A stretch of DNA of 64,000 nt from Steroidobacteraceae bacterium (GCA_036499585.1 DASYDM010000004.1:264361-328360), one strand, 5' to 3'. Shown: positions 1 to 64,000, counted from the stretch's first letter. Made by a program: numbers and translations. The notes: a model not told the origin generated them from the letters alone.

Positions 1-2440
1 CGGTCGTCGAAGTCTTCTTCGCCGGGATCGCGACGGAGTTCTGCGTCGCGCGGACAGTTGCCGAGCGATGCGGCAGCACCTGCCACGCCAGGTGAATGTT
101 GTCGGTGGAGTCGGAGATCGTTACGTAACCGTCGTACTCCGCAGTCTGCAACAACGATCCTGTTCCTCCGTCCGCACCGCCGTTCAGAATCCAGACGGGG
201 AGCCGACGGGCATCGATTGTGACGCATGCGGGGAAGACCGCGCTGCTGCGCGCACCGACGATGATGAACGGCGGGAGGATAAACGAAACGGCTCTGCTGG
301 CCGCATCGTCCGCATATCTGAACTCGTTCTTTACCCGGTAGATCCGCGGCGAGCGCGAATAGTTCTTGACGCGAATGGGCCTGCACTGCAGATCCAGGTT
401 GTCCACCGCGTGATAGCCGAACGACAAGCTTCCCGTGTTGCGGTCGTCGTCCCAGGCCGCTGTTTGGCTGGCGATGGCTTCATCCACGCGAACTTCACCG
501 CCGCCGATGCGAGTGATCGGAGCCAACACACCGGGGAGAGTGGCCGGGTTGGTGTAGATCTGAGTATCGGCAGTATTCATCAACATCGACTTGATCTCGC
601 CCGGCGAGCGATTCGGGTACGCCTGCAGGAGCAGGGCGGCCGAACCCGAGATCATCGGAGCGGCGCCCGAGGTGCCGCTGAACGCCGCTTCCCCGGTTCC
701 GCTGCCTGCTACGGCCGACACGGAAGCACCCGGAGCCGCGATGTCAGGCTTGATGCGGTTGAAACTGACATCCGGCCCGCGCGAGGAGGTGCTCGATATG
801 CTGCCGACGAGTGGGATTGCGTTGGAGTTCGAGATCGTGGCGGTGACGCCCGACGCGCCCTGCATTGCCTGCGAAACGGCGAGTGTTACAGCTAGTGCGC
901 CCTTGCAGGTTCCGTCCGGCGGCGTGGGGCACTGGCCTCCATTCGAAAACGTTACCGCGTCGCCCGCTGCGCTCAGACCGACGATGATGCCGATTGCGCC
1001 TGCGTCGCTGAGTGCGCGTACCTTCTCACTCACGTTACAGTCGCCGCGAGTCACCAACGCGATCTTCCCCGCCGGGTTAGCAGCATACGTATCGCCCAAG
1101 CTCAACGTGCAGCCGCGTCCAACAAAGACGACAGGTCCGCTGATCGGTTCCGTGATCGGCGCCCAGTCGATCGTCGCAGTGTTGCCGTACGACCCGGCGA
1201 TCGATGCCGGCGTGTTGATGACGAGCGGGATGGTCTGAGCGCTCGGTACGACCGTTTCTGCCACGCTGATCACTTCCGGGGTCGAGCCCGGGGAGCCTGT
1301 TACATACGGTTTGTCGCCGTCGTTTCCGGATGCGGCAACCACCACGATGCCCGCATGGACGGCATTCGCCGACGCGTAGCTCAGATCGTCCTGGATCTGA
1401 CCGTAGGGCTTGCCGAGGGACAGGCTGATGATGTCGACCGCATCGTCCATCGAGCCGTTCTGGTTCGGATCGAGCGCGCGTTCGAGGCCTTCGAGGAGCG
1501 CGACGCCGTTGCACTCAACTGTGACGGAGCTGCAGACCTTGTACGCGTACAGCTTGACCCCGGGGGCGACACCGACGTGCGTTCCGTCTTTGCTGCGGCC
1601 TCCAAGAATATCGCTCACGTGGGTGCCGTGACCCTGAATGTCGATCGGGTTGGGATCGGGAGTCAGCACATCGTTGGGGGTGCCGTCGCCCCTCCAGGCA
1701 TCGCCCACGAAGTCATATCCGCCGACGACCTTGGAGGTTGGGAAATATCGGTTCAAACGTGCCGCGTTCGCGTAGTCAGGCGCCGATCCGGCCGCGGCCT
1801 GGTAGGCCGCCGCGGTACCGGGGCCGCCGAGATCCTTGTGGGTGTAGTCGATACCTGAATCGAGCACCGCGACACGGACGCCGGTGCCATCGATGCCCTC
1901 GTGTTGTACCGCGCTGGCGCCGATGTAGGGATTGGTATCCGAGTCGCGTACCTGGTACTGCCCTAACGGCCGGATCGTGGCGACCTCCGGGTCGCTGGCA
2001 ATGCTCTGTACCCTCGAGGCATCGATTCGAACGATGACGGCGTTGTATACGACACGCACGCGCCCCATCTCTTTGCCGCCCAGCGCGAGGATCTTGCGCA
2101 TCAGGCCGTCCTGATGAGACTGAACGTCCTGCGTGAACGCAACCTGCTGGGCGTGAGAGAACCGTCCGCCGCTGTGTTTGGCGTCCTGACCATTGGCCAG
2201 CGCGAGTGGCAGGCCGGTGAGTTGCACCACCACATCGACCTGGCCGGTGACTGCGGTCAACGTGGCTGAGACCTTCGAGGCCCCCGCCCGGAACGGGACC
2301 TGGCGCAGCGGGGACGCACTGTCCGAGATGACCGCTGTGCTGGCCGATGCGGCGAAGCTGGTCGAAGTGACAAAGCCGGGAAGTGCGAGCGCTGCGCCGA
2401 GCAGTACCGAGCCCGCGCGAAGGGGTACCTTGCGAACCAT
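1..2440 (-). CDS. Secreted subtilisin-like (S8) serine protease with PA-like insert; 3' end runs off the window
   Basis: Not in the ORF track because it has no stop inside the window. Translating the reverse complement from the ATG at 2438-2440 (GGAGA SD just upstream) gives a signal peptide MVRKVPLRAGSVLLGAALALPGFV. Subtilase triad motifs follow: VAVLDSGID (Asp), HGTHVS (His), GTSGAAPMISG (Ser). A PA-like segment KIALVTRGDCNVSEKV is present. The frame stays open to position 1, and no other minus-strand track ORF shares this frame. Confidence 0.85.
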   Translation of the reverse strand, partial: MVRKVPLRAGSVLLGAALALPGFVTSTSFAASASTAVISDSASPLRQVPFRAGASKVSATLTAVTGQVDVVVQLTGLPLALANGQDAKHSGGRFSHAQQVAFTQDVQSHQDGLMRKILALGGKEMGRVRVVYNAVIVRIDASRVQSIASDPEVATIRPLGQYQVRDSDTNPYIGASAVQHEGIDGTGVRVAVLDSGIDYTHKDLGGPGTAAAYQAAAGSAPDYANAARLNRYFPTSKVVGGYDFVGDAWRGDGTPNDVLTPDPNPIDIQGHGTHVSDILGGRSKDGTHVGVAPGVKLYAYKVCSSVTVECNGVALLEGLERALDPNQNGSMDDAVDIISLSLGKPYGQIQDDLSYASANAVHAGIVVVAASGNDGDKPYVTGSPGSTPEVISVAETVVPSAQTIPLVINTPASIAGSYGNTATIDWAPITEPISGPVVFVGRGCTLSLGDTYAANPAGKIALVTRGDCNVSEKVRALSDAGAIGIIVGLSAAGDAVTFSNGGQCPTPPDGTCKGALAVTLAVSQAMQGASGVTATISNSNAIPLVGSISSTSSRGPDVSFNRIKPDIAAPGASVSAVAGSGTGEAAFSGTSGAAPMISGSAALLLQAYPNRSPGEIKSMLMNTADTQIYTNPATLPGVLAPITRIGGGEVRVDEAIASQTAAWDDDRNTGSLSFGYHAVDNLDLQCRPIRVKNYSRSPRIYRVKNEFRYADDAASRAVSFILPPFIIVGARSSAVFPACVTIDARRLPVWILNGGADGGTGSLLQTAEYDGYVTISDSTDNIHLAWQVLPHRSATVRATQNSVAIPAKKTSTT

Positions 2441-2596
2441 TGACCTGTCTCCCCGAATTATTTTTTGCGGTCAGCGCGCCGGAACGTACCCCGGGGGCCA
2501 TGACAATTCAATGCTCGAAGATTGCGCGAGTGCCGCGCATTGCGCCGTGGGCGACGATCGTCGCGGCCTACCCGCGCGTTCTATGCCGCCAGTGGT

Positions 2597-5371
2597 CTAC
2601 TTCGTCCCTCGAACACGGCCCGCGCCGTTCTTTGCCGCTCCGGCAGGCTTCCGCGAGGCAGGCTTCGCCGATGACTTCCTGGCCGCGGCCGGCCGGGTCG
2701 AAGCACCGTTGTCGCTCGCCGCCTTGTGACCTTTGGTCGTTCGGGCGGGCGCCTTGTCGCGAGGGCTCGCCGTTGCGGGCGCCTTCGCGGCAGCCGATTT
2801 TGCGGTCTTCACGGGCTTATCGGCCTTCTCGGGCTTGGCCTGTGCGGATACTGCAGCGCCCTTCTTGCGCGCGCCCTTGCCTGATGCACCGTCTCCGGAC
2901 GGTGTCTCGGCAGCTACGTCCTTGCCATTGCCTGCGGCAGCTTGCTTGCCGCCCGCTTTCTTTCCACGCCCGAATCGGCCGAATCGACCGGTGCCACGCT
3001 CGGGCGCTTGCTCGATGAGCGTGCGGCATTCCGGGAGCGTCAGCGTCTTGGGGTCCCGGTCCTTCGGAATCTTCGCGTTCTTCTTGCCGTCGGTAACGTA
3101 CGGTCCGTAGCGACCGTTCAACACTTGAATGCCGTCGCCGTCGGTGCCGAAGTCAGTGATGATCCGGTTGGCGTCAGCCTCTTTCTTCAAACGAATCACC
3201 TCGAGCGCGCGCTCGTGAGTGATCGTGTAGGGATCGTCTTCCTTCAGCGAAACGTACTTGGCTCCGTACTTCACGTACGGACCGAAACGACCTACGTTGG
3301 TCGTAATCGTTTCGCCTTCTGCCGTGACGCCGAGCGTGCGAGGGAGTTTGAACAGCTCCATCGCCTGCTCGAGCGTGAGCGAATCCATTTTCTGACCGGG
3401 GCGCAGTCCTGCGAACCGAGGCTTCTCTTCGTCATCCTTCGTGCCGATCTGCACGAACGGACCGTACTGACCCATGCGGACCGTGATCGGTTTGCCGGTC
3501 GCAGCATCCTTGCCGAGCTCGCGCGCCTGAGCAACCTGCTCACGCGACACATTCTTCTCGATCAGCTCGACCTGCTTGATGAACGGCGTCCAGAACTTGC
3601 CAAGCGGCGTGGTCCAGTCCTCTTCGCCGCGCGAGACCGCGTCGAGCTCATCTTCCATGTCCGCCGTGAATCCATACTCGACGTAACGGGTGAAATGGTC
3701 GGTGAGAAAGCGGTTCACGATCTTGCCGATATCGGTCGGCACGAAGCGCCGGTTGTCCATCTCGCAATACTCGCGATCCTGCAGAGTCGAGATGATGGTC
3801 GCGTAGGTCGAGGGCCGGCCGATACCGTGCTCTTCCAACGCCTTCACCAGCGAAGCTTCGGAGAAACGGGGCGGCGGCTCCGTGAAGTGCTGTTCCCCCT
3901 TCAGAGATAGCAGCGTCACCAGGTCGCCCTCATTCATCGCCGGCAGGATGTGGTCTGTGTCATCCAACTTGGAGTCGTCGGTGCCTTCCTGATAGACCGA
4001 GATGTAACCGGGTTTGATCAGGGTCGAGCCGTTGGCCCGCAACACGTGGCGCTTGGGACCGTCGGGACCCGCAAGCATGTCGACGGCAACCGTGTCGAAT
4101 ACTGCGTGGCTCATCTGCGATGCGACAGCGCGCTTCCAGATGAGTGAGTAGAGACGATACAGGTCGTCTTCGACTTTGCCCTTCAGATCGTCCGGATTGA
4201 TCGACGCCGAAGTCGGGCGTATGGCTTCGTGGGCTTCCTGCGCGTTCTTCGATTTCGTCTTGTAGACGCGCGGCTCTTCCGCGACCTCGTCCTTGCCGTA
4301 CAGGCGCGCCGCGACTTCCCGAATCTCCTTCACCGCCTCATCGGCAAGTGAGACGGAGTCGGTACGCATGTAGGTGATGAGGCCGACGCTGCCTTCGCCG
4401 ATGTCGAGGCCTTCATACAACTGCTGCGCGAGACGCATGGTGCGCCGCGCATTGAAGTTCAGCTTGCGGGCCGCTTCCTGTTGGAGGGTCGATGTCGTAA
4501 AGGGAGGCGCCGGATTGCGGCGGCGCTGCTTCCGGTCAATGGACACGACCCGGAGCAGCCCGAGCGCAGGGCTCCCGTCGGGCGCGGATGATGTGTCGCC
4601 AACACCCGTATTGTCCGCCGTCGCACGCGCGGCGGCACTGATTGTCCTCTCGACCTCCCGGGCCTGGGGCTCGGCGGTGAACGTGAACTGCTCGACTTTC
4701 TCGCCGCCGTACTCGGTGAGCTTGAGCGGGAAGAATGACGGCGTCGCATCGCGGCTGCGCTTGTCCATTCCAGCGCCGTCGATCGTCCAGTATTCCCGCG
4801 GTACGAACGCGACGATCTCCGCCTCGCGCTCGCAGATCATCCGCAGCGCCGGGCTCTGGACTCTGCCCGCCGACAGTCCCCGACGGACCTTCTTCCACAG
4901 CAACGGCGACAGGTTGAATCCGACCAGGTAATCCAGCGCGCGCCGCGCCTGCTGTGCATTCACCAGATCCAGCGACAGATCGCGCGGCTGGGCGACGGCC
5001 TCGCGGATCGCGTTTCGCGTAATTTCGTAGAACACCACGCGCTGAACGGTCTTGCCGTCCAGATCCCCGCGCGACTTCAGTATTTCCTTCAGGTGCCAGG
5101 CGATGGCCTCGCCTTCGCGGTCCGGGTCGGTCGCCAGCAGGAGGGCTTTGGATTTGCGCAGCGTCTTGGAGATCGCCTCCACGTGCCGCTCGTTCTTCTC
5201 GAGCACGCGGTACTGCATGGCGAATCCATGATCCGGGTCGACTGCGCCTTCCTTCGGCACCAGGTCCCGAACGTGCCCGTAGGAGGCCAGCACTTCGAAA
5301 TCCTTACCCAGATACTTCTTGATCGTCTTCGCCTTTGCGGGCGATTCGACGATGACGAGGTTGTCTGCCAT
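2597..5371 (-). CDS. topA: DNA topoisomerase I (type IA) with ~124-aa Lys/Ala/Pro-rich C-terminal tail
   Basis: 924-aa ORF. N-terminus is MADNLVIVESPAKAKTIKKYLG (TOPRIM), with the active-site region ITYMRTDS and repeated C-terminal GRFGPYV modules. The topA-smg-dprA synteny is canonical. Confidence 0.95.
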   Translation of the reverse strand: MADNLVIVESPAKAKTIKKYLGKDFEVLASYGHVRDLVPKEGAVDPDHGFAMQYRVLEKNERHVEAISKTLRKSKALLLATDPDREGEAIAWHLKEILKSRGDLDGKTVQRVVFYEITRNAIREAVAQPRDLSLDLVNAQQARRALDYLVGFNLSPLLWKKVRRGLSAGRVQSPALRMICEREAEIVAFVPREYWTIDGAGMDKRSRDATPSFFPLKLTEYGGEKVEQFTFTAEPQAREVERTISAAARATADNTGVGDTSSAPDGSPALGLLRVVSIDRKQRRRNPAPPFTTSTLQQEAARKLNFNARRTMRLAQQLYEGLDIGEGSVGLITYMRTDSVSLADEAVKEIREVAARLYGKDEVAEEPRVYKTKSKNAQEAHEAIRPTSASINPDDLKGKVEDDLYRLYSLIWKRAVASQMSHAVFDTVAVDMLAGPDGPKRHVLRANGSTLIKPGYISVYQEGTDDSKLDDTDHILPAMNEGDLVTLLSLKGEQHFTEPPPRFSEASLVKALEEHGIGRPSTYATIISTLQDREYCEMDNRRFVPTDIGKIVNRFLTDHFTRYVEYGFTADMEDELDAVSRGEEDWTTPLGKFWTPFIKQVELIEKNVSREQVAQARELGKDAATGKPITVRMGQYGPFVQIGTKDDEEKPRFAGLRPGQKMDSLTLEQAMELFKLPRTLGVTAEGETITTNVGRFGPYVKYGAKYVSLKEDDPYTITHERALEVIRLKKEADANRIITDFGTDGDGIQVLNGRYGPYVTDGKKNAKIPKDRDPKTLTLPECRTLIEQAPERGTGRFGRFGRGKKAGGKQAAAGNGKDVAAETPSGDGASGKGARKKGAAVSAQAKPEKADKPVKTAKSAAAKAPATASPRDKAPARTTKGHKAASDNGASTRPAAARKSSAKPASRKPAGAAKNGAGRVRGTK

Positions 5372-5390
5372 TTCGTGCTGTAGGGTCGCT

Positions 5391-5891
5391 TCAGTGCGGC
5401 GCGCCGGAGCGCGTATCCGACACCAGATCTTCGAGGCGTTGGAACGCGAGTTCCTGTCCGGGCTGACTCGAGAGCACCATGAGCACGACCCACTTCAGCT
5501 GCTCGGTATCGAGTTCGTCGGCATCCAGAGCCATCATCCGATCGATCACGATCTCGCGTTGACGCGGCGACAGAATTCCCAACCGCTCCAACGTGAACAA
5601 GAACCCACGGCACTCGGTCGACAATCGAGCGAGCTCTCCTTCCGAAAACACACGCACCGCCGTGCTCTTGATCTCGGACACGGGAGTGTCACCCGCGATT
5701 TCGGGCGACGTATCCCGCTCACAGGCCAACTCCGCGAGCCAATCCAATGCCCGCTCGACGTTGGCATGAGCAAAGCCCGCCCTTTCGAGATCGCGCGCCA
5801 GATGTTCTCGTTCAGGCACTTCCGGTACCTCATCGAGCATGTAGCGATCGAACACGTAAATCAGGATGTCGAGAACGCTGCCGTGTGTCAT
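5391..5891 (-). CDS. smg: Smg protein (DUF494)
   Basis: 166 aa, MTHGSVLDILIYVFDRYMLDE is a typical Smg N-terminus. It sits between dprA and topA as in many proteobacteria, and the dprA stop abuts its start. Confidence 0.85.
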   Translation of the reverse strand: MTHGSVLDILIYVFDRYMLDEVPEVPEREHLARDLERAGFAHANVERALDWLAELACERDTSPEIAGDTPVSEIKSTAVRVFSEGELARLSTECRGFLFTLERLGILSPRQREIVIDRMMALDADELDTEQLKWVVLMVLSSQPGQELAFQRLEDLVSDTRSGAPH

Positions 5892-6983
5892 TTATATTGC
5901 GCGGCCGTAACGACCGCCAGGATGAGGCGCGACGCGCCCCTCGAGCTCGAGAATCAGCAACATTGACGCGATCCCCTCGCAGGTTTTACCCGTGCGCGCG
6001 GCGATGCTTTCAACGGTTGCGGGTTCTGAGCCGAGGGCATCTAACAGCATTTCATACTCCTTGTCCAATTCGCAGCGGCGCCGGCGGGGCCGCTGCGACT
6101 TCCTAAGTCCTTGGGGATCAAGGGAAATTCCAAACTCCAAGGCGACTTCGGCCGGCCCCTCCACCAGCCGTGCGCCGTCCCGGATCAGTTTGTTGCAGCC
6201 CCTCGCGAGCCGGTTGTGGATCGGACCCGGAATGGCGAAGACACGGCGTCCCTGCTGGGCCGCCAGCCGTGCGGTTATCAGCGAGCCGCTCTCCTCGGCG
6301 GCTTCGACCACGAGCGTTCCCAGGGCCAGTCCGCTGATGATCCGGTTGCGGCGCGGAAAGTTGCTCTTCTGCAGAGGTGTCCGGGGTGGAAATTCGGATA
6401 CCAGCGCGCCTCGCTCCTGGATCTGCCTCGCCAGTGTCGAATTTTGAGTTGGATAGACGTCGTCGAGTCCGGTGCCGCACACCGCTACGGTACGGCCGCC
6501 GGCAAGCAGGGCGCCTTCGTGACCGGCGGCATCGATTCCAACAGCGAGGCCGCTGGTGATCGTGAGCCGCCGGGCCGCGAGCCATGCGGCAAAGGCGAGG
6601 GCGTTGGAGCGTCCCTCCGGAGTTGGGGATCTCGAGCCGACTATCGCCAATTGGACGCTGGAGAGCAGGGCGACGTCGCCGAGAACGAAGAGTACCGCGG
6701 GCGGACTTGCGATCTGTGCCAGCAGCGGCGGATACGTCGCGTCCGTACACAAGAGAATCCGGGCGCCGCTCGAGGCCAACCACTGCAGGTCCTCGGCGAG
6801 CGCGGCGCGGTCCGGCTCTCGCAGGTACGCCTGGGTGGCGGGGGTCAGTCCCGCGCGGGCGATGCGTTCCGGATCGAGGAGGGTGTCGTCTGCTGCAACG
6901 CCGGCCGCCATGAGCGATCGCAGCTGTGCCGGCCCCAGGTGCGGAGCCCTGGACAGGATTGCGCGCGCGGCCGTTGAGTCCAT
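5892..6983 (-). CDS. dprA: DNA processing protein DprA (Smf)
   Basis: Rossmann-like DprA core (IVGSRSPTPEG, GLAVGIDAAGHEGAL, FPRRNRIISGL) and a C-terminal winged-helix region. The track start at 7001 is a TTG; the in-frame ATG at 6983 (MDSTAARAIL) is preferred. Confidence 0.88.
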   Translation of the reverse strand: MDSTAARAILSRAPHLGPAQLRSLMAAGVAADDTLLDPERIARAGLTPATQAYLREPDRAALAEDLQWLASSGARILLCTDATYPPLLAQIASPPAVLFVLGDVALLSSVQLAIVGSRSPTPEGRSNALAFAAWLAARRLTITSGLAVGIDAAGHEGALLAGGRTVAVCGTGLDDVYPTQNSTLARQIQERGALVSEFPPRTPLQKSNFPRRNRIISGLALGTLVVEAAEESGSLITARLAAQQGRRVFAIPGPIHNRLARGCNKLIRDGARLVEGPAEVALEFGISLDPQGLRKSQRPRRRRCELDKEYEMLLDALGSEPATVESIAARTGKTCEGIASMLLILELEGRVAPHPGGRYGRAI

Positions 6984-7050
6984 CGCGCCAACATACGACA
7001 AGGGCGGTTGCTTGCGCAGTCCGCCCTATGTGGAGACTTTAGACTGAAAT

Positions 7051-8301
7051 TCAGGGATTTCTGACGACGTCGCCCGTGTGGATGACCGTCGAGGCGCCGA
7101 CCACCAGCGCGTAGCTCAAGCGGTCGAACGACTTGAAGACGAGGAGGGTGCCGCCGCGCTCATCGGGCAGCTTCACCTTCGGAGCGAACGATGAGCCGAA
7201 GCCGCCGAGCCAATGGCTGTGTCGTTCCGCACTCTGGTAGTCCACCGCGTCCGCACCGGCCTGGTCGACGGCCAGCACGTCACCGGCATCCACGCCCTGG
7301 CGCTTGCCTTTGTTGATGACGACGATCTGCCATTGGCCGATCAGCTGTGTGCCATCGATGACCGCCATGATCTTCCCATGGACGTCGTTCCGCGGCGCGC
7401 GCAGCATGAAGTTCAGCGGCACGTCGGTATCTGTTGCGAGCAGCAGGTCGCCCTGAAGCGTTTCGCGCTCGGTATCCGTCAGGAGGGCTTTGGCCGGGTT
7501 GCCCTCCTTCGAGACCAGCGCGGTGCCGGTATAAATGCCCTCGTAGCCGAGAACCTTGCCGTCGTCGGGGTCACGCAGCTCGTCGCCAACGTGTACCACC
7601 GTGAACCGCTCGTTCTGCACGCCCTTCAGATTGCGAACATAGATCTCGTGACCAGCGCCGCCGACAACGTGCTCTTCGCGGAACGCCAGCACATACGGCA
7701 GCGAACGAATCTGCTCGGCAGTGAGCACGGTCGGCCGTGACAAGAACGCCGAAATCGCCGAGTAAGGGATGGTGGGGATCGCTCCGTCGGCTGCAGTGCT
7801 GCGCAGGCGCGGGCTGATCCGGGCACCGTTGCCCTGCTCCTCGACCAAGCGGACCTGCGGTCGCCCATCGGCGCCAATCGCCAATGCGAGGGTGTCACCG
7901 GGATAAATGAGGTGCGGGTTGTTGACCTGCGGATTCACGTACCAGACCTCGGGCCACAGCCACGGGTCCTTCAGGAACATCGACGCGATACCCCAAAGGG
8001 TGTCGCCCCGCTTCACCACGTAGCTCTTGGGCGCCGTGGGATTGAGAATGCTGCTGTCGACGGCCGGGCCGGACGTCGACTGCGTCGTCGTCTGCGCGGG
8101 GCCTGCCGCAATGGCCGCCTCGGTGGCGGTCAAGTCCGCGGTGTCCGCAGCCGTATCCGGTACCCCTGCACCGGAGGCAACGGGCAACGACGGGGGCGGG
8201 GTATCAGCGTGGCGGGCACCAGAATGGCACCCGGCCAATGACGCGAGCAGCGTCAGCAGACCCACGGTAACCCGGGGCCTTAGGGCTTGAATTGAGACCA
8301 T
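7051..8301 (-). CDS. LysM-domain peptidoglycan-binding lipoprotein
   Basis: LysM motif [38 protein letters not shown]. Lipobox LLASLAGC. The ATG at 8301 has a GAGGAG SD 9 nt upstream. The position divergent from def is conserved. Confidence 0.8.
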
Positions 8302-8432
8302 TCCGCACCACTCCTCGAGCACACACAAGCGCGACTATCTTAGTGGTTTATAATCACGGACCGGCGCCTTGGACGAGATTTAATGTCAAGTTTGTGCGCC
8401 AAGTCACGAGTCCATCACCTGGTTTTTTATCC

Positions 8433-8978
8433 ATGAGTCTGCGAACCATCCTCGAATTCCCCGACCCCCGGCTGCGGACCCGCGCCGAGCCGGTGACCCG
8501 TTTCGACCCCGGGCTGGATGAGCTCGTCAACGACATGTTCGAGACCATGTACGCCGCCCCGGGCATCGGACTGGCCGCGACCCAGATCGATGTTGCGCTG
8601 CAACTTCTGGTGATCGACCTCTCGGATGAGAAGAACTCCCCCCTGGTCTTCATCAATCCGGAGATCCTTGCGCGTGAAGGGACCGCCGTGAGCGAGGAGG
8701 GGTGCCTGTCAGTTCCGGGGATCTACGACGACGTCGAGCGTGCGGCCAAGATTCGTGTACGCGCACAGGATCGCAAGGGAGAGGTGTTCGAGCGGGACTA
8801 CGAAGGCACGCTCGCCGTGTGCATCCAGCACGAAATGGATCACATCAACGGCAAGCTGTTCGTCGACTATCTCTCCGACCTCAAGCGCGAGCGGATTCGC
8901 AAGAAGCTCGAGAAGGAGCGCAAGGAGCGCGCAGCTCGCGCCCGCGAGTCCGCGGGCAGCGCTCGCAAAGCCTTCTGA
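8433..8978 (+). CDS. def: Peptide deformylase
   Basis: [15 protein letters not shown] start with motifs [17 protein letters not shown] and [11 protein letters not shown]. The upstream 47 codons of the track ORF look non-coding. Confidence 0.93.
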
Positions 8979-9017
8979 CTGCGCTGATGCAGTCACCGCC
9001 CCCCATCGGCTCCTAGC

Positions 9018-9944
9018 GTGCGTGTTGCCTACGCTGGAACGCCGGAGTTCGCCGTCCCGGCTCTCCAGGCGCTCATCGAATCACGCCACACGGTCGTCGG
9101 TGTCCTGACACAGCCGGACCGCCCCAAGGGGCGCGGTCGCCAACTCGCCTCGAGTCCCGTCAAACGGGCGGCGTTGGCTCATGACCTGCCCCTGGCTCAA
9201 CCCCTGTCCCTCAAAACGGAAGAGGGGCAAGCGGATCTGGTGTCCTGGAAGCCGGATGTGCTGGTCGTCGTCGCATACGGGTTGATCCTTCCCAAAGCCG
9301 TGCTCGACCTGCCTCGCTTCGGCTGCGTCAACATCCATGCTTCGCTGCTGCCTCGCTGGCGCGGCGCTGCGCCCATACAACGCGCAGTTCTGGCGGGCGA
9401 TGCGGCAACGGGTGTCACGATCATGTCGATGGACGAAGGGTTGGATACCGGGCCGATGCTCAGTCAGGTTCCGGTTCCGATCGAGTCTCGCGACACGACC
9501 GCCTCGCTCCACGATCGGTTGTCCGCAATAGGCGCAACGGCGCTGTTGGAATCCCTCGACGCGCTCGAGGCAGCGACTGCGAAACCCCGTCCGCAACCTG
9601 CCGAGGGCGTCACCTACGCGGCGAAGATCGAGAAGAAGGAAGCTGTCATCGACTGGACCGGCAGCGCGGACGAAATCGACCGCAAAATCCGAGCTTTCAT
9701 CCCCACTCCCGTCGCAGAAACGACTTTCAAGGGCGAACAGTTGCGCATCTACGAAGCCTCCATCCTCGACTTCTGCGCCGGCGCCGATCCCGGCACCGTT
9801 GCGGCCGCCACAGCCGCCGGGGTCGTTATTTCCTGCGGGCGCAATGCCCTTTCTTTGCAGCGTGTGCAACGCCCGGGTCGCCAGCCCATTTCGGCAAGGG
9901 ATTTTGCCAACACCCCGGGCCTCCTGGGCTCCCGGTTAGGTTGA
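9018..9944 (+). CDS. fmt: Methionyl-tRNA formyltransferase
   Basis: 308 aa, GTG start, VAYAGTPEFAVPAL..., NIHASLLPRWRGAAPIQRA motif. Follows def. Confidence 0.93.
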   Translation: MRVAYAGTPEFAVPALQALIESRHTVVGVLTQPDRPKGRGRQLASSPVKRAALAHDLPLAQPLSLKTEEGQADLVSWKPDVLVVVAYGLILPKAVLDLPRFGCVNIHASLLPRWRGAAPIQRAVLAGDAATGVTIMSMDEGLDTGPMLSQVPVPIESRDTTASLHDRLSAIGATALLESLDALEAATAKPRPQPAEGVTYAAKIEKKEAVIDWTGSADEIDRKIRAFIPTPVAETTFKGEQLRIYEASILDFCAGADPGTVAAATAAGVVISCGRNALSLQRVQRPGRQPISARDFANTPGLLGSRLG

Positions 9945-9950
9945 TCCGGG

Positions 9951-11372
9951 GTGGCTCAGAAAGGCAGGCCGGCTGCAGGGGGGCGGCCCTCGCGATGGGC
10001 GCCGGGCGCCACGACTCTCGCGGACGCCGCCCGAGCACTGAGCACCATCGTCTTCGACGGTCGGTCTTCAGATGAAGCTCTCGCGCCCTTCGAGAGCGCC
10101 GCTGATAGATCGGCTGTGCGTGCCGTCGCGCTCGGGTCAGTGCGCTGGTATCTGCGCCTCGCTCCTGTCATCGAGTCGCTGTTGAGTCATCCGAAGGGCG
10201 TGGCGAACGAAGTTCGCTGCCTGTTGGTCGTTGCGGCCCACCAGGTCGAGTACTCCCGAAACGCTCCGCAGCCAACGGTGCACGCCGCTGTGGACGCAAC
10301 GCGAGCACTCAAGCATCCCGGTGCAGCCGGCCTGGTGAACGCAGTGCTGCGGCGCTTTGTTGCGAACCACCGAGCGCTCCTTGATGAAGCCGACGCCAGC
10401 GTCTCCATCAGAACCGCGCATCCCGCCTGGCTGATCGAGGCGATCGAGGCGGCCTGGCCTGAGCAGGCCGAGTCCATTTTCCAGGCGAACAATGCCCACC
10501 CCCCGATGGTGTTACGGGTCGATCGCTCGCGCGGCAGCGTCAGCGACTACCTCGCGGAGCTGGCGGCCGCCGGCATGGCCGGCCATGCGCTCGAATGGGC
10601 GGGTTCGGCGGTGCGCTTGGACAAGCCGGTGCCGCTCGCCTCATTGCCAGGCTTTGCCGAAGGTCGGGTATCCGTCCAGGATGCCGGAGCTCAACTGGCG
10701 CCCAAACTGCTCGATGTCCGGCCCGGCATGCGAGTGTTGGATGCCTGCGCGGCTCCCGGTGGAAAGACCGGTCACATCCTCGAGTCGGTGGACGGGCCGG
10801 TCGATCTGGTCGCCGTCGACATCGATGCCGGACGGGCGGGGCGCATCCGCGAAAACCTCGAGCGTCTGCGCCGCAGTGCGCAAGTTCTCGTGGGGGATCT
10901 GCGGGACCCCGGCTCCTTCTGGGACGGAAAGCCTTTCGACCGGATCCTGGTCGACGCCCCCTGTTCATCCACGGGGGTCATTCGCCGGCACCCGGATATC
11001 AAGCTCCTCCGGTGGCCCCGGGATGTGGGCTCGTTCGCCCGCACGCAGGGGGAAATCCTCGCGGCGGCCTTCAGCATGCTCGCTCCGGGGGGCCGCCTGG
11101 TTTATTGCACCTGCTCAGTCCTGCCGGCGGAAAACGAGGCCGTGGTGAACGCCTTTCTGGCCGCGCAGGCTGCACAGCCCTTGCAGGGTGCACCGCCCCG
11201 CCAGGGCACCGCCCGTGCTGTTCAGCTTGCGCCGGCGGCCGAGCTGGCCCCCGGGGCCTGTGCAGGCTGCAAGGCCCTGGAACGCCACCCCGGGCTGCAG
11301 TTGCTGCCGACAGAGGCAGGCGCCGACGGCTTCTATTATGCTTGTCTCGAAAAGACAACGGCCCCAATCTGA
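9951..11372 (+). CDS. rsmB: 16S rRNA (cytosine967-C5)-methyltransferase RsmB/Sun
   Basis: NusB-like N-terminal domain plus a SAM methyltransferase core (VLDACAAPGGKT, ILVDAPCSSTGVIRRHPD, YCTCS). def-fmt-rsmB synteny. Confidence 0.9.
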   Translation: MAQKGRPAAGGRPSRWAPGATTLADAARALSTIVFDGRSSDEALAPFESAADRSAVRAVALGSVRWYLRLAPVIESLLSHPKGVANEVRCLLVVAAHQVEYSRNAPQPTVHAAVDATRALKHPGAAGLVNAVLRRFVANHRALLDEADASVSIRTAHPAWLIEAIEAAWPEQAESIFQANNAHPPMVLRVDRSRGSVSDYLAELAAAGMAGHALEWAGSAVRLDKPVPLASLPGFAEGRVSVQDAGAQLAPKLLDVRPGMRVLDACAAPGGKTGHILESVDGPVDLVAVDIDAGRAGRIRENLERLRRSAQVLVGDLRDPGSFWDGKPFDRILVDAPCSSTGVIRRHPDIKLLRWPRDVGSFARTQGEILAAAFSMLAPGGRLVYCTCSVLPAENEAVVNAFLAAQAAQPLQGAPPRQGTARAVQLAPAAELAPGACAGCKALERHPGLQLLPTEAGADGFYYACLEKTTAPI

Positions 11373-11417
11373 TCGGGCGCTGGCAGCTTAGTTTTGAACG
11401 CACTTTCCGTTGCATCG

Positions 11418-12020
11418 ATGCTACGACACGCACCGCGCAGCCTGCACAACAGGCTGAATCGCGGGGCGTATCGTTGCCTTCTCGGACTTGCACTCGCGCT
11501 GTGCTGTGCGCTCGCGTTGGCCGACGCTTTAGACGGTGTGCTGGAGGTGCGGTCTGCCTACGTGAACATCGACAATGGAGTGTTCCTGCTGCACGCCCGA
11601 GTGGAGTACCCGGTAAATCCCGCCATTCGAGACGCCTTGCGCGAAGGGGTCACGCTGACGTTTGATCTCGATACGCGCGTGGATCGCGAGCGTCGATTCT
11701 GGGTTAACGCCTCGATCGTCGATCTCACGTTGAGGCGCGAACTCGCATACCACGCGGTGAGTGATCGATACGTAGTTCGTGATGTCCGAAGTGGTGAGCA
11801 GGTAAGTTTCCCCACGCTGGAGGAAGCGTTGGAGCATCTCGGCAAGATTGATAGCTGGCCGATTCTCGTCGAGCCCCAACTCGACGGTGGGAACTATATT
11901 GTCAGCGTTCGGGCCGGCGTACGCCGCGGCAAGTTGCCCGCCTCGCTACGCGCGCTCCTGTTCTGGACGGACGACTGGCATCGCGAGAGTGAGTGGTATT
12001 CATGGGCTCTGCCGGTGTAA
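11418..12020 (+). CDS. DUF4390-like exported protein
   Basis: Signal peptide (LLGLALALCCALALADA). As I recall, the position between rsmB and an NtrY-like kinase is typical of the DUF4390 family. The start is ambiguous (TTG 11394 or ATG 11418). Confidence 0.55.
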   Translation: MLRHAPRSLHNRLNRGAYRCLLGLALALCCALALADALDGVLEVRSAYVNIDNGVFLLHARVEYPVNPAIRDALREGVTLTFDLDTRVDRERRFWVNASIVDLTLRRELAYHAVSDRYVVRDVRSGEQVSFPTLEEALEHLGKIDSWPILVEPQLDGGNYIVSVRAGVRRGKLPASLRALLFWTDDWHRESEWYSWALPV

Positions 12021-14275
12021 CCCCCGAACCTCGCTCGCGAAGCCGCTTCGCTGCGGTTTCGTTGCTCGTTCTGTGGTCGGCGGTCGGTGCCGGATCGCTG
12101 GTGTTGCTGGCCAAGAGTGTGCAGAACTCCTCGGACTTTGGCCGGCTGCAGCCTTGGGTACTGTTGATAAATATCGTGGGTGTCATCGCGCTCACGATTC
12201 TCCTCGCGCGCAAACTGTGGCAGCTCGTGCGTGAGTACCGTGACCACAAGCCAGGGTCGCGCCTCACGGCTCGGACAGTGGCCATCTTCGGTGTGTTGGT
12301 CATCGCGCCGCTACTCATTGTCTACAGCTTCTCTCTCGAGTTCCTGAATCGCGGCATTGATAGCTGGTTTCGGGATGAGATCCGGCAGGGGCTCGACAAC
12401 GCGTTGGATGCTTCGCGCAAGGCTCTCGATCTGAGCAAGAAGGAATACTCGGGAAGGACCGAGATCCTGGCGAACGTGATTGCCAAAACCCCGCCCGGCG
12501 AGATCCAGCAGCGTCTGGACGAAGAGCGTCGGGCCTTCGGCAGCAGCGAGATCGTGTTGTTCGGCGAGCACGAGCGAATGATCGCGGCCAGTCTCGACAA
12601 TCCGCTCGAGACCACCCCGTCGCGGCCGCCCTCCGATCTGGTGCGTCAGATCAGCCAGCATCGTCCCTATGTGAGTCTCGAACCGCTGGCGGATGGCGGA
12701 TTTCTGATCCGGACCGCGTCGCCTTTGTCTGACGCCGTGCACCTGTCCGATTCGCAGGCCGAATCAGACGGTCGCTACATCGTAGCGATCTACCCCGTGC
12801 CGGCGCAGATCGCTGCGCTGTCCGAAGCGGTGCAGCGCCTGTATTCACAATATGGAGACCTGGCCGCGTGGCGTGAGCCATTGAAGGCCAGCTTCCGCGT
12901 AACGCTGACTCTGGTTCTCTTGCTGGCCATGCTTGCTGCGATTTACGGGGCGATCTTCTCCGCGCAGAGACTGGTTCGCCCCGTCCAGGATCTCATTGAA
13001 GGAACACGCGCCGTCGGCAAAGGCGATTTCGGCACACGCCTCCCTTTGCCCTCGCGCGATGAAATGGGATTCCTGGTGCACTCGTTCAATGACATGACGA
13101 AGCGCCTCCGCAGGGCGCACGAAGAGACGACCCGCAGCCAGGAAGCCGTGGAGCGCGAACGCCAGCGTCTCGCGATCATTCTCGCGAGGCTGTCTACCGG
13201 TGTGGTCGCTATCGACGGCACGCTCACGGTGCGCATGGCCAACGCCGCCGCCGGCGCAATTCTGGGCACAGATCTGACGAGCGCTGCCGGTCGTTCCCTG
13301 CCTGAGCTCGCGGCACACAACGAGCGCCTCGGACAGTTCGTGGCCGCTATTGCAGTCCGGTTTGCAGCCGGACGCGAAGAGTGGCGTGAGCAGCTCGATC
13401 TTGATGCAGAAGCTGGGCGCCGCACACTCATGTGTGCGTGCACGCCGCTGCCCTGGGAAGACAGCGGCATGGGGTATGTCATCGTGTTCGATGACATCAC
13501 CGCGCTGCTGCAGGCGCAACGTGATGCCGCGTGGGGCGAAGTTGCACGCCGTCTGGCACATGAGATCAAGAATCCATTGACGCCGATCCAACTCTCTGCC
13601 GAGCGGATGCGACGGAAGTTCCTGGCCAGCATGAGTCCCAAGGACGCCGAGATACTCGAGCGAGCGACGCATACAATCGTGTCGCAAGTTGAAGCGATGC
13701 AGCAGATGGTGAACGCTTTCAGCGAGTACGCGCGCGCTCCCGAGATGAAGATCACGCGCTTCAGTCTCAACCAGGTCATTACCGAGGTCGCTGACCTCTA
13801 TCGGTCACAGGACCCGCGCGCGACGATCCGGCTCGAGCTCGACGAGGCCCTCGAAACCATCGAAGCCGACCGCGGCCGCGTGCGGCAGATCCTCAACAAT
13901 CTGGTCACAAATGCGCTGGAAGCTCTGGACGGGGTGGCTTCGCCGGTCCTCGAGATCGCCACTCGGAACGAGTACGGCGGGGACGATGCTGTCTACGCGG
14001 TGGTGACCGTGTGTGACAATGGTCCGGGATTTCAACGCGAGCTTTTGGGGCGCGTATTCGATCCGTATGTGACGAGTAAGCCGAAGGGAACGGGCCTGGG
14101 ACTCGCCATCGTCAAGAAGATCGTCGAGGAGCACGGCGGGCGCATAGATGCAGACAATCGGCCGGAAGGCGGAGCACGCATACGTGTCGTCCTTCCGGTC
14201 AAAGACAGCACGAGATCGGCAACCGGCACTGCGCGTGAGCGCAGCAGTCAGCCGTTGCGGAGGGAAAGGGCATGA
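12002..14275 (+). CDS. NtrY-like membrane sensor histidine kinase (TM-HAMP-PAS-HisKA-HATPase)
   Basis: N-terminal TM segments, HAMP ([18 protein letters not shown]), H-box [17 protein letters not shown] boxes ([33 protein letters not shown]). The start could also be the GTG at 11993. Confidence 0.8.
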
Positions 14276-15639
14276 GTGGTCCACACATCCTGGTAGTCGA
14301 CGACGAGGCGGACATCCGCGGCCTCCTGAAGGAAATTCTTTCCGAGGAAGGTTACGAAGTGGACGTGGCTGCCAACGCTGCCCAGGCACGCGCCTCGCGG
14401 GCTCGGCAAACGCCCGACCTGGTGTTGCTCGATATCTGGATGCCAGACGTGGATGGCATCAGCCTGCTGCGCGAATGGTCTGCGACAGCTTCGGACGGCT
14501 GTCCCGTCGTCATGATGTCGGGCCACGGCACGGTTGAGACCGCCGTCGAAGCGACTCGCCTCGGGGCATTCGATTTCGTCGAGAAGCCGTTGTCGCTGGC
14601 CAAGCTTTTGCGCACGGTCGAGCGTGCACTGGATGCGGGCAAACGACGCCGCCAGACCGGCAAGCTGCTCGTGCCACCGCTCATGGTGCCGGTCGGCAAG
14701 AGCAAGCTCATGCAGCAGCTGCGGGCCGAACTGCAGCAGATTGCCTCGAATCCTTCCTCGGTGCTGTTGGTAGGCGAGCCGGGTTCGGGACGCGAGGCGT
14801 TCGCGCGCTACCTGCACGAGCGCGGGCCGAGAGCCGGTCGTCCGTTCTTCAATCTCATCGCGAGCAGTCTGCGGGAAGCCGACGCGGAAGCACGCCTCTT
14901 CGGCCAGGAGGAACCCAGCGGCACGCATCGGATGGGTGTTCTCGAAGAAGCCGGCGACGGCACTCTGTTTCTTCACGAGATCGAGGATCTTCCCGCGACG
15001 GCGCAGCGGCTTCTGGTCGGCGTCCTGGAGTCAGGTCGCTTCACCAGGCTCGGGGGAAGCGAGTCGATCAACTTCGCCGCTCGGGTGTTGTCTTCTGCGC
15101 AGCCCGGAATCGAGAACCGCGCGGGCACTGATGGGATGCGACGCGATCTGCTCGCGCACCTGAACATGCTGATCGTTCGTGTTCCGCCACTTCGCGACTA
15201 TGCGGAGGACGTTCCCGAGTTGCTTCGTCACTACGTCGATCGGGTCGTCGACTCGGAGGGACTGCCGTTCCGCCGCTTCAGCGTCGCCGCGCAGAACCGG
15301 TTACGCAACTACCCTTGGCCCGACAACGTCCGCGAATTGAAGAACCTGGTGCATCGCCTGCTCATACAGGGCGGCCCGGAGGAGATCCGCCTCGAGGAAA
15401 TCGAGCGTGAGCTTGCCGTGCAGACGCCTCCGGGGGAGCCATTGGTGAAGCAGGATCTTCTGGCGCTACCGTTGCGCGAAGCGCGGGAGCAGTTCGAGCG
15501 GGCCTATCTGCAGCAGCAGCTTCTTCTGTGCAACGGCAAGGTCGGGCAACTGGCCAAGCGCGTCGGGATGGAGCGCACCCATCTGTACCGTAAGCTTCGC
15601 TCTCTCGGAGTCGACTTCCGTAACATCAGCGACGACTAG
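14272..15639 (+). CDS. NtrX-like response regulator (REC, degenerate AAA+ domain, Fis-type HTH)
   Basis: REC (ILVVDDE...DLVLLDIWMPDVDG...FVEKP), a central AAA+-like domain, and a C-terminal HTH (LAKRVGMERTHLYRKLRSLGV). There is a 4-nt overlap with the upstream kinase. Confidence 0.8.
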   Translation: MSGPHILVVDDEADIRGLLKEILSEEGYEVDVAANAAQARASRARQTPDLVLLDIWMPDVDGISLLREWSATASDGCPVVMMSGHGTVETAVEATRLGAFDFVEKPLSLAKLLRTVERALDAGKRRRQTGKLLVPPLMVPVGKSKLMQQLRAELQQIASNPSSVLLVGEPGSGREAFARYLHERGPRAGRPFFNLIASSLREADAEARLFGQEEPSGTHRMGVLEEAGDGTLFLHEIEDLPATAQRLLVGVLESGRFTRLGGSESINFAARVLSSAQPGIENRAGTDGMRRDLLAHLNMLIVRVPPLRDYAEDVPELLRHYVDRVVDSEGLPFRRFSVAAQNRLRNYPWPDNVRELKNLVHRLLIQGGPEEIRLEEIERELAVQTPPGEPLVKQDLLALPLREAREQFERAYLQQQLLLCNGKVGQLAKRVGMERTHLYRKLRSLGVDFRNISDD

Positions 15640-15889
15640 TTTGATTGGCAAAGGCGCGGCTTTTGGCGCTTGCCCAGCGCGGCGTCCACGCCGTGGCCGA
15701 TCCCGCGTGTTTTTCTCAGCCGCGCTGAGATAACCCCACCTCTGACGCCAGTGTCCCTGGGTGAAAGCACAACCGGAAGTCTCCGGCACGGGTCGGGCTG
15801 CCTGCCGTTTGCGGAAACGTCGGGCGGCTCCGTTCCGCTGCGCCGGTCCCCTCGTATGAAACGAAGAACAATCGAGCGATGAGGCTCTC

Positions 15890-18538
15890 TTGCAACAGGG
15901 CCTGCGTGTACTGATCGTTGCAGAAATCGCCGCCGAGGCGGATCTGATCGCGAGGCGACTGATCGGCGGCGGGATTCGCTGCGTTCACCAACACGTCGAC
16001 AACGAGTCCGAGTTCAGGGCGGCACTGTCCAGGTTCCGGCCGCACCTGATCCTTTCCGATTTCCACCTCGCCACCACGGGTTTCGATGGCCTCACCGCAG
16101 TGGACATCGCGTTCGCTGAGCTGCCCGATGCGCCATTCATCTTTTTCAGTTCCGCGGCCGGTGAGGAGCGCGCGATCCAGGCCGTGCGCCGTGGTGCGGT
16201 GGACTATGTCCTGAAGAGCAATCCCGCGCGGCTCGTGCCGGCCGTCCAGAGAGCATTGCGTGAGGTGAGCGAGCGGATCCGACGGCGCAGCGCGGAGCGT
16301 CAGATCCGGGAGAGCGAGCAGCGGCTACGCGACATCGTCGATACCGTTCAGGACTGGATCTGGGAGTTCGGGGCCGACGGGCACTATCTCTTTTCCAGTG
16401 AGTCGATTCGCAGCGTTCTCGGGATGTCTGTCGATGAGATTCTGGGCACCTCGTTCGAAGCTCTCATTCACCCGGACGATCGCCACAGGTTCGTTCGCGC
16501 ACTGAAACACCTGACAGTGCGCAATCGCACTATTTCCGGCGTCTCGAGCCGATGGAAGCATGCGGACGGCGAGTACCGTTGGCTCGAGGGCAATCTCCTC
16601 GCCCTGATTGGTCGGGATGGCATCGTCACCGGCTATCGCGGCACACACCGTGATGTCACGGAACGCAAGCAACAGCAAGAGCGAATCGCTCGACTCACGC
16701 GTAAGTTGCAGCTGCAAAGCGCCGTCAACGCCGTAGTCGTGCGCGTCACCGATCGCGACCAGCTATTGCGCGAAGCCTGCAGGCTGGCCGTACAGGTCGG
16801 TGGTTACGAGTTCGCCGTGCTCTCGCTTGTCTCGCAGGACGGGAAACACGCGCAACCGTGGTATTGGTTGGGCGGCCCTCAGGATAACGACATCGGGAAG
16901 CTCCAGTTTCCGATCAGTAACGGCGCCGACCCCGACTCGAGCCTGTTGGGCCGGGCGCTGCGTCTGGGTGAGATCACCTACTGTGCGGACCTCGAGAAGA
17001 GCGAGCCCGCGGTCGCGAATCGTGGCGACTGGATCGCCGCCGGCTACAAATCCATCGTCGCCCTGCCGTTGATCGTCGACGGCGGGCGCCTCGGTGTGTT
17101 GACGCTGGCGTCACGTGAAAGCGGTGTGTTGGGCGATGAGGAGCTGCTGCTCCTGCAGGACATCATGGCGAGTCTGTCCTTCGCGCTGCAGTACCGCCAA
17201 CACGAGGAAGCCGCTCAGCTTCTGGCCTACTTCGATCCGTTGACGGGGTTGGCGAAGCGTACCCTGTTCTGCGAGCGGCTCGATACGCTGTTGCGTTCGC
17301 GAACCGTCCCGGAAGGCGGGCCGACCGTGGTGGCCTTCGACGTCATGCACCTGAGCAACGTCAACAACAGCTTCGGGCGCCATGTTGGCGATCTGCTGCT
17401 GCAGCGCGTCGCCGATAGACTCAAGCATCAGTTCGAGGATGACGAGCGCCTCGGTTATGCCGGTGGCGGCACGTTCGTGTTCGGGCTGCCGGAGACTCAA
17501 ACGACCGCCGAGAGCGTCACCGCTCTCCTCGAAGGCACCGTCTTCAATGAGGCCTTTCATATCGAAGGCCGGGACATCCGCGCTTCGTTCAAGACGGGTT
17601 TCGCGCGCTATCCCGTGGATGGTGACGATGGCAACACCCTCGTCCAGCGTGCCGAGGCGGCGTTGAAGCAGGCCAAGGAGTCCGGCGAGCAATACCTGCA
17701 CTATCAGATTCAGATGCACAGCGCAGTGGCCGAGCGACTCGCCCTCGAGCATCGGCTGCGCGTTGCGCTCGACGAGCGGCAGTTCCTGTTGCACTACCAA
17801 CCCCAAGTCAACATCTCGACTGGACGCGTGGAGAGTGTCGAGGCCTTGCTGCGCTGGATGGACCCCGAACAGGGCCTGGTCCATCCGGCGCAGTTTCTTC
17901 CAGTCCTCGAATCCTCCGGCATGATCGTGGCCGTGGGCGAGTGGGTGCTGCAGAAGGCCGTCGAGGATTGCGTCCGCTGGCGTGCCACCGGCCTCGGCCC
18001 TGTGCGCATTGCCGTGAACGTTTCCGTTCAGCAGATTCGCCGCCGCGTGTTCGTCGACCACTTCCTCGCGGCTGCGCATCGCTGCGCCGGCGATGGCTAT
18101 GGCTTGGACCTCGAGATCACCGAGACCGGGCTGTTGCTCGATGTCGAGGGCGCAGGCCGCAAGCTGCGCGAGCTGCGCTCGGCGGGAATGCGGATCGCCA
18201 TCGACGACTTCGGCACCGGCTACTCTTCACTGGGACTGTTGTCGCAACTTCCCGTGGATCTGCTGAAGATCGATCGCTCCTTCATCAGCGGTCTGCCCAA
18301 CGACTCGGCGAGCGTCACGCTGGTCTCGAGCATCATCGGACTGGCCTCGGCGTTCAATCTCACGACCGTGGCCGAAGGAGTGGAGACGGATGAGCAGCTC
18401 GAGTTGCTGCGGCGGTTACGATGCGATCAGTCGCAGGGGTACCTGCACTCGCGGCCCGTGGGTGGCAAGGACATCGAAAAGCTGCTTGCCTCAATCCCCT
18501 ACCCGGATCACCAGCGCGTCCACGTCCGCCGCCTGTAG
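15890..18538 (+). CDS. REC-PAS-GAF-GGDEF(degenerate)-EAL signalling protein, probable c-di-GMP phosphodiesterase
   Basis: 882 aa with a TTG start. EAL-domain motifs are intact (VEALLRW, LEITE, IAIDDFGTGYSSL, LKIDRSF, AEGVET, QGY). The GGDEF position reads YAGGGTF. Confidence 0.85.
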   Translation: MQQGLRVLIVAEIAAEADLIARRLIGGGIRCVHQHVDNESEFRAALSRFRPHLILSDFHLATTGFDGLTAVDIAFAELPDAPFIFFSSAAGEERAIQAVRRGAVDYVLKSNPARLVPAVQRALREVSERIRRRSAERQIRESEQRLRDIVDTVQDWIWEFGADGHYLFSSESIRSVLGMSVDEILGTSFEALIHPDDRHRFVRALKHLTVRNRTISGVSSRWKHADGEYRWLEGNLLALIGRDGIVTGYRGTHRDVTERKQQQERIARLTRKLQLQSAVNAVVVRVTDRDQLLREACRLAVQVGGYEFAVLSLVSQDGKHAQPWYWLGGPQDNDIGKLQFPISNGADPDSSLLGRALRLGEITYCADLEKSEPAVANRGDWIAAGYKSIVALPLIVDGGRLGVLTLASRESGVLGDEELLLLQDIMASLSFALQYRQHEEAAQLLAYFDPLTGLAKRTLFCERLDTLLRSRTVPEGGPTVVAFDVMHLSNVNNSFGRHVGDLLLQRVADRLKHQFEDDERLGYAGGGTFVFGLPETQTTAESVTALLEGTVFNEAFHIEGRDIRASFKTGFARYPVDGDDGNTLVQRAEAALKQAKESGEQYLHYQIQMHSAVAERLALEHRLRVALDERQFLLHYQPQVNISTGRVESVEALLRWMDPEQGLVHPAQFLPVLESSGMIVAVGEWVLQKAVEDCVRWRATGLGPVRIAVNVSVQQIRRRVFVDHFLAAAHRCAGDGYGLDLEITETGLLLDVEGAGRKLRELRSAGMRIAIDDFGTGYSSLGLLSQLPVDLLKIDRSFISGLPNDSASVTLVSSIIGLASAFNLTTVAEGVETDEQLELLRRLRCDQSQGYLHSRPVGGKDIEKLLASIPYPDHQRVHVRRL

Positions 18539-19066
18539 CTGCTTGCGCAGCTTGTTCAGCTCTTCCAGCTTCGTGACGGGCCCGATCCGCACGCGGTGCC
18601 AGACGTCGGCGTCTACCGCCACGCGCTGAACCTTGGCATCGATACCCTGCCGTGCCAGTTGATCCCGGACACGCTCGGCGTCCGCCTGGTTCCGATACGA
18701 CCCCGCCTGCAGCACGTAGACGCCCGGGCGCTCCACGGGGGCGGTCGCCGGGAGGTTGCGCTTGACGTCCTTGTCCTTTTCCGGGACCACCACCTCGAAG
18801 TTCGGCAGCATCTCGTAGAAGTCGTACTTCTCGCTCCGCACGGCAGGCTGCGGCTCGGAGTCGGCGGTGGCCGGCGCCGCGCGATGTGGATCGGGGCGTG
18901 GCTTCTCGGGCTCGTGAGTCGCGCTGACCTTGCTCCCCATGTAGAGGAACAGCACGCTGGCCGCAACGACGCCGACGACTGCCCCGATCCCATATTCCTT
19001 CAGCTTCCCCGCGCTCAGGGGGCGTCGGTTGGCACTCTTGTAGTCGCGCGCGCTGATTCTGGCCAT
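18491..19066 (-). CDS. SPOR-domain septal peptidoglycan-binding protein (FtsN/DedD-like)
   Basis: N-terminal TM segment (GAVVGVVAASVLFLYM), a Pro-rich linker, and a C-terminal SPOR domain (YVLQAGSYRNQADAERVRDQLARQGIDAKV...WHRVRIGP). Lies downstream of argS as in many proteobacteria. Confidence 0.8.
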   Translation of the reverse strand: MARISARDYKSANRRPLSAGKLKEYGIGAVVGVVAASVLFLYMGSKVSATHEPEKPRPDPHRAAPATADSEPQPAVRSEKYDFYEMLPNFEVVVPEKDKDVKRNLPATAPVERPGVYVLQAGSYRNQADAERVRDQLARQGIDAKVQRVAVDADVWHRVRIGPVTKLEELNKLRKQLQAADVDALVIRVGD

Positions 19067-19096
19067 GGGCTGGCGTCAGTCCTCTCTATTCACTTC

Positions 19097-20452
19097 TCAC
19101 ATCGTGTCCGGGGACGACACCCCGATGAGCGTAAGACCATTGCGGATCACCTGTTGTACACCAAGTGCCAGGGCAATGCGCGCGTTACGAATCTTGCTCT
19201 CGGGCACAATAAGTTGCTGAGCGTTGTAGTACGTGTGGAACGCGTTCGCAAGTTCACGTAGGTAATGGACGACGGCATGCGGTGCACGATTCGTCGCGGC
19301 GTGCTCGACGATCTCCGGATAGCTGGTCAGCATTTTGAGCAGAGGCTGCTCCTGCTCCCCTGTCAACGCCGCGGCGTTGTCCAGTCCCTCGGCACGATCG
19401 AACGCCAACTCACCAGCCTTGAGCTGCTTCAGGACACTGGCGACTCGTGCGTGAGCGTATTGGACGTAGTACACCGGATTCTCGTTCGTACGTGACTTGG
19501 CGAGATCCACGTCAAAGTCCAGCGGCTGATCGTGGCTGCGCAACAGGAAGAAAAACCGGCAGGCATCCTTCCCGACCTCCTCCCAGAGCTCGCGCAGAGT
19601 GACGGCCGGGATTTTCCTACGTCGCCGAACGAGACTGACTGATTGAACCAGGTCCACTTCCAGGCCGTCGCTGCGCTCTCCCATGGCTTCCAACGCTGCA
19701 CGCAGCTGCGCGAAGTGGCCCTGGTGGTCGGCGCTCAGAACGTCTACCAGACGTCCGAACCCGCGCTCGCGCTTCTCCAAGTGGTGCGCGACGTCGAACG
19801 CAAAACAGGTTCTTCCGCCGTCACCCTTCACCACCACACGATCCTGGCTGTCTCCGAACTCTGTGCCTCGAAACCAAGTTGCACCGTCGTTTGTATACAG
19901 GTGTCCTTGAGCTTCGAGGAGTGCCAACGCGCGATCAGCGGCGCCGGTGTCGACAAGACTCTGTACGTAGCACTCGAGGTGGACATCGAAGCCCGTTGCC
20001 GCAAACAGGTTCGCGAGTGCCGCGCTATAGGCTTCCTCGCGGCCGTGTCCGATGTGCGAAGGTCTATCCGTCGGCGCACACGCAAACTCCACCACAACCT
20101 TCACGCCTTGACCTAGTCCGCTGCGTCCATAGCGTTCGCTGGACTCATGGATTGCCGAGAGTTCCTGACTAAAGGCCTCGGGCGTCAAATAGATGTTGAT
20201 GAAGCCAGCGCCCGCCACTTCCGCTCGCGCGATGAGCGGGTTCGGCGGTAGCGCCTCGACTATCGCGCGCGCGAGGTCGCCAGGATGCGCCGCACCAGCG
20301 AGGCGGAGCGCCACATTGCTCGCGAAGTCGCCGTGCTGCGCATCGCGTGTACGTTCAACAACTATCTGCAAGGCGGAAGGAGGTCTGGGCAAGACCTCCT
20401 CGGATAGCCGGCCTACGGCGGCCCGCAGAAGCTGCTCGAGTTGGGATTTCAC
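19097..20452 (-). CDS. argS: Arginyl-tRNA synthetase-like protein, atypically short (451 aa)
   Basis: The N-terminal Arg_tRNA_synt_N-like region (HGDFASNVAL, AGAGFINIYL), a HIGH motif (PSHIGHGR) and the C-terminal DALR anticodon-binding domain (NENPVYYVQYAHARV ... ends GVSSPDTM) are recognisable. The catalytic core is much shorter than usual. Confidence 0.75.
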   Translation of the reverse strand: MKSQLEQLLRAAVGRLSEEVLPRPPSALQIVVERTRDAQHGDFASNVALRLAGAAHPGDLARAIVEALPPNPLIARAEVAGAGFINIYLTPEAFSQELSAIHESSERYGRSGLGQGVKVVVEFACAPTDRPSHIGHGREEAYSAALANLFAATGFDVHLECYVQSLVDTGAADRALALLEAQGHLYTNDGATWFRGTEFGDSQDRVVVKGDGGRTCFAFDVAHHLEKRERGFGRLVDVLSADHQGHFAQLRAALEAMGERSDGLEVDLVQSVSLVRRRRKIPAVTLRELWEEVGKDACRFFFLLRSHDQPLDFDVDLAKSRTNENPVYYVQYAHARVASVLKQLKAGELAFDRAEGLDNAAALTGEQEQPLLKMLTSYPEIVEHAATNRAPHAVVHYLRELANAFHTYYNAQQLIVPESKIRNARIALALGVQQVIRNGLTLIGVSSPDTM

Positions 20453-20543
20453 GGCTTATCGTTTGCTTACAATTGCATCGTCAACGTGCGATGGCGGGTC
20501 GCGTTTTTCATTACATGACAACCCCTCACCAGGAGTGATGCAA

Positions 20544-20918
20544 ATGAAGACTCCGATCCGGATTCTAGCGGTCGTAGCGGCGCTTTCGGCGGTACCCGCG
20601 GTCCTGTGGGCGCAGTCGGCGACCCCCAGTGGCGACAGCGGAACGGCCGCTGGCGGCGCTACGGCGACGTCTCCCAACACACCCAAACATTGGCACCGCC
20701 ACCATCGCGATCTGTTCAAGATGTGGGATACCAACGGCGACGGCCAGATCACGCGCGACGAAGCGCAGGCTGCCGCGGCTGCCATGGCGACGAAGCGCTT
20801 CGACAAACTCGATCTCAACCATGATGGAGTGCTGACACGCGAGGAAGTTCAGCAGGCGTGGCAGGCGCGGCGCGCACAGCGTCGTCAGCAGCAGTCTTCG
20901 GCTGCGCCGGCGCAGTGA
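20544..20918 (+). CDS. Small secreted EF-hand calcium-binding protein
   Basis: AGGAG SD 8 nt upstream of the ATG at 20544. Signal peptide MKTPIRILAVVAALSAVPAVLWA. Two EF-hand loops, DTNGDGQITRDE and DLNHDGVLTREE. The rest of the 241-aa track ORF upstream is antisense to argS. Confidence 0.7.
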   Translation: MKTPIRILAVVAALSAVPAVLWAQSATPSGDSGTAAGGATATSPNTPKHWHRHHRDLFKMWDTNGDGQITRDEAQAAAAAMATKRFDKLDLNHDGVLTREEVQQAWQARRAQRRQQQSSAAPAQ

Positions 20919-22746
20919 GGCCGACGGCGAAACACAGCTCATCCGGGTCGACCGGCTTGGTCAGGTGCAGATCGAAGCCGGCGGCCCGGGAACGCTCGAT
21001 GTCATCCGGCTGGCCCATGCCCGTCAGCGCGATGAGCCGCACACGCTCGCCCCAACTCTGGCTGCGAATCATGCGGCATAGCTCGAAACCGTCCGGGAAG
21101 GGCATGTTCAGGTCGATGAATGCGACGTCAGGAGGCACGGACATCGCCTGCTCGAATCCGGACAGGCCATCGAAGGAGGCGTATGTCCGATGGCCTCTGC
21201 AGTCCAGCAGGGTTGCGAGGCTGGTAGCTGCGTCGACATTGTCGTCGACGACGAGCACGATGCGGCTGGTGTGGTCCGTGCGAGCCACGCTCGCCTGAGG
21301 CGCCGTCCACGCCGGGGCTTCGGCCAGCGGCAGCCGAATGCGGAATTCACTGCCTTTCCCGGGACCTGCACTGCGGGCGGTGATTTCTCCGCCGTGCATG
21401 TTGATGAGTGAGCGTGCCAGAGCCAGGCCCACACCCAGGCCGACGCCGGCGTGAGTCTTGCCCGTATCGAGCTGCACGAACATCTCGAAGATGTTGTCGA
21501 GATCGGCCGCGGGGATGCCGATTCCGCTGTCCTGCACCCGGATGATTGCGATGGCGGCCTTGGCGCGCACCGACAACACGATGCGCCCTTGGGGCGGGGT
21601 GAACTTCGCGGCGTTGTTCAGCAGATTCGCCAGGACCTGGGCCAGGCGCGTCCGGTCCGCATCGACGTAGAGATCGCCAGCCGGGTGATTCACCACCAGC
21701 TCGTGAGAGCGGGCCTCGATGTTGGGTCGAGCCGTTTCCATGGCGGCCTCGATGACCGACTTCAGCACGATTCTCTCGCGACGCAGCTCGAGCTTGCCCC
21801 GATCGATCCGGCTGGCATCCAGCAGATCATCGATCAGCCGCGTGGCGATGCGGATCTGCTGTTCCATCATGGCGGGAATGTCTCCCAGGGATTCCGGGGT
21901 TCGTTCCTTGAGGATGGCGAGGCCGTTGCGGATGGGCGCGAGTGGGTTGCGTAGCTCGTGCGAAAGAGTCGCGAGAAACGTGCTCTTCGCGGAGTTCGCG
22001 CGCTGCAATTCAGCCGCACGCTGGCTCAGCTGGATCGCGAGCTGCCGCGTCTGCGTGATGTCGGAGAAGCACATGGCGACGCCGTCGTCGAGGCGTACGA
22101 TCATGCAGCGCAGCCATCGCGAGAGCCCCGCGTTCGCTCCCACGTCGGCGAGTTCGATGTCGGCCGGGTTCCCCGTTCGAACGACCTGTCGCAGCGACTC
22201 GAGCAGCCCCGCGGTGCAAAGCCCGGGCATGACTTCGCTCACTTTGCAGCGGGTCACCTGCTCCGGCGTGGACCGGCAGATCGACGCGCCGAGCGAGTTG
22301 ATGTATTCGATCTCGAAGTCGAACAGCTGGCCATCCGGCCCGCGAAGGGCCTGCAGCCAGGCATACCCTTGGATCGCCGCTTCCTGGGAGCGAAAAAAGC
22401 GCTCCTGCGAGCGGCGATAGGCGTCCCGGGTCCGGCGCATGCCCTCGCCCAGTCCGATGATCAGGCCGGAGGTCAACACATAAAGGGTCACCCCCACACT
22501 GGTGTGCAGAACGTCGAAGGGCAGCGCCTGGAAGGGCCGCCCGATGATGACGATCATTCCGACAGGCCCGAGCACCGCGGTCACCAGGCCGGGTCCCCAA
22601 CCTCCCAACCAAACGGCCAGGGCGATCGCGCCCATCAGCGTTGCGTAGGGCGCGTCCGGTCCGACGATCGGAATCAACGACCAGCGGATCGCAATAGCCA
22701 CCGCAGCGATGGCGACCGCGCTTGCGTACTTGACCAGGTCCGACAT
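20815..22746 (-). CDS. Hybrid sensor histidine kinase (DUF4118-like TM domain, PAS, HisKA, HATPase, REC)
   Basis: Start reassigned to MSDLVKYASAVAIAAVAIAIRW (ATG at 22746). H-box LATLSHELRNPLAPI, HATPase (DSGIGI, GLGVGLALARSL), C-terminal REC (VLVVDDN...FIDLNMP...LTKP). Confidence 0.85.
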   Translation of the reverse strand: MSDLVKYASAVAIAAVAIAIRWSLIPIVGPDAPYATLMGAIALAVWLGGWGPGLVTAVLGPVGMIVIIGRPFQALPFDVLHTSVGVTLYVLTSGLIIGLGEGMRRTRDAYRRSQERFFRSQEAAIQGYAWLQALRGPDGQLFDFEIEYINSLGASICRSTPEQVTRCKVSEVMPGLCTAGLLESLRQVVRTGNPADIELADVGANAGLSRWLRCMIVRLDDGVAMCFSDITQTRQLAIQLSQRAAELQRANSAKSTFLATLSHELRNPLAPIRNGLAILKERTPESLGDIPAMMEQQIRIATRLIDDLLDASRIDRGKLELRRERIVLKSVIEAAMETARPNIEARSHELVVNHPAGDLYVDADRTRLAQVLANLLNNAAKFTPPQGRIVLSVRAKAAIAIIRVQDSGIGIPAADLDNIFEMFVQLDTGKTHAGVGLGVGLALARSLINMHGGEITARSAGPGKGSEFRIRLPLAEAPAWTAPQASVARTDHTSRIVLVVDDNVDAATSLATLLDCRGHRTYASFDGLSGFEQAMSVPPDVAFIDLNMPFPDGFELCRMIRSQSWGERVRLIALTGMGQPDDIERSRAAGFDLHLTKPVDPDELCFAVGLTAPAQPKTAADDAVRAAPATPAELPRVSALHHG

Positions 22747-22799
22747 GAAAAAACGCCACCCCCCGCAAAATCGCCGCAGGCGGATCTTGCCAGATCTAA

Positions 22800-25004
22800 C
22801 TAAAACAACTCTATCGGGTCCACGTCCAGTGCCCAACGGACACGACGAGCGCTTTGCAGCGTCTCGATCGTAGGAAGCCAGCCATCGAGGAACCGGTGGA
22901 GCGCCCCGCGCTCGGCGCTCTCCACTAGCAACTGAGCGTGGTAGCGTCCGGCGCGTTTCGACATCGCGGCGGGAACCGGTCCCAGCAGCTTCACGTTGCG
23001 AGGCGGCTGGGCCAACTTTCGTGCGTCCGTCAGAAACTCGATCGCCGCGGGTGCCGTCGTTGCGGATGTGCGTATCGCGGTCAAACGGCTGAACGGAGGC
23101 CATGAAGCCTGCGACCGCTCCTCCAGCGCTGCCCGCGCGAAGCCATCGTAACCCTCCGACAGGAGGCTCCGGAGTAGGGGATGGTCGGGAAACTCCGTCT
23201 GCACCAGCACCTCGCCGGGACGGGTGCCCCTGCCTGCGCGTCCGGCGACCTGCACGAGTGTTTGGGCCAGCCGTTCGGGTGCGCGAAAGTCCGTGCTGAA
23301 CAGCCCCTGATCGGCATTGAGAACCACCACCAACGTGACGTTCGGAAAGTCGTGACCCTTGGTCACCATCTGGGTGCCGATCAGGATCCGGGCGTCGCCG
23401 GAGGCCATGCGCTTCATGGCCGATTCCATATCCCCCCGCCGGCGTACGACGTCCCGATCGAGCCGGACGAGCGAGACGCCCGGGAACAAACCCGCGATGG
23501 CCTCTTCGACTCGTTCCGTCCCCTGGCCCACAGGCTTCACCGCGAACCCGCATTGAAGGCATCGCTCGGGGAGGGGCTCGTCGGCCCCACAGTGATGGCA
23601 TCTCAGTCGCTGTGCCGAAAGGTGCACCGTCATCCGGGCATCACAGTCCTTGCACGGCGCGACCCATCCGCAGGCTGTGCAGAGAAGCGTTGGCGCATAC
23701 CCACGGCGGTTGAGGAAGACGAGGACCTGTCCATCCTCGGCGAGATGGCGCTGCATTGCCTGTACGGCTGGTGTCGAAATACCCGCCTGGACAGCATTCG
23801 TTCGGAGGTCGAGCAGGGTGATCCGAGGCGGAGCCGCCTGGGTCGTGCGCCTCGGAAGGGTCAGCCGCGTGTAACGGCCGTTGTTGACGTTGTGGAGGGA
23901 TTCGAGAGCAGGCGTCGCGGATCCCAGCAGGATGGGGACGTTGGCCCTTTGTGCCCGAACGACCGCCAGGTCCCGGGCCGAGTACCGGAAGCCGCCCTCG
24001 TGCTGTTTGAACGAGGCATCGTGCTCTTCGTCGATGATCACCAGGCGCAATTGCGGCACGGGAGCAAACGCCGCCGACCGAGTCCCGATGACGATCCGGG
24101 CAGCCCCACTGAAGGCCGTGCGCCAGGCGCGTAGTCTTTCTGAGTCCGTCAACGCCGAGTGCAGAACGCAAAGCGGCGTGTCGAAGCGTTCGCTGAAGCG
24201 GCCGACGAGCTGCGGCGTCAGGCCGATTTCAGGCACCAGCACCAGTGCACGACCTCCCTGAGCTAACACTTGCTCCACCAGGCGCAGATACACTTCCGTC
24301 TTGCCGCTACCGGTCACACCGTGAAGAACGAATGTTCCGAAGCGGCCAAGTGCCGCACTTACGCTGTCGACAGCAATCTTCTGCTCCGGGGACAGGTCCG
24401 GTGCCGCGCCATGAACGCTCGCACGCGACTCTTCCACGACGACGGGTGATTCGGTCGATACGACCCATCCTCGGGCGATCAACTGTCGAGCACTGTCACG
24501 CCAGTTGGGTAATGTCTCCGTAAGAATGTCAGCTGACACTCCTTCCTGTTCCGCGAGTAGCGCGAGTAGCTTCCGCTGCTTCGGTGCGCGGCGCGGTTCT
24601 CCTTGGCGGTACGCCTCATGACCCTCTGCCGTCACGAGCCAATGCTCATGCGATTCCACAGCGCTTGCGCCGAGACGAAGCGCTTTGGGCAAAGCGGTCG
24701 CCAGCACCTCCCCGATGGGATGGTGGTAGTAGTCGGCGGCCCATTCGAGCAGCCCCAGCGCGGCCGGATCGAGTACGGGCCGCGTATCGAGTACTTCGAT
24801 GATCGGCTTCAGCCGCTCTACGGCCACGTCCGAGGACTCGGCAGTTGCCATAATGATGCCGACCAGGCGTTGCCGGCCGAAGGGGACCCGCACCCTCATC
24901 CCGGGTTCAGGGGTGGGATGCGAGCCTGTTTCGGGCGGCAGGTAGTCGAACAGGCGCCGCAGCGGCATGTCCAGCGCCACACGAAACACCCGCGGGAGAG
25001 TCAT
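22800..25004 (-). CDS. priA: Primosomal protein N' (replication restart helicase PriA)
   Basis: 734 aa. Walker A GVTGSGKTEVY, DEEHD box, Cys-rich zinc-binding insert (CTACGW...CKDCD...CHHCG...CLQCG). Confidence 0.93.
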   Translation of the reverse strand: MTLPRVFRVALDMPLRRLFDYLPPETGSHPTPEPGMRVRVPFGRQRLVGIIMATAESSDVAVERLKPIIEVLDTRPVLDPAALGLLEWAADYYHHPIGEVLATALPKALRLGASAVESHEHWLVTAEGHEAYRQGEPRRAPKQRKLLALLAEQEGVSADILTETLPNWRDSARQLIARGWVVSTESPVVVEESRASVHGAAPDLSPEQKIAVDSVSAALGRFGTFVLHGVTGSGKTEVYLRLVEQVLAQGGRALVLVPEIGLTPQLVGRFSERFDTPLCVLHSALTDSERLRAWRTAFSGAARIVIGTRSAAFAPVPQLRLVIIDEEHDASFKQHEGGFRYSARDLAVVRAQRANVPILLGSATPALESLHNVNNGRYTRLTLPRRTTQAAPPRITLLDLRTNAVQAGISTPAVQAMQRHLAEDGQVLVFLNRRGYAPTLLCTACGWVAPCKDCDARMTVHLSAQRLRCHHCGADEPLPERCLQCGFAVKPVGQGTERVEEAIAGLFPGVSLVRLDRDVVRRRGDMESAMKRMASGDARILIGTQMVTKGHDFPNVTLVVVLNADQGLFSTDFRAPERLAQTLVQVAGRAGRGTRPGEVLVQTEFPDHPLLRSLLSEGYDGFARAALEERSQASWPPFSRLTAIRTSATTAPAAIEFLTDARKLAQPPRNVKLLGPVPAAMSKRAGRYHAQLLVESAERGALHRFLDGWLPTIETLQSARRVRWALDVDPIELF

Positions 25005-25081
25005 GGATTCGGATAAATCAATGGGTTACGTTCGTTCGGCCCGGAGTCAACCAGACCCCGCGCCCGCGCGTTATACGACCC

Positions 25082-25708
25082 ATGTCCGGGTTCGCCACAC
25101 TCGCGCCGCCTTATAGCATGCCCTCAGCATCGCACGGGGACGTGGGGGTTGCCGATTCGTCGGCGCAGGCGCGCTCCCGGGCCCTGAATCAATTTCTCTC
25201 GGGCATCGAGCTCAAGGCTTTCAAGATCGCCCAAGCTGGCCTGCGAAACGAAGACGACGCGCTGGATGCGGTGCAGGACGCGATGCTGCAACTCGCTCGG
25301 GCGTACGCGGATCGTCCTGCCGAGGAGTGGAAGCCGCTGTTCTACCGGATCCTGGAGAACCGGATTCGGGACATGCAGCGCCGCCGGACCGTCCGGGGCC
25401 GTGTGATCGCCTGGCTCCCGTTTCGGGGTGACGAGGACGACGAGGAAATGGACCCGATCGCTCAAGCCCCGAGCGAAGAGCCCTCGCCCAGTCATAAACT
25501 CGAGATCGACGAGGCCATGGTGGCTCTCGACACGGCGATTGGCACGCTCCCGCGGCGTCAGCAGCAGGTGTTCATGTTGCGGACCCTCGAGGGCCTGGAT
25601 GTGGCTCAGACGGCCGTTGCGATGGGCTGCTCCGAGGGCAGCGTCAAGACACACTATTTTCGCGCCCTGCAGGCGTTGCGGGCGCAGCTCGGGAGCTTCC
25701 GGACATGA
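25082..25708 (+). CDS. ECF-type RNA polymerase sigma factor (module 1)
   Basis: Sigma-70 region 2 (DALDAVQDAMLQLARAY...FYRILENRIRDMQRRR) and region 4 (LPRRQQQVFMLRTLEGLDVAQTAVAMGCSEGSVKTHYFRALQALR). Confidence 0.85.
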   Translation: MSGFATLAPPYSMPSASHGDVGVADSSAQARSRALNQFLSGIELKAFKIAQAGLRNEDDALDAVQDAMLQLARAYADRPAEEWKPLFYRILENRIRDMQRRRTVRGRVIAWLPFRGDEDDEEMDPIAQAPSEEPSPSHKLEIDEAMVALDTAIGTLPRRQQQVFMLRTLEGLDVAQTAVAMGCSEGSVKTHYFRALQALRAQLGSFRT

Positions 25709-26124
25709 GCGCTCCGTCAAACAGTTCTGATGAGACCCTCCGGCGGGAGTTCGAAGAGCGCTCGAGCGTGGTGCTCGCGGAGAGCCTGACGCGCATCGAC
25801 AGCCGCATCCGCTCGCGATTGAACCAGGCCCGCCAGGCGGCAGTGGCCGAAGTGGCCAGATCTGGAAAGCGGCCGGGGTTCCTGCGCAGCTTCGTGTTGA
25901 TGCCGACCGCAGGCGCGATTGCCGCGGCGGCTCTGGTGGCGATGGTGTTGTGGCAGCATCCTCACTCGGGCAGTGGTGCCGTGGGTGAGGGCAGTGCGAT
26001 GACCGCTGAGGATCTCGATCTGGTCGCCGATGGCGAGGGTCTGGACCTGATGGAAGATCTGGACGGCTCGTTTTACGAGTGGGCGGCGGATCAGTCCGAA
26101 CCCGGCACCGAGACGAGCACTTGA
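25705..26124 (+). CDS. DUF3619-like membrane protein (putative partner of ECF sigma 1)
   Basis: 4-nt overlap with the sigma gene. One TM segment (LMPTAGAIAAAALVAMVLW) and an acidic C-terminus. The family assignment is from memory of sigma-DUF3619-DUF3106 loci in Burkholderiales. Confidence 0.5.
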   Translation: MSAPSNSSDETLRREFEERSSVVLAESLTRIDSRIRSRLNQARQAAVAEVARSGKRPGFLRSFVLMPTAGAIAAAALVAMVLWQHPHSGSGAVGEGSAMTAEDLDLVADGEGLDLMEDLDGSFYEWAADQSEPGTETST

Positions 26125-26429
26125 GCTCATCCCGGTGCGTCTGGCCCGCGCCGGCACTGGTAGTGGCCTTGGCCGCCGCGGCGCTGGGCGCGGGTGCGGT
26201 CTCGGCGGCGGATCCGCCGAAGAAGCCGACCGAGCCGCTGCCGGATGCCGAGTTTCTGGAATTTCTCGGGAGCGTCGATTCGACGGCGGATGCCGGCACG
26301 CAGCCCGATGATGGCAGTTGGATGGAATATCTGGCGCAGGCCGACATAGACAAGGCCGCGCAAAAGGCCAAGCCGCCCGGACCGAGCGGTACGCAGACGG
26401 GGGCTTCGAAGGTGAAGTCGGATGACTAG
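26121..26429 (+). CDS. Small secreted acidic protein (hypothetical)
   Basis: The TTG at 26121 overlaps the previous stop (TTGA). Signal-like WPAPALVVALAAAALGAGAVSA followed by an acidic region. The start codon is uncertain. Confidence 0.4.
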   Translation: MSSSRCVWPAPALVVALAAAALGAGAVSAADPPKKPTEPLPDAEFLEFLGSVDSTADAGTQPDDGSWMEYLAQADIDKAAQKAKPPGPSGTQTGASKVKSDD

Positions 26430-27075
26430 GTGGGGTGCATTGAGTCTGGCGGCTCTGCTGCTCGCGGCGGCGGCGCCTTCCTTTGCCCAGACGCCCGACC
26501 AGCCGCGCACCGACCGCCCGCCGAATGCCACCGGAGCCGGTGGGCCGCAGTCTGGCGGCCCCGCGTTCTCTGGCGGTCCGGCCGGCGGCGTGGGTAGCCC
26601 CTCCGCCCCCGCCAGCGGTCCGCGGGGTCCGTCGACTTCCCCACCTCCGGGAGGTCCGGTGGCGTGGTCGAGCCTGTCATCCCGTCAGCAACAGCTGCTC
26701 TCCCAGTTCGGCGACAAGTGGAGCTCGTTGCCTCCCGAGCGCCAGCAGGCGCTGGCCCGCGGCAGCGACCGCTGGCTCAACATGACACCCGATCAGAAGA
26801 GCTCCGCGACTCAGCGCTTTCAGAAGTTTCGCGATCTGCCGCCGGATCAGCGCAAGACGCTGCGGAATCGTTGGGAGAAGTTCCGCACCCTGCCTCCCGA
26901 CCAACAGGCCCATGTTCGGGAGAACTTCCGCAAGTTCCGGCAGCTGCCGCCGGCGCGGCGTCAGGCGTTACGCGAGCGGTGGCAGAAGCTGTCGCCGTCC
27001 GAGCGCCAGCATGCGCTACAGAATCTGCGCGAGCGGCGCTCGCAACGGCAAATGCGGCGGCCCAACCGTCCCTGA
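26422..27075 (+). CDS. DUF3106-like secreted repeat protein
   Basis: Signal peptide, a Gly/Pro-rich linker, then iterated ~20-aa units of the type R(F/W)xKFRxLPPxQ(R/Q) (QRFQKFRDLPPDQRKTL / RNRWEKFRTLPPDQQAHV / RENFRKFRQLPPARRQAL / RERWQKLSPSERQHAL). Confidence 0.6.
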   Translation: MTRWGALSLAALLLAAAAPSFAQTPDQPRTDRPPNATGAGGPQSGGPAFSGGPAGGVGSPSAPASGPRGPSTSPPPGGPVAWSSLSSRQQQLLSQFGDKWSSLPPERQQALARGSDRWLNMTPDQKSSATQRFQKFRDLPPDQRKTLRNRWEKFRTLPPDQQAHVRENFRKFRQLPPARRQALRERWQKLSPSERQHALQNLRERRSQRQMRRPNRP

Positions 27076-27117
27076 CTCCGAACTGCAACCATCCCCCGCC
27101 AGAATCTCCCGCTCACG

Positions 27118-27897
27118 ATGAGCGCGCTCAAGACATACCTGCGGGAGCGACTGCCGCGGCCGGTGGTCACTGCCTACGATCGATTCCGTCGCCGCCAGGC
27201 CCAGATGCGCAATCAGGCCAAGAGCACCGAACAGGTCTTCACGGACATCTACTCCCGCAACGAGTGGGGTGGTGAGGCCGGTACCTTCAATTCGGGGACC
27301 GGATCCAGCGACGATCGGATCGTCAGCCCGTATGTCGAGGCCCTGCGGGCGCATCTGCGGACCCTCGGCGCATCAAACGCGGTGGCGGTCGATCTGGGCT
27401 GCGGTGATTTCCGCGTCGGGAGGCGGTTCGCCGGGGATTTCCGGAAATACATCGGAGTCGACATCGTCGCGCCGCTGATTGCCCGCAATCAGCGCGACTA
27501 CGGCAACGATCGAGTCTCGTTCGTACACGCCAACTTCATCGAGGATGAGTTGCCCCACGGGGACATCTGCTTCGTCCGGCAGGTGTTTCAGCACCTCTCG
27601 AACGCACAGATCCTCCAAGCTCTTCCGAGGCTCGCCATTTACCGCCACGTACTCGTCACCGAGCATCATCCGTCAGATGGAAACCGCGTCGAGTTCAATC
27701 TGGACAAGCCACATGGCGGAGATATTCGCGTCGCGGTGGGCTCGGGCGTGTTTCTGGACAAGCCTCCGTTCAATCTACCCGCCGAGCGGTACCGTCCGGT
27801 GTTCGAGGTGGCGGGAGTGTCCGCGCCGGGCGGCCGCGACCCGGGGGTTATCCGGACGTATTGTCTGACGTCGCCGGCTCAACGCACGCCGGACTGA
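27118..27897 (+). CDS. Class I SAM-dependent methyltransferase
   Basis: Motif I VAVDLGCGDFRVG, post-I GVDIV, and later FVRQVFQHL. The substrate is unknown. Confidence 0.6.
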   Translation: MSALKTYLRERLPRPVVTAYDRFRRRQAQMRNQAKSTEQVFTDIYSRNEWGGEAGTFNSGTGSSDDRIVSPYVEALRAHLRTLGASNAVAVDLGCGDFRVGRRFAGDFRKYIGVDIVAPLIARNQRDYGNDRVSFVHANFIEDELPHGDICFVRQVFQHLSNAQILQALPRLAIYRHVLVTEHHPSDGNRVEFNLDKPHGGDIRVAVGSGVFLDKPPFNLPAERYRPVFEVAGVSAPGGRDPGVIRTYCLTSPAQRTPD

Positions 27898-27920
27898 TCG
27901 GTCGCGGCCAAGGCCTCGTG

Positions 27921-28889
27921 CTATCGACCGCTCGCAGTCTTCGCGACCGGCCGCACCACCGGCGGCACGTTGCACACGTCGATCCGTCCGGCCGGCACCT
28001 TGAACCACTCTTCGTGCCGATTCCGCCGCGTTTCCACGTACGCGGTCCAGGTCGGCGTATCGGTCCTCAATTCCTCCAGCTGCGTTCGCTGAGCCTCCGG
28101 GACGTCAGACGCGATGCGCATCGACTTGATCGCCGTGCGCTGCTCGGGTTTCTCGTAAAAGCCCATGGGTCCTGTCCCCCGCGGCAATGACGACAGCAGC
28201 TCCATGCCTTGCACCACACGACCCACCAGGGTCACGTTGCGATCGAGGTGGCGGGGTGCCTGGCCGATGACCGCGTAGAGCTCGGTGCCGCCCCCGCTAT
28301 CGACGTCGTTGTCGCGCCCCGCACCGACCATCCCGTAACAATGAATCAACCAGGCGCGACCAAACTTCGGATCACGCGCCGCGGGAAAGCCATCGACGAA
28401 GCCGGCTTCCGGTGCATAGGTGTCAGGATCCGGAAGGGGAGAAAAAGTCAGCCCGCGTGAGGGCCGTTCGAACTCGGCCGACAGACTTGCGTGCGCCGCC
28501 CCGATAGGCTTCTTGCCGCTCGCGTCGCCCCATTGCACGACGTAGTTGTCCTGCGCCCGCAGGACTGCGGTACCGTCAAAGTAGTTCTCTCGGGCCAGCG
28601 CTTCGATGTTGGCGACGTGATGCGGCGCGAACTGCGGCGCCAGCTCGATGATCACCCGCCCCGCGGGCAATTCCAGATAAAGCGTGTTCTTGGGGTCGAG
28701 CGGCAGCCAATCGCTTGGAGTGGACGTCGCAAGCACAGCCTCTGTCGTGAGTGCTTTGTTGGCGCCGTCGCTTTGTGTCGCGGTGGCGCTCCAACACACG
28801 GCCGACGCAAAGAGCGTCGCCACTATCGTCACCGTCCGAGCACCGTCACGTCGTCTCACTTCACTGCCGCCCGTCGCTTCGCTTCTCAC
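27921..28889 (-). CDS. Exported cyclophilin-type peptidyl-prolyl isomerase family protein
   Basis: Signal-like N-terminus. Cyclophilin-like core ([44 protein letters not shown] ... [24 protein letters not shown]). Confidence 0.75.
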
Positions 28890-30283
28890 CCCACAGCCTT
28901 GATCGCCTGGATCAGTTCGGCGCCGGCCTTCTGCGCGTCGCCGTAGAGCATCCGGGTGTTGTCCAGGTAGAACAGCGCATTCTCGATGCCCGAGAACCCT
29001 GCGCCCTGACCGCGCTTGATCACGATGACGTTCTTCGCTTTGTCGGCGTTGAGGATCGGCATGCCGTAGATCGGGCTGGACTTGTCGTTTCGAGCCACTG
29101 GATTGACGACGTCGTTGGCGCCAATGATCAGCGCGACGTCCGCGGTTTCGAACTCCGCGTTGATCTCATCCAGATCCGAGATCAGATCGTACGGCACGCC
29201 CGCTTCCGCGAGCAGCACGTTCATGTGGCCGGGCATGCGGCCCGCCACGGGGTGAATGGCGAACTTCACCGTCACACCGCGATCGAGCAGGAGTTGGCAC
29301 AACTCCCAGATCTTGTGCTGCGCCTGGGCGACGGCCATCCCGTAACCCGGGACGATGATGACCTTCTGTGCAAAGGCCATCATGACACCGACGTCGGAAG
29401 CCTCGATGGGTTTGAGACTTCCCGTGACGTCGCCGCTGGCCGCGGCCCCGCCGGTATCGCCGAACCCTGAGAACAGAACGTTACCCAGCGACCGGTTCAT
29501 CGCCCTGGCCATCAGTTGCGTGAGCAGCGTGCCCGCCGAGCCGACCACCGTGCCCGCGATGATCATGGCGGCGTTGTTGAGAACGAAGCCCTCGAAGCCA
29601 ACGGCCAGGCCCGTCAATGCGTTGTAGAGGGAGATGACGACCGGCATGTCAGCGCCGCCGATGGGCAGCGTCATCGTGACGCCGAGGACCAACGCGAGCG
29701 CGAACAGACCCGTGACGTGGCCCGAAAGGCCGCCGTCGCCCGAGCCCAGGTGGATGGCTACGATCCCTCCGACCACCACCGTAGCGACCAGGATGAGCAG
29801 ATTCAGGATCTGCTGGCCCCGGAAGCGCGCGCTGCGCTTGATCAAGCCCTGCAGCTTGCCGAAGGCGATAGCGCTGCCGCTGAAGGAGACCGCGCCGATG
29901 ATGCCGCCGATGACGGCCAGCGTCGAACTCGCGTAGCCCTGCGCCTCCGCGCGATATAACTCGACCGCCGCGATCGCGGCTGCCGCGCCGCCGCCCATGC
30001 CGTTGTAAAGCGCGATCATCTGCGGCATGTTGGTCACCGCGACCCGCTTGCCGCTCCACCACGCCAGGCTCCCTCCCACCAGGATCGCCAGCCCGATGAG
30101 GGGGTAGTTGGTCATCCCCGGATAGGCGAAGGTGACGATCGTCGCCACCAGCATTCCGGCGCCGGCCCACAGGATGCCGCTACGCGCCGTGACCGGGGAG
30201 CTCATGCGCTTCAACCCGAGGATGAACAGGACCGCCGTGACGAAGTAACTCGCCTGAATCAGCAACCCGCGGTCGAAGGCCAT
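28886..30283 (-). CDS. pntB: NAD(P) transhydrogenase subunit beta
   Basis: 465 aa, a multi-TM N-terminal half plus the dIII NADP(H) domain (IIVPGYGMAVAQAQH..., GANDVVNP). Confidence 0.93.
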   Translation of the reverse strand: MAFDRGLLIQASYFVTAVLFILGLKRMSSPVTARSGILWAGAGMLVATIVTFAYPGMTNYPLIGLAILVGGSLAWWSGKRVAVTNMPQMIALYNGMGGGAAAAIAAVELYRAEAQGYASSTLAVIGGIIGAVSFSGSAIAFGKLQGLIKRSARFRGQQILNLLILVATVVVGGIVAIHLGSGDGGLSGHVTGLFALALVLGVTMTLPIGGADMPVVISLYNALTGLAVGFEGFVLNNAAMIIAGTVVGSAGTLLTQLMARAMNRSLGNVLFSGFGDTGGAAASGDVTGSLKPIEASDVGVMMAFAQKVIIVPGYGMAVAQAQHKIWELCQLLLDRGVTVKFAIHPVAGRMPGHMNVLLAEAGVPYDLISDLDEINAEFETADVALIIGANDVVNPVARNDKSSPIYGMPILNADKAKNVIVIKRGQGAGFSGIENALFYLDNTRMLYGDAQKAGAELIQAIKAVG

Positions 30284-30606
30284 CAGTGCGCCCTCGCCGG
30301 CTTCACAGTATCGTCTTTCTTTCTTGGGGCGCCGCTCGATTTGAACATCTCGAGCATGCGCTCCGTGACAACGTAACCGCCGACGGCATTGCCCGCCGCG
30401 AGGAGTACGCCGATGAATCCGATCGTCTTTTCCAGCGGCGTGTGGGCTGACCCGAGCGCAACCATAGCGCCCACCAGGACGATGCCGTGTACGAAGTTCG
30501 ATCCCGACATCAGGGGCGTGTGCAGGATCACAGGCACCCGCGAGATGACTTCGTAGCCGGTGAAGGCCGCCAGCATGAAGATGTACAGAGCGACGATTCC
30601 GGTCAT
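30283..30606 (-). CDS. pntAB: NAD(P) transhydrogenase subunit alpha part 2
   Basis: 107-aa membrane protein between pntAA and pntB. Its stop overlaps the pntB start. Confidence 0.88.
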   Translation of the reverse strand: MTGIVALYIFMLAAFTGYEVISRVPVILHTPLMSGSNFVHGIVLVGAMVALGSAHTPLEKTIGFIGVLLAAGNAVGGYVVTERMLEMFKSSGAPRKKDDTVKPARAH

Positions 30607-30609
30607 GTC

Positions 30610-31734
30610 TTAACCTTCCACCGCTTTCCGGGTTGGCTCGTGGCTGATTCGTCCGTCGCGCGTCACACAGGACTGCGCGAAAACCTCGTCATTCCAATCG
30701 ATCGCCAGCTCGCCCTGGTTGATGGCGGGCTTGAGGAAGTTGAGCAGGTTGCGCGCGTACATCTCGCTCGCGTTGTACGCCAGCGTGCTGGGAAGGTTTA
30801 CCGCGCCAACGATCTTCACCCCCTGGTGGTCGACGACTTCCCCGGCACGGGTCAACTCGCAGTTGCCCCCTTGCTCGGCGGCGACGTCGACGATGACCGA
30901 GCCAGGCCGCATCCGCTCCACCACGGCACGCGAGATGATCTTTGGAGCCGGTCTGCCGGGTACCGATGCAGTGCTGACGACGGCATCCGCTGCGGCGATT
31001 CTCAAGTCCAGGGCTTCTTGCTGCTTCCGCTTTTCCTCGTCCGTCAGCTCACGGGCGTATCCCCCGGCGCCGTCGGCGCTGACGCCGGTCTCCACGAACT
31101 TCGCACCCAGGGACTTGACCTGTTCCTTCGTCGCACTGCGCACGTCATAGGCTTCGACCACCGCTCCCAGACGCCGGGCTGTGGCGATCGCCTGCAGACC
31201 CGCCACGCCAGCGCCGATGATCAGCGCCTGCGAAGGCCGGATCGTTCCCGCGGCGGTTGTCAGCATCGGGAAGAACTTCTGCAGATGGTTCGCCGCTATC
31301 AGGACCGCCTTGTAGCCGGCAATCGCTGCCTGCGAAGACAGGGCGTCCATGGACTGCGCGCGAGAGATACGCGGGATCAGCTCCACGGCGAACGTGGTAA
31401 GCCCACGCTCCTTGTACGCCGCTACTTCGGCCTTACGCGCGTAAGGCTGCATGAATCCGACCACGATGGCGGTCGCTTTCAGTTGCCTTATCTGTTCCAC
31501 TGAGAGTGGCTGAACGGTCAGAACGACGTCGGATTGCTCTAGAACTGCGGTCGCGGATTCAACCCACGTCACATTCTTGTAAGAAGAATCCGGAAACTGA
31601 GCGCCGCCGCCTGCGCCGCGTTGAAGGATGACGCGCGCGCCAGTTTGGGCGAATTTGTCGACGACTTCCGGGACGAGGCTGACACGAGCTTCTTGAGGCG
31701 CGCTTTCACGGAAGGCGCCGATGGTAACTGGCAT
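30610..31734 (-). CDS. pntAA: NAD(P) transhydrogenase subunit alpha part 1
   Basis: Start set at MPVTIGAFRESAPQEARV (ATG 31734). Alanine-dehydrogenase/PNT fold with GAGVAGLQAIATARRLGA. The 42 upstream codons of the track ORF lie in AT-rich promoter DNA. Confidence 0.9.
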   Translation of the reverse strand: MPVTIGAFRESAPQEARVSLVPEVVDKFAQTGARVILQRGAGGGAQFPDSSYKNVTWVESATAVLEQSDVVLTVQPLSVEQIRQLKATAIVVGFMQPYARKAEVAAYKERGLTTFAVELIPRISRAQSMDALSSQAAIAGYKAVLIAANHLQKFFPMLTTAAGTIRPSQALIIGAGVAGLQAIATARRLGAVVEAYDVRSATKEQVKSLGAKFVETGVSADGAGGYARELTDEEKRKQQEALDLRIAAADAVVSTASVPGRPAPKIISRAVVERMRPGSVIVDVAAEQGGNCELTRAGEVVDHQGVKIVGAVNLPSTLAYNASEMYARNLLNFLKPAINQGELAIDWNDEVFAQSCVTRDGRISHEPTRKAVEG

Positions 31735-31854
31735 TCGTGGCCTCGTTTCGGTGTGGGAGCGTAGCCGGGCGGCTACGCCGTTCGAATTCCCCAACGTAAT
31801 GAAGACGTTGCAACGTTGAATTCTTGCATATATCTGCCTTATCTTACACCTGTT

Positions 31855-32529
31855 ATGCATGGGATCGATCTAGAGCGCGCCGACCACGGACATCAGGAGG
31901 ACCTGCGCATCGTCGCCAGCAAAGCGACTCGCGGGCTCTCCCAGCTCGTCCTGCGCACCGATGTGGCTGGAATGCCGCTCGAGTGGATCGATTACAAGGA
32001 AGCCGCACGCCTGTATCACCAGGAACAGGTGGCATACACCTGCGGCTCGATGCTTTACCGGCTGTATGGCGGGGTGAACGCCCTGACGGGTCGACGCACG
32101 ATCCTCGAGGTCAACTCGATCGTCGCGACCGTTGGGCACACTGGAAATCCCGGTAATACGCGCCACGACTACGTGCCGCCCCTGAACAATCAGACACTCT
32201 TCAGACGGGACGCGTACCTGTGCATGTACTGCGCGCTGCGGTTCGCCTCGAGAGACCTGTCTCGCGATCACATCAGACCCTTCAGTCAGGGCGGCATCGA
32301 TGTCTGGACCAATGTCGTGACGGCCTGCCGACGCTGCAACAATCGGAAGGCTTCACGGACACCCGAGCAGGCGAAGATGCAACTCATCGCGGTGCCGTTC
32401 ACGCCGACCTACGCGGAGTACATTTTCCTCAAAGGCCGCCGGGTGCTGGCGGACCAGATGGAGTACCTCCTGGCTCACTTCCCGCGGACGAGTCCCTTGC
32501 ACGACCGCATTCAACGCTGGCTGTCGTGA
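31855..32529 (+). CDS. HNH endonuclease family protein
   Basis: HNH core CMYCALRF...LSRDHIRPFSQGGIDVWTNVVTACRRCNNRK. The start is uncertain (ATG 31855 chosen; track start is 31816). Confidence 0.72.
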   Translation: MHGIDLERADHGHQEDLRIVASKATRGLSQLVLRTDVAGMPLEWIDYKEAARLYHQEQVAYTCGSMLYRLYGGVNALTGRRTILEVNSIVATVGHTGNPGNTRHDYVPPLNNQTLFRRDAYLCMYCALRFASRDLSRDHIRPFSQGGIDVWTNVVTACRRCNNRKASRTPEQAKMQLIAVPFTPTYAEYIFLKGRRVLADQMEYLLAHFPRTSPLHDRIQRWLS

Positions 32530-32533
32530 AGAC

Positions 32534-33430
32534 TTGATCGTCCTGGTAGACGCTTCCGTATACGTCTTCCGGGCGTACTACTCCGAGCTTCCCGATCGGG
32601 TGGACTGCGACGGCAACCCCGTCAACGCGGTGTTTGGTTTCGCGCGCTTTCTCGGCGACCTCATCGAAAGGCTTCAGCCCCGCTACGTGGCCGTCGCCTT
32701 CGACCAGCGGGCCGCCGACTCGTACCGCAGCCGGATCTATCCGCCCTACAAGGCCAATCGCAACCCACCCCCTCCCGGGCTGGTCCCGCAGTTCGCCATC
32801 TGTCGTGAGCTGTGCAGTCACCTCGGAGTGGCCGGCTTCGTCAATCCGGAGTTCGAAGCGGACGACATCATCGGGACCCTCGCGCTGCGGATGCGCGAGG
32901 AGGGCGTGAGGTCCACGATCATCACCCGGGACAAGGATCTCGCTCAGCTGGTCCGCAACGGCGATCTGTTCTGGGATTTCGGGGCCCGCGTGCAGTTCGG
33001 CTATCACGACATCCAGCGGCATTTCGGCGTGACGCCGGAGCGATTCGCGGACTACCTGGCGCTCACGGGCGATGAGGTGGACAACATTCCGGGCGTGCCC
33101 GGAATCGGTCACAAGACCGCCGCCTCGCTGATGAAGGAATTCGAGTCGCTCGAGCACCTTTACGCGTGCCTGGGGCAGGTGGCGGGCCTGAAGATCCGGG
33201 GCGCCGGGACGCTTGGGGAGAGGTTGAGCCGGCACCGGGAGGCGGTGTTTCTGTCTCGCCGGCTGACGCAGATCCACTGCGACATGCAACTGGGCGTGGA
33301 AATGGAAGGCCTGCGTCGTCAAGCGCCGAATCTTGCGACTCTGGGTCGCTTCTATGACCGGCTGGGATTCGGCCCGTTCTTACGGCGCCAGGGCGAGCGG
33401 CTCGCGCAGCTACCGCAACGCGCGGCGTGA
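32534..33430 (+). CDS. 5'-3' exonuclease / flap endonuclease (Pol I 5'-nuclease-like, stand-alone)
   Basis: TTG start 4 nt after the HNH stop. LVDASVYVFRAYY, EADDIIGTL, ITRDKDLAQL, and H3TH DNIPGVPGIGHKTAASL. Confidence 0.8.
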   Translation: MIVLVDASVYVFRAYYSELPDRVDCDGNPVNAVFGFARFLGDLIERLQPRYVAVAFDQRAADSYRSRIYPPYKANRNPPPPGLVPQFAICRELCSHLGVAGFVNPEFEADDIIGTLALRMREEGVRSTIITRDKDLAQLVRNGDLFWDFGARVQFGYHDIQRHFGVTPERFADYLALTGDEVDNIPGVPGIGHKTAASLMKEFESLEHLYACLGQVAGLKIRGAGTLGERLSRHREAVFLSRRLTQIHCDMQLGVEMEGLRRQAPNLATLGRFYDRLGFGPFLRRQGERLAQLPQRAA

Positions 33431-33433
33431 GCA

Positions 33434-33512
33434 GCCGGCAAAAACCAAGGTTTTTGCCGGCGGTTGACGAAGTGATGTCCGCGACAAGCGCCGCAGGCGA
33501 CTTTTCGCCAAG
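33434..33512 (-). repeat. Dispersed stop-codon-adjacent intergenic element, copy A
   Basis: Read on the minus strand from the anti-sigma TAG: TTAACTTGGCGAAAAGTCGCCTGCGGCGCTTGTCGCGGACATCACTTCG...CCGGCAAAAACCTTGGTTTTTGCCGG. It shares blocks with copies at 48529-48624, 60452-60532 and 61751-61790. It contains a perfect 12-bp inverted repeat, CCGGCAAAAACC/GGTTTTTGCCGG (33435-33460). Confidence 0.7.
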
Positions 33513-33516
33513 TTAA

Positions 33517-34152
33517 CTAAGGCTTCTGTCCTGTCACGCAGCCCAGCGGCTCGCTCGTGCCGTCGGCGCTCTGCGCTTCCAGATGCACCGCCCGGCCGGC
33601 CAAGGCCTGGACTTCGATCTGCAGCAGGCGGCTGCCGTCCGGCTGCACGCTCACGGAGTAAGCGCCCTCGGGCAGTTCCTTGTGATCCGAGTTCAACGCC
33701 AGCAGCGCGCTGCTCCCGGTGATACCGCCCAAGCGGACCACTGCGTCCGTCGTGCGGGGAGCCAGCTTGATCGCCTGACACTCTTCTGCACCGCGCGTCA
33801 GGTTCAGCGGCATGTTGAAGAACACGGTTCCACCGTCAGAGATGGCGGGATGCGTCGTGCTATGACCGAGCCATCCGCCGGCCGCGCCGACGCTTGTGGC
33901 GAGCAGGACCGAGGCTGCCAGCCGCCATGCGGGTGCCTGTCGGGACCGCGCCGGGACGTTGGCCGCGGGCGTGACCAGGCGCCGCACCTTCGCGGGCATG
34001 TTGATCTTGATTGCGCGCCAGGTCTCGACGTCCTCCACACATTCCGGGCAAGCCATCATGTGCATCTCGAACGCTTCCTGCGTGGGGCCGTCGAGTCCAT
34101 CTGCCACGTAAACGGCCGCCGTCTGATTTGCCTTGAACTGTGAATGATCCAT
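33517..34152 (-). CDS. zf-HC2 anti-sigma factor with one TM and a periplasmic C-terminal domain
   Basis: Start at MDHSQFKAN (ATG 34152, GGGAGA SD), 9 nt after the sigma stop. H-x3-C-x2-C motif HMMACPEC. TM segment WRLAASVLLATSVGAAGGWLG. The ~110-aa C-terminal domain belongs to no family I recognise. Confidence 0.75.
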   Translation of the reverse strand: MDHSQFKANQTAAVYVADGLDGPTQEAFEMHMMACPECVEDVETWRAIKINMPAKVRRLVTPAANVPARSRQAPAWRLAASVLLATSVGAAGGWLGHSTTHPAISDGGTVFFNMPLNLTRGAEECQAIKLAPRTTDAVVRLGGITGSSALLALNSDHKELPEGAYSVSVQPDGSRLLQIEVQALAGRAVHLEAQSADGTSEPLGCVTGQKP

Positions 34153-34160
34153 GGTTCTCC

Positions 34161-34811
34161 CTATCCATGCGTCGACTGGGGTTCGCCCGAGTCGCCGTCG
34201 ATTGCGAGGCCGTTGCGGCGAAGGATGTCGCCGAAACGCTGCCGTGCGCGCCACAAGACCTGGTTGAATTGCATGTCCGTCAACTTCAAAGACTCACGAA
34301 TCGAAGTCCGCGGCTCTTCCTGCAGGTAGAACCGCTCGAGAACCTCCCGATCCCGCGGAACGGGGAGGTGGCCCATCAGATCGCGCACGCACTTTGCGAG
34401 CTGCTCATGATCCACTCGCTCCTCCAGGGACAATGCGTCGTCCTGTAGGTTGGAGAGCAGCTCCTTGTCGTTGTCGTGCTTACGCGAAAGCTCGCCACGC
34501 CAATAGGCCGTCGCCAGCTTGCACGCGGTCCGATAAAGGTATCCTCCGAGATTGCTCGGATCCTCCAACCCCTCTGCGCGGATCTTTTTGATCGCCTGCA
34601 GAAAGGTACGTTGCAACAGATCGTCCGCCGCATCCCGATCGATGCGCCTGTGGAGAAATACCTGCATCAAGGGGCGCCGATATCTCAGGTAGAGTTGGTC
34701 TTGCAGCGCACTTTGTTCGGCTACAGCTTCCACGAGCGACAAATCGCCCCGGTCGGCCCGGTCCAAGGCCTTGTCGGATGTCTCTCCCTGCGCTGTCTCG
34801 CTGTAGGTCAT
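34161..34811 (-). CDS. ECF-type RNA polymerase sigma factor (module 2)
   Basis: Region 2 (DAADDLLQRTFLQAIKKI...YLYRTACKLATAYWR) and region 4 (LPVPRDREVLERFYLQEEPRTSIRESLKLTDMQFNQVLWRARQRF). Confidence 0.85.
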   Translation of the reverse strand: MTYSETAQGETSDKALDRADRGDLSLVEAVAEQSALQDQLYLRYRRPLMQVFLHRRIDRDAADDLLQRTFLQAIKKIRAEGLEDPSNLGGYLYRTACKLATAYWRGELSRKHDNDKELLSNLQDDALSLEERVDHEQLAKCVRDLMGHLPVPRDREVLERFYLQEEPRTSIRESLKLTDMQFNQVLWRARQRFGDILRRNGLAIDGDSGEPQSTHG

Positions 34812-34842
34812 GGACGTTATCTGTTTGCGGCGTGATGTCGAT

Positions 34843-34868
34843 GACGTAGCAGCCGCACGTCTCTATTC
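34843..34868 (-). promoter_or_regulatory. Candidate ECF-type promoter upstream of the ECF sigma 2 gene (GAATAG-N16-CGTC)
   Basis: Minus strand reads GTGGAATAGAGACGTGCGGCTGCTACGTCAT, ending 31 nt before the ATG. The same GAATA-N16-CGTC architecture occurs upstream of the repeat-peptide gene. Confidence 0.35.
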
Positions 34869-35251
34869 CACGAACTCTTCGTTCAGCAATCTAGCATAGG
34901 GGCGACCGCGGCCGCTCCTGCGGGAATCCGAGATCAATTTGGATTAAGTCAAATAAAGGTCGGGAAAGTGTGGGAAGCGTGACCCGGGTCCAATAGGGGA
35001 GGCCCCCGCGGGGGTCCCTCGTTGCTGCATTGCACGGTGAGGGGTGCCCGAAGGGGTCTGGTCAGGGCGTTCGACGGCCCTGAAATCGAGTGGGCTCCCC
35101 CGGGACGGGCTGCGGCGCCCGCCGAGGGTAGTACCGGGATTACTCCATCAACGAAACGATACTCATCGGGCGTGCCGGTAGGAGTGTATCCACACCAAGT
35201 TCGACAACGCGGCGGGGGGGCGCGGGGTGCCCCCTAGCCCGTGTTCCGATG

Positions 35252-35269
35252 TGCCGTCGGACGACGGCA
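35252..35269 (-). terminator. Hairpin directly after the repeat-peptide stop
   Basis: TGCCGTC-GGAC-GACGGCA, a 7-bp perfect stem beginning 6 nt after the stop codon. No U-tract follows, so intrinsic termination is uncertain. Confidence 0.3.
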
Positions 35270-35274
35270 TCAAA

Positions 35275-35532
35275 TCAGTACTGACCGTGGATGACGCCGT
35301 CGTCATTCAACTTCAGATACTGACCGTGAATGACACCATCGTCATTCAACTTGAGATATTGGCCGTGGATGACGCCGTCGTCGGCCAGCTTCAGATACTG
35401 CCCGTGAATGACGCCGTCGTCGGTAAGTTGGTTTGCGGCAGACTGCTCAGCGGCACGGGCTTGACTGTTGGCGGCCATCGCAACGAGCGACAGTGAGGTG
35501 GCGAGCGCGAGCGTCAGGAATTTGCGGGACAT
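35275..35532 (-). CDS. Small secreted protein built from 4 tandem 13-aa repeats (DDGVIHGQYLKLx)
   Basis: 85 aa. GAGGAGA SD 6-7 nt upstream of the ATG. Signal peptide MSRKFLTLALATSLSLVAMAANSQA. The four repeats have an identical 12-aa core but multiple synonymous codon differences. Confidence 0.7.
   Translation of the reverse strand: MSRKFLTLALATSLSLVAMAANSQARAAEQSAANQLTDDGVIHGQYLKLADDGVIHGQYLKLNDDGVIHGQYLKLNDDGVIHGQY
35278..35421 (-). repeat. In-frame 39-bp tandem repeat (3.7 units) encoding DDGVIHGQYLKL(A/N)
   Basis: The units differ only at third-codon positions inside the core (Q CAG/CAA, G GGT/GGC/GGG, I ATC/ATT, D GAC/GAT, L CTG/CTC) and at the one linker codon (T/A/N/N). Confidence 0.9.
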
Positions 35533-35556
35533 GGAAATCTCCTCGAAGAGTGAATG

Positions 35557-35582
35557 GACGGATGAGCAATCCGCGGTTATTC
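35557..35582 (-). promoter_or_regulatory. Candidate ECF-type promoter upstream of the repeat-peptide gene (GAATAA-N16-CGTC)
   Basis: Minus strand reads GTGAATAACCGCGGATTGCTCATCCGTCCAT, with CGTC ending 24 nt before the ATG. It matches the motif and spacing found upstream of the ECF sigma 2 gene. Confidence 0.35.
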
Positions 35583-35642
35583 ACTGCTGCGAGGAGGCGA
35601 GTTATCTCAGAGCCCGCAGCGGGCTACGGACTTCGGCCCAGG

Positions 35643-38600
35643 TTACAGAAGCGTGTCGGGCGTTCCGTACAGGGCGAAGGCGGCCCACACGTGTGGCGAG
35701 TGCGTCCGCAAAGCATCGAGTTGGGCATGCCGCAGAGCCACTCCGGCACTCTGATGGTCAATCAGCAGATATCTGTAGAACGTCTGCATGAAATCCGCAG
35801 TGGCGTCGTCGTCGATCCGCCAATAGCTGGCCAGGACCGCGGCGGCGCCGGCCTCGAGAAAGGCCTGTGCGGGCCCGAGTACGCCCTCTCCGGGCAGCAG
35901 CTTCCCGCGTGAGGTGTCGCATGCGCTCAGCACAACCAGTTTCGAGTTGAGTCGCAGGCGCAGGATGTCGAGCAGCCCGAACGCCGAGGTGGCCGGAGTG
36001 TCCTTAGGGTCGGGCGTCAACGCCAAAGCCGACAGTCTGGGGCGCTGCGCGTCTACTCTGGCATGCGTGGCGATATGGAGGAGGTCCGGTCCTGCGCTCG
36101 CGGCAGCCTTCAGTCCACTGGCAACCGCGTTGCATCCCAGGAGAGTTTCGACGTGACTGAGTGGCCGCGCCTGGCGTGCCAACATCGCGACCATGGAAAT
36201 TTCGGCTCGCGAGCCGGGCAGTCGGGGCAGACTTTCGGTCCAGTCGGTCATCGTGCGCTCGGCATGTGCCGTTCGCGGTTCGGGGGCCGCGCTCTTCCCC
36301 TCGATGCACTCCCGACGCCAGTCGGCTACCCGGAATACCGGATCGCCGATGAGCTCGATGCGAGGCGCCGCCCGAGGTGTCTGCCGGGTCGCGGGCCGCG
36401 TGATGAACATGACCGCAGGGGCCACGGATGTTTCGAAGTGTTGCACGAGGAGATCCGTTGCCGAGTGGGTCCATGGCAAGACGGCGAACGGAATCGTGTG
36501 CAGGGCATCGTCGGGTACGAAAATCAGCCGGCGCGTTGCCAGACGGTCGCGTAGCGGCCATATGACAAGTCGAGCGAGCCGTTCGGACGCTTGACTGATG
36601 AGTGAGGGACGTGACTCCGGATCTCTCAGGACATCGCGGAGAGCCGTCGCGGCGTCCGTCACCGCGTCCCGGTCCCCGAGGCGCACGACATCTACACCTT
36701 TCGCACTGACGACAAACGCGAATAGGTTCTGCATGCCGACGGCGTATTCAACCGCGGTCGCTTCGAGCCGCCCCAGCGTCTGCGTCAGTGCGTCGCGCTC
36801 GATCGTCTGGATCGGTGTGCCGATGGTCTGATGGCTCGCTACTTCCCCCAGCCGCCGTACCAATTCGTCGGAGGCAGACACGGGAATGCCTTGCAGGGCC
36901 ACGATGTCCTGTACGTATTTTCCGTATGCGCCCTCCGAAACGGTCGCTTCAGCCGCTGCGTCCCGGGCCTGCTGCGACTCCGCGAATCGCAGGCTTCGAG
37001 CCCGTCCCCGTTCCGAAGTCTCGAACGCCTGCCAGGCGGACCCCTTGCCTAGGCTGGCCTGCGTAGCCAGGAGGTCGGTCAACTGCGCGAACGCTTCGTG
37101 TTGGGTCGCGAGGAAGGTGGCGCGCTTCTCACCATCGAGCTCGTCGATTGGTACGGCTTCCGCAACACGCTCGGCGACTTCCAGTGCGCGTCCGGCCTCG
37201 TCGGGTCGCCGGGTGTTTGCGGAGGCAACGAGGCGCAACGAGGTAACCGTCTGCTCGACGTCGCCACGCGCCACACTCGAATGCAGGGCCTCGTTCGCAT
37301 CCTGCAGCGCGCGAGTTTCGTTTTTGGCCAGAAGCTCTGATCTCACCAGGCCCAGCTGGGCGGTACCGCGCCGCCCGTTTCCCGCAGGAATGTTGGCGCG
37401 GTCAGCTATTCGCAGCGCCTTGTCGAAAGAAGACCGCGCAGCGGCCGGCTTGCCTTTGACCAGGAAGCCGTCGCCCTCCGCGGATGCGAGCTTCATCTGC
37501 GTGCGGGTGTCAGTGGCGTAGGGGCGGGCGGCGTTCAGGCAGCGTTGGGACTGAACGGTCTCGCCCTCGAACCCCAGAGTATCGTGCAGCCAGTAAAGGG
37601 CATCGAAGACAGTCGCGAGGTTGTCCGCGCCGAGCATGCCTGGGTCGATGGGTTCGGCGCACAGATCCGCCCGGTTGTTATCCAGGTTGGGGGTGCCGCT
37701 CGCGACTTCGGGCGTCGTTTCGGGTGACCCGGGCGTGGGGAGCGAGGCGACGGCGTAGTTCATGAGTGCCGGGCAATCGAGCGAGGCGGCGTTCTGCAGC
37801 GCCCCTTCCGCATCCGCCAGTTCGCCGATCTGTGACAGCACGGCCCCGATGCGAGCCAGGCTCCGGCGCACCCCGGAGCAATCACCGATCCGAGCGTACG
37901 CCCGCATCGCCTCCGTATAGCTGCGCTGACTTTCGCTGAACAACCCGACCCGGGCCTGCACCCTGCCGAGATTGTTGCGGATGTCGGCCACCAGTCGCGC
38001 GTAACGCCGGGAATCCAGACGCCGCAGGGCTTCGCCGTACACCGCCAGGGCTTGTGAGAAATGGCCGTTTTCCTCTGCCAGCACCGCCAGGTTCTGACTG
38101 CCGGTCCCGTAGCACTCCCAATCGCCCAACTGCGCGCAGCGACGCGACGCTTGCGCAAACAGGGGCTGCGCTTTGGCGGCGGCGTCCAGCTTATATTCAA
38201 GGAGTCCGGTCACGAGGTCGAGGCGTGGGAGCTCGCGTGTTGACGCGGGGCCATCCGCCCACACCTGTCTTGCCGCCGCCAACCGCTCTCGGATCCGCGG
38301 TTCGATTGCGGGCAGACCGTCGCGATCCTCCGGCATATCGATCAACGACTTCGCTTGGAGCGCAGCCAGCGCTCCCATGGCGGCCGCGTCGGTCGTTGGC
38401 GAGTAGTCGTCCATTGCCTGGGCGGACAGGGCGTAGGCATCGCGCTTGTGGTCGAAGCGACGGTACGCAAGCTCCGCCATGGCGTGCCTCGCACGGCCTG
38501 CGGGTTCTCTCAACCCTAGTTGGTCGAAGACGCGTGCCGCACGCAGATAGCTGGCGAAGGCCGCTTCCCAGTCAGTCGTCTGGACTGCTATCCCAGCGTC

Positions 38601-39074
38601 CGCGAAGTCCCTCGCGGGTCGTTCCATCGGGGAGTGCGGAGGAAGGACTCGGGCGGCAACGCAGACTTGTCCTTGGACATCGCGGGAGTCTTCGGAGCGG
38701 ATGTGGACGGTGGCCGTCTCACCGGGTCTGGTGTCGCTCACCAGCGCGATGGTTCCCAATCGGTCCACCGGCGACGCGCCTGACCGCGCGATTGTTGGCC
38801 CCAGCGCCGCCGTCGGAGACCCCGGCGTGGCCACGCCCGCCGGCGCCGAACTTTGACGTCCTAACGAGGCGGACACCGCGATGCCTCGTTCCTCGAGCGT
38901 CACCACGAGAGTGCCGCCGGGTGAGCGAATCGGCACGGAAGCCGGCGTCTCACCGCCGACCGAAAGACATTTCTGCTCGAATATCGGCGGCGGAATTTCG
39001 GTCCCACAGGAGCTGAGCAGCGCGACGCAAAACGCGAGCGCCCAATAGCCCACTGCCCGTGAATGACTCTTCAT
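35643..39074 (-). CDS. TPR-repeat CHAT-domain (caspase-like, clan CD) lipoprotein
   Basis: 1143 aa. Lipoprotein signal [23 protein letters not shown]. Central TPR-like helical repeats. C-terminal CHAT domain with candidate catalytic His (LLHIATHA) and Cys ([11 protein letters not shown]). Confidence 0.85.
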
Positions 39075-39160
39075 GCCGACGGTCTTTGCCTATGCACCTG
39101 TGGCGCTACAGCTACGGTATGCTGCCAGTGCGCTCCGATCCAAGTCTGCGAGGGGACGAC

Positions 39161-41329
<2,169 letters not shown>

Positions 41330-41362
41330 CTTCCGCACCGGATTCTCACGAGTTTCTGCGCG

Positions 41363-41386
41363 AACGGCCCGCTTTGGCGGGCTGTT
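41363..41386 (+). terminator. Hairpin downstream of acs
   Basis: AACGGCCCGC-TTTG-GCGGGCTGTT (9/10 bp stem), 34 nt after the acs stop. The T-tract is weak. Confidence 0.4.
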
Positions 41387-41440
41387 CGATCGCGGATATT
41401 CCGGTCATTCTTCTGGCGACTGATAGTCAAGGAGTGACCC

Positions 41441-41821
41441 ATGAATCGAAAGACCCTCCCCGCGCCGGCCATCCGATCGGGTTCTGCTTCCGCGGCGGCC
41501 TCGGCCCGCCATGCGGATCTCTTCGGCATCGCTTACCTGAATGTGGTGTTGGAAGACGCCGATCAGGACGAGCTCGTGGCGGCGTTGTGTCGGATCGCGC
41601 GCTCGAGGGGTGGTGCGCGGCTGGTAGAGAAGATCGAACTCAATGCCTCGGCGTTGTTCCGAACGCTCTGCCTTCGCGGAAATCCGGAGCTCAAGAGCGC
41701 CGCGACACTGCTCAGATCCCTGGGCATGCGGTTGGCCGTTCAGCCGATCCAGCCGCCGCGCAAGCTAGGCAGCGGTACTGCACCGCTTTCGCTTCTGCCT
41801 TCACGCCTCAAACCTGGATGA
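41441..41821 (+). CDS. Addiction-module antidote-type HTH protein (HigA/TIGR02684-like), no toxin partner
   Basis: AAGGAG SD. The central region YLNVVLEDADQDELVAALCRIARSRGGARLVEKIELNASALFRTLCLRGNPELKSAATLLRSLGMRLAV matches, from memory, the pattern of the antidote proteins that follow RelE/ParE-like killer genes. The ~110 nt upstream are too short for a toxin. Confidence 0.55.
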   Translation: MNRKTLPAPAIRSGSASAAASARHADLFGIAYLNVVLEDADQDELVAALCRIARSRGGARLVEKIELNASALFRTLCLRGNPELKSAATLLRSLGMRLAVQPIQPPRKLGSGTAPLSLLPSRLKPG

Positions 41822-41843
41822 GCGGCTTCCCAGCCTCAAAGCG

Positions 41844-41921
41844 GGGTGAGGGCCTTCCCGAACGGTGTGACTGCACCCTCGATGGGGGGCTGCACCCTCA
41901 AGGGTGAGGTAAGGGTGAGGT
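41844..41921. repeat. Array of GGGTGAGG / CACCCTC motifs (iteron/operator-like)
   Basis: GGGTGAGG at 41844-41851, 41902-41909 and 41913-41920. The last two lie within a perfect tandem 11-mer AAGGGTGAGGT x2 (41900-41921). CTGCACCCTC occurs at 41871-41880 and 41890-41899, and its core is the reverse complement of GAGGGTG. Confidence 0.8.
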
Positions 41922-41971
41922 ACGTATCTTGCGTTACGTTCAGTGAGCAAACCCGGTTTAGCGAGGCCATC

Positions 41972-42331
41972 ATGGGCGAGGTCATTCATGTTGCTTTCGG
42001 CACGGAGCGTGAATGGGAACAAACGCGCAACAAGACCGTAGACGGGCTCGTCGCGATTGGCACTCTATTCGGCGACGACGAGATACTCATGCGGGCGAAG
42101 GCCGACTGCGTGTATCAGGTCCTTCGTCAGATCGTTGAAGAGGTTCCTTCAGTCCAGATCACGACCCGCATGCCGGAGAACCTGTCCGAGGAGCAGTTGG
42201 ACGTCATGACGAGCGCCATCAAGGACGCCGCGCTCAGAGGGATCGAGATCGCGATGACCCACTCGGTTCAGGTTTTGATGGGGTCGATCTATGACCTCTG
42301 TACGTCCAAACTGCACGGACGGCCTTCCTGA
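41972..42331 (+). CDS. Hypothetical protein (119 aa), no recognisable family
   Basis: ATG at 41972 (MGEVIHVAFGTEREWEQTRNK...). Codon usage looks less GC-biased than in the neighbours. No motif I can name. Confidence 0.45.
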   Translation: MGEVIHVAFGTEREWEQTRNKTVDGLVAIGTLFGDDEILMRAKADCVYQVLRQIVEEVPSVQITTRMPENLSEEQLDVMTSAIKDAALRGIEIAMTHSVQVLMGSIYDLCTSKLHGRPS

Positions 42332-42390
42332 TACGGCAAAGCCTTCATATGTCGCCGTGGGCCGACAGAGCTGACGCGCCGGCAAGCCCG

Positions 42391-42990
42391 TCAGGGGCCG
42401 GCCGCCGGTAGCCGCACCGAATACGAAATCCCCACCTCGTTCCCGACCCATTCCGTCGACTTCCACTCACCCTGGCCGATTCCGAAGTCGAGGCGCTTCA
42501 CTGTTGCCAGGCCTGTGAGGTAGTTGACGGGTTTACCCTGCTCGGTCGCGGTCCGCAGCGTGAAGGGAACGTGCGTGTCATGGGTAACGCCTCGCATCGT
42601 CAGCTTGCCAACGGCTTCGAAACCCGCCGCGGTCTTGACGATCTGGGTCGAAGTAAAGCGCGCCTGCGGATTTTTTTTGACGTCGAACAGATCCGACCCG
42701 CGCAGCGTCTCGTCCCGCTCTTTATCACCCGTGTCGAGCGAGGCCATGTCGATCACGACATCCAGCTTGCTCGCGCCGAGGTTGTCGGCCGCAAAGTCCA
42801 AGGTCACCGTGTATTTCCTGAAGGCCCCCTTGTTCTTAGCGCCCGCCTGCATGAACGAGTACTCGAGTGAGCTCTTGGTCAGGTCCTGGGTGAAGTGGGC
42901 CGCGGCGCCTGCCGAGAGTGCGAGGGGGGGCACTGCCAGGCAGGCCAACACAGCCGAGGCGAGTGCAGCCGAGCGGAGAATCATGGTCAA
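42391..42990 (-). CDS. YceI-family periplasmic polyisoprenoid-binding protein
   Basis: Signal peptide plus a YceI-like core (SLEYSFMQAGAKNKGAFRKY...GKLTMRGVTHD...). 4-nt overlap with the upstream cytochrome b561 gene. Confidence 0.85.
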   Translation of the reverse strand: MTMILRSAALASAVLACLAVPPLALSAGAAAHFTQDLTKSSLEYSFMQAGAKNKGAFRKYTVTLDFAADNLGASKLDVVIDMASLDTGDKERDETLRGSDLFDVKKNPQARFTSTQIVKTAAGFEAVGKLTMRGVTHDTHVPFTLRTATEQGKPVNYLTGLATVKRLDFGIGQGEWKSTEWVGNEVGISYSVRLPAAGP

Positions 42991-43550
42991 TCCTTATCGG
43001 GAGAGTGGGAAAAAGGGAGCATCCTTCGCAAGACATCGTCCTTGAGCACGAAGTGGTGCTTGAGCGCCGCGGCGATGTGCAGGAACACCACGACCCCAAG
43101 CCCGATCGCAAGCCAATCGTGGGTGGTCAACAGGGCGTCATACAAGGTCTGGTCCTTGGGAACGAGGTCGGGCAGCTGCACCAGCCCGAACCAACTTACC
43201 GGAAAGCCGCGCGCCGATGACATCAGCCAGCCGGAGATCGGCATGGCAAACAATAAAAAGTACAGCGCCCCGTGCGTGAAGCTTGCCAGAACACGCTCGT
43301 ACGGCTTGAGTGTGTGCGGCAACACGGGCGTTGGGTTCAACCGGCGCCAGATCAAACGCAGGATCGCGAGCACCAGGATGGTGATTCCGAATGACTTGTG
43401 CCGGGCCAGCATGGCAAGCTTTTTCATGCCCAGTGGCAGATCGTCTGCAATCAGTGCCAGGGTGACCTGCACCGCGAGGAGAACGACGATCAGCCAGTGC
43501 AACAACTGCGAGACGGAACCCCAACGGCGGATAGTATTTCTAATTGCCAT
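42987..43550 (-). CDS. Cytochrome b561 family protein
   Basis: Start at MAIRNTIRRWGSVSQLLHWLIVVLL (ATG 43550). Four TM helices with conserved His (LHW, ARHKSFG, THGALY, FLHIAAALKHH). The 80 upstream codons of the track ORF are Arg-rich junk. Confidence 0.85.
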   Translation of the reverse strand: MAIRNTIRRWGSVSQLLHWLIVVLLAVQVTLALIADDLPLGMKKLAMLARHKSFGITILVLAILRLIWRRLNPTPVLPHTLKPYERVLASFTHGALYFLLFAMPISGWLMSSARGFPVSWFGLVQLPDLVPKDQTLYDALLTTHDWLAIGLGVVVFLHIAAALKHHFVLKDDVLRRMLPFSHSPDKD

Positions 43551-43568
43551 GACACTTAGCTTAAGCGC

Positions 43569-44426
43569 GTGACCGTGTCCTGCAAAATCTCCCGGCCGGG
43601 AACGGCCGGTGTACGTGCCAGGGCGGCCTGTCTTCGGGCCGGTCTTCCGGCGGGTCTTCTGACGGGACTTCTGGTTGCGTGCACGGGTCCGTCGCGACCA
43701 ACGGCGGGGCCGCAGCACGTTCCGGTTCCGAGCCAGTCTGGTGGTCCATCCGGCAGCACGAGCACCGGCGTCGCTCCGGCGGCTCCTCACCTTGGGCGCC
43801 CCTACGACGTGATTCCGAGCGAGTCACTTCTAACGATCCTCGCGTATCGGGCTGGCGCGCTCTCCAAGATGGGCCACAACCATGTCATTGCATCGCACGA
43901 CGTCTCCGGTACCGTCTATGTGACCGACAACCTCGCGCAGAGCAGCGTTGAAATTCGCCTCCCCGTGCTGGGGCTCACCGTTGATGAGGCTCCCCTTCGG
44001 GCCAAGGAGGGGGCTGACTTTTCGGCGGCCGTGCCGGATGACGCGAAAGACGGGACGCGGAAGAACATGCTGAGCGAGGCGCTGCTCGACGGCGCGCACA
44101 GCCCTCAGATCACCTTGCGCTCAACGGCTATGGAAGTTGTCGGTACCGGCAGCCCCGGCGGTACCCGCGGCGGCTCTCCGGCCGGATCGGCTACTGACGC
44201 CGGCGACGTGAGGGCTCATCTCCAAGTCACCGTACGACAGGCGACTCGCGACATCCTGGTGCCCGTGCACTATGAGGTGCGAGCGGGCGAGATCGTCGCC
44301 TCGGGCGAGCTGCCGCTCAAACAGTCTGACTTGGGGCTCACGCCGTTTTCCGCGATGCTGGGTGCGCTGCAGGTGCAGGACGAGATGCGTGTGAAGCTCC
44401 GCTTCGTCGCCCGCGCCGCACGCTAA
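43569..44426 (+). CDS. YceI-like domain lipoprotein
   Basis: Lipobox LLVAC. YceI-like segment SLLTILAYRAGALSKMGHNHVIASHDVSGTVYV ... LQVQDEMRVKLRFVA. The exact start is uncertain (GTG 43569). Confidence 0.65.
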   Translation: MTVSCKISRPGTAGVRARAACLRAGLPAGLLTGLLVACTGPSRPTAGPQHVPVPSQSGGPSGSTSTGVAPAAPHLGRPYDVIPSESLLTILAYRAGALSKMGHNHVIASHDVSGTVYVTDNLAQSSVEIRLPVLGLTVDEAPLRAKEGADFSAAVPDDAKDGTRKNMLSEALLDGAHSPQITLRSTAMEVVGTGSPGGTRGGSPAGSATDAGDVRAHLQVTVRQATRDILVPVHYEVRAGEIVASGELPLKQSDLGLTPFSAMLGALQVQDEMRVKLRFVARAAR

Positions 44427-44464
44427 CCTGTCACGCGAGTTGTCTCACCGGGCTCGCACGCTGA

Positions 44465-44480
44465 CCCGCCCCGCGGCGGG
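44465..44480. terminator. GC hairpin between convergent genes
   Basis: CCCGCC-CCGC-GGCGGG between the YceI-like gene stop (44426) and the S46 peptidase stop (44488). No clear U-tract. Confidence 0.3.
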
Positions 44481-44487
44481 CTGCCCC

Positions 44488-46590
44488 TCACTTCATCCCC
44501 AGCTCGCTGAGCAGCGCGTCAGCCTTGTACACCTTCTGAAGCGCCACACGGATGATAGCGGGGTCGACGGCGACCGCCCGGTTGCGTTCCGCGTCGAACC
44601 AGAACGAACCCGAGATCGAGTGGATATTGCCGTCGAAGATCAATCCCACTACTCGCCCCTGGGCGTCGATCAGCGGACTTCCGGAGTTTCCACCCACGAT
44701 ATCGTTGTTGGTCGAGAGGTTGAAGGGCGTGTTGGGGTCCAGCGTGTTCTTGGCGGCGAGCCAGTTCGCGGGCACCTTGAACGGGTCCTGTCCGGTGTCT
44801 CGCTCATACAGGCGCTTGAGCCGGGAGAACGGCTCGACCGTATGGTCCGGCTCCTTCCAGCCCTGCACCGTGCCGAAGTTCAGTCGCAGCGTGAAGTTGG
44901 CATCTGGCGGTGCGCCGGTGCCGAACACCTTGAACCGCGCCCGCGCGATTTTCTCCGAGGCCGCCTGTTCGGGCGCTTCCACGCCGTCTTCGTAGCGCTT
45001 GCGAATCGCACGTGAGGCGGCATCGACCCGCCTCGCGAGTTGAATCATCGGATCCGTAGACTGATCGATCGCTTTCTGACCGCCGGTCCACAACTGCAGG
45101 CGCACCTGGGGGTCGGCCAGCTTACTGTTGTTCACGGCCCGGGCCGCGAGGGTGTCCGGGGAATCCTTCGCCAGGAGCTGGCGCACCACAGGGTCATCCG
45201 GGCCGAGCCATTCCCGCATCCGCTCGAGGGAGTACGACAGGGTCATCTTCTCGAGGTCCGGGTGCACCGGCAATTTCGCCCGCAGCTGCTGCTCGATTCT
45301 CGGTAAGGCCGTGTCACGGTATTCGCGTAGACGCTCCCCGCTGGCCTTGGATCGCTCTGCCGCGCCCCGCACGAGCGCACGTGCGTAGCGAAACAAAGCG
45401 CTGCTGAACCCACCGGCCGACTCCAGATACGTATACGGGACCCAAATATCCCGCTTGATCAGCTCAGCCCGAGAGATCTCCCCCCAAGGATCGCCGGTCG
45501 CCGCCTTCAACTGTGGATCGGCCTCTACCTTGGCGCGCAGATCCCGCTCCTCCTGGATTTTTGTGGCGAACAGCCGCTCGTCGTCGAGCGCATCCAGGAG
45601 CTTGCGCCGCACCTTGATCGAGTTCTCGATGCCCTCGAGAGGCTGCTCGACGATCCGCCGCGCCTCCGCGCTCGCCTTGCCGAACTGGATGTAACGGCCA
45701 CGCAGCTCGGAATTGCGGATCAACCATTGCGGGTAGTCGACTGCCTGCAGCGTGCGCAGCTGCGACACCGTCAGCAGGCGATCCGTGGATCCGGGGTGTC
45801 CCGACACGAATACCAACTGGCCCGCCGTCGGGCCGTTCGGGGCAAGCTGCAGAAAGTTCGTCGGAGTGACCGGCTTGCCGCTCGAGTCGTAGGCCCGCAG
45901 GATCGACAGGTCCAGGCACCAGCGCGGGAACTGGAAGTTGTCCGGGTCGCCGCCAAATGCGGCAATCGCATACTCGGGCGCGAAGACCAGGCGGACGTCG
46001 TCGTAGCGCTTGTACTTGTAGAGCCAGTACTGACCACCGTCATACAGATCGACCGACTCGCACTTGAGCGGCCCCTGCTTTCCCGTGGCGCTGGCCTGCT
46101 CGCAGGCCTGCTCGAGTTGGGTCAGGGTCTTCTTGCGCGCATCGTTGGCGGCCGTGTCACTCAACCCGCGGGTGGCCGCATCCACCTTCGCGGTGATGTT
46201 CTCCATCTCCATGAGCACGTCGGCGATCTGGGTGCGGCAGCGCACCTCACGCTCGCGCGTCGCGGCCAGGAATCCATTCCCGAACAGGTTGCTCTGTTGG
46301 GTCGAGTTCTCATCGAGGCAGGCCGCCGAACAATGATGGTTGGTCAGGATCAGCCCGGTGGCCGACACGAACGAGGCCGTGCAGTTGGACAAACGGACCG
46401 TCGAAGTCCGCACCCGGTCCAGCCACGCCGGCGTAATGTCGGTACCGTACCTCTGCTTCACCAGCGCCGCGGGGAAGTCCTGGTAGGTCCACATGCCTTC
46501 GTCGGCCCTGGCCGCCGGCGCGAACGCCAGGAGCGTCAGACTCAATGCGGCCGTGAATACCGTGGCTCTGAAGGCTGTCGCAGCGCGCAT
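44488..46590 (-). CDS. S46-family dipeptidyl-peptidase (DPP7/DPP11-like)
   Basis: Signal peptide then the hallmark DEGMW N-terminus, TNHHC (His), and GGNSGSPLID (Ser). Confidence 0.85.
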   Translation of the reverse strand: MRAATAFRATVFTAALSLTLLAFAPAARADEGMWTYQDFPAALVKQRYGTDITPAWLDRVRTSTVRLSNCTASFVSATGLILTNHHCSAACLDENSTQQSNLFGNGFLAATREREVRCRTQIADVLMEMENITAKVDAATRGLSDTAANDARKKTLTQLEQACEQASATGKQGPLKCESVDLYDGGQYWLYKYKRYDDVRLVFAPEYAIAAFGGDPDNFQFPRWCLDLSILRAYDSSGKPVTPTNFLQLAPNGPTAGQLVFVSGHPGSTDRLLTVSQLRTLQAVDYPQWLIRNSELRGRYIQFGKASAEARRIVEQPLEGIENSIKVRRKLLDALDDERLFATKIQEERDLRAKVEADPQLKAATGDPWGEISRAELIKRDIWVPYTYLESAGGFSSALFRYARALVRGAAERSKASGERLREYRDTALPRIEQQLRAKLPVHPDLEKMTLSYSLERMREWLGPDDPVVRQLLAKDSPDTLAARAVNNSKLADPQVRLQLWTGGQKAIDQSTDPMIQLARRVDAASRAIRKRYEDGVEAPEQAASEKIARARFKVFGTGAPPDANFTLRLNFGTVQGWKEPDHTVEPFSRLKRLYERDTGQDPFKVPANWLAAKNTLDPNTPFNLSTNNDIVGGNSGSPLIDAQGRVVGLIFDGNIHSISGSFWFDAERNRAVAVDPAIIRVALQKVYKADALLSELGMK

Positions 46591-46610
46591 CCATCATCCC
46601 CTTCGAGGCT

Positions 46611-47333
46611 CTATGAGCCCGCTTCTTGTAGCAATAGGAGCATCGTCCCCTCGGGGGTTTCGATCAAGGCGTTGGACTTCCTGTCCAACCCGCGCGGGAG
46701 TTCCCGCGAGAAGGCCACTCCCAGCTCCTGAAGTCCCGACAGCCGCCCAGCCATCTCCGGATCGCTGAAGACGAGCAACGGCGCGTCGCTGGTGCGCGCG
46801 CGATGGAAGGCTATGTCGAGGTGATCGCTGGTCAGTGGCAGGTGCAGGTAGGGTTCTTCTTCTTCGCCGGTCGCCACGAACCCCAACGGCTCCCAGAACT
46901 CCCGTGCCTCGTCGAAGTCCGCCATCGGCAGACTGATCTCGTTGAAATAACCGCACGGCGACTGGTAGGTTCCCGGCCCGGCCGCCGGAGAATAGGTCCG
47001 GGCCTCGAGGATCGACACGGCGTGACCGGCGGGATCGCTGAAGCCGATTTCGTTGAAGATGTCCTCGCCCGTGTGGCACACCGTGAGATCGATGCCCCGG
47101 GAGGTGAATTCCTCGAGGGCGCCGGCGATTCCCGGTCGCACGAAGGTCAATGTGGGCGATGCGAAATGGCGTTGATGCAGGCCGATGAACAACCGGCCGT
47201 CCGTGAGCACGCCGTAGGGGTGCGTCCAGGTGTCCGTGGTGCTGGCCTGGACGAACCCCAAGCGCTCGTAGAATTGCACCGACTCGCGGATGTCCGCGGT
47301 CTCGATGCTGACTTCGTGAAAGCGTCCGAGCAC
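46611..47333 (-). CDS. Two-domain VOC (glyoxalase/bleomycin-resistance/dioxygenase) family protein
   Basis: MLGRFHEVSIETADIRESVQFYERLGF and a second-half repeat, FNEISLPMADFDEAREFWEPLGF. Confidence 0.72.
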   Translation of the reverse strand: MLGRFHEVSIETADIRESVQFYERLGFVQASTTDTWTHPYGVLTDGRLFIGLHQRHFASPTLTFVRPGIAGALEEFTSRGIDLTVCHTGEDIFNEIGFSDPAGHAVSILEARTYSPAAGPGTYQSPCGYFNEISLPMADFDEAREFWEPLGFVATGEEEEPYLHLPLTSDHLDIAFHRARTSDAPLLVFSDPEMAGRLSGLQELGVAFSRELPRGLDRKSNALIETPEGTMLLLLQEAGS

Positions 47334-47402
47334 GGCAGGTAGTCAGGTGGGGGTTGCTGTCGTCGGGGCTGCGGCCGTAAGGCGCTTCGGTGCGTCCGCC
47401 GG

Positions 47403-48476
47403 TTAAGCAGAAGCGCCCCGCGCCGCTCCGGCCGGGCGGCGGCCGAGCTCCTCATGGGTCCAGCCCTGACAGTGCTGGGCGATCAGGTCGGCCAGGAAGC
47501 GGGCATGTTCGGGCCGGGCGTTCAGTGCCGGCACGTACTGGAATTGCTGCCCGCCGGCGCGCAGGAACAGATCCCGGTTCTCGATCGCGATTTCTTCGAC
47601 CGTCTCGAGGCAGTCGACCGAGAATCCAGGGCAAACCACCGTGACTTCCCCAATGCCGCGACCGGGCATCTCGCTCAATACCGTGCTCGTATAGGGCTTC
47701 AGCCAGCCCGACGGTCCGAAGCGCGACTGGAAGCTCACGCTCCACTCGTCATCGCGCAGCATCAACTCGTCGGCGAGTAGCCGCGCCGTCTTCTGACACT
47801 TGCAGAAGTACGGGTCGCCCTGGTGGAAATACCTCTCCGGTATTCCGTGGAACGAAATCAACAGCTGCTTCGTCCGGCCGTGCGCTTCCCAATGTTGGGT
47901 GACGCTGGCCCGCAGCGCATCGATGTAGCCTGGGTTGTCGTGATACTCGGCGATGAACCGCAGTTCCGGGAGCCAGCGCCAATGGCGTAACTCGTCGTTG
48001 ACCTGGTCGTACACCGCACCGGTCGTCGAGCCGCAGTATTGCGGGAACATCGGCACCGTAAGAATTCTCTGCGCGCCCGCGGAACGCAGCCGACTCAGTG
48101 CGGCAGGGACGGTGGGGTCGCCATAGAGCATGCCGATTTCGACCGTGAACGGCGCCAACATGCGTTGCGCGAGGGTCGTGAGGAGCTCCGCTCGCAGGCG
48201 CTCCGAGTAATCCAACAGAGGCGAACCGTGCTCCGACCAGATCTTGCGGTACTTCGGTGCGATGCGATATGGCCGAAACGGCAGGATCACCCCGTACAGC
48301 AGCGGCAGCCACAGGGCACGGGGCAGCTCCACGACACGCGGGTCTCCGAGCAGCCCGGCCAGAAACTTTCTGACGTCGCGGGGCGCTGGCGATTTCGGCG
48401 TGCCGGAATTGACCAGCAGCACGCCGATCCGCTCGGCCGTATCGTGGTGGAAGTCAGGGGAGCTGACGTAGCGCAT
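47403..48476 (-). CDS. hemH: Ferrochelatase
   Basis: Start at MRYVSSPDFHH (ATG 48476). GVLLVNSGTP, MFPQYCGSTTG, ISFHGIPERY, PGFSVDCLETVEEI. Confidence 0.9.
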   Translation of the reverse strand: MRYVSSPDFHHDTAERIGVLLVNSGTPKSPAPRDVRKFLAGLLGDPRVVELPRALWLPLLYGVILPFRPYRIAPKYRKIWSEHGSPLLDYSERLRAELLTTLAQRMLAPFTVEIGMLYGDPTVPAALSRLRSAGAQRILTVPMFPQYCGSTTGAVYDQVNDELRHWRWLPELRFIAEYHDNPGYIDALRASVTQHWEAHGRTKQLLISFHGIPERYFHQGDPYFCKCQKTARLLADELMLRDDEWSVSFQSRFGPSGWLKPYTSTVLSEMPGRGIGEVTVVCPGFSVDCLETVEEIAIENRDLFLRAGGQQFQYVPALNARPEHARFLADLIAQHCQGWTHEELGRRPAGAARGASA

Positions 48477-48528
48477 GGGGGCGGAAGATACCGCAGCGGG
48501 GGAGGCCGGGACTACCTGTTGCCTCGTA

Positions 48529-48624
48529 GGCGGCAAAAACCACGCCCTGAATCGACAATCGATGCAGGGCCGCCGGCAACGTAGCTGATGTCCGAAAAAA
48601 GCGCCGCAGGCGACTTTTTTCCAA
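48529..48624 (-). repeat. Dispersed stop-codon-adjacent intergenic element, copy B (longest)
   Basis: Read on the minus strand from the gabD TAG: CTCATTGGAAAAAAGTCGCCTGCGGCGCTTTTTTCGGACATCAGCTACGTTGCCGGCGG...GCGTGGTTTTTGCCGCC. It shares all blocks with copies A, C and D. Confidence 0.75.
48595..48620 (-). terminator. Bidirectional intrinsic-terminator-like hairpin inside element B
   Basis: AAAAAAGTCGCC-TGC-GGCGCTTTTTT on the minus strand, 8 nt after the gabD stop. A GC stem (one bulge) is flanked by A6 and T6 runs. Confidence 0.6.
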
Positions 48625-48628
48625 TGAG

Positions 48629-50080
48629 CTAGATCCCCGTGCACACATATTTCAGCTCGGTGTAATCCAGAATGCCGTGCCGCGACCCCTCCCGGCCCAC
48701 GCCCGATTCCTTGATACCGCCGAACGGGGCGACTTCGGTGGAGATCAGGCCGGTATTGAGGCCCACAATGCCGTATTGAAGGGCCTCCGCGACCCGCCAG
48801 GAACGACTCAGATCGCGTGTGTAGAAGTACGCCGCCAGCCCGAATTCGGTGTCATTGGCCATGCGGATGGCCTCTGCCTCCGTCTCGAAGCGGAACAGCG
48901 GAGCGACCGGACCGAAGGTCTCCTCCCGGGCCATCAGCATCTGAGGTGTAGCGTTCGTGATGACCGTCGGCTCGTAAAAGGTGCCCCCGAGCGCGTGCCG
49001 CTTGCCGCCGGCGGCGATCTTGGCGCCTTTCGACAGGGCGTCCGCAATGTGCTCCTCGACCTTGGCCAGGGCCTTGGCATCGATCAACGGGCCCTGTTCC
49101 GTGGCGCCCTTCAGCCCGTCGCCCACGCGCAGGGCAGAAACCGCGGCGACGAGCTTCGCCGTGAACGCGTCGTAAACCGGTGCCTGAACCAACAGGCGAT
49201 TTGCACATACGCACGTCTGGCCGGTGTTGCGGTACTTACTGGCGATCGCGCCGGCAACCGCGGCGTCGAGGTCCGCGTCTTCGAACACGATGAACGGCGC
49301 GTTGCCACCGAGCTCCAACGAGATCTTCTTCATCGTCGCGGCGCTCTGCACCATCAACTTCTTGCCCACTTCCGTCGAGCCCGTGAAGGTGATCTTGCGC
49401 ACCGTCGGGTTGGAAGTCAGCTCGCCACCGATCGCGGCCGAATTCCTGCCCGTGATGAAATTCAACACTCCGGGCGGAATCCCGGCACGCGCACCCAACT
49501 CTGCCATCGCGAGCGCCGAGAACGGAGTCTGGGTGGCGGGCTTGCACACGAACGTACAGCCGGCTGCCAGCGCGGGCGCGGCTTTGCGGGTGATCATCGC
49601 CGCCGGAAAGTTCCAGGGCGTGATGGCGCCCACGACGCCAACCGGTTGGCGCAGCACCAGCAGGCGCTTGTCCGCCTGATGCGGCGGGATGATCTCGCCG
49701 TAGAGCCGCTTGCCTTCTTCGGCAAACCATTCGATGAAGGCCGCCGCGTAGCCGATTTCACCCCGGGATTCGCTCAGCGGCTTGCCCTGCTCGGCCGTCA
49801 TCAGGGTCGCGAGGTCCTCGCGATTCTCGAGCATGAGATTGAACCAGCGGCGCAGGATGATGCTGCGGTCCTGGGCCGTCCTCGCAGCCCATGCCGGAAA
49901 TGCCGCCGCCGCCGCCTCGATGGCGCGGCGCGTCTCGGCAGCGGACATGTTGGGAACAGTGCCCAGCGTCTCGCCGGTCGCCGGGTTCAGCACCGGCACG
50001 GTGCCGCCCTCGTCCGCGCCCGTCCACTGGCCGTTGATGAATGCCTGCGTGCGCAGGAGGTTGGAGTCTTTTAGCTTCAT
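48629..50080 (-). CDS. gabD: Succinate-semialdehyde dehydrogenase (NAD(P)+), aldehyde dehydrogenase family
   Basis: 483 aa. MKLKDSNLLRTQAFINGQW, ITPWNFP, catalytic LELGGNAP and GQTCVCANR. Confidence 0.85.
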   Translation of the reverse strand: MKLKDSNLLRTQAFINGQWTGADEGGTVPVLNPATGETLGTVPNMSAAETRRAIEAAAAAFPAWAARTAQDRSIILRRWFNLMLENREDLATLMTAEQGKPLSESRGEIGYAAAFIEWFAEEGKRLYGEIIPPHQADKRLLVLRQPVGVVGAITPWNFPAAMITRKAAPALAAGCTFVCKPATQTPFSALAMAELGARAGIPPGVLNFITGRNSAAIGGELTSNPTVRKITFTGSTEVGKKLMVQSAATMKKISLELGGNAPFIVFEDADLDAAVAGAIASKYRNTGQTCVCANRLLVQAPVYDAFTAKLVAAVSALRVGDGLKGATEQGPLIDAKALAKVEEHIADALSKGAKIAAGGKRHALGGTFYEPTVITNATPQMLMAREETFGPVAPLFRFETEAEAIRMANDTEFGLAAYFYTRDLSRSWRVAEALQYGIVGLNTGLISTEVAPFGGIKESGVGREGSRHGILDYTELKYVCTGI

Positions 50081-50098
50081 TTTGGGGTGCCTGAGCTT

Positions 50099-50791
50099 TC
50101 AGGTTTTCTTGCCAATGAGCCGAGCCGCGAGGAACTCGAGTGTGCGGGTGCGGGCGAGGCTCGCCGCGGGCGCGTTGAAACTGGGTCGCTGGTCGCAATT
50201 GAAGCCGTGGTCCGCTTCATAGAGGTGGAACTGCCCTTGCGGGTGAGCCGCTTTGATCTTGTCCACGTCCGTCAGGGGAATGCCCTTGTCCTGCGTGCCG
50301 TAGTGATACAACACCGGGCACTTCGGTTGCTTGTCCGCAAATCGCACTGCATTGCCGTAGTACACGACCGCCCCCGCCAGCGGCAGTTCGCACGCGGCCA
50401 GGTAAGACATCGCGCCGCCCCAACAGAAGCCGACGGTGGCGGCGCGGCCGGAGTTCTTGACCACGGCGAGCGCTGCAGCGAGGTCCCTGAGCGTCTCCTC
50501 GACCTTCAACTGCTGCATGTAGCCACGGCCCTCTTGAATTTCAGGGGGCGAGTAGCCAATTTCAATCCCACGGCGGATGCGGTCGAAGAAGGCCGGAGCG
50601 ATTGCCGTGTACCCTTGCGCGGCATAGCTGTCCGTCACCGAGCGGATGTGGCTGTTGACGCCGAAGATTTCCTGCAGCACGACGACGGCTCCGTGGGGCT
50701 TGCCGGCGGGCGCGGCGAGGTAGGCCTGAAACTCGTGGCCGTCTCGAGCCATGATGGTGGTGAATTCGCCCATGGTGATTCCGTTGCGCAA
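50099..50791 (-). CDS. Dienelactone hydrolase family protein
   Basis: 230 aa. VVLQEIFGVN, nucleophile region GFCWGG, C-terminal HGF. Confidence 0.8.
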   Translation of the reverse strand: MRNGITMGEFTTIMARDGHEFQAYLAAPAGKPHGAVVVLQEIFGVNSHIRSVTDSYAAQGYTAIAPAFFDRIRRGIEIGYSPPEIQEGRGYMQQLKVEETLRDLAAALAVVKNSGRAATVGFCWGGAMSYLAACELPLAGAVVYYGNAVRFADKQPKCPVLYHYGTQDKGIPLTDVDKIKAAHPQGQFHLYEADHGFNCDQRPSFNAPAASLARTRTLEFLAARLIGKKT

Positions 50792-50916
50792 GGAGGAATG
50801 GCGAGGATAGCCGATACACAGTCAGCCTCGTGCGTGGCTTCACGAGCTGTGGCGTGGCATTCTAATCCATTGGCACTGTTTGCCGGCCGCGGCAACGTAA
50901 CTACCGGAGGCGGGAC

Positions 50917-52203
50917 ATGCTCGTCGGCTCAGCAGTCAGGCGCGTCGCCATCGTCGGCGGCGTTCGTATTCCTTTCGCACGTGCGCACACCGCGTACGCC
51001 AAGTTGAGCAATCAGGACATGCTCACCGCGGCCTTCCGCGGAATTGTCGAACGCTTCAAGCTGCAGGGCGAGCGGCTCGGCGACGTAGCGGCAGGCGCCG
51101 TCATCAAGCACTCGAAGGACTTCAGCCTGACGCGCGAGTGTGTTCTGTCGTCAGGACTGGATCCGCAGACACCGGCAGTGGATCTGCAGCGCGCCTGCGG
51201 TACGAGCCTGGAGGCGGCGATCGAGATCGCCAACAAGATCGCCCTCGGGCAGATCGATGCCGGCTTGGCGGGTGGAACCGACTCCATCAGCGATGCCCCC
51301 ATCGTTTATCCCCGCTCTTACCAACAGATCCTCCTCGAGAGCTTCCGGGGACGTTCCGTCTGGCAGCGAACCGCGCCGTTGCTGCGGATTCGTCCGCGGC
51401 ACTTCAAACCCGTCCTGCCGGCAGTCGTCGAGCCGCGCACCGGCTTGTCGATGGGCCAGAGCACCGAGCTCATGGCGAAGCGCTGGAATATCGCCCGGGA
51501 AGACCAGGACCAGCTTGCGTACCAGAGCCATCTGCATGCCGCGGCTGCCTGGAGTGAAGGCTTTTACGACGACCTCGTCGTGAAGACCTTGGGGCTCGAG
51601 CGGGACAACAACCTCCGCCCCGACACGACCGTGGAGAAGCTCGCCAAGCTGCGCCCGAGTTTCGACCCGAAAGGGGGCACCATCACGGCCGGCAATGCGA
51701 CGCCTCTGACCGACGGCGCCAGCGCCGCCCTGCTGTGCAGCGAGGAGTGGGCCGCCAAGCGAAATCTTCCCGTGCTGGCTTATCTTCGATTCGGCAAGGC
51801 CTGGGCGGTCGATTTCGCCTCCGGCAAAGAGGGGCTCCTCATGGCTCCGGCCTACGCGATTCCCGCCATGCTCAAGGACGCGGGACTGAAGCTTCAGGAC
51901 TTCGACTACTACGAAATCCACGAGGCCTTCGCGGCGCAGGTGTTGTGCACGCTCAAGGCCTGGGAGTCGCCGGAGTACTGTCGTGACGTGCTCGGTTTGT
52001 CCGAGCCGCTGGGGAGCATCGATCGGTCACGTCTGAACGTGAAGGGCGGGAGTATTGCGATCGGGCATCCGTTCGCTGCGACCGGCACGCGGATCGTGGC
52101 CTCGCTGGCGAAGATCCTCGCGAGTGACCGACAAGCCAAGCGCGGCCTGATCTCGGTTTGCGCCGCAGGGGGACAAGGCGTCACCGCTATCCTAGAACGC
52201 TGA
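50917..52203 (+). CDS. Acetyl-CoA C-acyltransferase (thiolase)
   Basis: 428 aa. RVAIVGGVRIPFARA, active-site Cys region QRACGTSLEA, C-terminal NVKGGSIAIGHPFAATG and CAAGGQG. Confidence 0.87.
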   Translation: MLVGSAVRRVAIVGGVRIPFARAHTAYAKLSNQDMLTAAFRGIVERFKLQGERLGDVAAGAVIKHSKDFSLTRECVLSSGLDPQTPAVDLQRACGTSLEAAIEIANKIALGQIDAGLAGGTDSISDAPIVYPRSYQQILLESFRGRSVWQRTAPLLRIRPRHFKPVLPAVVEPRTGLSMGQSTELMAKRWNIAREDQDQLAYQSHLHAAAAWSEGFYDDLVVKTLGLERDNNLRPDTTVEKLAKLRPSFDPKGGTITAGNATPLTDGASAALLCSEEWAAKRNLPVLAYLRFGKAWAVDFASGKEGLLMAPAYAIPAMLKDAGLKLQDFDYYEIHEAFAAQVLCTLKAWESPEYCRDVLGLSEPLGSIDRSRLNVKGGSIAIGHPFAATGTRIVASLAKILASDRQAKRGLISVCAAGGQGVTAILER

Positions 52204-52283
52204 GGGCTGCGGTCGAGCGGATCGGCCGGACCCTCACCAGGGGGCAACGAGTGGAGGGCGATCTCCCCGAGGAAACCGTTCTC

Positions 52284-54065
52284 ATGCGCGCCGACCTCGG
52301 CGTCGTGCTCAACGGTTTGCCCCTGTTCCAGGGACTCGATCCCGTGGTCCTGCGCCAGATCGCTGCCGCAGCCGAGTGGTTGTCGCTGCCAGGTGGATCG
52401 ACGCTGTTCCGCGCCGGCGAGCGGCCGGACGCCTTCTATGTCGTTCTGAGCGGCTGCCTGGGCGTGTTCCGGCCCGACCGGAATACCCCGGAGCAAAATA
52501 CCAAATACCAACCGATCAGCCGGGTCCCCGCCGGTGGAACCGTGGGCGAGATGGGCATCATCTCCGGCAGGCCACGCACGGCGCACGTCGTTGCGTTACG
52601 GGATACGGAACTCGCGCGGCTATCGCGGGAGTCGTTCGATCGGGTATTTGGCCAACACCCGGAAGCGATGTTGCGTATCGCGCGTTTGACCGTCGATCGG
52701 CTCGAGTCTGCGCAGGCTCGCGCGCCGACGCCTTTGGCGAGCGCGCGCACCTTCACCCTGATTCCGCAGAGCGTGGAAGTGGACGTGGGCGGTTTCGCCA
52801 CCGAATTCGTCAAGGCCCTCTCTCTCTGCGGACGAACCGAGCTCGTCTGGAGCGTGCGTGCGGCGACCCATACCAGTCACTGGTTTCATCGCATCGAATC
52901 CGCCAACGACTACGTCGTCTACGTCGCGGAGCCCAAGTCGGGAGGTTGGAGCAATCTGTGCGTGCGTCAGGCGGACGCATTGCTTCTCCTTGCTCGCGCT
53001 GACGGTGAGGTCGGGCAATGGGTCGCCCTCTCAGGGCCGCGCGAATCGAGTATGGCGCCCCAACGTGCCGAACTCATCCTGCTGCACGACAATGATTTCG
53101 CCAAAGGCGCCGCTGCAAAGTGGACCGCAGGAAATCCCGGCATTCCGCACCATCACGTCACGGACGCCTCCGACATTCAACGCATTGCGCGGATGTTGAC
53201 TGGCCGGGGCATCGGGCTGGTCATGTCCGGTGGAGGGGCGCGCGGATTTGCGCACATCGGCATCGTAAAGGCACTGCGCGAGGCGGGTATCCCCATCGAC
53301 CTGCTCGGTGGCACCAGCATGGGCGCCATCCTGGGCGCGGGAGTCGCTCAACGCTGGAGCATTCAGGAGCTGACCGAACGATTCCGCGCGGCGTTCGTGG
53401 ACGTCAATCCGCTCCGTGATTACACCTTGCCGTTCGTTTCTCTGGTCTCCGGCCGCAAGGTGAGCCGGCTGCTGCGCAACGCTTTCGGCGAAGTCACGAT
53501 CGAAGACCTGCCGCTGGAATTCTTCTGCGTGTCGTCCAATCTGACGACCGGCCACTCGGAGGTGCACCGGCGCGGCCTGCTGTGGCGGTGGCTACGGGCT
53601 TCTGTCGCGATTCCCGGCGTCCTTCCTCCGGTGATGCACAAGGGCGAGGTGCTGGTGGACGGCGGCACGATGAACAACCTGCCAGTGGACGCGATGCTCG
53701 AGCTCGGTCGCGGGCCGGTCATTGGCTGCGATGTGGGCGCCGACCGGGCGTTCACCGGACGCACCGAGGAGATCGATGTGCCGCTTCCGTGGCAGCTGAT
53801 GAGCTGGCTGCGCTCCCGACGCAATCTGCCGAACATATTTCAGATCCTGTGGCGCTCAGGGATGGTCAACAGCAATGCCATGACTGCCGCGCATCGCGAG
53901 AAGACCGACCTTCTCCTGCAGCCGCCCCTGGCGCAGATCGACATGCTCAACTGGCAGGCCTTCGAGAAGGCGATCGAAGTCGGCTACGAGTACGCGGCGC
54001 GACGTCTCGAATCGCTGCCTGCGGACTCCGCCGTCTGGCGCAGTGCAGGGTCCGTACAGCTATGA
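52284..54065 (+). CDS. Cyclic-nucleotide-binding domain / patatin-like phospholipase
   Basis: Start at MRADLGVVLNGLPLFQGLD. cNMP-binding signature (GGTVGEMGIISGRPRTAHVVA). Patatin motifs GGGARGFAHIG, GTSMGA and DGG. Confidence 0.8.
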   Translation: MRADLGVVLNGLPLFQGLDPVVLRQIAAAAEWLSLPGGSTLFRAGERPDAFYVVLSGCLGVFRPDRNTPEQNTKYQPISRVPAGGTVGEMGIISGRPRTAHVVALRDTELARLSRESFDRVFGQHPEAMLRIARLTVDRLESAQARAPTPLASARTFTLIPQSVEVDVGGFATEFVKALSLCGRTELVWSVRAATHTSHWFHRIESANDYVVYVAEPKSGGWSNLCVRQADALLLLARADGEVGQWVALSGPRESSMAPQRAELILLHDNDFAKGAAAKWTAGNPGIPHHHVTDASDIQRIARMLTGRGIGLVMSGGGARGFAHIGIVKALREAGIPIDLLGGTSMGAILGAGVAQRWSIQELTERFRAAFVDVNPLRDYTLPFVSLVSGRKVSRLLRNAFGEVTIEDLPLEFFCVSSNLTTGHSEVHRRGLLWRWLRASVAIPGVLPPVMHKGEVLVDGGTMNNLPVDAMLELGRGPVIGCDVGADRAFTGRTEEIDVPLPWQLMSWLRSRRNLPNIFQILWRSGMVNSNAMTAAHREKTDLLLQPPLAQIDMLNWQAFEKAIEVGYEYAARRLESLPADSAVWRSAGSVQL

Positions 54066-55654
54066 TGCGCGTCATGGCTACAACAGGTATCGATCGAGTC
54101 TTCGAGCGCCGTCTGGCTGCTCTGATCAACAGCGGGCAGCCGCAGATCCTGCAGGGGGGGCGCAAGGGCGTCGAGAAGGAATCGTTGCGCATGACGCCCG
54201 CCGGGCGCCTTGCCACGACCTCTCATCCGCAGGCATTGGGCTCCGCGCTCACTAACGAAAACATCACGACCGACTACTCCGAATCGCTGATCGAGCTGGT
54301 GACTCCCGCCTTCACCACTACGTGGGAGCTGGTGCAGTACCTGCTCGACCTGCACCAATTCGTGTATCGCCACCTCGGGGACGAGATTCTGTGGGCGACC
54401 AGCATGCCGTCGGCGATCGAGAAGGATGCCGACATCCCCCTCGCGCAGTACGGCTCCTCGCACATCGGGCGCATGAAGACGATCTATCGCAACGGCCTGG
54501 GACTGCGGTACGGCCGGATGATGCAGGCGATCTCCGGGGTGCATTTCAATTACTCGTTTCCGTTGCCGTTCTGGGAAAGTTACGCCGCCATCCGGCAGTC
54601 ACGCGAGCAGGGCAGCTCGTTCGTCTCCGCGAGCTACTTCGATCTGCTGCGCAACTATCGCCGCCATGGGTGGCTCGTGTTGTATCTGTTCGGTGTGTCG
54701 CCCGTCGTGTGCAAATCCTTCCTCAAGGGAAGGGACTTCGAGCTCGCCGACTTCACGGCCAATACGGCCTTCGAGCCGTACGCAACCAGCCTGCGCATGA
54801 GCGATGTCGGCTACCGGAATCGCAATCAGGCCGGTTTGTCCGTGTCCGTCAACAGTCTCGATGCGTACGTACGTGACCTGACACATGCGATCAGCACGCC
54901 GCATCCGCCGTATGAAGCTCTGGGCGTGAAGGTGGACGGGGAGTACCAGCAACTCAACGCCAACATCCTGCAGATCGAGAACGAGTACTACAGTTTCATC
55001 CGGCCAAAGCGCGTGGCTCGCTCCGGTGAGCGTCCGACCAAGGCCCTGCAACGGGCCGGCGTCGAGTACGTCGAAGTTCGGGCGCTCGATGTCAGCGCTT
55101 TCGATCCGGTAGGCGTGAACCAGAACAAGCTGCGTTTTCTGGAAGCGTTCGTCGCGCTTTGTCTGTTGAAGGAAAGTGCGCCGATCGGCGACTCCGAGCA
55201 GTCGTTGCTGGACCAGAATCATGTGACCGTCGCGCGCCGGGGGCGCGAGCCGGGGCTGACGCTTTGGCGGGATGGGAGCTCTGTTCCGATGCGCGACTGG
55301 GCTCGCGAACTGCTCGATTCGATGAGCGGAATATGTGAAATCCTGGATCGCGGGGATCCTGCGCGTCCCTACTCGCAGGCGCTGGCGACCCAGGCCGCGA
55401 AGATCGAGGACGTCTCGCTGACCCCCTCTGCGCGGCTGATGACCGAGCTGACCACTACCGGTGAGTCGTTCTTCGATCTCGCCTTGCGGATGTCGGCTAC
55501 CCACAAGGACTACTTCCTCGACCTCTATCCGCCCAACGATGCCCGGCTCAGGGAGTTCGGTGCGCAAGCGGAGGAGTCGCTGCGCCAGCAGCGGAACATC
55601 GAGCAACGGGATACCGGGACGTTCGAGGAATTCCTGGCGCGATATCTCGCATAG
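54062..55654 (+). CDS. gshA: Glutamate--cysteine ligase (proteobacterial type)
   Basis: ATGA overlap with the patatin stop. GVEKESLR, TTDYSESLIELVTP, YRNGLGLRYG, EYVEVRALD. The upstream 160 codons of the track ORF overlap the patatin gene in another frame. Confidence 0.9.
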   Translation: MMRVMATTGIDRVFERRLAALINSGQPQILQGGRKGVEKESLRMTPAGRLATTSHPQALGSALTNENITTDYSESLIELVTPAFTTTWELVQYLLDLHQFVYRHLGDEILWATSMPSAIEKDADIPLAQYGSSHIGRMKTIYRNGLGLRYGRMMQAISGVHFNYSFPLPFWESYAAIRQSREQGSSFVSASYFDLLRNYRRHGWLVLYLFGVSPVVCKSFLKGRDFELADFTANTAFEPYATSLRMSDVGYRNRNQAGLSVSVNSLDAYVRDLTHAISTPHPPYEALGVKVDGEYQQLNANILQIENEYYSFIRPKRVARSGERPTKALQRAGVEYVEVRALDVSAFDPVGVNQNKLRFLEAFVALCLLKESAPIGDSEQSLLDQNHVTVARRGREPGLTLWRDGSSVPMRDWARELLDSMSGICEILDRGDPARPYSQALATQAAKIEDVSLTPSARLMTELTTTGESFFDLALRMSATHKDYFLDLYPPNDARLREFGAQAEESLRQQRNIEQRDTGTFEEFLARYLA

Positions 55655-55730
55655 GCCCCAGGGCCGTTTTGCCGCCCACGCTGCGGTGACGTACACTCAG
55701 CGGCCCACGCAACACGAATAACTACAGGGA

Positions 55731-56963
55731 TTGCGCTTGGCCTCCTGGGACTCGCAGGGTTCTTCCGCGGTCGCTGCCGTCGATCGCCTCGGCTGGCTGC
55801 GCTTGCGCTTTCCGGGCGAACTCGAGTCTGAATTCCTGCTGTCCTACCGAGCCTCGGCGCGCCGCTGGGTGCGCATGAGTGTGCTCGTGGCGCTCTCGAC
55901 CGTCCTCGGGTTTGCGGTCATCGACCATTGGGTACTCGTGGGACCGCATCTGCCTCGCGCGGATATGGTGCGCTTCGGGCTGCAGCTTCCCTTGGTTCTG
56001 ATCATCCTGGTGCTGACCACCGAGCGGTTTTACGGCCGGTGGTATCAACCCTCGATCCAGGTGGCCGCTCCCCTGTTCGGGCTGGGCACCGTGGTCATGG
56101 CGACACAGGCCTCCCCCGAGCAACTACCCCTCGTGGCGGCCCGACTGCTGCTCGCCACGTTCTACTTCTATTCGATGCTGGGCCTGACGTTCCGGGCCGC
56201 GCTGCGAAGCAATCTCCTGGTGATGGGCGCTTACGGGGTTGCCGCACTCCTGGGTGCCGTGAGTCACAACGTCGCGATCTATCAGCTTTTCGTCCTCTTC
56301 TGCGCCAATCTGATCGGGGGCTCCGGGTGTTTTGCGCTCGAGCACGCCAACCGGGTTGCATTTCTCGAGCGCCGGCGGCTGTCGGAAGTCGCGATGCACG
56401 ACGGGCTGACGGGTCTGTTGAATCGGGCGGCTCTCGAGGATCAGGTGCGGCGCCTGTGGCAACACGCGGAACGCGACCGCCTGCCGGTATCCGTCGTGCT
56501 GATCGACATCGATCACTTCAAGGCTTACAACGATCGTTACGGTCATCAGGCCGGTGACCGGTGTCTGCGGGAAGTCGCTACGGCCGTCAAACGCGCCGCG
56601 CGGCGCAGGCCGCTGGATCTCGTTGCCCGCTATGGCGGTGAAGAGTTGATCGCCGTGCTCTTCGGTGGGGATCGTTCCCACGCCGAGTCCGTCGCTGCCG
56701 GCGTTCGGGAAGCGATTGCCGACCTGCGTATTGCTCATGCCGCCTCGCCGACTCGCCCCTACGTGACGGTCAGCGTAGGCGTCGCCAGTCTCGAGCCCGG
56801 AGAGGAGGAGTACTCGCACGATCTGGCGGTGCAACTGGCAGACAGGGCCCTCTACGTAGCCAAGGCGCTAGGGCGCGATACCTGGTCTTACTACCGACCC
56901 GAGGCCGAGGACGAGTTGCTGCAGACCGTAACCGGTACCTTTCATCGTCAATCCCCCCGCTGA
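55731..56963 (+). CDS. Membrane-anchored diguanylate cyclase (GGDEF domain)
   Basis: TTG start, ~6 TM segments, then a GGDEF domain (DGLTGLLNR, IDIDHFKAYND, RYGGEEL) with an RxxD I-site (RPLD) 5 residues upstream. Confidence 0.8.
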   Translation: MRLASWDSQGSSAVAAVDRLGWLRLRFPGELESEFLLSYRASARRWVRMSVLVALSTVLGFAVIDHWVLVGPHLPRADMVRFGLQLPLVLIILVLTTERFYGRWYQPSIQVAAPLFGLGTVVMATQASPEQLPLVAARLLLATFYFYSMLGLTFRAALRSNLLVMGAYGVAALLGAVSHNVAIYQLFVLFCANLIGGSGCFALEHANRVAFLERRRLSEVAMHDGLTGLLNRAALEDQVRRLWQHAERDRLPVSVVLIDIDHFKAYNDRYGHQAGDRCLREVATAVKRAARRRPLDLVARYGGEELIAVLFGGDRSHAESVAAGVREAIADLRIAHAASPTRPYVTVSVGVASLEPGEEEYSHDLAVQLADRALYVAKALGRDTWSYYRPEAEDELLQTVTGTFHRQSPR

Positions 56964-57059
56964 GGCATTGATTCTCCCCGCGCGGAGGGCGCCAAATGTA
57001 CCCTCCCATCCTCCTCGATGAGGTTGGGCACCTGCGACGGCAACTCGGTAATTCCAAGC

Positions 57060-58061
57060 ATGAACGCGCTCTCGGTCCGGGGTCTCACCAAGACGTACAA
57101 GAACGGCGTCCAGGCCCTCAAGGGCATCGATCTGGATGTCGAGGAAGGGGATTTTTTCGCCCTGCTAGGTCCCAATGGCGCAGGCAAAACCACGCTGATC
57201 GGTATAGTGACCTCACTGGTCAACAAGACCGCGGGCGAGGCCAGTGTGTTCGGCTACGACATCGTTCGTGAGCTCGAGATTGCCAAGTCCTGCATCGGCG
57301 TCGTGCCGCAGGAGATCAACTTCAACATGTGGGAGACGCCGTACACCATCGTCGTCAATCAGGCGGGGTTCTATGGCATCCCGCGGGCGGTCGCGCGGGA
57401 ACGGGCCGAGCGCTATCTCAAGCAGCTCAGTCTTTGGGACAAGCGGGACAAGATGTCGCGCAGTCTCTCCGGTGGCATGAAGCGCCGCCTGATGATCGCT
57501 CGCGCGTTGATGCACGAGCCGCGACTGCTGATCCTGGACGAGCCGACGGCGGGCGTGGACATCGAGATTCGTCGCTCGATGTGGGAGTTCCTTCGCGAAA
57601 TCAACTCGCGCGGGACCACGATCATCCTGACCACCCACTACCTCGAGGAAGCGGAAACGCTTTGTCGCAATATCGCCATCATCAACAACGGGCTCATCGC
57701 CGAACGCGACCGCATGAGCAGCCTGCTGCGCCGCCTGCACACCGAGACGTTCGTGTTGAATCTGCGCGATTTCCTCGACGCCGCTCCGGAATTGGCCGGC
57801 TACGACATCTCACTCATCGACAGCCACACCCTCGAGGTGGAAGTGTCGAAGGAGCAGAATCTCAATGACCTGTTCGCGCGGCTGTCGGCGATGAAGATCG
57901 AAGTGCTCAGCATGCGCAACAAGGTCAATCGTCTCGAGGAGATCTTCATGCGGCTGGTCGAGGGTAGCGCCGTTCCTCCCACGGGCGCGGGGGCTGGTTC
58001 ACCGGCTGGCCCCGCCGCACCCGCCGGCGTCGCGGCCCAGAGCGCCGGAGGTCGTCGCTGA
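57060..58061 (+). CDS. ABC transporter ATP-binding protein (ABC-2 type exporter)
   Basis: Start at MNALSVRGLTKTY. Walker A GPNGAGKTT, signature LSGGMKRRL, Walker B LLILDEPT. Ala/Gly/Pro-rich C-terminal tail. Confidence 0.87.
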   Translation: MNALSVRGLTKTYKNGVQALKGIDLDVEEGDFFALLGPNGAGKTTLIGIVTSLVNKTAGEASVFGYDIVRELEIAKSCIGVVPQEINFNMWETPYTIVVNQAGFYGIPRAVARERAERYLKQLSLWDKRDKMSRSLSGGMKRRLMIARALMHEPRLLILDEPTAGVDIEIRRSMWEFLREINSRGTTIILTTHYLEEAETLCRNIAIINNGLIAERDRMSSLLRRLHTETFVLNLRDFLDAAPELAGYDISLIDSHTLEVEVSKEQNLNDLFARLSAMKIEVLSMRNKVNRLEEIFMRLVEGSAVPPTGAGAGSPAGPAAPAGVAAQSAGGRR

Positions 58062-58873
58062 TGGACGCCGCACTCCGTGATTCCGCTGCTGCGCCGATGA
58101 ACATCGGCCTGGTGCGTTGGATCGGCTTTAAGACCATCGTCATCCGCGAATACGGACGGATCATCCGCATCTGGGGCCAGACGCTCGTGCCCCCCGCGGT
58201 GACCGCGACGTTGTACTTCGTGATCTTCGGCAATCTCGTCGGCCGGCGTGTCGGGTCGATGGGCGGCTTCGATTACCGGCAGTTCATCGCTCCCGGGCTC
58301 ATCATGATGTCCGTGATCCAGAACTCGTACGGCAATGTCGTGTCGTCCTTCTTCGGGGCCAAGTTTCAGAAGCACCTCGAGGAGATGCTGGTGTCGCCGC
58401 TGCCGAGCTGGGTCATCGTCGGCGGCTATGCAGCCGGTGGGCTCGTTCGCGGTTTGTTGGTAGGCGCCGTCGTGACGGCAGTATCGCTGCTGTTTACCAA
58501 TCTCCCTGTGCAACATCCGTTCGTCGTCATCGCTGCGGCGGTGTTGACATCCCTCACGTTCTCGTTGGGTGGCTTCCTGAACGCGCTGTACGCGAAGAAC
58601 TTCGATCAGGTGAACTGGATTCCGACCTTCATCCTGACTCCGCTGACGTATCTGGGTGGCGTGTTTTATTCGGTATCGCTGTTGCCGGATTGGGCGCGCA
58701 GCGCCGCGTACGTGAATCCCATCCTGCACATGGTCAACTCGTTCCGCTTCGGCTTCCTCGGCGTGTCGGATGTGAATATCGAGGTCGCGTTCCTGTTGAT
58801 GATTGCCTTCGCCATTGGTTTGTTCACGACCGCCGTCGTGCTCATGGAGCGAGGCACCGGTATTCGTGAGTGA
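58061..58873 (+). CDS. ABC-2 family transporter permease
   Basis: 270 aa, 6 predicted TM segments. Its start overlaps the stop of the ATPase gene. Confidence 0.8.
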   Translation: MDAALRDSAAAPMNIGLVRWIGFKTIVIREYGRIIRIWGQTLVPPAVTATLYFVIFGNLVGRRVGSMGGFDYRQFIAPGLIMMSVIQNSYGNVVSSFFGAKFQKHLEEMLVSPLPSWVIVGGYAAGGLVRGLLVGAVVTAVSLLFTNLPVQHPFVVIAAAVLTSLTFSLGGFLNALYAKNFDQVNWIPTFILTPLTYLGGVFYSVSLLPDWARSAAYVNPILHMVNSFRFGFLGVSDVNIEVAFLLMIAFAIGLFTTAVVLMERGTGIRE

Positions 58874-59804
58874 CATTGCAATCGTGACTGCGCGAGCGGC
58901 GCGCGGTCTCGATGAGGACCAACCTCCGCTGCAGGCGGCATTTCGTGCGGTCGGCGCCCACGTCGCTGTAGTCGATTGGGACGATCCCGAGGTCGATTGG
59001 ACGCGCTTCGACCTGGCATTGCTGCGGTCCACGTGGGACTACACGGATCGTCTTCCCGAATTCCTCAGCTGGGTCGAGCGAGTAGCCGGACGGACGCGCA
59101 TGGCCAACCCCGCCGCCATCGTCCGGTGGAATACCGACAAACACTATCTCGCCGAGTTGGCCCGAAAGGGTGTTGCTACGGTCCCCAGTACTTTCGTCGA
59201 GCCAGGGGAGGATGCCGGCGCGTCGTTGGATCGCTTCATCAGCGGGTTGGTCGCGACTGAGTGGGTTGTGAAGCCGTCTGTTGGCGCGGGCTCCCGCGAT
59301 ACGAACCGCTACAAACGGTCCGCGCGCGATGCAGCCGTCGCTCATGCGCAGCGTCTGCTGGCTGCCGGCAGGAGCGTACTGCTGCAACCGTATCTGGAAA
59401 GGGTTGACGAACACGGGGAAACCGCAATGATTTTCTTCGGCGGGCGGTTCAGTCATGCGATCCGCAAAGGGCCTCTGTTGCCACCCGGGCCGCAGCCCGG
59501 CGTGTCCTGCGCGGCCACGGAACTCCCCGGCACCCCCGCCAATGGACTTTTCATTCCCGAGGACATCACTCCCCGCCAGCCTTCGGACGCCGAGTTACAC
59601 CTCGCCGCGGAGGTTCTGTCGGCTCTGCCGTTCCCGGCCCCTCTCTACGCACGGGTCGATCTGATTCAGGATGATCACGGGGCACCCGCTCTACTCGAGC
59701 TCGAGCTGACCGAGCCGTCGCTGTTTTTCACCCATGCGCCCGGGTCAGCGCTGCGGTTCGCGAAAGCGGTACTCGGTCACATTTCCTTGCCGCTCAATAC
59801 ATAA
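58866..59804 (+). CDS. ATP-grasp fold protein (putative ligase)
   Basis: The GTG at 58866 overlaps the permease stop. WVVKPSVGAGSRDT and LLQPYLERVDEHGETAMIFFGGRFSHAIRK resemble ATP-grasp B and C subdomains. The assignment is tentative. Confidence 0.5.
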   Translation: MSDIAIVTARAARGLDEDQPPLQAAFRAVGAHVAVVDWDDPEVDWTRFDLALLRSTWDYTDRLPEFLSWVERVAGRTRMANPAAIVRWNTDKHYLAELARKGVATVPSTFVEPGEDAGASLDRFISGLVATEWVVKPSVGAGSRDTNRYKRSARDAAVAHAQRLLAAGRSVLLQPYLERVDEHGETAMIFFGGRFSHAIRKGPLLPPGPQPGVSCAATELPGTPANGLFIPEDITPRQPSDAELHLAAEVLSALPFPAPLYARVDLIQDDHGAPALLELELTEPSLFFTHAPGSALRFAKAVLGHISLPLNT

Positions 59805-59906
59805 CAGAGCGGAGCTGCAAGAAAACCTTAACCTGACCGTCACCGCGCTGACGCGCCCTGGATCGAACCTTGCTAAACCCAAGGACTAACGTTCTGCCCG
59901 CGTCAC

Positions 59907-60446
59907 ATGAAAGCCAACGGTCTGAGCACGTTCTTAGCGCGCGTGGATGCCGCCGAGTACGGTATTTGCCGTAAGCTGAATCGCGGAGCCTCCCACGCTT
60001 TCCCCTGTAAGGTGTTTCAGATCGCCAGTCGCCTCGGTGACGGCATCATCTGGTACGTCCTTATCCTGACGTTGCCCTTGATGTTCGGTGCCCCCGCCAT
60101 TCGCCCGGCCATTGTGATGGCGCTGACCGGAATTCTGGGCGTCGCGCTCTACAAGGTCCTCAAGCGTGTCTTCGTGCGTGAGAGGCCTTTCATCACGCAT
60201 TCAGGCATCTCGCTCGCGATGCCGCCTCTGGATCGCTACAGCTTCCCTTCGGGCCACACCTTGCACGCGGTGTCGTTCGCTTGGCAGTTGACGGCGCACT
60301 ATCCGGAGCTGGGTTACGTCGTGATACCGCTTGCCGGGCTGATCGCTGCCTCGCGAGTGGTGCTGGGACTGCACTACCCATCGGATGTCGTGGCGGGCGC
60401 TGGTGTGGGCGCGTCGCTGGCGATGCTCGGACTGTTGCTGGCTTGA
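59907..60446 (+). CDS. PAP2-family membrane phosphatase
   Basis: Motifs KVLKRVFVRERP, PSGH, and SRVVLGLHYPSDV. Confidence 0.78.
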   Translation: MKANGLSTFLARVDAAEYGICRKLNRGASHAFPCKVFQIASRLGDGIIWYVLILTLPLMFGAPAIRPAIVMALTGILGVALYKVLKRVFVRERPFITHSGISLAMPPLDRYSFPSGHTLHAVSFAWQLTAHYPELGYVVIPLAGLIAASRVVLGLHYPSDVVAGAGVGASLAMLGLLLA

Positions 60447-60451
60447 GTATG

Positions 60452-60532
60452 CGTTCATCGGCAAAACTGGCCTGCGGCCGTTTTGCAGACATCAGCTCCG
60501 CTGCCGGTGTCAAAAAGCGTGGTTTTTGCCTC
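60452..60532 (+). repeat. Dispersed stop-codon-adjacent intergenic element, copy C
   Basis: From the PAP2 TGA: GTATGCGTTCATCGGCAAAACTGGCCTGCGGCCGTTTTGCAGACATCAGCTCCGCTGCCGGTGTCAAAAAGCGTGGTTTTTGCC. The block order matches copies A and B. Confidence 0.7.
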
Positions 60533-60552
60533 CTGCTCTACGGGTAGCAAAC

Positions 60553-61749
60553 TTGCGCGTCGTCTTCATCTCCGACGTCTTTTTTCCACGGGTCAACGGC
60601 GTGTCGACGTCCATCCGGACGTTTCGGAGCGATCTCACCAACTGTGACGTCGACACATTGTTGGTCGCACCTCACTACGCCGGAACCGAAGGCGAGGCCG
60701 ATCCATCGATCATCCGCATTCCGTCTGCTGGTGTGCCTCGTGATCCCGAAGACCGGCGGATGCGCTGGGGTGCTTTGACTCGGGCCTTGCAGAGTGATCG
60801 GCTGAAGGACGTCGACCTCGTCCACATTCACACACCTTTCATCGCGCACTACGCAGGTGTGAAGCTGGCGAAGGCGCTAAGAGTGCCGTGTGTGGCTACC
60901 TACCACACCTTCTTCGAGGAGTATCTGCACCATTACGTGCCGGTGCTGCCGCGGTCGATTGGTAAGTGGATGGCGCGCAGATTTACTCGTTCGCAGTGTG
61001 CTGACGTCCAGGCGCTCATTGCACCTTCTGAACCGATGCGTGACGTGTTGACGGAGTACGGCGTCACGACCCCGATACACATTTTACCGACCGGATTGCC
61101 GGCGGACCGCTTCCGCGAGGGGCAGCCGAGGCGCTTCCGCCACCTTATTGGCGTGCCGGAGGGGCGACCGTTGGTCACCTACATCGGCCGCGTCGCGCAC
61201 GAGAAAAACATCGAATTTCTCGTGCGGATGTTCGTTCAGATCCGCGCTTCCGTGCCGGATGCGCTGTTGATCATCGCGGGCGAGGGGCCTGCGCGAGAGC
61301 CCTTGAAGCAACTCGTTCAACGGATGGGGCTCGAGAACGACGTTCGCTTTGTAGGCTATCTCGACAGAGACGGCTCGCTGCTCGACTGCTACGCTGCAGC
61401 TGACGTGTTCGTGTTTGCTTCACGTACGGAAACCCAAGGGCTCGTGCTCCTCGAGGCAATGGCGCAGGGCACGCCGGTAGTCTCGACCGCCGAGCTCGGC
61501 ACGCGATCGATTCTCAAGGGAGACTGTGGCGCGATCGTCGTCCCCGAGAACGAGGCCGACTTCGCCGCCGCCGCGGTTCGCGTTCTCCACGACAAGGCGC
61601 TGCGTGCTGCCCTGTCCGATCGGGGGCGCGTCTACGCGCGGACCTGGTCCTCCGCCACGATGGCCCGTCGCCTGGCGCAACTTTACGCCTCCCTGCTCCC
61701 GCATCCGCGGACCGCTGCCGGCCACGATCTGAAGGTCTCCGCCCTGTAG
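60553..61749 (+). CDS. GT4-family glycosyltransferase
   Basis: TTG start giving (M)RVVFISDVFFPRVNGVSTS. C-terminal EX7E-type region FVFASRTETQGLVLLEAMAQGTPVV. The upstream part of the track ORF crosses element C and the PAP2 3' end. Confidence 0.8.
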   Translation: MRVVFISDVFFPRVNGVSTSIRTFRSDLTNCDVDTLLVAPHYAGTEGEADPSIIRIPSAGVPRDPEDRRMRWGALTRALQSDRLKDVDLVHIHTPFIAHYAGVKLAKALRVPCVATYHTFFEEYLHHYVPVLPRSIGKWMARRFTRSQCADVQALIAPSEPMRDVLTEYGVTTPIHILPTGLPADRFREGQPRRFRHLIGVPEGRPLVTYIGRVAHEKNIEFLVRMFVQIRASVPDALLIIAGEGPAREPLKQLVQRMGLENDVRFVGYLDRDGSLLDCYAAADVFVFASRTETQGLVLLEAMAQGTPVVSTAELGTRSILKGDCGAIVVPENEADFAAAAVRVLHDKALRAALSDRGRVYARTWSSATMARRLAQLYASLLPHPRTAAGHDLKVSAL

Positions 61750-61750
61750 C

Positions 61751-61790
61751 TCACTGGCAAAATTCAGCGTGGTTTTTGTCGCCTGTGGCC
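61751..61790 (+). repeat. Dispersed stop-codon-adjacent intergenic element, copy D (short form)
   Basis: From the GT4 TAG: CTCACTGGCAAAATTCAGCGTGGTTTTTGTCGCC. It has the first block (CTCAyTGG + A-run) and the last block (GCGTGGTTTTTG) and lacks the middle. Confidence 0.55.
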
Positions 61791-61890
61791 GCGCGTCTGC
61801 GCCCCGCGACAACTCTGGCGTCGCAGGGGTTCTGCGCTACACTTTGGCCCTCACCCAAAGGCGGCGGAAAGAACGTTGTTGGAGCGGAGC

Positions 61891-63393
61891 ATGGGGGCCA
61901 AACGCGCGCTCATCGTTGATGACTCGAGGTCCGCCCGGTTGTTTCTCGCGCGCATGCTCGAGAAGTACGAGATCGACGTGGACAGCGCCGAGAGCGCCGA
62001 GGCCGCGATCGAATATCTCGGGAGCCACCGGCCGGACGTGATCTTCATGGATCACCTCATGCCCGGCATGGATGGCTTCCAGGCGGTGCAGGCGATCAAG
62101 AACAACCCGCGCACCGCCACCATCCCCATCATGATGTACACCTCGCAGGAAGGTGAGCTGTACCTCGGCCAGGCGCGTGCCCTCGGTGCTGTCGGCGTGC
62201 TGCCTAAGCAGATCAAACCCACCGACGTCTCGAAGGTGCTCTATCAGCTGCACCTCGTGGCGGACCGACGGACGGCGGAGCAGACGAGCTTCAGGCCTGT
62301 TGCCGTACCCCAGTCGGAGGTGTCCATCGAGGAGGAGGCGGCCGCGCCGTCAAGCAACCCCACCGTGGTAGTACCAAAAGCCCTCACGGACAGTGCGCTG
62401 AGAGAGCACTTCGCTGAACTGCGTCGCGCGCTGGTCGCGGGAATCGATACCCAGACCGACCGCATCACGGCGGAGGTTCGCGCGATCCTCCTTGAAGCGC
62501 TCCCGCCGCAAGCGTCCGAATACGACGCTGCCCCGAGGGGTCGCAGCCCTTGGCCGTGGGCTGCTGCCTGCGCGGCTTTGGTCGTCGCGCTCTGCAGCAC
62601 GGCCCTTTGGTGGCACGACTCGAACCTTCTCAGCGCGATGGCGAAGGATCTCAACGAGGTGCGGACCGAGGTAGCCCAACGCGCAGCGTCCTCGGCAGCT
62701 GCTTCTGCAGCAGTCGCGGAAGCTCTCCCGTCCGCCGTGCAATCCGCCGACGGTACTGTGGAGGCAACCGCCGCTTCGCTGTCGACAGGTCCTGGCGGCC
62801 CCGCACAGGCTGGGCCCAATGGCGCAGGCCCCAATGGGCTGGGTCTGGGCGCAGTCCAGGGTGCCGCGGCCTCTGGCGCGGCCGGCCCTCTCACGGCCGC
62901 AGCAGGTCCTCAGGCGCCCCGCCGGTCCGCCCTTCAGGCCGACGGTAAGCCTTTGGTTCTGAACGTCCCCTATGGGTCGGATGCCTTCGGGGGAGTCCGT
63001 CTCGAGGCGGTGCGCCAGGTGCTGGACCGTCTGGCGCGCCAGGCGGCGACCGGCGTGGTGGACGTGAAGACCTTCCCGGGTCGGTTCTGCCTGATGGGCA
63101 ACTCCACCGACGGCTATTCCGTCGCGCCGGACGAAACCCCTTATTCGAAGTGCGATATCGTCGGCAATCCGGCAGACGAGGCCCTTTCGCCGGGCCAGCG
63201 GACCCCGGTAGCATTCGCCAATCTGGTCGGTACGGTGCGCAATTCCACGCACGGTGGCCTGGATGTCCAGGTTGCCCAGGGCGACGCTTCCGTGACGGCC
63301 ACGCCGTACCCACCCGCTTCAGCCGAATTGACGGCCGGCGAGTGGAACCGGGCCGCGGCGGCCAACAATCGCATCGAGATTCGTCTGCACTGA
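61891..63393 (+). CDS. CheY-like receiver, TM segment, and periplasmic domain with an OmpA-like C-terminal signature
   Basis: GGAG SD. Canonical REC (IVDDS...VIFMDHLMPGMDG...MYTS...LPKQ). TM segment WPWAAACAALVVALCSTALWW. Ala/Gly-rich linker. The ~170-aa C-terminal domain ends ...EWNRAAAANNRIEIRLH. Confidence 0.72.
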   Translation: MGAKRALIVDDSRSARLFLARMLEKYEIDVDSAESAEAAIEYLGSHRPDVIFMDHLMPGMDGFQAVQAIKNNPRTATIPIMMYTSQEGELYLGQARALGAVGVLPKQIKPTDVSKVLYQLHLVADRRTAEQTSFRPVAVPQSEVSIEEEAAAPSSNPTVVVPKALTDSALREHFAELRRALVAGIDTQTDRITAEVRAILLEALPPQASEYDAAPRGRSPWPWAAACAALVVALCSTALWWHDSNLLSAMAKDLNEVRTEVAQRAASSAAASAAVAEALPSAVQSADGTVEATAASLSTGPGGPAQAGPNGAGPNGLGLGAVQGAAASGAAGPLTAAAGPQAPRRSALQADGKPLVLNVPYGSDAFGGVRLEAVRQVLDRLARQAATGVVDVKTFPGRFCLMGNSTDGYSVAPDETPYSKCDIVGNPADEALSPGQRTPVAFANLVGTVRNSTHGGLDVQVAQGDASVTATPYPPASAELTAGEWNRAAAANNRIEIRLH

Positions 63394-63416
63394 ACGCGTC
63401 TTCACCAACTGAAACT

Positions 63417-64000
63417 GTGGCCGGGCCTACCGGCGAAGACTTCGAACCGCCACGGTGGCTGCGTAACCCGCACCTTCAATCGATGCTCGCCAGCATGTCG
63501 CTGCGCAGTGGCCCGATTGCGCGTCGGGCTGCGCCGGTGACAGCCGCGAGCAAGCCCGTGCTTCTGGATTGCGGCGAGGGTGTGCGGCTGCAGTGCTTCG
63601 TTGCCTCCCCGGAAGGGGGCCACGGCACTCCTGCGGTCGTGCTGCACGGCTGGGAAGGCAGCGCCGAATCCAACTACGTCCTGTCCCTGTCCCAACAGCT
63701 GTTCGAGTTGGGTTACGACGTCGTTCGCCTGAATCTGCGCGACCACGGCGCGACCCACCACCTCAATCGCGAGCTGTTCCATTCCAACCGCCTGCCCGAA
63801 GTGATCGGCGCGATCTCGCGTGTGCAGGCTTTGTATCCCGGCCGCGCCATGTACATGGTCGGCTTCTCGCTCGGCGGCAACTTCCTGCTGCGGGTGGCAG
63901 CCCAGGCCGCGGAGGTCGGATTCAACATCGCCAAGGTCGTGGCCGTCTCGCCCGTGCTCGATCCCGGCGAGACCCTGATCGCGCTCGAACAGGGATTCCC
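63417..64000 (+). CDS. Alpha/beta hydrolase (YheT-like); 3' end runs off the window
   Basis: Not in the ORF track (no stop in the window). From the GTG at 63417: FEPPRWLRNPHLQSMLAS...VVLHGWEGSAESNYV...MVGFSLGGNFLL (GxSxG nucleophile elbow). Confidence 0.72.
   Translation, partial: MAGPTGEDFEPPRWLRNPHLQSMLASMSLRSGPIARRAAPVTAASKPVLLDCGEGVRLQCFVASPEGGHGTPAVVLHGWEGSAESNYVLSLSQQLFELGYDVVRLNLRDHGATHHLNRELFHSNRLPEVIGAISRVQALYPGRAMYMVGFSLGGNFLLRVAAQAAEVGFNIAKVVAVSPVLDPGETLIALEQGF

Follow-up and report, generated by a model that had tools for sequence, protein, structure and literature searches.

A reduced five-gene envelope module with a TPR-CHAT lipoprotein, an ECF sigma factor and a zf-HC2 anti-sigma factor in Steroidobacteraceae

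Related systems

The closest characterised system to the locus described here is DdvA-DdvS of M. xanthus, in which a periplasmic TPR-CHAT region is fused to an anti-sigma factor and has been proposed to play a site-1-protease-like role ahead of RseP (PMC11506125). Our locus lies in a 64-kb window (the whole stretch of DNA analysed) and, like DdvA-DdvS, combines a periplasm-facing TPR-CHAT protein possessing a canonical His/Cys dyad with a zinc-finger anti-sigma factor and an ECF sigma factor. It differs in that the TPR-CHAT protein is a separate lipoprotein, the anti-sigma factor has only an Ig-like periplasmic domain of roughly 100 aa, further conserved partners are present (proteins Y and S8, or a tail peptide), and the module belongs to a different phylum. 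Nor is there a CBASS or CRISPR regulon near the block, or any cas gene at the locus. No specific likeness to DdvS or DdvA was seen in the sigma factor or in the N-terminus of the anti-sigma factor.

A second precedent is the type III-E CRISPR craspase, which, as summarised in PMC11506125, pairs Cas7-11 with the TPR-CHAT protein Csx29, which cleaves Csx30 (PMC10028731, PMC9825189); the same summary links the pathway to a putative anti-sigma factor (PMC10028731). The likeness lies in a TPR-CHAT caspase-like protease and in proteolysis tied to a putative anti-sigma pathway; craspase, however, works in the cytoplasm, is guided by RNA and belongs to CRISPR. Our CHAT protein reaches 17 bits with the NCBIfam Csx29 model, against a cut-off of 300. 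A preliminary description of this DNA, which knew of no characterised system of such composition, had overlooked both precedents.

Regulated proteolysis of anti-sigma factors is also found in the RseA/DegS/RseP and MucA/AlgW/MucE systems, where the C-terminal signals are YxF and WVF. Here too the anti-sigma factor is a single-pass protein with a small periplasmic domain, and the trigger of a periplasmic site-1 protease could be a peptide motif or a small secreted protein. In contrast to these systems, the block encodes no PDZ serine protease, the candidate protease being a clan-CD cysteine protease, and the Y tail is conserved in an internal stretch (LDDDGVIH), with varying terminal residues.

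Gene content of the block

The four minus-strand ORFs of the block (33517-39074) are all present as originally described. Their arrangement is not an assembly artefact: the JGI and Logan assemblies (L001, L002), which are independent, contain identical sequence, and versions about 90% identical were found in two ENA metagenome assemblies (L029, L030). The features of the block are as follows.

33517..34152, minus strand: anti-sigma factor, 211 aa (Pfam zf-HC2, homologue alignment, AF2 model)
34161..34811, minus strand: ECF sigma factor, 216 aa (Pfam Sigma70_r2 and NCBIfam TIGR02937, above cut-off)
34835..34899, minus strand: remnant of the S8 3' end, with P2 (alignment to L031, weak tblastn matches)
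34888-34896, minus strand: P2, extended -10-like element TGCTAGATT, within the S8 remnant upstream of sigma
35000..35250, minus strand: fast-evolving middle of the spacer, where Y core and S8 were deleted
35260..35304, minus strand: inverted repeat across the peptide stop codon (13 nt, 92% complementary, 19 nt apart)
35275..35532, minus strand: mini-gene, 85 aa (signal peptide aa 1-27, short linker, four repeats)
35558..35574, minus strand: 5'-UTR stem-loop GCGGAT-loop-ATCCGT, between P1 and the ribosome-binding site
35581..35609, minus strand: P1, two-block promoter-like element TGAGATAAc-N13-GCAGTGA, conserved across loci
35643..39074, minus strand: TPR-CHAT lipoprotein, 1143 aa (ORF, Pfam CHAT and TPR_12)

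The lipoprotein opens with a signal peptide whose lipobox is LLSSC; a beta-rich N-terminal region, TPR repeats (Pfam TPR_12, 3.4e-11) and a C-terminal CHAT domain (Pfam CHAT, 3.5e-57, aa 829-1137) follow. Lipobox, TPR repeats and CHAT domain agree with the first reading. Some gene callers choose shorter starts (945 or 982 aa); since the orthologues align from about residue 7-30 of the long form and nearly all retain a lipobox (L-x-[GAS]-C), the 1143-aa form is correct. The dyad had been placed in HIATHA and LSACDT, and the motifs LLHIATH[AG] and VVLSAC[DE]TS proved invariant in 17 orthologues. In a profile search of the PDB the best match of the CHAT domain was DdvA (E 1.8e-4), with the dyad aligned to H862 and C907, the catalytic residues of that protein (PMC11506125). 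Against L030 the gene has a pN/pS of 0.16.

The sigma factor, whose assignment stands, scores 53.4 bits with the NCBIfam sigma70-ECF model (cut-off 42.9), is 60-84% identical across orthologous loci, and has a pN/pS of 0.025. Its partner retains the zf-HC2 assignment (22.7 bits against a Pfam cut-off of 22.2) and the single transmembrane helix. Its start was revised: a 245-aa ORF from 34254 is replaced by the 211-aa form beginning with ATG at 34152, 8 nt past the sigma stop, with GGAG upstream. From a cytoplasmic three-helix zf-HC2 domain the chain crosses the membrane and continues into an Ig-like beta-sandwich in the periplasm (aa ~109-209). The latter was modelled by AF2 with a pLDDT of about 90 for aa 130-209 and gave only generic Ig-domain matches with Foldseek. 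The protein has more than 306 homologues; H31, C35 and C38 are invariant, as are Cys125 and Cys205 in the periplasmic domain. Its pN/pS is 0.12. The predicted periplasmic topology of the three non-sigma components is as first described.

The module in relatives and its reduction

About 35 orthologous loci (26 genome loci plus L031-L040) were compared. In relatives the full module consists of the TPR-CHAT lipoprotein, P1 followed by Y, an S8 subtilase, the ECF sigma factor and the zf-HC2 anti-sigma factor. By this comparison, the window block is a reduced form of this five-gene envelope module: in its lineage a deletion took the globular core of Y and nearly all of S8, sparing P1, the 5' hairpin, the Y signal peptide, the Y tail and P2, and the tail was amplified to four tandem copies. 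S8, the second protease of the ancestral module and deleted here, is missing from the preliminary description. The reduced form is common to the window, L029 and L030, and all four remaining genes are under purifying selection. In the deep outgroup L039 the Y core and S8 were also lost, independently, and the parts kept match those of the window: a P1-like site, a 62-aa signal-peptide ORF, P2, sigma, anti-sigma and CHAT.

Y is a secreted orphan family of about 195 aa with the tail LDDDGVIH conserved (LDD[DN]GV[IL] in 89 of 120 homologues). Nearly every relative has the motif as a single copy at the end of a folded protein of about 170 aa. The residue before L-D-D is Q, K, R, S or V, and the final residues of Y differ between relatives, which speaks against a free C-terminus being what is recognised. 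A pLDDT below 50 at aa 183-191 of the structure model suggests that the tail is flexible. Tandem Y duplications were seen in L014, and P0251 carries a different repeat extension of the tail.

In all full loci Y and S8 are adjacent and, judging by gene layout, probably co-transcribed; the S8 ORF overlaps the start of sigma, which points to one operon. Perhaps Y is a trans-acting chaperone or inhibitor of S8 with its tail in the substrate cleft, in which case the amplified tail of the window could serve as a multivalent pseudo-substrate or inhibitor that targets CHAT or a further subtilase encoded elsewhere in the genome. Besides the pairing of the two genes, which were lost together twice, this would suit the probably flexible tail and the S8 architecture, where only about 50 residues separate the signal peptide from the catalytic domain, with no room for a classical N-terminal propeptide. 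However, the tail was kept and amplified after S8 was lost, no second copy of S8 or Y occurs within the 64-kb window, and no likeness between Y and inhibitor or propeptide folds was detected; we therefore regard this role for Y as improbable.

The repeat peptide

The 85-aa peptide has a signal peptide ending in A-R-A and four copies of L-x-DDGVIHGQY(LK), encoded by a 39-bp unit (3.8 copies, TRF score 203). Signal peptide and repeats are thus as first reported; its standing as an original component is not, since it is related to Y at both the protein and DNA levels. A tblastn comparison with the Y of L003 matches aa 1-30 (57% identity, E 4e-4); the Y tail (aa 180-191) is matched four times at 75-91%. 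The 5' part of the mini-gene is 79% identical to L031 DNA over 162 nt, and the repeats are 80-86% identical to the 3' end of the L031 Y gene. By these similarities the peptide is the Y signal peptide joined to four copies of the Y C-terminal tail, a lineage-specific derivative.

Comparison with L029 gave pS 0.26 and pN 0.023 (pN/pS 0.09). Among the internal repeats pS is 0.72 and pN 0.058, the six pairwise comparisons yielding 30 synonymous and 9 non-synonymous differences. On these substitution patterns the mini-gene is judged clearly protein-coding and under strong purifying selection, as the earlier interpretation of the ORF had presupposed. It might instead have been a non-functional remnant of the deletion, its repeats being replication-slippage debris: it arose by deletion in a rearrangement-prone spot (compare L014 and P0251), and peptides of its type occur in only two database clusters. 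Against this stand the pN/pS value, the excess of synonymous repeat differences around a DDGVIHGQY core identical in all four copies, and the promoter, hairpin, ribosome-binding site and signal peptide, which are intact and about 93% identical to L029 beside a decayed spacer. The remnant interpretation is already disfavoured, and we give it very little credence.

Yeast alpha-factor is a multi-copy secreted precursor processed by a subtilase/kexin-type protease. By analogy only, the signal peptide and four tandem 13-residue units resemble such precursors, and the ancestral locus encodes a subtilase. The exported product could accordingly be a precursor that CHAT cuts between its repeats, as the preliminary description had suggested, into 13-residue diffusible signals that are sensed via the anti-sigma factor. 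The near-identity of the units at the protein level despite diverged synonymous sites, and the protease with an intact dyad encoded next door, are in keeping with this, as is the similarity of the relatives' S8 to the peptide-maturation subtilases QhpE and PatA, which is weak and far below their cut-offs. Yet neither a dibasic nor any other cleavage site is conserved between the units or at the motif flanks, S8 is missing exactly where the repeats exist, and almost all relatives have the motif once, at the end of a folded protein. In addition, the locus contains no exporter or modification genes, and the replacement peptide of L039 is without repeats. Maturation into diffusible signals is in our estimation quite improbable.

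Promoter-like elements, leader and spacer

P1 occurs exactly once per locus, always some 55-65 nt ahead of the start of Y or the peptide, and a PWM scan that covered the 64-kb window and loci L001-L032 gave no other site above 12 bits. A variant with the same spacing is present in L039. No P1-like site was found upstream of CHAT. P1, which does not resemble the common ECF promoter pattern GGAAC...CGTC, is a candidate sigma-dependent promoter for the peptide gene and, in relatives, for the Y operon. In 19 of 21 leaders a hairpin is predicted at the equivalent position, with differing stem sequences.

The spacer between peptide and sigma is exactly 463 bp (34812-35274), as reported. Compared with L029 its middle is poorly conserved with many indels, while both flanks are about 90% identical; the middle has no DNA similarity to S8-carrying loci. 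Weak tblastn matches of S8 aa ~336-363 recur at the position of the remnant, which aligns with L031 ...CTATGCTAAATTGACGCCTGACGAGTTCGTGGAAAGAGTCGTGCGG.... The P2 motif, CTATG[CA]TA[AG]ATT, lies within S8 coding sequence (codons Y-A-K-L), and its AT-rich synonymous choices are kept in a 64% GC genome. Its exact form is located 193-199 nt upstream of the sigma ATG (197 in 13 of 15 matches), and the motif or a one-base variant occupies the aligned column in 22 of 23 loci. For P1 as for P2 a promoter function is putative, as only their shape and conservation are promoter-like.

The preliminary description had assigned one ECF-like promoter motif to both peptide and sigma. The window does contain GAATA-N16-CGTC twice (35557-35582 and 34843-34869), though not as a conserved motif. 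The peptide-side copy forms the 3' arm of the 5'-UTR hairpin, where relatives have CGCA or CGCC in place of CGTC; the sigma-side copy (GGAATAGAG...CGTC) sits within the S8 remnant and derives from the codons EFVERVVRERM.

Directly past the peptide stop, the DNA matches in reverse complement the stretch of the last repeat that encodes DDGVI. The resulting hairpin, which also occurs in L029, lacks a T-run and was ruled out as a canonical terminator.

Proposed mechanism and gene neighbourhood

The best explanation, which we put forward tentatively and with somewhat less than even confidence, is that the reduced five-gene module acts as a split DdvA-type signalling system; a proteolysis-gated circuit, as first proposed, remains plausible. 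The TPR-CHAT protease, facing the periplasm and made independently of P1, would act on or with the small anti-sigma factor, as site-1 protease or as signal receiver, and so control the release of sigma. P2 would provide basal expression of sigma and anti-sigma, and released sigma would fire P1, whose product, with the tail motif as its essential part, may feed back as ligand or substrate of TPR-CHAT or of the anti-sigma Ig domain. The Y core and S8 would form a dispensable output or accessory branch. The five-gene envelope signalling cluster is uncharacterised and is spread across Steroidobacteraceae soil bacteria.

The module lies between acetyl-CoA synthetase (acs) and 5'-3' exonuclease (exo) genes at one locus across Steroidobacteraceae-like bacteria. 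CHAT, sigma and anti-sigma adjoin one another in every orthologous locus with enough sequence, but the housekeeping flanks are just as conserved (the exonuclease has a pN/pS of 0.15). The strong evidence for linkage is one orthologous locus in one family, and the adjacency could be explained by inherited synteny. Only 2 of the 72 CHAT loci that are more distant have an ECF sigma factor within 6 kb, and the association is thus not a general one. This bears on a different, rather unlikely reading, that sigma and anti-sigma are an ordinary envelope-stress switch whose regulon is the secreted protease S8 with its partner Y, CHAT being a syntenic neighbour with an unrelated function; in the window the outputs would be lost and the mini-peptide left with a new or residual role outside signalling. 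The family-wide synteny, the 70 distant CHAT loci with no nearby ECF sigma and the placement of P1 before Y and S8, not CHAT, all agree with it. However, two independent deletions took the supposed outputs but left CHAT, sigma, anti-sigma and a secreted peptide driven by P1, the genes of the window clade are under purifying selection, CHAT stands beside an ECF sigma again at two non-orthologous loci in another gene order, and DdvA is a precedent for a TPR-CHAT protein tied to an anti-sigma factor (PMC11506125).

Split DdvA-type signalling also agrees with the recurrence of the CHAT-ECF pairing outside the orthologous locus. The linkage claimed originally is conserved in relatives, and L045 and L071, both non-orthologous and without acs or exo flanks, pair a TPR-CHAT lipoprotein with ECF sigma and anti-sigma in other gene orders. 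None of the sequence observations named beforehand as fatal to the proposal (genes adjacent only here, a dyad out of alignment) was made. The order is sigma, anti-sigma, CHAT in L045 and CHAT, ORF, sigma, anti-sigma in L071, and the two sigma factors are 31-36% identical to that of the window.

Gene content of the module

ORF calling placed four minus-strand genes in the window where the preliminary description had put them, coding for a 1143 aa TPR-CHAT lipoprotein, an 85 aa repeat peptide, an ECF sigma factor and a zf-HC2 anti-sigma factor. Homologs of the anti-sigma factor number more than 300, and their alignment was used to retrieve 26 loci from GTDB genomes, all of them Steroidobacteraceae-like MAGs. 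These loci all represent a single locus located between the genes for acetyl-CoA synthetase and a 5'-3' exonuclease. In every one of the 26 with enough upstream sequence the CHAT gene lies upstream of the sigma and anti-sigma genes; the linkage highlighted in the preliminary description is not unique to the window. The CHAT and sigma genes are about 2 kb apart in the relatives and 0.83 kb apart in the window; the longer interval contains two genes, namely Y and a Peptidase_S8 subtilase (S8). The closest relative with the full architecture (CHAT, Y, S8, sigma, anti-sigma) is locus L031, the anti-sigma factor of which is 63% identical. Further full loci were recovered in a metagenome scan with a CHAT-domain alignment (L034–L040, except L039, which is reduced).

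Y is a protein of 190–198 aa with a signal peptide and a C-terminus reading ...LDDDGVIHxQ. Neither Pfam nor NCBIfam contains a family for it, Foldseek revealed no significant structural neighbor of its model in the PDB, and an exhaustive profile search of 1.84 billion representatives turned up no more than 35 clusters (at 50% identity), so that Y ranks as a lineage-restricted orphan. AF2 models it with moderate confidence; tail residues 183–191 fall below pLDDT 50, which suggests that the tail is flexible. A sortase-like C-terminal sorting signal was ruled out, there being no transmembrane or basic segment after the motif, and PDZ-type recognition of the C-terminus was judged unlikely since the terminal residues vary. 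In P0251, a 290 aa Y homolog, the tail is extended by other repeats (NDNGVVY LDDNGVIS GNGVVG ... and then three GIGGSxGIGGPxEGGGVVQV units), indicating that the Y tail has expanded into repeats more than once.

The S8 protein of the relatives is secreted, about 400 aa long, and matches its Pfam family at ~1e-17; its ORF overlaps the start of the sigma gene. The D, H and S motifs are kept (FDDG, SHGT and GSSNS), and its likeness to mycosin, QhpE and PatA is far below the cut-offs for those proteins. The LDDDGVIH of the Y tail and the GVDDDGNGYVDD of S8 (relatives, for example L006, 6143–7342) resemble DxDxDG-type calcium-binding loops. At locus L014 (2300–7336) the gap is 5 kb rather than 2 kb, and in it Y is present in tandem, in two or more copies, each with its own leader and interspersed with fragments of the S8 5' end. 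To judge from this arrangement, the stretch holding Y and S8 rearranges readily.

The TPR-CHAT lipoprotein

The C-terminal CHAT domain of the 1143 aa protein matches Pfam PF12770 with 194.5 bits (cut-off 24; 3.5e-57) over profile positions 3–288 of 289, and Pfam also detects TPR repeats. Gene callers disagree on the start, giving products of 945, 982 or 1143 aa. The long lipoprotein start is correct, since orthologs align almost from residue 1 and nearly all of 17 have an equivalent, at the same place, of the L-x-[GAS]-C lipobox that ends the signal peptide. In the L018 ortholog a GPDVGV-repeat insertion (GPHPGVGPDVGVGPDVGVGPDVGVGPGVGPGSG; at ~2360–2540, within the CHAT gene) lies between the N-terminal region and the TPRs.

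The His (HIATHA) and Cys (LSACDT) named as candidates in the preliminary description fall in the motifs LLHIATH[AG] and VVLSAC[DE]TS, both invariant in the 17 orthologs. Searched by phmmer against PDB sequences, the CHAT protein found no match; DdvA and Csx29 were reached only with a profile of its orthologs. The best PDB match of that profile was DdvA of Myxococcus xanthus (8rot_B), in which the His and Cys align exactly with H862 and C907, the catalytic dyad of DdvA (PMC11506125). The same two residues are also in register with the Csx29 motifs. By fold and dyad the protein qualifies as a predicted clan CD caspase-like peptidase.

The sigma and anti-sigma factors

The sigma factor passed a curated ECF model, NCBIfam TIGR02937 (53.4 bits, cut-off 42.9, aa 37–192), as the preliminary assignment had implied, and also matched Pfam Sigma70_r2 (27.6 bits, cut-off 24). 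It contains sigma-70 regions 2 and 4 only. No ECF subgroup model exceeded its cut-off, and phmmer against PDB sequences gave no match.

The anti-sigma ATG lies 8 nt past the sigma stop, an operon order kept in all orthologous loci. The zf-HC2 family proposed for this protein stands (Pfam 22.7 bits, cut-off 22.2), while the start proposed at 34254 has to be replaced by the true start at 34152, giving a product of 211 aa. The N-terminal H-x3-C-x2-C motif has H31, C35 and C38 invariant in 25 homologs, and the AF2 model places three helices in the N-terminal part. A search of the anti-sigma profile against the PDB returned only a marginal RslA-like zinc-motif match. By motif this is a zf-HC2 (ZAS-type) transmembrane anti-sigma factor, and binding, inhibition and release of sigma are predicted. 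The periplasmic domain (aa ~109–209) is modeled by AF2 as an Ig-like beta-sandwich with pLDDT ~90 for aa 130–209, contains two cysteines invariant in the homolog alignment, and retrieved generic Ig folds only with Foldseek.

The pN/pS values of the CHAT (0.16), sigma (0.025) and anti-sigma (0.12) genes reveal constraint like that on the neighboring exonuclease gene (0.15).

The repeat peptide is a remodeled Y

The small ORF has the signal peptide and tandem repeats ascribed to it in the preliminary description: a typical signal peptide is followed by a 39 bp unit repeated 3.8 times, for a total of 85 aa. It is identical to NCBI entry VGM84_01355, a hypothetical protein of a Steroidobacteraceae MAG; independent JGI and Logan assemblies contain the same sequence (the window has 64% GC). 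Pfam and NCBIfam searches of the peptide gave no match. Comparison with Y explains its composition. Its match to the Y of locus L003 is confined to residues 1–30 (57% identity) and the last 12 residues; the C-terminal match occurs four times (75–91% identity). In the DNA, similarity to L031 extends over the promoter region, 5' UTR and signal-peptide codons (79% over 162 nt), and each repeat is 80–86% identical to the 3' end of the L031 Y gene. The mature domain of Y (~170 aa, with two invariant Cys) is missing, and the peptide is a derivative of Y rather than a full member. This is a clear and well-documented case of a mini-protein gene born by deletion and tandem amplification of a tail motif, and then kept by purifying selection.

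That selection speaks against one rival reading, in which the peptide gene is a dead remnant. The reduced layout, with an 86 aa peptide, recurs on two contigs from ENA metagenomes (L029 and L030), whose anti-sigma factor is 93% identical, and between the window and L029 the peptide ORF shows a pS of 0.26 and a pN of 0.023. When the six pairwise comparisons among the four internal repeats were pooled, 30 synonymous and 9 non-synonymous differences were counted (pS 0.72, pN 0.058), with no difference among the four in the DDGVIHGQY core. High pS with low pN between repeats indicates that the amplification is old and the amino acid sequence held by selection. By its substitution pattern, then, the ORF is a real gene and not debris.

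The 13 nt that directly follow the peptide stop in the window are complementary, in inverted orientation, to the DDGVI codons of the last repeat (35260–35304, minus strand). The resulting hairpin, which encloses the stop, may be a rearrangement scar, or an mRNA-stabilizing or attenuating structure.

Regulatory elements

Each locus possesses one copy of a promoter-like element, P1 (TGAGATAAG-N13-GCAGTGA), located 55–65 nt upstream of the Y start. In 19 of 21 leaders a stem-loop is predicted directly behind it, at a constant position but with a stem sequence that differs by locus; differing stems at one position suggest structure-level constraint on the 5' UTR. In the window these elements are:

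35581–35609, minus strand: P1, upstream of the peptide gene
35558–35574, minus strand: 5'-UTR stem-loop (GCGGAT/ATCCGT), at the same position in the L003–L031 leaders, where other stems are GTGCGG/CCGCAC and GGGCGATC/GATCCCC

A PWM built from 19 P1 sites and scanned at a 12-bit threshold over the 64-kb window and loci L001–L032 found nothing else above 12 bits, and none upstream of CHAT. A variant with the same spacing is present in L039, a deep outgroup.

The second element, P2 (CTATG[CA]TA[AG]ATT), resembles an extended -10 region (TGnTAnATT) and lies inside the 3' end of S8. Its exact form occurs 193–199 nt upstream of the sigma ATG (197 nt in 13 of 15 matches), and the exact form or a one-base variant occupies the same column in 22 of 23 aligned loci. 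In the window, L029 and L039 the distance to sigma is 70–86 nt. The codons involved (TAT-GCT-AAA-TTG) are AT-rich in a GC-rich genome, which points to constraint on the nucleotide sequence itself. Judging by their shape, position and conservation, we infer that P1 may be dependent on the sigma factor and P2 a housekeeping promoter. A sigma-70 promoter and terminator scan of the block found no promoter, and terminator-like sites at chance level only; an Rfam search of the block returned nothing meaningful.

The ECF-like promoter (GAATA-N16-CGTC) previously thought to be shared by the peptide and sigma genes did not survive comparison. The copy in front of the peptide gene overlaps the hairpin; in place of its CGTC, L029 has CGCA, and L003 and L031 have CGCC. 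The copy upstream of sigma is a remnant of S8. The two genes share no promoter of this kind.

Reduction history

In the window S8 is represented by a remnant of ~65 nt from its 3' end. Searching the spacer by tblastn for traces of S8 gave no significant match; the remnant was recognized through the conserved P2 motif, beside which the S8 codons read GAGTTCGTGGAAAGAGTCGTGCGG in L031 versus GAGTTCGTGGAATAGAGACGTGCGG in the window. The middle of the spacer is decayed, and there is no second copy of Y or S8 within the 64-kb window.

L039, found in the metagenome scan with the CHAT-domain alignment, occupies the same acetyl-CoA synthetase/exonuclease locus and is only 39–46% (CHAT), 31–39% (anti-sigma) and 59–64% (exonuclease) identical to the other loci. 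Its gene order is CHAT, a 62 aa signal-peptide ORF, sigma and anti-sigma, without the Y core and without S8. Since the S8 coding sequence of the full loci includes P2, the reduced state is most simply explained as derived, the Y core and S8 having been lost twice, in the window clade and in L039. Having been lost together twice, they would seem to form a branch that can be dispensed with.

For and against a functional CHAT-sigma link

The adjacency of CHAT and sigma persists down to ~40% CHAT identity, and CHAT is kept in both reduced lineages, with measurable purifying selection in the window clade. We also examined 72 more distant CHAT loci (25–37% identity), only 25 of which extend for 2.5 kb or more in both directions. 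In two of the 72 (L045 and L071) a TPR-CHAT lipoprotein lies directly beside an ECF sigma factor and a single-pass, anti-sigma-like protein. The order is sigma, anti-sigma, CHAT in L045 and CHAT, a 124 aa ORF, sigma, anti-sigma in L071; neither has the acetyl-CoA synthetase and exonuclease flanks, and the sigma factors are 31–36% identical to that of the window. The two are unrelated metagenome loci (L071, 3652–8670; L045, 2–5045); with ~30–36% identity in the CHAT domain their lipoproteins are distant ones, and the single-pass membrane protein lacks the zinc-finger motif. These loci may be further members of a wider CHAT-protein/ECF-sigma class. Two of 72 is close to the background rate, and the strong evidence for the link comes from one syntenic locus. 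A rival reading is an ordinary output operon; should CHAT prove to have nothing to do with the sigma switch, the locus would be reduced to an ordinary ECF operon, specific to the lineage and unusual in its history of gene decay.

Relationship to known systems and a possible mechanism

Two defense contexts, craspase and DdvA, have recently linked TPR-CHAT proteases to control by ECF sigma and anti-sigma factors, the signal and the cleavage step being still unproven in DdvA. In DdvA a periplasmic TPR-CHAT region is fused to a zinc-finger anti-sigma factor; it blocks RseP and is the proposed site-1 protease (PMC11506125). DdvA is a single polypeptide (zinc finger, transmembrane segment and periplasmic TPR-CHAT), whereas here a 1143 aa lipoprotein is separate from a 211 aa anti-sigma factor with an Ig-like domain, so that the locus falls outside the DdvA family and is only a possible functional analog. 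DdvA controls a CBASS/CRISPR defense island, whereas no defense genes lie in the neighborhood of this locus; PADLOC assigned no defense-system membership, with only a weak BovA-like match on the CHAT domain. A Type III-E craspase was ruled out, the Csx29 model NF041237 scoring 17.4 bits against a cut-off of 300 and no cas genes being present at the locus. Literature searches found no paper describing a TPR-CHAT lipoprotein together with Y, S8 and a pair of ECF sigma and anti-sigma factors; those on CHAT in combination with ECF, subtilisin or lipoprotein led to the DdvA and craspase papers and no others, and the main text of the ECF reclassification paper makes no mention of CHAT or subtilisin.

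Of the readings considered, a split form of DdvA-type signaling has the best support; each of its mechanistic steps is inferred. The two functions of DdvA would be divided between the TPR-CHAT lipoprotein and the small anti-sigma factor. P2 would provide basal expression of sigma and anti-sigma, and sigma, once free, would fire P1. The tail motif is the best candidate to contact the TPR-CHAT or the Ig domain, since it is the part of the P1 product retained and amplified in the window lineage. Two rival, less likely readings are peptide maturation and a role as a partner or inhibitor of a protease. The fullest form of the split arrangement, to which we assign only a slim chance, is that the stand-alone periplasmic lipoprotein is the site-1 protease or the receptor of the minimal zf-HC2 anti-sigma factor, with the sigma-induced LxDDGVIH motif (once on Y, four times in the mini-gene) as a dedicated ligand or substrate closing a feedback loop. 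If true, it would define a new "split DdvA" class of envelope signaling, in which two independent gene losses would already have mapped the minimal functional core: protease, tail motif, sigma and anti-sigma.

The anatomy and evolution of the locus are solid, and its function in these uncultured bacteria is putative. It offers a simpler, modular set, consisting of a separate protease, a small anti-sigma factor and a short conserved peptide motif, found family-wide in soil bacteria. The two natural deletions point to the losable parts (Y core and S8) versus those retained, and a 13-residue peptide, the Ig-like domain and the CHAT domain are the reagents they suggest.

Flanking genes

The acetyl-CoA synthetase of the window (39059–41329, plus strand) ends in a Lys/Arg/Ala-rich tail of ~100 aa that resembles histone H1 or AlgP-type basic repeats. 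Matches by tblastn in the relatives stop at about residue 640–690, and the tail is therefore variable or absent elsewhere. On the other side, between the module and the transhydrogenase genes, a gene for an HNH endonuclease (31816–32529, plus strand; ~224–237 aa) directly precedes the exonuclease gene and has the same orientation. This HNH-exonuclease adjacency was present in every locus examined (the window, L001, L029 and L031).

What the first reader, a model, noticed from the sequence alone, without database searches (positions are those of the whole stretch)
35275..35532. Small secreted ORF whose 39-bp tandem repeats differ only synonymously
The sequence after the signal peptide (MSRKFLTLALATSLSLVAMAANSQA) is 4 head-to-tail copies of DDGVIHGQYLKL, separated by one variable residue (T/A/N/N).

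At the DNA level the copies are not identical. I count synonymous differences at Gln (CAG/CAA), two Gly (GGT/GGC/GGG), Ile (ATC/ATT), Asp (GAC/GAT) and Leu (CTG/CTC) codons. There is no amino-acid change in the 12-residue core.

That pattern argues for purifying selection on the peptide sequence rather than recent slippage, and it strongly supports translation of the ORF. A strong SD (GAGGAGA) precedes the ATG. The Asp-Asp-Gly / His / Tyr content suggests either metal binding or a polyprotein precursor that releases 13-mers.
Basis: seen in the sequence. Interest (0 to 1): 0.7.

Follow-up and report, generated by a model that had tools for sequence, protein, structure and literature searches.

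The report
Mini-protein built from a repeated tail
The small repeat ORF is a real, selected gene: a shrunken version of a conserved 195-residue periplasmic protein that kept only its export signal and four copies of its C-terminal tail, and it sits in a protease/sigma-factor signalling cassette whose trigger is unknown.

Summary
Window 35275-35532 (- strand) encodes an 85-aa protein: a Sec-type signal peptide, a 9-residue linker, then three full copies and one truncated copy of x-DDGVIHGQY(LKL).

All 9 or more nucleotide changes among the copies are synonymous (P about 1e-6 to 1e-5). Four orthologues show 23 synonymous versus 7 non-synonymous changes (P = 2e-9). dN/dS is 0.06-0.10, as low as in the neighbouring genes.

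The peptide has no family of its own, but synteny explains it. Steroidobacteraceae carry a fixed cassette: TPR-CHAT lipoprotein, protein X (about 195 aa, secreted, no Pfam), S8 protease, ECF sigma factor, zinc-finger anti-sigma factor.

In this lineage X's beta-rich domain and the S8 gene are deleted. What remains of X is its signal peptide plus its conserved C-terminal tail (VQLDDDGVIH + 2-3 residues), now present four times.

My inference is that the tail is the part of X that talks to the CHAT protease or the anti-sigma factor, and that this lineage makes it as a free, multivalent ligand.

Metal binding and release of 13-mers are neither supported nor excluded. The gene and its origin are well supported. 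The mechanism is inferred.

The parts
35275..35532 (-). 85-aa ORF including stop: the repeat mini-protein, a remodelled orthologue of protein X
35452..35532 (-). Residues 1-27, Sec-type signal peptide (MSRK / hydrophobic core / ANSQARA). It is homologous to the signal peptide of family X (60% identity over 30 aa).
   Evidence: the cleavage site is inferred from the A-x-A pattern and was not predicted with a tool
35425..35451 (-). Linker AEQSAANQL. It probably corresponds to the ...SPSTVQL segment that precedes the tail in X.
   Evidence: sequence inspection
35278..35424 (-). Array of three full 39-bp units and one 30-bp unit encoding x-DDGVIHGQY(LKL). Each unit corresponds to the C-terminal tail of X.
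35538..35544 (-). Shine-Dalgarno sequence GAGGAGA. AGGAG is invariant in 8 orthologous loci.
35545..35610 (-). Conserved leader between CHAT and X/peptide (TGAGATAA...CTCCTCGCAGCAGTGA...). It contains a CTCCTCG segment complementary to the SD. It could be an ECF-type promoter, an SD-sequestering leader, or both.
   Evidence: paired positions are invariant, so there is no covariation evidence
35250..35272 (-). GC-rich hairpin immediately after the stop codon (-11 to -14 kcal/mol). The stem is conserved and the loop varies among the 4 orthologues. There is no U-tract.
34902..35249 (-). Poorly conserved spacer where the S8 protease gene lies in relatives. The peptide-sigma intergenic region as a whole (34812-35274) is 71% identical, with many indels, between the window and its 91%-identical sister locus; the divergence is concentrated in this part.
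34774..34901 (-). Remnant of the 3' end of the lost S8 protease gene (matches S8 residues 331-360 and 391-409). It overlaps the start of the sigma gene, as in the intact cassettes.
35643..39074 (-). TPR-CHAT caspase-like protease, 1143 aa. It has an N-terminal lipobox (LLSSC). The His and Cys of the catalytic dyad region are invariant in 24 homologues.
34161..34811 (-). ECF sigma factor, 216 aa
33517..34152 (-). Anti-sigma factor, 211 aa from MDHSQ. It has a zf-HC2 (HxxxCxxC) motif, one transmembrane helix, and a periplasmic domain of about 100 aa with two Cys.

Best explanation
SHOWN. The ORF is a real protein-coding gene under purifying selection. It is the positional and sequence orthologue of 'protein X'. 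X is a conserved, uncharacterised, secreted, beta-rich protein of about 195 aa. In Steroidobacteraceae it lies between a periplasmic TPR-CHAT lipoprotein and an S8 subtilase, upstream of an ECF sigma factor and its zinc-finger anti-sigma factor.

In one shallow clade (four sequences known) the following has happened:
- The roughly 150-residue domain of X is gone.
- The S8 gene is gone except for a 3' remnant.
- X survives as its signal peptide plus four tandem copies of its conserved C-terminal tail.
- The last copy ends, as in X, three residues after the His.

INFERRED. After Sec export and signal-peptide cleavage, the product is a 58-aa acidic periplasmic mini-protein predicted to form a four-stranded beta-meander, with xDDG turns and VIHGQYLKL strands.

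The tail was kept, multiplied and frozen at the amino-acid level, while X's domain and S8 were discarded together. CHAT, sigma and anti-sigma all stayed under selection. From this I infer that the tail is the element through which X acts on the TPR-CHAT protease and/or the periplasmic domain of the anti-sigma factor. It could act as a ligand, a docking strand or a pseudosubstrate. X's domain and S8 would then form the upstream layer that controls exposure of the tail.

In this lineage the tail is made directly, in multivalent form. The input to the sigma/anti-sigma switch would therefore be set by expression of the peptide rather than by S8 and X. The logic resembles that of OMP C-terminal strands, which are buried in the folded barrel and activate DegS cleavage of RseA when exposed.
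For: Gene reality:
- All 9 or more changes among the copies are synonymous, P about 1e-6 to 1e-5.
- Four orthologues give 23 synonymous vs 7 non-synonymous changes, P = 2e-9. The antisense frame gives 6 vs 24.
- dN/dS is 0.06-0.10 for the peptide, against 0.14 for CHAT, 0.02 for sigma and 0.16 for anti-sigma, at similar dS.
- There is an in-frame indel.
- GC3 is 0.72, like the neighbouring genes.
- The downstream spacer is only 71% identical, with indels.
- Copy-specific synonymous markers are shared by the orthologues, so the array is old and is not being homogenised.

Origin:
- Six of six loci with full-length X show acs | CHAT - X - S8 - sigma - anti-sigma | exonuclease at the same chromosomal position.
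- The derived loci have the peptide in X's place and no S8.
- The peptide N-terminus matches X residues 1-30 at 60% identity. Each repeat matches X residues 184-196. S8 C-terminal remnants lie at 34774-34901.
- The tail profile in 120 of 120 X proteins is [VI][QK]LD[DE][DN]GV[IL]H, followed by 2-3 residues and the stop in 117 of 120.

Structure:
- In the AF2 model of X (pLDDT 72) the tail is the last strand, after a low-confidence linker.
- The peptide alone is modelled as a 4-strand meander (pLDDT 61).

Module integrity:
- The CHAT dyad region is invariant.
- Sigma is 92% and anti-sigma 63% identical to the nearest full cassette.

Precedent:
Against: - No experiment or computation here shows any contact between the tail and CHAT, the anti-sigma factor or S8. 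Multimer modelling was not available.
- In the X model the tail is simply the last strand of the fold, so its conservation could be purely structural.
- The family-invariant first Asp of the tail (LD-DDG) is the one position that varies (T/A/N) in the repeats.
- AF2 confidence for the peptide is low and came from a single sequence.
- Only one shallow clade (four sequences, CHAT at least 91% identical) carries the derived form. Long-term retention is therefore shown only over dS of about 0.3, although synonymous divergence among the copies (pS 0.5-0.8) suggests an older array.
- Signal-peptide cleavage was not predicted with a dedicated tool.
Confidence: 0.55

Rival explanations
1. Polyprotein precursor. 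After export, the array is cut once per unit by the neighbouring CHAT caspase-like protease. The cut could be after the invariant Asp-Asp or after Lys. This would release four near-identical 13-mers that act as a signal or effector, as with yeast alpha-factor or multi-core RiPP precursors.
For: - There are four units with an invariant 9-residue core in 16 of 16 copies across the orthologues.
- A protease with an intact dyad region is encoded immediately upstream.
- Selection acts on every copy separately, as expected if dosage of a released peptide matters.
Against: - The ancestral state is one copy at the end of a folded domain.
- The Lys is K/R/Q in copy 1, the junction residue is T/A/N, and Leu changes to Ile in copy 3. 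No fixed flanking recognition site is evident other than DD.
- The subtilase, which is the typical processing enzyme for such precursors, was lost in exactly this lineage.
- The cassette holds no modification or export genes.
- The last unit lacks LKL.
Confidence: 0.15
2. Metal-binding repeat peptide. The Asp-Asp-Gly, His and Tyr of each unit chelate Ca2+, Zn2+ or another cation in the periplasm.
For: The mature peptide contains 8 Asp, 4 His and 4 Tyr in 58 residues and has pI 4.6. The DD[DN]G and His positions are conserved in family X.
Against: - It does not match any metal-binding family in Pfam or NCBIfam.
- The motif is not a DxDxDG loop.
- In the models DDG sits in tight beta-turns.
- His is replaced by Gln, Ile or Val in 18 of 120 X tails.
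- No metal transport or homeostasis genes lie in the cassette.
Confidence: 0.07
3. Free-standing beta-sheet mini-protein with a new role unrelated to the cassette, for example a self-assembling or amyloid-like surface material or an antimicrobial peptide. It would have been built opportunistically from leftovers of X.
For: The predicted beta-meander of identical strands is the kind of sequence that can stack. A stable hairpin after the stop codon would allow higher expression than for the downstream genes.
Against: It keeps X's exact position, leader element and SD. It also keeps the ancestral C-terminal geometry. No secretion or immunity genes were gained.
Confidence: 0.1
4. Decaying remnant: a pseudogene fragment of X that merely happens to remain open. 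Alternatively, a non-coding repeat or a gene on the + strand.
For: The region has clearly undergone large deletions. The antisense frame is open in all four orthologues.
Against: - Synonymous vs non-synonymous counts are 23 vs 7, P = 2e-9, and there is an in-frame indel.
- The antisense frame shows 6 vs 24.
- The flanking true remnant DNA is far more diverged.
- There is no Rfam match.
Confidence: 0.03

Closest known systems
Protein X: an unnamed family of about 190-198-aa secreted proteins of Steroidobacteraceae (469 clusters at 90% identity; no Pfam, NCBIfam or PDB relative)
   Same: Same chromosomal slot, directly after the TPR-CHAT gene, with the same conserved leader and SD. Homologous signal peptide. 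The same C-terminal motif, ending 3 residues after the His.
   Different: The whole beta-rich domain (about 150 residues, including the invariant Cys pair and the HAGLAA, PADFEC, SSPFLAMSG and HWYG motifs) is missing. The tail is present four times instead of once. The first, family-invariant Asp of the tail is not kept.
[quoted passage not shown]
   Same: An ECF sigma factor, a zinc-finger (HxxxCxxC) single-pass anti-sigma factor and a periplasmic TPR-CHAT caspase-like module with a His/Cys dyad are combined. In both systems the activating signal is unknown.
   Different: Here TPR-CHAT is a separate lipoprotein rather than fused to the anti-sigma factor. The cassette adds X (or the peptide) and usually an S8 protease. 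There are no CBASS or CRISPR neighbours. The CHAT family profile finds no PDB chain at E <= 0.01, so the relationship is distant.
Sigma-E envelope-stress pathway (OMP C-terminal strand, DegS, RseA, with RseB as modulator); from established knowledge
   Same: The proposed logic is the same. The last beta-strand of a periplasmic or outer-membrane beta-protein, normally packed into the fold, acts when exposed as the peptide signal for proteolysis of an anti-sigma factor.
   Different: The cassette has no PDZ protease. The terminal residues of X are not conserved and there is no YxF-COOH. The protease families are CHAT and S8. This is an analogy only.
Multi-copy peptide precursors (yeast alpha-factor with four 13-mers; the cyanobactin PatE precursor cut by the S8 proteases PatA and PatG); from established knowledge
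   Same: Tandem identical short units follow an N-terminal targeting sequence, and proteases are encoded nearby.
   Different: This peptide has a Sec signal rather than a RiPP leader. There are no conserved flanking recognition sequences, no modification enzymes, and the S8 gene has been lost. The weak NCBIfam hit of the relatives' S8 to PatA (E = 0.013, far below the cut-off) is not evidence.
Separase-securin and Craspase Csx29-Csx30-RpoE (TPR-CHAT proteases controlled by, or acting on, small partner proteins; as cited in PMC11506125)
   Same: A TPR-CHAT protease is paired with a small partner protein that is a substrate or pseudosubstrate. In Craspase the output is a sigma-E-type factor.
   Different: Those systems are cytoplasmic, and their partners have no sequence similarity to this peptide. 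No RNA-guided component is present here.

Membership tests
Protein X family (uncharacterised; Steroidobacteraceae CHAT/S8/ECF cassette) | Encoded directly downstream of the TPR-CHAT gene and upstream of the ECF sigma / anti-sigma pair, between acs and the 5'-3' exonuclease | tested here: met
   Same flanks and order in the window and in L082 as in six loci with full-length X. The shared leader/SD element is shown.
Protein X family (uncharacterised; Steroidobacteraceae CHAT/S8/ECF cassette) | N-terminal signal peptide of the type MSRK...LALAAQ.CL..LAANSPARA | tested here: met
   60% identity over residues 1-30, E = 6e-5 in a small local search. Family N-termini are listed.
Protein X family (uncharacterised; Steroidobacteraceae CHAT/S8/ECF cassette) | Beta-rich domain of about 150 residues with invariant Cys46/Cys114 and the motifs HAGLAA, PADFEC.PG, SSPFLAMSG and HWYG | tested here: not met
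   Absent. The ORF goes from signal peptide to tail with only a 9-residue linker. The peptide is therefore a derivative of the family, not a regular member.
Protein X family (uncharacterised; Steroidobacteraceae CHAT/S8/ECF cassette) | C-terminal tail [VI][QK]LD[DE][DN]GV[IL]H followed by 2-3 residues and the stop | tested here: met
   Present four times as LKLxDDGVIHGQY. The last copy ends 3 residues after His. The first Asp is replaced by T/A/N.
Multi-core secreted or RiPP peptide precursor (alpha-factor- or cyanobactin-like) | Conserved protease recognition sequences flanking each core | tested here: not met
   Junction residues vary (T/A/N; K/R/Q; L/I) among copies and orthologues.
Multi-core secreted or RiPP peptide precursor (alpha-factor- or cyanobactin-like) | Dedicated processing or modification enzymes encoded alongside | tested here: inconclusive
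   A CHAT protease is adjacent, but it is ancestral to the cassette, in which X has a single tail. The S8 protease was lost. There are no modification enzymes.
Multi-core secreted or RiPP peptide precursor (alpha-factor- or cyanobactin-like) | Released unit peptides detectable | not testable with these tools
   Needs mass spectrometry.
DdvA-type anti-sigma / TPR-CHAT ECF system | Cytoplasmic zinc-binding anti-sigma domain (HxxxCxxC) plus a single transmembrane helix, paired with an ECF sigma factor | tested here: met
   zf-HC2 hit above the cut-off, HMMACPEC motif and Sigma70_r2 / TIGR02937 hits.
DdvA-type anti-sigma / TPR-CHAT ECF system | TPR-CHAT domain fused to the periplasmic end of the anti-sigma factor | tested here: not met
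   TPR-CHAT is a separate 1143-aa lipoprotein. The anti-sigma periplasmic part is only about 100 aa.
Sigma-E / DegS-type C-terminal peptide sensing | PDZ-domain site-1 protease and a conserved aromatic C-terminal tripeptide (YxF-COOH) | tested here: not met
   No PDZ domain in any cassette protein. The last residue of X is N, Q, D, S, H and so on, and Tyr in only 1 of 120.
EF-hand-like / DxDxDG calcium-binding loops | DxDxDG spacing of ligand residues | tested here: not met
   The sequence is (N/T/A)DDGV. There is no Pfam hit.
Any Rfam RNA family (non-coding alternative) | Covariance-model match at or near the gathering score | tested here: not met
   Only a 23-bit hit to a vertebrate lncRNA model (gathering score 50), outside the ORF.

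The most novel reading that the evidence does not exclude
The four-fold tail peptide is the natural minimal ligand that switches on, or blocks, a periplasmic TPR-CHAT caspase-like protease acting as site-1 protease on a zinc-finger anti-sigma factor. In ordinary Steroidobacteraceae the same tail is kept latched onto protein X and is released under control of the S8 protease. This lineage would then be a natural experiment that isolates the signal of a previously undescribed CHAT-dependent ECF signalling pathway. That would address the question left open for DdvA: what triggers CHAT-linked anti-sigma factors.
Probability: 0.2. Interest if true: 0.8.

Novelty: new variant of a known kind. Interest (0 to 1): 0.55.

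Why it matters
Periplasmic TPR-CHAT proteases linked to ECF sigma/anti-sigma pairs have only just been described. There is one characterised case, DdvA, and its activating signal is unknown.

This window shows a split, five-gene version of such a system that is fixed in a soil gammaproteobacterial family. One lineage has stripped the accessory protein X down to four copies of a 13-residue tail and has discarded the S8 protease. This points to a short, synthesisable peptide (DDGVIHGQY with its flanks) as the element to test for binding to, or cleavage by, the CHAT protease and the anti-sigma factor.

It is also a clean example of a new small gene arising by domain loss plus tail amplification. 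The synonymous divergence among the copies documents selection on each copy.

Tried and rejected
- **Word-indexed homology search with the peptide** found only the peptide itself and one 94% relative.
- **Exhaustive phmmer against 1.84 billion representatives** gave 24 further hits. All are unrelated proteins, mostly eukaryote-like, that happen to have a 13-residue period. They have no shared motif and unrelated Pfam domains, and I rejected them as periodicity artefacts.
- **Pfam and NCBIfam** gave nothing for the peptide or for X. A PDB sequence-profile search gave nothing for X, the CHAT family or the anti-sigma factor.
- **Foldseek of the X model against PDB** gave only weak lipocalin/FABP-like matches (E >= 0.03, TM 0.37-0.46). 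I do not call X a lipocalin.
- **The genome-contig scan with the CHAT alignment** was swamped by generic CHAT patterns and yielded only one true orthologous locus, L002.
- **The metagenome scan with the peptide** added one more orthologue, L088. No arrays with other copy numbers were found.
- **Promoter and terminator consensus scans** of 34700-35700 found nothing. I could not define an ECF-type promoter with confidence. The motif AGCATACCGTAG upstream of CHAT occurs only once in the window.
- **Relative-rate comparison** showed only slightly faster evolution of CHAT and anti-sigma in the derived lineage, which is not informative.
- **Literature searches** for ECF groups associated with CHAT or S8 found only the DdvA and Craspase papers.

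Full report
**1. What is in the sequence**

On the minus strand, 35532 to 35275 is an ATG-initiated ORF of 85 codons:

MSRKFLTLALATSLSLVAMAANSQARA | AEQSAANQL | T-DDGVIHGQYLKL | A-DDGVIHGQYLKL | N-DDGVIHGQYLKL | N-DDGVIHGQY-stop

- GAGGAGA lies 5 nt upstream of the ATG.
- Tandem Repeats Finder reports a 39-bp period, 3.8 copies, 83% identity and no indels.

Three details need correcting:
- A 9-11-residue linker separates the signal peptide from the array.
- The fourth copy lacks LKL.
- Eight sites vary synonymously, not six.

**2. Is it more than chance, and is it translated?**

Within the array:
- At least 9 nucleotide changes separate the copies, and none alters the 12-residue core.
- With 21-29% of random changes expected to be synonymous, the probability is 9e-7 to 1.5e-5.
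- Pairwise synonymous divergence among copies is high (pS 0.50-0.80, pN = 0). The copies are therefore old and are not the product of recent slippage.

Between orthologues:
- Three more orthologues exist: L001, L082 and L088.
- All have the same arrangement of three full copies and one truncated copy.
- DDGVIHGQY is intact in 16 of 16 copies.
- Copy-specific synonymous markers are shared. Examples are CAA-TAT-CTC in copy 2 and GAT in copy 3. The array therefore predates their divergence and is not being homogenised.
- Across the four sequences there are at least 23 synonymous and 7 non-synonymous changes, against a neutral expectation of 76% non-synonymous (P = 2e-9).
- There is also one in-frame 3-nt indel.
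- The antisense frame is open, as is common in GC-rich DNA, but shows 6 synonymous and 24 non-synonymous changes.

Comparison with the neighbouring genes (window vs L082):

| Region | dN/dS |
|---|---|
| Peptide | 0.06 |
| CHAT | 0.14 |
| Sigma | 0.02 |
| Anti-sigma | 0.16 |

- dS is similar for all four, at about 0.2-0.3.
- The DNA just downstream of the ORF is only 71% identical and full of indels.
- GC3 of the ORF (0.72) matches the neighbours.
- No Rfam family matches.

I conclude that this is a real, selected protein-coding gene.

**3. No family of its own**

- The word-indexed search found only the peptide itself (named 'hypothetical protein, Steroidobacteraceae bacterium' MAG) and one 94% relative.
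- The exhaustive phmmer search produced only proteins that share a 13-residue period and nothing else.
- Pfam and NCBIfam gave nothing.

**4. Context explains it**

The ORF lies in a minus-strand gene string:
- TPR-CHAT protein (35643-39074; 1143 aa; lipobox LLSSC).
- The peptide.
- A 463-bp gap.
- ECF sigma factor (34161-34811).
- zf-HC2 anti-sigma factor (33517-34152).

The string is flanked by divergent acs and convergent 5'-3' exonuclease genes.

The CHAT protein has many full-length homologues of 47-65% identity in Steroidobacteraceae and soil metagenomes. The His/Cys dyad region is invariant in them.

I inspected six such loci: L002, L083, L084/85, L086/87, L089 and L090. All have the same flanks and the following order:
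- CHAT
- a secreted protein of about 195 aa, here called X
- Peptidase_S8 of about 410 aa
- sigma factor
- anti-sigma factor

Only the window's clade (window and L082, where the flanks could be read; L001 and L088 carry the same peptide on short contigs) has the 85/86-aa ORF in X's place and no S8 gene.

**5. The peptide is a remodelled X**

X forms a tight family:
- 469 clusters, 189-198 aa long, 60-96% identical.
- No Pfam, NCBIfam or PDB relative.

Evidence for the relationship:
- The peptide's first 30 residues align to X's signal peptide at 60% identity. Compare MSRK..LALA...LAANS.ARA in both.
- Each repeat aligns to X's last 13 residues. For example, X has VQLDDDGVLHGHY-stop and the peptide has LKLNDDGVIHGQY-stop.
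- In 120 of 120 X proteins the tail reads [V/I][Q/K]-L-D-[D/E]-[D/N]-G-V-[I/L]-H. It is followed by 2-3 variable residues and the stop in 117 of 120.
- The window's last copy keeps exactly this C-terminal geometry.
- Remnants of the C-terminal end of S8 (residues 331-360 and 391-409) are still detectable at 34901-34774. They abut and overlap the sigma start, as in intact cassettes.

The derived state therefore arose in three steps, whose order is unknown:
- loss of X's domain of about 150 residues
- loss of nearly all of S8
- amplification of X's tail to four copies

**6. Structure**

- AF2 on a 50-sequence alignment of X gives a beta-rich fold (pLDDT 72, pTM 0.72).
- In that model the tail is the last strand (residues 189-195, local pLDDT about 82) after a low-confidence linker.
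- Foldseek finds only weak calycin-like similarity, which is not significant.
- The peptive alone is modelled as a four-stranded beta-meander with xDDG turns. Confidence is low (pLDDT 61, single sequence).
- The predicted mature product (Ala28-Tyr85) has 58 aa, a mass of 6.33 kDa and pI 4.6.

**7. Mechanism (inference)**

All cassette products meet in the periplasm:
- CHAT is a lipoprotein.
- X and S8 have signal peptides.
- The anti-sigma factor has a periplasmic domain of about 100 aa containing two Cys.

The one characterised relative in kind is DdvA/DdvS. There a ZAS anti-sigma factor carries a periplasmic TPR-CHAT domain, proposed to clip its own linker as a site-1 protease. The signal is unknown (PMC11506125).

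In the lineage studied here:
- CHAT, sigma and anti-sigma remain under purifying selection.
- X's domain and S8 were lost together.
- The tail was retained, multiplied and frozen.

The simplest reading has two parts:
- The tail is the part of X that contacts CHAT (the TPR groove or the active site) and/or the anti-sigma periplasmic domain.
- X's domain together with S8 is an upstream layer that controls tail exposure.

Making the tail as a free, tetravalent mini-protein would bypass that layer. The logic parallels OMP C-terminal strands activating DegS. Membership in that system fails, however: there is no PDZ domain and no conserved C-terminal residues.

I give about 0.9 to 'real gene derived from X' and about 0.35-0.4 to the ligand or pseudosubstrate mechanism specifically.

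**8. Rivals**

- **Polyprotein releasing 13-mers.** This is not excluded, since CHAT is adjacent and every copy is under selection. Four points count against it: the single-copy ancestry, the variable junction residues (T/A/N; K/R/Q; L/I), the loss of S8, and the absence of maturation genes.
- **Metal binding.** There is no positive evidence. The motif is not a DxDxDG loop, and His is replaced in 15% of X tails (18 of 120).
- **Unrelated new role as a self-assembling beta-peptide.** This is possible but unsupported.
- **Pseudogene or non-coding element.** This is rejected by the substitution pattern.

**9. Other features around the gene**

- The CHAT-X/peptide intergenic region carries an element conserved in all eight loci: TGAGATAA-N-CTCCTCGCAGCAGTGA.
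- Its CTCCTCG segment is complementary to the invariant SD. RNAalifold pairs the two, but the paired positions never vary, so there is no covariation evidence.
- The element could be an ECF-type promoter (..ATAAC-N16-GTGA..), an SD-sequestering leader, or both.
- A conserved GC-rich hairpin with a variable loop follows the peptide stop codon.

**10. Verdict**

The functional guesses are not supported.

The new result is the origin of the ORF. It is a domain-less, tail-amplified derivative of a conserved but uncharacterised periplasmic protein, inside an undescribed split TPR-CHAT / S8 / ECF sigma / anti-sigma cassette.

The finding is of moderate to good interest. It singles out a short peptide as the candidate signalling element of CHAT-linked ECF systems.

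Noticed in passing
window 35545-35610 (- strand); also L082, L083, L084, L087, L089, L090 and L002 between CHAT and X: The intergenic element TGAGATAA...CTCCTCGCAGCAGTGA is conserved in all 8 loci, more strongly than the adjacent coding DNA. Its CTCCTCG segment can pair with the invariant SD CGAGGAG. It could be an ECF-type promoter, a translational leader, or both. No covariation is available because the paired bases never vary.
   Followed up: partly
window 39112-39123 (- strand); about 40-50 nt upstream of the CHAT start in L082, L083, L084 and L087: The motif AGCATACCGTAG is identical in five orthologous acs-CHAT intergenic regions that are otherwise divergent. It occurs once in the window. 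It may be a promoter or operator for the CHAT gene or for divergent acs.
   Followed up: partly
window 35250-35272 (- strand): A GC-rich hairpin (GCCGTC...GACGGC, -11 to -14 kcal/mol) lies directly after the peptide stop codon. It is conserved in four orthologues with differing loops and has no U-tract. It may be an attenuator or an mRNA-stabilising element separating the peptide from the sigma / anti-sigma genes.
   Followed up: partly
window 34161-34811 vs 35643-39074 and 33517-34152: The ECF sigma factor is much more conserved across the family (77-93% identity between the six loci, leaving aside the near-identical window/L082 pair) than its CHAT (52-66%) and anti-sigma (53-66%) partners. 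Protein X (60-80%) is also more conserved than CHAT.
   Followed up: partly
L086 10426-11201 (NCBI GCA_900155025.1) vs L087: Two contigs carry the identical CHAT protein. In one of them the sigma gene is called as only 86 aa after a gap of about 500 bp. This is probably an assembly error or frameshift, or else a disrupted allele.
   Followed up: no
window 39059-41329 (+ strand): The mechanical ORF for acetyl-CoA synthetase starts at GTG 39059 and overlaps the CHAT start. The conserved ATG (MPDKNIKSV...) is at 39161, which leaves an acs-CHAT intergenic region of about 86 bp.
   Followed up: yes
proteins P0003-P0026: phmmer of a short tandem-repeat query against 1.8 billion proteins returned E-values down to 1e-13 for unrelated proteins that merely share a 13-residue period. 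Such hits are periodicity artefacts and should not be read as homology.
   Followed up: yes
L083 6138-7364 and orthologues (S8 protease of the intact cassettes): The cassette subtilase has a signal peptide and a DDDGNGYVDDVHG segment that superficially resembles X's tail LDDDGVIHG. This is probably a coincidence of a common subtilase calcium-loop motif. Its best NCBIfam similarity is to mycosin-type proteases, far below the cut-off.
   Followed up: no
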